Positions 1 to 17,137 of a DNA stretch of 17,137 nt are shown here, in pieces. The stretch covers positions 1-17,137 of the forward strand of contig CAZYIM010000029.1 of the NCBI GenBank assembly GCA_964647565.1, written 5' to 3'. Under the pieces are notes generated by a model. It saw only the letters and a list, made by a program, of their open reading frames with translations, did not search any database and was not told the origin of the DNA. How positions within the stretch are numbered: position 1 is the stretch's first letter; every line of letters begins with the position of its first letter. A program made the position numbers and the translations under genes. The stretch is from an uncultured Methanosarcinales archaeon (lineage in GTDB: Archaea > Nanobdellota > Nanobdellia > Woesearchaeales > CAZYIM01).

Positions 1-516
1 GCAGAGGACGAGTTAAAAAACATAAAGACAGTGCTAATCCCTTGCGCTTTGGTCGGATGCAGGGACAATAACAATGATTTTAACATTCTAGTCGAACTTA
101 TCAACGGACAGATTGTGACAGAAAAAGACAAGCTGCAGTTTAAAAGACTCCCTGAGATGAAAAAACTGAACAGGAAAAAGATGAGTATATTGAAGCTCTT
201 ATTCAAAGAAAACAAGGTCAATCTGCTGGCTCTCAAGGAAAATCTTGGAGATGTGGAAAAAGAAATCGATGATCTGATCAACAACAACTATCTTGTTAAA
301 GAAGAAAACACCTTATCCATGTCTGATCAGTATATATTCTCAAAACTATCCCTCGCAGCCAATTTTGACAAGATAAATTTTTCTAAAATCAGGTTTGATC
401 ATAAAAAGCAGCCTGCTGTCAAGTGGGAAGCGTTAAAGGACGAACTGTCGAAATTTACCACTGTTATTGATAAGGCAGATTGTTTTTTAGTCCATCATAC
501 CCCTGAATTTGAATAA
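1..516 (+). CDS. Hypothetical protein, C-terminal part (5'-truncated by window edge); possible winged-helix-like segment
   Basis: Frame is open from base 1 (AEDELKNIKTVLIPC...) to TAA at 514-516. The segment KMSILKLLFKENKVNLLALKENLGDVEKEIDDLINNNYLVKEE looks wHTH-like. No family recognised. Confidence 0.6.
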   Translation, partial: AEDELKNIKTVLIPCALVGCRDNNNDFNILVELINGQIVTEKDKLQFKRLPEMKKLNRKKMSILKLLFKENKVNLLALKENLGDVEKEIDDLINNNYLVKEENTLSMSDQYIFSKLSLAANFDKINFSKIRFDHKKQPAVKWEALKDELSKFTTVIDKADCFLVHHTPEFE

Positions 517-520
517 AGCC

Positions 521-533
521 AAAGATTTAAAAA
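521..533 (+). promoter_or_regulatory. BRE/TATA promoter of mscS (probably leaderless)
   Basis: AAAGATTTAAAAA starts 36 nt before ATG 557. The identical 13-mer at 2603-2615 starts 35 nt before ATG 2638. Confidence 0.6.
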
Positions 534-556
534 TCATCTTCATTTCTACTACCTCT

Positions 557-1135
557 ATGGGCGCTATAAACTCGTCGTTGGACAGCCTGAATTATGTATG
601 GCAGACCATAAATCCAATACTAAACAGGCTAGTCGTAGCTGTAATCATATTATTCCTTGGTTTCATAGTCGGTAAGATCATCGGCAAACTGATAGAGAGA
701 GGGTTAAAGGAGGTCTCACTTGATAAGGGATTGAAGAAGGCCATCAACCTGAAGGTCTCTCTTGAAAAAGGCATCTCTTCATTTGCATCTTTTTTCATCT
801 ATCTGGTTGCAATCATCATGGCCTTAGACAGCCTCGGCCTGACCTCATCTGTTTTGATAATGATATCTGCAGCTATAATTGTAGTTATTGTAATCTCATT
901 TATACTTGCAATAAAGGACTATGTACCTAATATCATAGCAGGCATCAGGATAAAGAACAAAGGTTTCATCGAGATAGGGGATTATGTGAAAGTAAAGGAT
1001 ATCGAAGGAAGGGTAATTAAAGTCAACCTCAATGAGACTGAACTAGAGACTAAGAACAAAGATATCATATTTGTACCTAATTCTATGTTTGTAAAAGAAG
1101 AAGTCTATAAGAGAAAGCGAAAGAAAACGTCTTAG
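557..1135 (+). CDS. mscS: Small-conductance mechanosensitive channel family protein
   Basis: Three hydrophobic helices, then KDYVPNIIAGI and FIEIGDYVKV.DIEGRVIKVNL.ETELET...IFVPNS, the typical MscS beta domain. ATG 557 chosen from promoter position. Confidence 0.9.
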   Translation: MGAINSSLDSLNYVWQTINPILNRLVVAVIILFLGFIVGKIIGKLIERGLKEVSLDKGLKKAINLKVSLEKGISSFASFFIYLVAIIMALDSLGLTSSVLIMISAAIIVVIVISFILAIKDYVPNIIAGIRIKNKGFIEIGDYVKVKDIEGRVIKVNLNETELETKNKDIIFVPNSMFVKEEVYKRKRKKTS

Positions 1136-1377
1136 CTATGCAATGATTCTAGCATGCTGGCAATATTCCAAAGTTGTGTTCTGACAAAGGGCTGGAGATT
1201 TATATCATTTGAGAGCTCATCGAGTTCATGAAGAGATTTATTTACCTTCAGTAAAAGATCTCCTTCTTGTTTAAGTTCGTCAATCAGAATAGAAAGTTTG
1301 CCCTTGACATTCTTGGGAACAGTATTATCCTCCAAAAGCAGTTCCAGGGATTCAACAACATCTTGTATCTCTGTCAT
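1132..1377 (-). CDS. UPF0147 family protein
   Basis: 81 aa with LEDNTVPKNVK and LDELSNDINLQPFVRTQLWNIASMLE, characteristic of archaeal UPF0147. AGGTG SD upstream. Confidence 0.88.
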   Translation of the reverse strand: MTEIQDVVESLELLLEDNTVPKNVKGKLSILIDELKQEGDLLLKVNKSLHELDELSNDINLQPFVRTQLWNIASMLESLHS

Positions 1378-1390
1378 TTAAAACACCTGG

Positions 1391-1720
1391 CTACTTTTTG
1401 GTATCAAGATTCTTCATAATCTCGTTCTTGATCTTATCTGCCTGCTCTTTAAGCTTAGATTCCTGGTTCTCAAGTGACTTAACCCGAAGCTCGAGCTTCT
1501 CCTTCTTTTCATTAAGCTCTTTCTTAAGGTCATCCTTGTCTACAGATACCATAATTCCACCTATGATCTTATAAGCTTCTTCAGTAGATCCAATCTCTTT
1601 TAAAGCAGATTCAGCCTCAATAAGCTGGGTCTGAAATTGCTGTTTTTGAACGAGGAAGGTCTGCATGTTCTGCTCCATTAGCTGAAGCTGGTTGATTTTT
1701 TCCTCTGTTTCTTTTTCCAT
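1391..1720 (-). CDS. pfdB: Prefoldin subunit beta
   Basis: Coiled-coil, beta-hairpin (EAYKIIGGIMV), coiled-coil. Conserved position after pcc1. Confidence 0.93.
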   Translation of the reverse strand: MEKETEEKINQLQLMEQNMQTFLVQKQQFQTQLIEAESALKEIGSTEEAYKIIGGIMVSVDKDDLKKELNEKKEKLELRVKSLENQESKLKEQADKIKNEIMKNLDTKK

Positions 1721-1721
1721 T

Positions 1722-1949
1722 TTAAACACTCTTCATATTTTCATAAACTGTAAGTAGTTTGGTTATTGAGTTTAGAGTTGCTCTCAAAGCAACTGAATCA
1801 TCAGCAACAATATCAAAAACAAGCTCACCCTCGTCTTTTACCAGGGTGTATGAAGACCTGCTCTTTTTAGCATCTTTTAACTCAGGTAAGAACAGTTTTT
1901 CGATTTTAGCTATGTCTTTATCGACAATAATCTTTGCACAAAGTTTCAT
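1722..1949 (-). CDS. pcc1: KEOPS complex subunit Pcc1
   Basis: 75 aa with RSSY...L.FDIVADDSVALRATLNSITKLL. Syntenic between rpoP and pfdB. ATGA overlap with the rpoP stop. Confidence 0.88.
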   Translation of the reverse strand: MKLCAKIIVDKDIAKIEKLFLPELKDAKKSRSSYTLVKDEGELVFDIVADDSVALRATLNSITKLLTVYENMKSV

Positions 1950-2083
1950 CTTGCCTTAACTTGGGTAAGCACGCTTCTCTCCTTGAAGAGCAACTTTGAA
2001 CCACAATAGATGCATCTGACCTTCTTCCTGACTTGATCGTCGGATATTTCCTTGTTGCACATGAAACATTTGTAGGATGTCAT
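1946..2083 (-). CDS. rpoP: DNA-directed RNA polymerase subunit P (Rpo12); not in the ORF track
   Basis: Manual translation MTSYKCFMCNKEISDDQVRKKVRCIYCGSKLLFKERSVLTQVKAR* (45 aa, C4 zinc ribbon). TAATG overlap with the rpl37ae stop; GAGGAGGT SD. Confidence 0.93.
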   Translation of the reverse strand: MTSYKCFMCNKEISDDQVRKKVRCIYCGSKLLFKERSVLTQVKAR

Positions 2084-2334
2084 TATACCTCCTCAACGGC
2101 AGCTGTAATAGCAGGTTTTTTACCTACTGTATAAGCCTTTCCTGCGAATTTAACCTTGCATTTTTGGCATTGCCAAATACCTACGGCTAATCTTTTAACC
2201 TTGACATTGTTGCAGTAAGGACACTTATGTAGTTTCCTCTGTTCAACTTCAATTTTGCCTACTCGTTCTCGTATGGATCTACCGTATCTTGAACCAAATC
2301 TTTTGGTAGAACCGTATTTGGCTGATTTTGCCAT
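2083..2334 (-). CDS. rpl37ae: 50S ribosomal protein L37ae (eL43)
   Basis: RFGSRYG, CPYC...VKRLAVGIWQCQKC...FAGKAY motifs. GAGGT SD upstream. Confidence 0.96.
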   Translation of the reverse strand: MAKSAKYGSTKRFGSRYGRSIRERVGKIEVEQRKLHKCPYCNNVKVKRLAVGIWQCQKCKVKFAGKAYTVGKKPAITAAVEEV

Positions 2335-2367
2335 TATTATTACCTCTTGTTCCTGGAATTTGATGTG

Positions 2368-2375
2368 TATTTAAA
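2368..2375 (-). promoter_or_regulatory. TATA box of the rpl37ae operon
   Basis: TTTAAATA on the minus strand, about 33 nt upstream of the rpl37ae ATG. Confidence 0.55.
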
Positions 2376-2391
2376 AATATTACTATAAAAA

Positions 2392-2521
2392 TGGGGCCGC
2401 CCAGACTCTCAAGGCTCGAGATGTTCTCAAAGCCATTTGAACTGGGGTCGTAAGGTCCCAAACCTTAAATGATAGTTGCTCGAAAGGATTGCTCCTGTTC
2501 TCCAAGCTACACTACGGCCCC
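2392..2521 (-). tRNA. tRNA-Pro(TGG) with two non-canonical introns (D-loop ~19/20, 2476-2501; T-loop 59/60, 2406-2435); CCA not encoded
   Basis: Acceptor stem GGGGCCG/CGGCCCC-A; anticodon arm TAAGG-TTTGGGA-CCTTA; T arm CCCAG-TTCAAA|T-CTGGG; D arm GTGTAGCTTGG|CTATCAT after removing the two inserts. Both inserts form BHB-like junctions. A T-run follows the 3' end. Confidence 0.92.
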
Positions 2522-2546
2522 GGGTATATGGTAGCAAATCCGAGTT

Positions 2547-2554
2547 TATTTAAA
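2547..2554 (-). promoter_or_regulatory. TATA box of tRNA-Pro
   Basis: TTTAAATA 25 nt upstream of tRNA G1. Confidence 0.6.
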
Positions 2555-2637
2555 AATGTTATTGAATTCAAATAGTTTTCATTTAGAAGTAGTAAAAAAA
2601 CAAAAGATTTAAAAAAGGTGTGTGTTTTGGGATCGTT

Positions 2638-3702
2638 ATGATTGATGTTACTGCATATAATGAACTGGATCAACAGATACTAGAGAACGCGAAAGTAATC
2701 AAACCGCTCTACTACTGTAATCCAACCAATCTTAAGGAACAAAAAACAGAATTTTTAGCTAATAAGATAAGAAATCCTTCATTCATTTACAAAGAGCTAG
2801 AATATGATCCAAAACAAGTTGAAGCTTCTATCAATTCCATAGAAATTCCAGATAATATTATCGGAAATATCTACCAGGATAAGAAAAATGATGAATTATC
2901 ACAGAATAAGCTAATTCTTAATAGAGGAAATAAAGATGTTGTAATGGAATCTACCATCGCAATGCACGGCATCCCCAGTTCATTGTTAGTTGAATACGCC
3001 GAGAAACTATTAAGAAAAATACCGAACATAGAGGCACCAAAAACAGTACCTGCAAAAGACATCAGGGATTCTATTAAAGAAGCATTCGAGCAATACGGCC
3101 TTGTTGACTGGACAGTCGAGTTCTCTGATAAACGGTTGACAACCATATACAATGCTGAAAAAAAAGTCACTGTCTGCAAAACAAGGTTGTTTACGGAAAT
3201 CGATCCGTCTCGACTCAAGATCCACGAGATAGGGGTCCACGCCCTCAGAGCTGCCAACGGGTATCAACAGCCTCTGAATATCTTTGCATTGGGCATACCC
3301 GGATATTTACCTACAGAAGAAGGCATGACTACCTATTTTGAGGAAGCAACAGGTAACACAAGTGAAGAAATGCTCAGAGATTATGCGGCAAGAGTGATCG
3401 CAGTCGACTCAGTATGTCAAGATCTGGATTTTCGACAGACATTCGACAGATTAAAGGATTTCGACGCAACAGATGACCAGGCATGGAATCTCTCTGTAAG
3501 AGCTCACAGAGGTGGCGGCTATATCAAGGATCATGTTTATCTTAAAGGTTATCTAAAAATCAAAGAGTTTGCAGAACAAGATGGTGATTTTAAGACTCTC
3601 TATGTCGGAAAGATTGGGATTGAAGATCTGCCCTTGGCAAAACAGTTATTGAGTGAAGGCGTTCTTAAAGAACCCAAATATCTTCCAGATTTCCTAAACT
3701 AG
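2638..3702 (+). CDS. DUF1704 family metallopeptidase (QEGLA-motif / MATCAP-like carboxypeptidase)
   Basis: HEIGVH..R..NG (HExxxH), PTEEGM, and C-terminal VRAHRGGGYIKDHVYLKG...LYVGKI match DUF1704. Promoter AAAGATTTAAAAA at 2603-2615. Confidence 0.85.
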   Translation: MIDVTAYNELDQQILENAKVIKPLYYCNPTNLKEQKTEFLANKIRNPSFIYKELEYDPKQVEASINSIEIPDNIIGNIYQDKKNDELSQNKLILNRGNKDVVMESTIAMHGIPSSLLVEYAEKLLRKIPNIEAPKTVPAKDIRDSIKEAFEQYGLVDWTVEFSDKRLTTIYNAEKKVTVCKTRLFTEIDPSRLKIHEIGVHALRAANGYQQPLNIFALGIPGYLPTEEGMTTYFEEATGNTSEEMLRDYAARVIAVDSVCQDLDFRQTFDRLKDFDATDDQAWNLSVRAHRGGGYIKDHVYLKGYLKIKEFAEQDGDFKTLYVGKIGIEDLPLAKQLLSEGVLKEPKYLPDFLN

Positions 3703-3730
3703 TTTATCCGCAATCAAGAAACAATAATTT

Positions 3731-3940
3731 CTACTGTATAATACCATCTACAAGAACATAATCAATTTTATTGTCTTTGAGAAAAACCTCTGAGATCTCC
3801 AGTTTGTCATCCTCAGGAAGATCCTTGATTATCTGCTCAAGTGCACTCTTGAGCTCCCCAATAGTCTCTGGCTTGCCAATATCATAGGTTGTGCCCATGA
3901 AGGTCTTAATATAACAGTGTTCTTTCTTGATTTCCCTCAT
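3731..3940 (-). CDS. Small acidic hypothetical protein (69 aa)
   Basis: Fills the gap between DUF429 and the convergent DUF1704 gene. Protein-like composition; TTTTTATA box about 25 nt upstream. Confidence 0.65.
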   Translation of the reverse strand: MREIKKEHCYIKTFMGTTYDIGKPETIGELKSALEQIIKDLPEDDKLEISEVFLKDNKIDYVLVDGIIQ

Positions 3941-3982
3941 AGAAAATAGGAATCCAAAAGAACTATAAAAAGATAATGGAAA

Positions 3983-4783
3983 TCAGAAGTCGCCAAGATG
4001 TTTTTGGTTCTTCTCATCCTCAAGCTGCTTCTTCATGTGCTCGAAAATAGGTGTCATTATGTAGCCTTTCTGCATGTCGCCAAGCACTGCATATGCTTCT
4101 GGATGCGCCCAACAATAATAGGCAATATAGGCGCAGAGAACTGAATCCAGAACATCTTCAAAATCCTTTAAGGCCTTAGCTCTAAGTTTTCGCACGTTCT
4201 TCCTTGTTATCTCTTTTGGCAATATTAAAGCAGGATCAGCCTTCTCCAGAGTCTTTAGGTGTTTCTGATACTTCTCAAATTCCTTCCAGCGAAACTCATA
4301 ATCCCGTTTTGGCTTGGCTTTGTATCTCAATATCCTGTCAAGCTTGAACAAAACAACAATAGATGGATGCGGAAATACTTCAAAAAACTTCCTCTTTTTT
4401 TCAAATTTATCAATGTAAGGGCTGTGCTCAAACCCTTCATCCGTCAACCGCTTGCTGATTTCCTCTCCTCTAATGGTCCCTGTCCACTGGCTCAACCGCT
4501 TTCGATTCGATGGATGGGCGCCAGCATCATACTTCCTGAACAACATGCCAGTCAAGGCCTCAGCATCCCTTCGACCTTCCTCATTCGGAACAATGAGAGG
4601 TGCGTCAATGGCAACAAAGGCATTCTGCTTCTTGACGTGCTGATTGACCAGCTTTATTATGTCGTCATCTGAAAATGCAACTGCAGAAAAAACAAGTTCA
4701 GCCTTCTTCTGGTCTCCCTTAAGCACAGCAACCCCGCTGCCGTTCCTAGTAGACCATGCCAAATCAACACCAACGAAAAACAT
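3983..4783 (-). CDS. DUF429 domain protein (predicted RNase H-fold nuclease)
   Basis: FVGVDLAWS, VAIDAPL, FEVFPHP and EDVLDSVLCAY motifs. Confidence 0.88.
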   Translation of the reverse strand: MFFVGVDLAWSTRNGSGVAVLKGDQKKAELVFSAVAFSDDDIIKLVNQHVKKQNAFVAIDAPLIVPNEEGRRDAEALTGMLFRKYDAGAHPSNRKRLSQWTGTIRGEEISKRLTDEGFEHSPYIDKFEKKRKFFEVFPHPSIVVLFKLDRILRYKAKPKRDYEFRWKEFEKYQKHLKTLEKADPALILPKEITRKNVRKLRAKALKDFEDVLDSVLCAYIAYYCWAHPEAYAVLGDMQKGYIMTPIFEHMKKQLEDEKNQKHLGDF

Positions 4784-4824
4784 AGACACGTTAAAAGCAC
4801 ACTAGTTTATTAAGTTTATTAAAA

Positions 4825-4966
4825 TAAAAAAATAACAATAATGCTTAAAAATTGCTTTGCAATTTTTGGCATCAACGCTTTCAGCTTATGATAACGACAC
4901 AGACGGCCATGCTTAACATGTCCTATTCGGCTAGCGCCTCATCTGGCCATTATTGTTCTTTTTTTA
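4825..4966 (-). repeat. Fold-back structured element E1 (18/19-bp terminal inverted repeats; three-way-junction core 4896-4948; extra hairpin 4841-4872)
   Basis: TAAAAAAAtAACAATAATG (4825-4843) is complementary to CATTATTGTTcTTTTTTTA (4948-4966). The core has the same architecture as E2. Confidence 0.75.
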
Positions 4967-4972
4967 GAAAAC

Positions 4973-7231
4973 TTATTTCTTCTTGGCTTTCTTGGGCTTT
5001 TTGGCTTTCTTAGGTTTATCACTTTTTTTGCCATTCCCATTACCTTCAATCTTTTCAGTATGCCGACATTTAGGATAACCAGAACAGCCATAGAACTTGC
5101 CGTAAACAGACGTCCTTAGCACCAACATCTTGCCGCATTTCGGACATACTTTTTCAACCTTGCCATTCTCAACTGCCTCTGCCTCTTTCTCAGCTGCAGT
5201 ATCACCAAGGTTTTTGCCCGGACATTTAGGATTGATACATACCCATTGTGGTTTTTTACCCGCGCGTATTATTGAGATGATCGGATGATTGCAATGTTCA
5301 CATATCTTGTCTGTGGCTTTCACAAATCCAGCCGCAGGTAGCTTGAAGGTTGTCTTGCATTCAGGATATTTATCGCATGCTATGAACCTTCCAAACTTTC
5401 CCTTTCGGACCATAAGAGTGCCTCCACAGCCCGGACAGGTACCAATAGTATTAGTCTTATTCTGAGTCTCATCATGGGCTTCAACTAATTCCTTGCCTAA
5501 CTCTTTTTCATGGTCTTTAAGGTGTTTTAGGATAGCTGTAAGCATGTCCTTGGCTTCTTCCACAATAACTTCTTCCTTTGTAGTCTGTTGCCTTATCGCT
5601 TCCATCTCTTCTTCAAAGTGTCGGGTCAGTTCTTCATCCACCATCTTCGGACAGAACTTCTCCATCACCTCAGTTATCATTATACCAAGATCAGTAGCTT
5701 CCATAGCCACACCCTGGACATATCCTCTTCTATGAAGTGTGTCGATGACCGCAGCCCTTGTTGACTTAGTACCTAAGTTTCTTTTTTCAAGTTCTTTGAT
5801 TATAGAAGCAGGCGTGTATCTTTTTGGAGGTTGGGTCTCTTTATCATGCTTGATAATATCATCAACCTTGACATCATCTCCTTGTTTAGCATCAGGCATG
5901 ACTTGCTCCTCGAACTGGACATGAGGGCCATAGAATTCCTGCCACCCTTCTTTGACAGTCCGAGTTCCCTTGGCAATAAAGTTCTCTGAACTCACATCAA
6001 TTGTGATCTTTATGGTTTGTCTGATCGATGGTTCTGCAAAGACAGCCATGAATCTCCTGACAATCATATCATAGAGCTTGGCCTTTTCTCCTGTTATGGC
6101 CTTAGGCTGGATGCCAGTAGGATAAATTGCAGGATGTGCAGGATCGGACTTGGTTCCCTGTCGTGGATTGAGTGGTTTGGACAAAAGCTTGCCTGCCAAT
6201 GCTTTGTAAGTTGATTGCTTCGAGATAGATGTAAGTATTTTCTTATAGCCAATAGTTGGAGGCAGTTTCTGAGAACTGGTTCTTGGATATGAGATGTAAC
6301 CAGCAATATATAACTCCTGAGCTATCTCCAGGCTCCTCTTAGGTGCTAATCGGAGATTTCTAAAAGCTTCTGTCTGAAGCTTGGTTAAATCCAAGGGAAC
6401 AGGAGGCAGCTTTTCAAATTCATTCTTGTCGACTGAAGCGACCTTACCGTCTTTACCCTTAACTTTTTCAAGAACCCCAATACAATTCGCTTCTACATCA
6501 AACTTGTCCTTCTGATGCCATGCCTCAATACTGGTTTTGTTGAGCTTACCAAGAAGCTGCAGTTGCCAATAGGGCACTGGCTTGAAGGCCTTGATATCTT
6601 TTTCCTTGTCAACAATCAGTTTCAATGCAGGTGCTTGTACTCTTCCTGAAGATAGTGTTATGTACCTATTCTGGCTCTTTACAGAAAGTGTTAATGCCCT
6701 ACTAAGATTGATACCATAAAGCCAGTCTAATATATGCCTGGTCTCTCCTGCCAATGCCTGGCCCCAATTAATAGTTGGATGGGCATGTTCAAACGCATGC
6801 ACTACATCCGGTTTGGTCAAGGTGGAGAACTTCATTCTCTTGGCGTCCTTCTGCTTACATGTAAAACGCACACAGTTGAGGCCTATGACTTCGCCTTCCC
6901 TGTCATAATCGCATGCAACAATAAAATCTTTCGCACCTTTTGCCAGTTTTTTTATTGCGTTTAAGTATTTTTTTGAATAGGATGATTTCTTGTCAACATC
7001 AGACGTTGGCACCCAATGGACATCAAAGGAAGGGTACTTAAAAGAGCGCTCTTTCTCTGCAACTGTATATAGATGGCCTACTGCCGGCACAACAACTATA
7101 TCTGTATTGCCATGAGACAGATCATAATAAGGCACTCCAAGATAGTTCTTTTTTACTGGTTTACCGTCGGCAAGTGCAACTGCGATCTTATTGGCTGCAG
7201 ACGGTTTTTCTGTTATGATAAGTGTATACAT
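4973..7231 (-). CDS. topA: DNA topoisomerase IA (archaeal TopA) with C-terminal zinc ribbons and Lys-rich tail
   Basis: TOPRIM motifs IITEKPS and ACDYDREGE, SSGRVQ, catalytic GYISYPRT, HPAIYPT, LGTKSTR, and three C4 zinc-ribbon repeats. Confidence 0.97.
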   Translation of the reverse strand: MYTLIITEKPSAANKIAVALADGKPVKKNYLGVPYYDLSHGNTDIVVVPAVGHLYTVAEKERSFKYPSFDVHWVPTSDVDKKSSYSKKYLNAIKKLAKGAKDFIVACDYDREGEVIGLNCVRFTCKQKDAKRMKFSTLTKPDVVHAFEHAHPTINWGQALAGETRHILDWLYGINLSRALTLSVKSQNRYITLSSGRVQAPALKLIVDKEKDIKAFKPVPYWQLQLLGKLNKTSIEAWHQKDKFDVEANCIGVLEKVKGKDGKVASVDKNEFEKLPPVPLDLTKLQTEAFRNLRLAPKRSLEIAQELYIAGYISYPRTSSQKLPPTIGYKKILTSISKQSTYKALAGKLLSKPLNPRQGTKSDPAHPAIYPTGIQPKAITGEKAKLYDMIVRRFMAVFAEPSIRQTIKITIDVSSENFIAKGTRTVKEGWQEFYGPHVQFEEQVMPDAKQGDDVKVDDIIKHDKETQPPKRYTPASIIKELEKRNLGTKSTRAAVIDTLHRRGYVQGVAMEATDLGIMITEVMEKFCPKMVDEELTRHFEEEMEAIRQQTTKEEVIVEEAKDMLTAILKHLKDHEKELGKELVEAHDETQNKTNTIGTCPGCGGTLMVRKGKFGRFIACDKYPECKTTFKLPAAGFVKATDKICEHCNHPIISIIRAGKKPQWVCINPKCPGKNLGDTAAEKEAEAVENGKVEKVCPKCGKMLVLRTSVYGKFYGCSGYPKCRHTEKIEGNGNGKKSDKPKKAKKPKKAKKK

Positions 7232-7292
7232 TACCTCTGAGAAAAAAAGGTTCTTTTAAAAACCTTTGCGTTGGAAGTCTGAAAATATGTCG

Positions 7293-7317
7293 AGAAAAGA
7301 AAAATAAAAGAAAAAGA
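7293..7317 (-). terminator. Oligo-pyrimidine (U-rich) archaeal terminator of the paralogue pair
   Basis: Minus strand reads TCTTTTTCTTTTATTTTTCTTTTCT just after the stop at 7323. Confidence 0.5.
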
Positions 7318-7322
7318 TTATT

Positions 7323-9146
7323 TTATTTAGTATCCTTATTGTATCTTTTCCTGAAGTCATCCACGAATCTCTCGAATTTGAACTTCTTTGGATCTCGAAT
7401 GGTTTTTTCCCAATAGTTTTGCTGGATATCGGTTGTCTCTCTGAAATGTTGCAGGTCGCTGGGGGACATTTCATGGGCAACAAAGACAGGTACTAGGAAA
7501 GAAGGATACTGGTGATCTGTATCTTCACCAACCAAGCCTGCATCGAAATACTGCCTTGCATGAATAAGTGATGTGTCTGAGTTGATTAGCATGCTCAATT
7601 CATCCACTTCTAATTTCGGGAATTTGTCGAATTCCATTGTAGTTGCAACCCTGTTGAGATACGCGAGATTGGTTATTTTGCCTGACAACTCTTTGATCTC
7701 CTCAAGATCATATCCTATCTCCATAAGACCATCTAACAAATCAATCTGATGGTATCTTGTTTCATTTTCAGTCTTGAACAAGGAGTCATAGGTTTCATAA
7801 TCAAATTTGCCCATCAGCTCCTTTGCCAGTTCAATTATCTTTTCAGGCTTTGGACCATCGACATTCTGGGGAAGCAGATAGTTTCGAGCCTCCTTGATAA
7901 AGCCCCTGTCAACATCAAGATTTTCTTTTAGCATGAAGTAGAAATCTACATCAAAGTAGCTCATGTCCTTAAACTTCTCTTTCCACTCACTCTTCTTGGC
8001 AGCATAATCTTGCTTAAGGCCTTCGTAGTTCACAATGCTTGCTCCTACATCGACTGTCTCTTTCTTATCGTCCTCATAGACAATAAGTTTGTTTGTTTTG
8101 AAAATTTCCTTGTTCTCAGTATCAATCCGTTTTGCTAAATCCACAATATTTTCAATCTCTTTAACGCCCAGCCATTCTTTTACAAATTCCATAGACTTAG
8201 CAGAAGGCCTATCCTCCAGTGCCATCAGCCACTCATACTTATCAACAGGACAGAGGCTAAAGTATTGGCCGACAGAATCATTCTCACTTAGTTCCAGCAG
8301 CTTCTTGCCAAGCGTCGGATCACCCTGGATGAATTTCTTGGCTTGACTAGAGTCTGAGTACATGGTTATCTTATCTATATCGTCACTGTTCAGCTCTTTG
8401 GATGTGATTGCTTTCATAGATGTCAGTCCAAGTGAAACATATCCACTGTCACTTACATGATCCTGTCCAAATCTAAGGGCAGTCTTCCAGTCATCAAAAC
8501 CACTATGCAGTCTACGCCTTGAATCTTCGCCTAAATCAGTTCCTAAAACCTTAAAAACAGTCTCAACATAATTTCGGATAGTTGTTCCTACAAGCACTTT
8601 AGGATAATGGTCGACACCTCCAAAAGTGCCCTTGTCCCATTCGCCTGTTTTCTTCTGGACTCCATACATGTTCAGGATAATTGAAGTTATTGAAGTAAAT
8701 TGAGAATAAACATCATCCCTATACAATAATCCCCAATCCTGATCTCTAAGCACATCATACATCTCTTCAAAATCATCAAGAGACAAGGGGAACCTCAGCC
8801 AATTTTCAGAAATCGTTTTAAGCCAACCATCAGATTGGATGTTGAGGTGATAAGCTTTAATAGCCATATCCAAACGATTCCTACCCTTAGCAGGAGTATT
8901 TGGAAAATTAAGGTTCTCTAAAAGCTTGTCGGCCTCTATCAAATCCTCCATACGATGAAAATTGTATACTTCAATAGCTTTTTTTGGGCCTGCAATCTCT
9001 TCAATGGTACGAAGATAGGCTTTCATCTCCCTCTTGGTCTGTTGCACTGCTTCTTTAACAGGATCCTTTTCAGGCTCTGGCTTTGGTGTTCTAACTTCCT
9101 TTTTTTTAGGAAGTTTTTCCTTGATTAGTTTTTCTAGATAACTCAT
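7323..9146 (-). CDS. Hypothetical protein (607 aa), paralogue of 9158-11056
   Basis: Long ORF with a GGGGGGA SD-like site. Collinear motifs shared with the upstream ORF. Confidence 0.85.
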   Translation of the reverse strand: MSYLEKLIKEKLPKKKEVRTPKPEPEKDPVKEAVQQTKREMKAYLRTIEEIAGPKKAIEVYNFHRMEDLIEADKLLENLNFPNTPAKGRNRLDMAIKAYHLNIQSDGWLKTISENWLRFPLSLDDFEEMYDVLRDQDWGLLYRDDVYSQFTSITSIILNMYGVQKKTGEWDKGTFGGVDHYPKVLVGTTIRNYVETVFKVLGTDLGEDSRRRLHSGFDDWKTALRFGQDHVSDSGYVSLGLTSMKAITSKELNSDDIDKITMYSDSSQAKKFIQGDPTLGKKLLELSENDSVGQYFSLCPVDKYEWLMALEDRPSAKSMEFVKEWLGVKEIENIVDLAKRIDTENKEIFKTNKLIVYEDDKKETVDVGASIVNYEGLKQDYAAKKSEWKEKFKDMSYFDVDFYFMLKENLDVDRGFIKEARNYLLPQNVDGPKPEKIIELAKELMGKFDYETYDSLFKTENETRYHQIDLLDGLMEIGYDLEEIKELSGKITNLAYLNRVATTMEFDKFPKLEVDELSMLINSDTSLIHARQYFDAGLVGEDTDHQYPSFLVPVFVAHEMSPSDLQHFRETTDIQQNYWEKTIRDPKKFKFERFVDDFRKRYNKDTK

Positions 9147-9157
9147 AATATCCCCCC

Positions 9158-11056
9158 TTAGAATCTATTTTCTTGTTTTTCTTTTGGTTGATCTTGATTC
9201 ATGAATGTTCTATAATCCCGTATCAACATGGGCACATCAATCCTTCCAGTCAGATTGCCATCAGTATCTTTGGTATATTTGTCAAAGCCCACCACGTCCT
9301 TGAACTTCTTTAGACTGGACGCTCTTATTTGGTGTTGTTTGTAAAAGACATTCAACAGCTCAACTGGAAGTCCATCATCGCCACCAACAATGCCCCTCTC
9401 AAAATAGCTCAGTATCGCAGCTTTTTCAATGTTCACCCCATGACCCCCCCGAGTCAAGTTCGAGAGTACTTTAAGCTGATCTAGTGGCATTTTTTTGTTT
9501 TCATCCTTGATAAGCTCTTTCAATCTGTATAGGCTTGCCCCACCTTCTGAAAGCTGCACTATCTCTGCTTTGGAATATTCCTGTTTCATCAGAAAGCATA
9601 TATCTTCAGCTTTTGATGCTGAACTCGGGAAGAGTTTTTTATATTCTTCAAGATCAAACACTTTCTGCAATTGTTTGACGCGAGCTATAGCTTTTGAGGG
9701 ATTAAAGACAAGCCTGTCACCCATGATAAACAGCAGATAATTCATGTCCATATCAGTATTATCGTCAAGCTGCTTCTGGAAATTGAGAGTGTAACCCGAA
9801 CCATCTGATCCGCTGGTCTGCATCCATGCTTTCTTTCCTTCCAAATATCTATCACGATTTGTAACAAACTCATCTGCATCCTTAGCATCCATCTTAGTAA
9901 AAAGATATGCAGCATCTTCTTCTGAGAATTCGCCATCGATCTTCTGGGCCTGCTCCACGAGTGCGTCAAAGGTCTGAGGTTTAAAATAATCATTCACATA
10001 CTGAACAGCCATGCCTGAAGGCGTGTTCTCAAGAGCTACCATCGCATCAAAAGCATCTAAATCCTCCTTTAGGACATTGAAATAGATTTTAGCATCCTTC
10101 ATCTGAGCTTTGTTCAACAACTCCTGGAACTTCTCTATATCCCCTTGCACATAATCACGACTAAATCCTTTTCCAAACTGCCTATAGACCTGCTGGATAG
10201 CACCAATCTTAATGTTCTTGACATGTTCTATCTTGTTAAGGCCCATATTAACGTGTGGCACTTCAGACCAACCTAGCTGTTGTGGTTTCTTAACCTTAGC
10301 ATATTCAAGTGCAGTGCTCCAAGAATCAAAACCTTCATTGATATTAAAATCACTTCTATACTTACGGGTACTATCGATTAATGATCGAAGGATCAACTTA
10401 GCCAATGCATCCATTGGAACTGCAGGAAGTACCTTGAATTTATCTTGATAAAACCTTCCACTAACAGGGAGAATAGGACCGTCTGATGTATGTATCAGAT
10501 ATTCTTCCAATCCGTCCTTATCAGCATCAGTACCATATTTTATTAATAGTTCTTTTGTTGTCACAATGACAAAATTAGGTGCATTACTCAAACCCACATC
10601 TTTAAGTTCCTGTTTCATATGAAGTGATACATCATGGATTGTGTAAATATCATCTACAGACAGAGGTATTAGATAATTTTTGGATGATTTATCCTTAATT
10701 TCTTTTAATAATCCTCCTGTAAGACCATCAACCATGTATGCTTCATTTATCAGATCAAGTCTTGCACCCCTTGTTTTAGGAACATATGGAAAATCAAGCC
10801 CATCCAAGAGATTATCCATCTCAATAAGTTGTTTAGGTTTCCAGGCCCTAAAGAATTTCAAGGCCCTTTTAGCACCCCCAATCTTCTCAAGGGCATTAAG
10901 ATAGCCCCGCATCTCACATTCTTTTATCTTCTCAGCAGGCATATCTTCAAGAGTCTTGAACTTCTGCTGAAAGTCCCTTTTCAATAGCTCTGTCTGGAGA
11001 GCTTTGTCTTTTAATTCAGAAATATGTTCTTCTATCTTGTCCTCAATATATCCCAT
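9158..11056 (-). CDS. Hypothetical protein (632 aa), paralogue of 7323-9146
   Basis: Long ORF. GAGGTGG SD (11063-11069) lies 6 nt before ATG 11056; TTTTTATA box near 11101-11108. Confidence 0.85.
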   Translation of the reverse strand: MGYIEDKIEEHISELKDKALQTELLKRDFQQKFKTLEDMPAEKIKECEMRGYLNALEKIGGAKRALKFFRAWKPKQLIEMDNLLDGLDFPYVPKTRGARLDLINEAYMVDGLTGGLLKEIKDKSSKNYLIPLSVDDIYTIHDVSLHMKQELKDVGLSNAPNFVIVTTKELLIKYGTDADKDGLEEYLIHTSDGPILPVSGRFYQDKFKVLPAVPMDALAKLILRSLIDSTRKYRSDFNINEGFDSWSTALEYAKVKKPQQLGWSEVPHVNMGLNKIEHVKNIKIGAIQQVYRQFGKGFSRDYVQGDIEKFQELLNKAQMKDAKIYFNVLKEDLDAFDAMVALENTPSGMAVQYVNDYFKPQTFDALVEQAQKIDGEFSEEDAAYLFTKMDAKDADEFVTNRDRYLEGKKAWMQTSGSDGSGYTLNFQKQLDDNTDMDMNYLLFIMGDRLVFNPSKAIARVKQLQKVFDLEEYKKLFPSSASKAEDICFLMKQEYSKAEIVQLSEGGASLYRLKELIKDENKKMPLDQLKVLSNLTRGGHGVNIEKAAILSYFERGIVGGDDGLPVELLNVFYKQHQIRASSLKKFKDVVGFDKYTKDTDGNLTGRIDVPMLIRDYRTFMNQDQPKEKQENRF

Positions 11057-11126
11057 CCACAACCACCTCGAAATACTTTACCAAAAGAAAAAGAATATAG
11101 TATAAAAACCTGTTGTTTATTTATAA

Positions 11127-11217
11127 ATAAAAAATAGCAACATTGGCCGGGCGAGCCGTAGGTGAGTAGGGCTTTCTACGAAAGCCCGTCCGTGCCCTTG
11201 TTGTTGCTATTTTTTAT
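11127..11217 (+). repeat. Fold-back structured element E2 (perfect 16-bp terminal inverted repeats; three-way-junction core 11145-11196)
   Basis: ATAAAAAATAGCAACA (11127-11142) pairs with TGTTGCTATTTTTTAT (11202-11217). GC-rich core GGC-CGGGC-GA-GCC-GTA-GGT-GAGTA-GGGCTTTC-TAC-GAAAGCCC-GTCCG-T-GCC. Confidence 0.8.
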
Positions 11218-11241
11218 ATTGGACGCTTCAATTATTTTTAT

Positions 11242-11883
11242 CTATTTATCTATCTCAACTCTCCCTGTTCTCTCACTCGCATCCAGGGTTATCGCTTGCC
11301 CATGCTTGATCAACTTGGTGGCATTGCCTGTTCCAACAATACAAGGGATATATTTCTCCCTGGCTACATTGGCTGCATGGCATGTGAAGCCGCCATGGTC
11401 TGTTACAAAGCCAACTATCTTGTCCATATAGTTTGCAATGTCTGGCTTGGCATACTCTGTAACCAGGATGCTCCATGGCTCGACATCCTTTAAGGGATGT
11501 TTTGGACTGACAACATAGGCCTTGCCAGAGACTGTTCCGTGGCAACCAGTTATGCCAACAACTTCATCTTTTTTAGCAGCTTCTCGTTTCCGCCAGTCTG
11601 CATCCTCCCAATTCCTGAGACCTAACTCCAGAGCAGATCCAAACTCCACTTTACGCAAATACATCAGACCCATAAGCATTACCAGAGTCTGGCCGTAAGC
11701 TAATTTCTCGTCCTCAACAGAGCCATGCGGTCTTGCCCCAGGATTCAGTTCAGGATCGTGGGTTATGTACTTGCCCAGGTCTCCAAACTCTGTACTTGCG
11801 ATGACATACCGAAATTCTGCATCCTTTCGGTCTTCCTTTTTCATTAGAGTCTGCACTCTAACTAAAATCTTTTCTAGTTCCAT
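11242..11883 (-). CDS. Fusion of a MazG-like all-alpha domain and a PEP-utilising enzyme mobile (phosphohistidine) domain
   Basis: C-terminal GTVSGKA...ILVT...FVTDHGGFTCHAANVARE..IPCIVGTGNAT...GQAITLDA..GRV is the PEP-utiliser mobile domain. N-terminal TEFGDLGK...AYGQTLVMLMGLM....EFGSAL resembles the MazG fold. Perfect GGAGGTGA SD at 11889-11896. Confidence 0.8.
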   Translation of the reverse strand: MELEKILVRVQTLMKKEDRKDAEFRYVIASTEFGDLGKYITHDPELNPGARPHGSVEDEKLAYGQTLVMLMGLMYLRKVEFGSALELGLRNWEDADWRKREAAKKDEVVGITGCHGTVSGKAYVVSPKHPLKDVEPWSILVTEYAKPDIANYMDKIVGFVTDHGGFTCHAANVAREKYIPCIVGTGNATKLIKHGQAITLDASERTGRVEIDK

Positions 11884-11974
11884 TCAATTCACCTCCTAAT
11901 AAGGGAATATTAGTTACTGTTGTAGAAAACTTAATTGTTAGTTACAAATAAAATACAACAACAAAGCAATTTCG

Positions 11975-11986
11975 AAAAGCTTATAA
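11975..11986 (+). promoter_or_regulatory. BRE/TATA promoter of the regulator gene
   Basis: AAAAGCTTATAA starts 34 nt before ATG 12009, the same geometry as the other putative leaderless promoters. Confidence 0.55.
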
Positions 11987-12008
11987 CCAGAACGAGAATC
12001 CAAAAAAT

Positions 12009-12857
12009 ATGGTTCTTGACAATAAAACCCAAAAAAAGATCAATGAGTTTGTCTATTCCAAACCCCGGACCATACAGGAGATATCCCTTCTGATCCAGAA
12101 GAACTGGAGGACAGCCAACAACTATGTAGAAAAGATAAGCCAGGAAACAGGTTTGATCTCCACACGGATATTCAGAGGAGGCACTCGAGGCGCATTAAAG
12201 ATTGTATACTGGAACAACATAGAAAAGGTCCATTCATCCCAAGTCCAGGAAAGATTGTTCAAGCAAATAGAGTCAGGCAGGATAAAGCAGGACTTCAGCC
12301 CATTGGAGATCTATCAATATGTGGATGAGAAAAAGAGGGATGCTTTCATAGAGTACAGGACAGACTGCACAAAGGCAGTCAACCAGAACATCATTGATTT
12401 CCTTTGCAAGACTGAAAAACAATTGCTCCATTTCTCAGGCAACATATCCTGGATCATCATGACAGAGAAAGGAAAAAAGTTAATCGATGTTGCAGAAGAG
12501 CTGGCCAGAAGAAACGTCAGCATCAAAGTCCTTTCGAGGGTCGAGGTGCCTGGAATAGAGAATGTGAAAAAACTCCTGGCCATCAACCAAAGAGTTGGCA
12601 GGGATATTATTGAAATCCGACACTGTCACCAGCCATTGAGAGGTTTCATAATAGACGACAAGGAAGCCAGGTTCAGGGAAGAAAAGGATCCTGCCATCTA
12701 TCAAAAAGGTGAGTTAAAGGGTGAACTAGGATTATTCTACGAGATCTTTGATAACGAATGGGTAGAGTGGCTGCAGAAAGTCTTCTGGAATCTTTTTAGA
12801 ACCAGTATACCTGCCGAAAAAAGAATCAAGGATCTGGAAAGCTTTCAGAAACTATAG
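12009..12857 (+). CDS. Putative transcriptional regulator: N-terminal wHTH plus TrmB-like effector domain
   Basis: KPRTIQEISLLIQKNWRTANNYVEKI HTH. C-terminal RNVSIKVLS, RGFIIDDKEARF and WVEWLQKVFWNLF resemble the TrmB C-terminal (PLD-like) domain. Confidence 0.65.
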   Translation: MVLDNKTQKKINEFVYSKPRTIQEISLLIQKNWRTANNYVEKISQETGLISTRIFRGGTRGALKIVYWNNIEKVHSSQVQERLFKQIESGRIKQDFSPLEIYQYVDEKKRDAFIEYRTDCTKAVNQNIIDFLCKTEKQLLHFSGNISWIIMTEKGKKLIDVAEELARRNVSIKVLSRVEVPGIENVKKLLAINQRVGRDIIEIRHCHQPLRGFIIDDKEARFREEKDPAIYQKGELKGELGLFYEIFDNEWVEWLQKVFWNLFRTSIPAEKRIKDLESFQKL

Positions 12858-13616
12858 CACCTGCTTGATTATCTTCAGCATCTTGTCATGCAGAATACCA
12901 TTTGAGAAAAGCACTTTGTTCCTGCTCTCCAAAGTCAACTTCTTACCATTGAAATGAGTCACTTTACCACCTGCCTCCTCAACAAGCACCTTGGCAGCAG
13001 CCCAATCCCATAGCTCAAGACCTGATTCTATTCCAAAATCTGCAAAGCCCTTTGCTACAGAGGCAAACACAAAGGTTGAGCAGCCAACGTATTTCAACTT
13101 GAAGACCTCATTTTGCATATGGAAAGCTACCTTGTCCAGATCATCTTTTTTATAGGGTCTTGAAGCAAATGCAAAACAGTCCTTGAGATTTTTTTTCTTA
13201 GAAACATGCAATCTTTTGCCGTTGAGAAAAGCACCCTTACCCTTCTCTGCATAGCAAAGCTCATCAGTTATAGGAAAATAAAGGACTCCTACAATAGGCT
13301 CTCCTTTATAGGCCAGGCCTATCGAGACACCAAATATCGGGATGTCCATAAGGAAGTTGCTGGTGCCATCAAGCGGATCAATTATCCACTCATAATCAGA
13401 TTTTCTGATTTGGGGTTTCATTTCCTCAGCAACAATAGAATGATCAGGATATTTTTGTTTAATTTTCCTGACTATCAAGGCCTCAGATTCAATATCTGCA
13501 CATGTTACCGCAGCCTTATCACCTTTATCACGTACCTTCAGCTTATGGCCAAAGTGTTTTTTTAGAATCTTACCCGCATCCTTTGCTAAATTCTTAGCAA
13601 ACTCTAGCTCTTCCAT
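12852..13616 (-). CDS. suhB: Inositol monophosphatase family protein
   Basis: VTCADIESE, IVAEE, WIIDPLDGTSNF and WDWAAAKVLVEEAGG motifs. Confidence 0.93.
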   Translation of the reverse strand: MEELEFAKNLAKDAGKILKKHFGHKLKVRDKGDKAAVTCADIESEALIVRKIKQKYPDHSIVAEEMKPQIRKSDYEWIIDPLDGTSNFLMDIPIFGVSIGLAYKGEPIVGVLYFPITDELCYAEKGKGAFLNGKRLHVSKKKNLKDCFAFASRPYKKDDLDKVAFHMQNEVFKLKYVGCSTFVFASVAKGFADFGIESGLELWDWAAAKVLVEEAGGKVTHFNGKKLTLESRNKVLFSNGILHDKMLKIIKQVL

Positions 13617-13852
13617 TCTGAATGACCCCACTGGAATATCGCATCAAACCTTAAACCATTGAGATTTGGAACATCACAGGCCCCAAAGCAGCTTCCGGCC
13701 CAGATAAAGACTTCACAATCTGTTTTGGCTAATATTTTTTTCTGTATGTCCTTAGCTCTTGGTTTGAGCCCGTCTGGCAACTGTATCAGTATTCTTGAGA
13801 ATTTTTTCCTCTTGACCTGTCTGGCAACCTTTTCAATCTCTAAATCGTACAT
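13604..13852 (-). CDS. Diphthamide synthesis Dph2, N-terminal domain only (82 aa)
   Basis: ILIQLPDGLK, GSCFGACD and FQWGHS are Dph2 domain-1 motifs. The ORF stops right after GHS. Confidence 0.85.
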   Translation of the reverse strand: MYDLEIEKVARQVKRKKFSRILIQLPDGLKPRAKDIQKKILAKTDCEVFIWAGSCFGACDVPNLNGLRFDAIFQWGHSEWKS

Positions 13853-13953
13853 CTTAAAACAAAAAGTTTCATCATATATAAAGATTATTACTATTGTTAC
13901 TTACCATATATACACCAAAATATTTTTAAGCAGGTCTGTTTTTCGCCATAATC

Positions 13954-15042
13954 ATGAAACCCGAAGTATTTTTCCTGGATATAAAAACTAGCTGTTCTTT
14001 GATCAAGAAGCTTGGTAGTGTATTTGATCAGGCATTTCCTAATGTCATCAAAGACAGAGATTTCACTGCAGTCAAACTTTCTTTTGGTGAACTGGGAAGC
14101 CACGGATTTGTCAGACCCACCTTTATTAGAGAGGTCATAAAGAAGATAAAGGAAAATGGGGGCAGGCCATTCCTGACGGATTCCAACACACTATATTCGG
14201 GTCATAGGCACAACTCTGTTGACCATATTGAAAACGCAATTGCCCATGGCTTTAGTTTCGCGACTGTAAATGCTCCGATAATTATTGCTGACGGCCTGCT
14301 CGGCCATAATTTCAAGGAGATAAAGATTGATCAAAAACATTTCAAGACAGTCAAGATAGGTGCTGAAATTGTTGAAGCAGATGCTATCATCTCAGTAAGC
14401 CACATGACAGGTCATATGTGTACTGGCTTTGGCGCCACTTTAAAGAACCTGGGCATGGGTGCAGCATCAAGAGCAGGAAAACAACAGCAGCACACTGGCA
14501 CCAAGCCAAAAGTTAACCCGACGAATTGTATTGCATGTAAGAAGTGCGGCGCAGTCTGCCCTGAAGATGCTTTCAATTATGAAAGCGGAAAGGCAGAGAT
14601 CGACTATGGCAAATGTGTTGGCTGTGATGAGTGCGTCACAGTCTGCCCGACAGGAGCTATCTCGATCAACTGGGCAGATGACCAGGAGTTTGGCATCCAG
14701 GAGAGGATGGCAGAGTATACCTTGGGCGTTTTGAAAAACAAGAGAGCAGGTTTTATAACTTTCCTAACAGATATAACACCAGACTGCGACTGCTTTCCAC
14801 AGAGCGATGAACCTATTGTAAGAAACCTGGGCATCTTGGTAAGCACGGATCCAGTTGCAATTGACAAGGCAGCCTTTGATCTTGTGCAAAAAGAGATGGG
14901 TAATGTGCATTCCCGGCTTGGCAAGGACCAATGCGATGACAAGTTTAAGGAGATCCACGGAGTTGACTCTTCTAAGATATTTGACTATGCTGAGAAGATA
15001 GGTCTTGGAAAGAAGGATTATGAATTAGTAGAAGTAAAATAA
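13954..15042 (+). CDS. DUF362 domain protein with inserted 2x[4Fe-4S] ferredoxin domain
   Basis: VKLSFGELG, PFLTDSNTLYSG.R, SHMTGH..TGFGATLKNLGMG, two CxxCxxCxxxCP motifs, PDCDC and STDPVAID. Confidence 0.92.
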   Translation: MKPEVFFLDIKTSCSLIKKLGSVFDQAFPNVIKDRDFTAVKLSFGELGSHGFVRPTFIREVIKKIKENGGRPFLTDSNTLYSGHRHNSVDHIENAIAHGFSFATVNAPIIIADGLLGHNFKEIKIDQKHFKTVKIGAEIVEADAIISVSHMTGHMCTGFGATLKNLGMGAASRAGKQQQHTGTKPKVNPTNCIACKKCGAVCPEDAFNYESGKAEIDYGKCVGCDECVTVCPTGAISINWADDQEFGIQERMAEYTLGVLKNKRAGFITFLTDITPDCDCFPQSDEPIVRNLGILVSTDPVAIDKAAFDLVQKEMGNVHSRLGKDQCDDKFKEIHGVDSSKIFDYAEKIGLGKKDYELVEVK

Positions 15043-15060
15043 AAAAAATATAAAAAACAA

Positions 15061-16017
15061 TTAAAAACTTTTCTGCAGCCTTAGCCAGCCAGTCTTGTTC
15101 TCTCCAACAATATCTGCACTGGCATTCAACACATAGCCTTTCTTAGCCAACTGAGCTTCAATTCCATAAGAAGGACTTTGATCTTTTGCAACAGTTACAG
15201 ATGGGCCGACCTTAAGTCCATCCATGACTTGAGCGACTGTAGCTATCTTGCCAAGATATAGGCCTTTATCTGAGTCCCACTTAGCAAAAAGATAGCCTCC
15301 AACATGCTTGGTCTGGTCGCTTATGGTGGGAGGCGTGTTGGTAAAGTCAGATGGTCCTAAAAACTGGTATCGCTCTGTAGCTGAAAACAAGCCACTAAGG
15401 AACTTGGAACATCCAATATATTGGTTGCCGTCTGCAACTTTTAAGTCTATAAGCCCAGACTGCATTCCTGATGCAGCATCCCTACTGTAGGTCGCTCTTA
15501 AAAAAGCTGCTGGGATGGCTAATATTGTAAAAAGATCTTTATTATCCCTATCCAGCTTATAGCCGAGTGTAGATACAAACTTCTCAAACTGAAGTGATGT
15601 ATATCCATGTATTTTACTGGTTTCATCAACCCTTCTTTTTGCCAGCACAGTCTTCAAGGCGCCTTTTTTCAGGCTTGCCTCAAGCTGGTATGCTCCATTG
15701 TCTGTAAACGCATAACTAAGATCTACATTCTCATTAATCTTTCTAGAGAGTTTGATCCTTGCATCTGTCTCCTTGCCGCTGTTCTTGACCAATATATAGA
15801 AGTTGCCAAACTTATTGTCTACGCTTGCCACTGCACTTGCATTCTGCTTATTGTCCAGCATCAATCCATAAGATGCATCAGGTGTCATCATAACCTGCTG
15901 GATTACAGGTTTTTGCTTCTCTGCAAATGTTGCTTCTGTCTTTGATTTTATATCCTGCGCAACTGCTGTTGTGCCCATTACGAGCATAGCTGCCGCTAAC
16001 CATAGTGATTTTTTCAT
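15061..16017 (-). CDS. Secreted beta-strand-rich protein, porin/beta-barrel-like (318 aa)
   Basis: Signal peptide MKKSLWLAAAMLVMGTTAVA|Q, alternating-polarity strands, C-terminus GWLRLQKSF. GAGGTGA SD at 16023-16029 supports ATG 16017. Confidence 0.7.
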   Translation of the reverse strand: MKKSLWLAAAMLVMGTTAVAQDIKSKTEATFAEKQKPVIQQVMMTPDASYGLMLDNKQNASAVASVDNKFGNFYILVKNSGKETDARIKLSRKINENVDLSYAFTDNGAYQLEASLKKGALKTVLAKRRVDETSKIHGYTSLQFEKFVSTLGYKLDRDNKDLFTILAIPAAFLRATYSRDAASGMQSGLIDLKVADGNQYIGCSKFLSGLFSATERYQFLGPSDFTNTPPTISDQTKHVGGYLFAKWDSDKGLYLGKIATVAQVMDGLKVGPSVTVAKDQSPSYGIEAQLAKKGYVLNASADIVGENKTGWLRLQKSF

Positions 16018-16019
16018 TT

Positions 16020-16090
16020 GTCTCACCTCTGAGATAGTTTTTTAATCTCAGAGACACCAGAAACTTTGTTTCTCAGTGCCCCCAATGAGA
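16020..16090 (-). promoter_or_regulatory. Structured 5' leader overlapping the Shine-Dalgarno site
   Basis: Perfect 9-bp inverted repeat CTCTGAGAT/ATCTCAGAG (16027-16035/16045-16053), plus a competing hairpin GGGGCACTGAGAAAC-AAA-GTTTCTGGTGTCTC. Confidence 0.5.
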
Positions 16091-16167
16091 TCTAACTATT
16101 TAATTTACTATTTATAAGTGAATACAAATATATAAATATTACCTCCACCTCAAGGGGGAGTAATACC

Positions 16168-17137
16168 ATGATTGAGACAATATTAAGGGAAATTGGGCTG
16201 ACCGAATCCGAGATAAAAGTCTATTTAGCTCTTCTGGAGCTCGGCTCAACAACAACAGGACCCATCGTCGACAAATCAGGCGTCAGTTCCTCGAAAATCT
16301 ATGAAATCCTTGAAAAATTAGCCAAAAAAGGCCTGGTCAGCCATATCATTAAGGCAGGAACAAAACATTTTGAAGCCAGCGATCCAGAGAGAATCATGGA
16401 CTATCTTGAAGAGAAAAAAAACTCTCTTACAGACCAGATTCGCTCTGTAAAAACTATCCTGCCACAGCTAGAGATCAAACGACAGCTTACAGAACATATC
16501 TCAGAAGCCACCATATTCAAGGGTTTTAGAGGTATCCAGACAGCGTTTAAAGAGTTACTAAAGGATGCAACACCCGAATTTACTATGCTTGTAATGGGAT
16601 TCTCAAAGAGCATACCAACCATTGAAAACTGGATGCATAGCTTTCACAGACAACGAGCAGAGAATAAAATACCTGCTAGGCTCATTATGCCAGAAACAAG
16701 GCCAGATCTGGGAAAAACCCGGAGTGCTATACCACTAACAAAGATAAAATATCTGCCCCAAGACATGTTCATACCTTCTGTGATCAATATCTACAAGGAT
16801 AAGGTGCTGATAGTTATCGACGAGGAATTCACATCAATCATGATAAAGAATAAGGAAGTGGCAGATTCATTCACCGCACAATTCGAGAACCTCTGGAAAC
16901 AGGACACAACCATCATCCAAGGATTCAAAGCACTGGATACATACTTAAGATCATTTATTGACGATCTAAAGGAAAATAATGAACCATACCTGACCATAGG
17001 TGCCGCATTTGGTGTAAAAAAATTCGAGAAAAAATACGTTGAATTCTTCAGGAAAATCGGCCAATATAGAGTAGATCAAAAATTAGATGTTAAGATGTTG
17101 TTTCAACAAGGAACAGAAGAGTTTGTCAAAAATAACA
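16168..17137 (+). CDS. TrmB family transcriptional regulator with duplicated effector domain (3'-truncated by window edge); not in the ORF track
   Basis: Manual translation MIETILREIGLTESEIKVYLALLELGSTTTGPIVDKSGVSSSKIYEILEKLAKKGLVS is a classic TrmB HTH. Frame is open to the window end. Confidence 0.9.
   Translation, partial: MIETILREIGLTESEIKVYLALLELGSTTTGPIVDKSGVSSSKIYEILEKLAKKGLVSHIIKAGTKHFEASDPERIMDYLEEKKNSLTDQIRSVKTILPQLEIKRQLTEHISEATIFKGFRGIQTAFKELLKDATPEFTMLVMGFSKSIPTIENWMHSFHRQRAENKIPARLIMPETRPDLGKTRSAIPLTKIKYLPQDMFIPSVINIYKDKVLIVIDEEFTSIMIKNKEVADSFTAQFENLWKQDTTIIQGFKALDTYLRSFIDDLKENNEPYLTIGAAFGVKKFEKKYVEFFRKIGQYRVDQKLDVKMLFQQGTEEFVKNN

Follow-up and report, generated by a model that had tools for sequence, protein, structure and literature searches.

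REP/BIME and BOX elements of bacteria are short, GC-rich, structured palindromic units that occur in tens of copies. They are strictly intergenic, often lie between co-directional genes, may face either direction, and present modular variants and a copy number that varies widely among relatives. MITEs (e.g., the Correia elements) are non-coding units of about 85-300 bp with terminal inverted repeats, which proliferate within lineages and are present or absent between genomes. In DPANN archaea, genomes are small, experimental genetics is almost absent, and only very few non-coding elements are known. The two elements presented here, E1 and E2, were found in a 17,137-nt stretch of archaeal DNA (henceforth the window), and belong to a family that shares all of these traits with REP/BIME, BOX and MITE units. 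Unlike REP/BIME and BOX elements, however, this family is archaeal, has no known sequence similarity to them, and is built around a three-way junction, about 30 letters of which hardly vary, instead of a simple imperfect palindrome.

We tentatively favor reading E1 and E2 as copies of a new, uncatalogued family of REP/BOX-like structured intergenic repeats whose folded strand would be recognized in trans. Each copy comprises two layers: an outer A/T-rich palindromic stem, equally good on both strands, and an inner GC-rich core of about 52 nt, which folds well, as a three-way junction, on just one of them. The core would act as a folded single strand, most likely RNA rather than ssDNA, and a putative trans-acting protein would recognize it. 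The family would be a non-autonomous repeat whose copies come and go, flip between their arms, and pick up small inserted modules, in the manner of bacterial REP/BIME or BOX elements. The family itself, its fold with the covariation and strand bias, the patchy distribution, copies absent or inverted at orthologous loci, and the near-constancy of certain orthologous copies are observed; the choice of RNA over ssDNA, the protein partner, the way copies spread and any gain for the host are inferred.

In the window, E1 and E2 each present a GC-rich three-way-junction core (52-53 nt) within an A/T-rich palindromic stem. Their features are presented in Table 1. On re-reading, the letters given for both cores in the preliminary description proved exact, and the outer inverted repeats it had noted around them are real: the arms of E1 are 19 nt long, 95% complementary, and 104 nt apart. 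A degenerate pattern of the shared core matches the window twice (E1 and E2), whereas 200 shuffles average 0.00 matches and none of them attains two. E2 folds as a single long hairpin, and 0 of 200 shuffles are equally stable; the E1 fold has -40.4 kcal/mol (z = -2.9), a stability that 1 of 200 shuffles attains. Both placements are also as previously described. E1 begins 6 nt past the stop codon of a topoisomerase gene (4973-7231, minus strand) and is sense to its neighbors, and E2 lies 27 nt past the stop codon of the 11242-11883 gene (minus strand), antisense to both neighbors. E1 is of the minority subtype, "AU..A", and E2 of the majority subtype, "GC..G". The 3' arm of E2 exceeds its 5' arm by a few letters directly after the core, as is the case in nearly all copies.

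Table 1. Features of elements E1 and E2 in the window.
Feature	Positions	Strand	Evidence
E1, whole element (outer stem, core and extra insert)	4825..4966	-	inverted repeat; minus-strand fold encloses 4966 to 4825
E1 5' arm, A-rich	4948..4966	-	letters, inverted repeat, fold
E1 core, 53 nt	4896..4948	-	top match of model R1, 75.2 bits, E 8e-18
E1 core, P1 5' strand	4948-4941	-	
E1 core, GA	4940-4939	-	
E1 core, P2 hairpin	4938-4929	-	
E1 core, GAATA	4928-4924	-	
E1 core, P3 hairpin	4923-4905	-	
E1 core, P1 3' strand with bulged T	4904-4896	-	
E1 extra insert, core to 3' arm	4844..4895	-	~52 bases, small A/T hairpin (fold)
E1 3' arm, T-rich	4825..4843	-	letters, inverted repeat, fold
E2, whole element, one long hairpin	11127..11217	+	fold -43 kcal/mol, z = -5.7
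E2 5' arm, A-rich	11127..11144	+	letters, fold
E2 core, 52 nt	11145..11196	+	model R1, 73.4 bits, E 2.7e-17
E2 core, P1 5' strand	11145-11152	+	
E2 core, GA	11153-11154	+	
E2 core, P2	11155-11163	+	
E2 core, GAGTA	11164-11168	+	
E2 core, P3	11169-11187	+	
E2 core, P1 3' strand with bulged T	11188-11196	+	
E2 3' arm, T-rich	11197..11217	+	letters, fold

The repeat family belongs to some Woesearchaeales (DPANN), a group of small marine archaea, with dozens of copies per genome. In the window's own genome, model R1, a covariance model built from the E1 and E2 cores alone, yielded 16 matches at E <= 1, 13 of which at E <= 4e-7; by eye, about 27 copies are counted there. When applied to five other archaeal MAGs, the model yielded 52, 25, 10, 4 and 2 matches; with laxer filters, 67 matches were obtained in 1.12 Mb of one of these MAGs searched alone. 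The wider family inferred earlier gains more than 150 further copies in related MAGs, and the proposal of a DPANN-type archaeon as bearer agrees with the Woesearchaeota or Nanoarchaeota labels of the MAGs R1 matches. In two genomes, the density is about one copy per 17-30 kb, and the copies of one MAG (G042) are distributed as 31 on the plus and 36 on the minus strand. A pattern scan of 185,579 species genomes found at least 80 loci, and 79 of the 80 listed are in MAGs that are DPANN by label or placement. The remaining listed locus, in an Actinomycetes MAG, is a chance match, with the helices missing and no recovery by the covariance model. The distribution is patchy, with matches in 4 of 41, 4 of 151 and 4 of 151 sampled genomes of the order, own genome counted. 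The IMG/VR viral contigs presented 0 matches to the core pattern.

The fold of the core was evaluated with alignment A4 (90 distinct rows), which was built by the model alone. In A4, which like alignment A3 is fitted to the model (A3 having also been pre-selected by a pattern that fixes many core letters), 97.7-97.8% of cells are paired, against 84-85% in shuffles, both sides change in 16 of 18 pairs, and covariation scores 0.43-0.45, with 0.19 for shuffles and no more than 0.10 for slid controls. None of 500 shuffles attains the observed value on any measure, a significance that is overstated given that the repeat copies share descent. Selection on structure had been claimed from the two cores, and compensatory changes are now observed in all three helices. 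P1 has the consensus GGCCRG../..CYG-U-GCC, with a bulged U, and its C4-G49 and R5-Y48 positions are paired and covarying (for example, AU 65, GC 14, UA 4, CG 2); in a further orthologous pair of copies, C4-G49 is changed to U-A. Tandem G.A pairs and a covarying Y8-R23 pair lengthen P2, whose hairpin may be short or long, and P3 is a variable hairpin. The core has about 30 nearly invariant letters, and all copies have UA before P3 and GU after it. The junction letters read as first noted, but some of them pair: position 8 of the core (C/U) and the third GARTA letter (G/A) covary, with C-G in 57, U-A in 27, U.G in 4 and other combinations in 2 of the 90 distinct sequences.

The core is strand-specific, and the arms are strand-neutral. 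Core G.U pairs number 329 of 3229 on the sense strand against 50 of 2825 on the antisense strand, and the sense strand folds better in 151 of 155 copies. In the arms, the corresponding values are 157 of 2477 and 135 of 2461. The arms form an A/T-rich palindromic stem of 15-20 bp in nearly all copies, with an A-run on the 5' side and a T-run on the 3' side.

Among known RNAs, the hammerhead (RF00008, RF00163, RF02276) is also a three-way junction, in which tandem G.A pairs and one more pair lengthen the second helix. Its unpaired invariant core is CUGANGA...GAA, and a pair named A15.1-U16.1 adjoins the cleavage site. A hammerhead-related self-cleaving ribozyme, whether new or degenerate, would be in line with the minority subtype (E1 included), in which C-A/U-G-A-U-G-A, P2 and G-A-A provide 10-11 of the 11 hammerhead core letters; P2 also bears the tandem G.A pairs and a covarying pair at the U7/A14 position, GUC follows P3, and some copies have the exact CUGAUGA. 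This relationship nevertheless appears highly improbable. Even at E <= 10, the hammerhead models leave every copy unmatched, and Hammerhead_II and Hammerhead_3 yielded 0 matches in five carrier genomes at E <= 1. The majority subtype alters three invariant positions, with 53 of 91 labelled A4 rows having G, C and G at the A6, U7 and A14 positions. Moreover, the first two core letters, equivalent to C3 and U4, are Watson-Crick paired into P1 and covary, and the A15.1-U16.1 pair is absent, being replaced by UA..GU. No publication was found on hammerhead ribozymes in Woesearchaeota. It is possible, if rather doubtful, that the core defines a new DPANN-specific class of structured RNA, which would combine half a hammerhead core with an R7-Y8 strand capable of two pairings and a putative protein partner, and would serve either a self-propagating, RNA- or ssDNA-mediated element or a multi-copy regulatory RNA. 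In such a class, the modeled R7-Y8 strand can pair with either G/A23-U24 or G45-U46. Were this the case, it would be a kind of archaeal genetic element without a described counterpart.

No named family was recognized when the elements were first described, and Rfam 15 agrees: cmscan searches of the window (E <= 10) and of sets of 18 (E <= 1), 6 (E <= 10) and 13 loci (E <= 1) gave no credible core match, the two chance ones being mir-1538 along the E2 arms (25.4 bits against a 78-bit cut-off) and CrcZ across E1 (15.1 bits against 95). The window has no tRNA or tmRNA, and the RNase P and SRP RNAs are both elsewhere in its genome (C4:43480 and C4:72228). As far as the accessible text of the sources goes, the literature on DPANN and archaeal noncoding RNA, hairpin repeats and MITEs does not describe the motif, and copies may sit among the automatic MITE calls of PMC11602168.

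The strand bias of the core would also be expected if the copies were paralogous small-RNA genes of the host, i.e., independent transcription units for a three-way-junction RNA with a conserved protein partner, the T-run of the 3' arm serving as an archaeal terminator. Conservation is in line with such genes. Strong conservation of primary sequence in P1 and the junction extends over genomes from different families, and at two orthologous sites the cores are 53/53 and 56/57 identical, loops included, within flanks of about 77% identity. In these loci, conservation peaks in the 60-nt core window (0.97), against 0.42-0.60 in adjacent intergenic windows. That some orthologous copies have stayed nearly identical in different species is easier to reconcile with a host function than with a selfish repeat, a point against the repeat reading favored above. 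A direction independent of the neighboring genes is likewise compatible with small-RNA genes, as are A/T-rich, TATA-like stretches 22-33 nt upstream of the first core G in E2 and the two conserved orthologous pairs. However, TATA-like strings abound throughout these AT-rich spacers, and base composition mirrors itself on the two sides of the elements, leaving no sign of a sense-only promoter. Matches in 4 of 151 sampled genomes and a copy number from 2 to more than 60 are unusual for a housekeeping RNA, and copies are lost or inverted at orthologous sites. We consider this explanation unlikely overall.

Regarding genomic context, the direction of the copies is random relative to the neighboring genes, which sustains the orientation independence suggested by E1 and E2. 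Among the 92 loci with both neighbors called, 29 are same/same, 30 opposite/opposite, 20 convergent and 13 divergent; in the window's own genome, about 8-9 of 27 copies are between divergent genes according to crude ORF calls. In tandem gene contexts, roughly one copy in two is antisense to the genes beside it, which weighs against a sense-strand RNA reading. Many copies lie between co-directional, functionally linked genes (pdxT/pdxS, pgk/gap and trxB/trx), a setting that would suit cis-acting bidirectional terminators, insulators or stabilizers of mRNA 3' ends. By analogy with REP units, the hairpin and T-run would do the work and the core would be a GC clamp. The arms agree with this, given they are strand-neutral and provide, by their A-run and T-run, a hairpin followed by a T-run on each strand, as an intrinsic-type bidirectional terminator does; E1 and E2 both follow a stop codon. 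Thus, the bidirectional terminator among the options first listed fits the arms but leaves the core unexplained: a GC clamp requires neither some 30 near-invariant letters nor a bulged U, a covarying junction pair, or a one-strand bias. In addition, archaeal termination is not known to require more than oligo-T, and the copies between divergent genes (13 of 92) have nothing there to terminate. A purely terminator-like role is, therefore, quite unlikely.

Turnover was studied by comparing G042 with another MAG, G041, whose flanks are about 77% identical, at sites chosen by eye from a BLAST table. Ten orthologous sites are filled in both genomes, three of them with inverted copies. Six sites are occupied in G041 and empty in G042, although the site edges are blurred by divergence, so these presence/absence events could also be deletions. 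In four metagenome runs over positions 4300-11700, identical contigs bridge E1 and E2 and no empty-site contig was seen for either; given no contig joint skips E1 or E2, these runs carry no information on mobility.

The six polymorphic sites, the terminal inverted repeats found in nearly all copies, the length of 85-300 bp, the high copy number and the patchy distribution are what would be expected of classical MITEs, which a DDE transposase encoded elsewhere would move as dsDNA, the fold being incidental. An automated survey also counts 105 MITEs per Mb in "a Woesearchaea genome" (PMC11602168). Nonetheless, target-site duplications are not above control: for 148 copies, whose ends are rough, being set by MFE folding, the best end direct repeat shows no excess over a mismatched-flank control (observed/control 0.41/0.46 for length 0, 0.30/0.32 for 3, 0.17/0.14 for 4, 0.07/0.06 for 5, and 0.04/0.03 for >=6). 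There is no transposase among 81 neighboring ORFs, and in the window's own genome the arm motif is confined to the elements and does not occur at the ends of a longer transposon, so that no matching autonomous transposon was seen there. The lack of such mobility marks also counts against the REP/BOX-like repeat that we favor. Finally, the interior surpasses the ends in conservation and has covariation confined to one strand, neither of which dsDNA transposition requires. Of the MITE-like option initially raised, the inverted repeats and the insertion polymorphism stand, but the classical form, with no target-site duplication above control and no transposase among the neighbors, is very unlikely. 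The 81 ORFs, out of 177 neighboring ones listed, also present no enrichment in particular gene families.

A link to HUH (IS200/RAYT) transposases or integron integrases had been suggested as well, yet neither a cognate Y1 gene nor an integrase was found in the genomes searched. The RAYT domain PF01797 has no match over its cut-off in the window's own genome (87% complete), in G042 or in a further MAG, G020, i.e., in three of the six carrier genomes, and the RAYT-REP version is rejected for these three. The weak sub-cut-off Y1 transposase match of the own genome is a membrane-like, hydrophobic ORF of 200 aa, and TnpB/IS605 has 0 matches there. G041 has a single PF01797 gene with IS200-type ends, itself inserted into an element arm. 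REP units have a conserved GTAG next to the foot of the hairpin; here, all copies have G-A-R-U-A-G before P3, and its letters take part in junction pairing.

Folded ssDNA recombination sites of the attC type, used by a tyrosine recombinase, share with the family an imperfect hairpin whose extra bases (here the bulged T and a 3' arm longer than the 5' one) lie on a single strand, a variable branched tip, AAC/GTT letters near the ends (CAAC/GTTG in the arms), and a position after ORFs, some copies being directly after stop codons. One arm subfamily, ATCCAAC...GTTGGAT, fits the R-box consensus. CALIN-type attC clusters are reported in Nanoarchaeota (PMC9668308). In contrast with attC sites, however, the copies are single and dispersed, face both ways, and form no same-orientation arrays. 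Moreover, the integron integrase model TIGR02249 exceeds its 265-bit cut-off in 0 of 5 genomes, the best match having 130 bits and being split like those of Xer recombinases. The ends of attC sites are conserved and their center is free, while the reverse holds in the Woesearchaeal repeat family. Recombination of this type is, accordingly, scarcely plausible. The list of mechanisms proposed in the preliminary description is thereby narrowed, not settled, with attC and RAYT-REP failing to accommodate the family.

For the REP/BOX-like family of repeats that we favor, what stands out is one conserved fold at dozens of intergenic sites, with some copies almost unchanged between species. If the core is an RNA, the family would be among the largest uncatalogued structured RNA families in archaea and a clear candidate for Rfam; if it is a mobile element, its movement leaves none of the usual marks, which would point to an undescribed mechanism. 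The R1 covariance model is a ready marker for carrier lineages, and the family would explain assembly breaks and "MITE-dense" calls in Woesearchaeal MAGs.

The copies are modular. P2 varies in size between a 3-bp hairpin and an insert of about 160 nt, and the insert of E1, which is outside the family core, has a single partial relative in its genome (C51, 88% over 34 nt). A 47-nt module flanked by CATGG direct repeats is present in the arm of five copies, or six by eye when C28 is counted.

E1 and E2 are copies of a structured repeat that forms a new and large family confined to some lineages. The repeat has two layers, A/T-rich outer arms enclosing a GC-rich three-way-junction core. The preliminary description had proposed a structured family from these two copies, and both its observation and its main inference were right, as indicated by the model matches, the covariation and the lack of an Rfam match presented below. 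Our preferred reading, put forward tentatively and with somewhat less than even confidence, is a REP/BOX-like non-autonomous repeat: its strand-specific core would work in single-stranded, folded form, most likely as RNA, and be recognised in trans, and its copies would be gained, lost and inverted over time.

The core letters first proposed for E1 and E2 match the sequence exactly. A degenerate pattern of the common core letters occurs at two places in the window, E1 and E2 only, and at none in each of 200 dinucleotide-preserving shuffles of the window. The E1 arms, obtained from an inverted-repeat scan, are 19 nt long and 95% complementary. E2 folds into one long hairpin (-43 kcal/mol, z = -5.7), and the E1 fold (-40.4 kcal/mol, z = -2.9) carries the proposed core on top, with an extra 52-nt insert alongside. 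E1 lies 3' of the stop codon of a gene for a type IA topoisomerase, in sense orientation to the genes on either side; E2 lies 3' of that of a small gene with a PEP-utiliser domain, in antisense orientation to the genes around it. No RNA run was among those listed for the organism, and in four DNA runs contigs span E1 and E2 with no variants; neither outcome has a bearing on function.

When the covariance model R1, built from E1 and E2 alone with the structure first proposed as input, was applied to the window's own genome and its relatives, many further copies were obtained. The own genome presents 16 matches at E <= 1, of which 13 are at E <= 4e-7; a regular-expression scan for the 3' half, with the 5' half judged by eye, yielded about 27 copies, including variants that have a 40-160-nt insert as P2 and score poorly with R1. 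Searched genome-wide, five other MAGs yielded 52, 25, 10, 4 and 2 matches, and one of these, the MAG G042, when searched alone with laxer filters, 67 copies in 1.12 Mb, or one in about every 17 kb. When one genome per prokaryotic species was scanned with a pattern, at least 80 loci were found. Among the matches listed, two Woesearchaeota MAGs carry 49 and 20 loci, three more MAGs with the label Woesearchaeota or Nanoarchaeota carry five between them, and three labelled Methanosarcinales another five; one of these last three has match coordinates identical to those of a genome placed in the window's own order. One further listed match, in an Actinomycetes MAG, has no helices and was rejected as chance. 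Given that 4/41, 4/151 and 4/151 sampled genomes of the order or phylum carry a match, own genome counted and most genomes involved being incomplete MAGs, the family is patchily distributed. The core pattern is absent from 2.9 million viral contigs.

The fold was assessed on A4, a model-derived alignment of 90 distinct rows from three genome sets. Standard pairs make up 97.7-97.8% of its cells, against 84-85% in shuffles, and the covariation score is 0.43-0.45, against 0.19 in shuffles, which overstate independence because the copies are related by descent. With partners slid by one to three columns the score is at most 0.10, and 16 of the 18 pairs show changes on both sides. An earlier alignment, A3, agrees with A4, with both aligned to the model and A3 pre-selected by a pattern fixing many core letters. 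P1 is well supported: its pair R5-Y48 is A-U in 65 rows, G-C in 14, U-A in four and C-G in two, and C4-G49 is C-G in 75 and U-A in six. P2 and P3 vary freely, with compensation. The helices first drawn covary, and one detail of the drawing changes: position 8 (C or U) covaries with the third letter of GARUA (C-G 57, U-A 27, U.G 4, other 2). Against G45, the same position gives C-G 58 and U.G 30, a change on one side only, and R7 pairs equally well with U24 or U46. Given these pairing options, P2 probably continues through two tandem G.A pairs into another two pairs; the alternative is a junction with two competing registers.

Core and arms differ in strand asymmetry. With both strands folded, G.U pairs account for 329/3229 core pairs in sense and 50/2825 in antisense, and the core is more stable in sense in 151 of 155 copies. 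In the arms the counts are 157/2477 and 135/2461, and base composition outside the arms is mirror-symmetric. These sequence properties indicate that the core is selected as one particular single strand, with the arms as ordinary inverted repeats. Either strand of the element reads as a hairpin followed by a T-run; a terminator-only role is a less likely reading. Every copy is intergenic, and the orientation independence first suggested holds at 92 loci, where orientation is random relative to neighbours (29 sense-tandem, 30 antisense-tandem, 20 convergent and 13 divergent, resting on crude ORF calls on both sides). Several copies lie within operon-like pairs such as pdxT/pdxS, pgk/gap and trxB/trx. 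Of 177 neighbouring ORFs, 81 were scanned; all are housekeeping genes of an ordinary kind, and neither a transposase nor an integrase is among them.

For turnover, 49 loci of the MAG G041 were compared by BLAST with 1.12 Mb of G042, orthologous flanks being about 77% identical and collinear sites picked by eye. Ten orthologous sites are filled in both, seven in the same orientation and three in the opposite one. Empty sites, whose comparison had been proposed at the outset, were found as well: six are filled in G041 and empty in G042, with indel edges blurred by divergence and no clean duplication. Across 148 copies, target-site-type direct repeats at the ends were not above mismatched-flank controls; a classical MITE is among the less likely readings. 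Inversion between arms and exchange between copies could produce the flipped and the subtype-changed sites. Conservation is strong at some orthologous copies: two cores are identical at 53/53 and 56/57 positions, the core window being the locus maximum of conservation (0.97, against 0.42-0.60 in adjacent spacer windows). Another orthologous pair keeps P3 and changes C4-G49 to U-A. The near-identity of some copies across species speaks for the main rival, a paralogous family of host small-RNA genes, which we nevertheless consider unlikely.

As first surmised, the elements are not a named family: Rfam 15 returned nothing at them, even at E <= 10, beyond two chance matches far below threshold, mir-1538 along the E2 arms and CrcZ across E1. 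The window has no tRNA, and RNase P RNA and SRP RNA were rejected as identities, the own genome's copies being located elsewhere. E1 and about 30% of G042 copies read C-A/U-G-A-U-G-A, P2, G-A-A, which is nearly the set of hammerhead core letters, and these E1-type copies have GUC after P3. However, hammerhead models match no copy and find no hammerhead anywhere in five carrier genomes, the majority subtype differs at three invariant hammerhead positions, the first two of these hammerhead-like letters pair within P1 and covary, unlike in the hammerhead, and the A15.1-U16.1 pair is missing. The hammerhead is therefore treated only as the closest known RNA architecture, of which the family is not a member; a ribozyme is a less likely reading.

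Candidate movers were also searched. In the own genome, neither a Y1 (HUH) transposase above the cut-off nor TnpB was found, a weak Y1 match being rejected as a membrane-like ORF. Y1 genes were not found in the carrier MAGs G042 and G020; G041 and two further carriers, G044 and G045, have one or two each. The hairpin ends of the G041 gene are of IS200 type and bear no relation to the core; its element has inserted in the T-rich arm of family copies where two contigs end (L167 and the end of L104), and probably caused the assembly breaks there. No integron integrase exceeded the cut-off in five genomes; an attC site is a less likely reading. PMC9668308 describes attC clusters in Nanoarchaeota, with singleton attCs left out. 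The motif is not described in the literature searched, which excludes the sequence supplement of PMC11602168, possibly holding copies; according to that paper, "a Woesearchaea genome" has among the highest automatic MITE densities in archaea, 105 per Mb.

Smaller modules accompany many copies and also move (see table). One of them, about 47 nt long and flanked on both sides by a CATGG direct repeat, consists of a conserved leader and a 22-nt hairpin. Exact matching places it in an arm of five copies and inspection by eye in six, counting C28, where it is inverted in the opposite arm; it resembles a further, very small insertion element that targets arm sequence. Three own-genome copies have, in place of P2, a structured insert of 100-160 nt that is conserved among them and has no Rfam match. 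Another two short modules are conserved, each carrying a small GC hairpin; they are found 30-45 nt away from many elements, with neither side nor orientation fixed, are present as indels when orthologous loci are compared, and have no Rfam match. Ahead of many copies stand a truncated 5' arm and the opening few letters of the core of a different copy; these look like nested or recombined elements.

Coordinates of features in the window, the own genome (G000) and two carrier MAGs
Feature	Location	Strand	Remarks
MATCAP-family ORF, archaeal	2620-3702	plus	microtubule-associated tyrosine carboxypeptidase, PF08014, E 2.8e-55
E1	4825-4966	minus	arms 4825-4843 / 4948-4966
ORF, 607 aa	7323-9146	minus	no Pfam match
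ORF, 634 aa	9158-11062	minus	no Pfam match
E2	11127-11217	plus	
ORF, TrmB DNA-binding domain	16168-17136	plus	weak SIR2_2, E 4.7e-5, just under cut-off
IS200-type element	G041 L167 1477-1971	minus	Y1 transposase 164 aa, E 1e-29
~47-nt module	G000 C2:59.9k, C2:77.9k, C3:100.7k, C8:61.7k, C11:14.9k, C28:28.9k		
P2 insert	G000 C2:59.8k, C2:77.8k, C11:15.0k		
GC-hairpin modules	G042 L060, L050, L063, L084, L096, L093, L083, L085 and others		
GC-hairpin modules	G041 L091, L100, L079, L167		
Truncated-arm-preceded copies	G041 L057, L053, L054, L047, L071, L089, L056; G000 C3:4.7k		

The window, the first 17 kb of a 39-kb contig, is archaeal, given that it encodes prefoldin and TrmB. Its genome (2.68 Mb, 38% GC, 87% completeness) is larger than all 40 listed relatives of its order (0.6-2.1 Mb). 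The two unmatched ORFs are adjacent and share stretches of similar DNA (repeat families D2 and D7), so that they are probably paralogues. The interval between the oppositely oriented E1 and E2 contains both of them and the topoisomerase gene. The architecture of the last ORF resembles a defence or regulator fusion.
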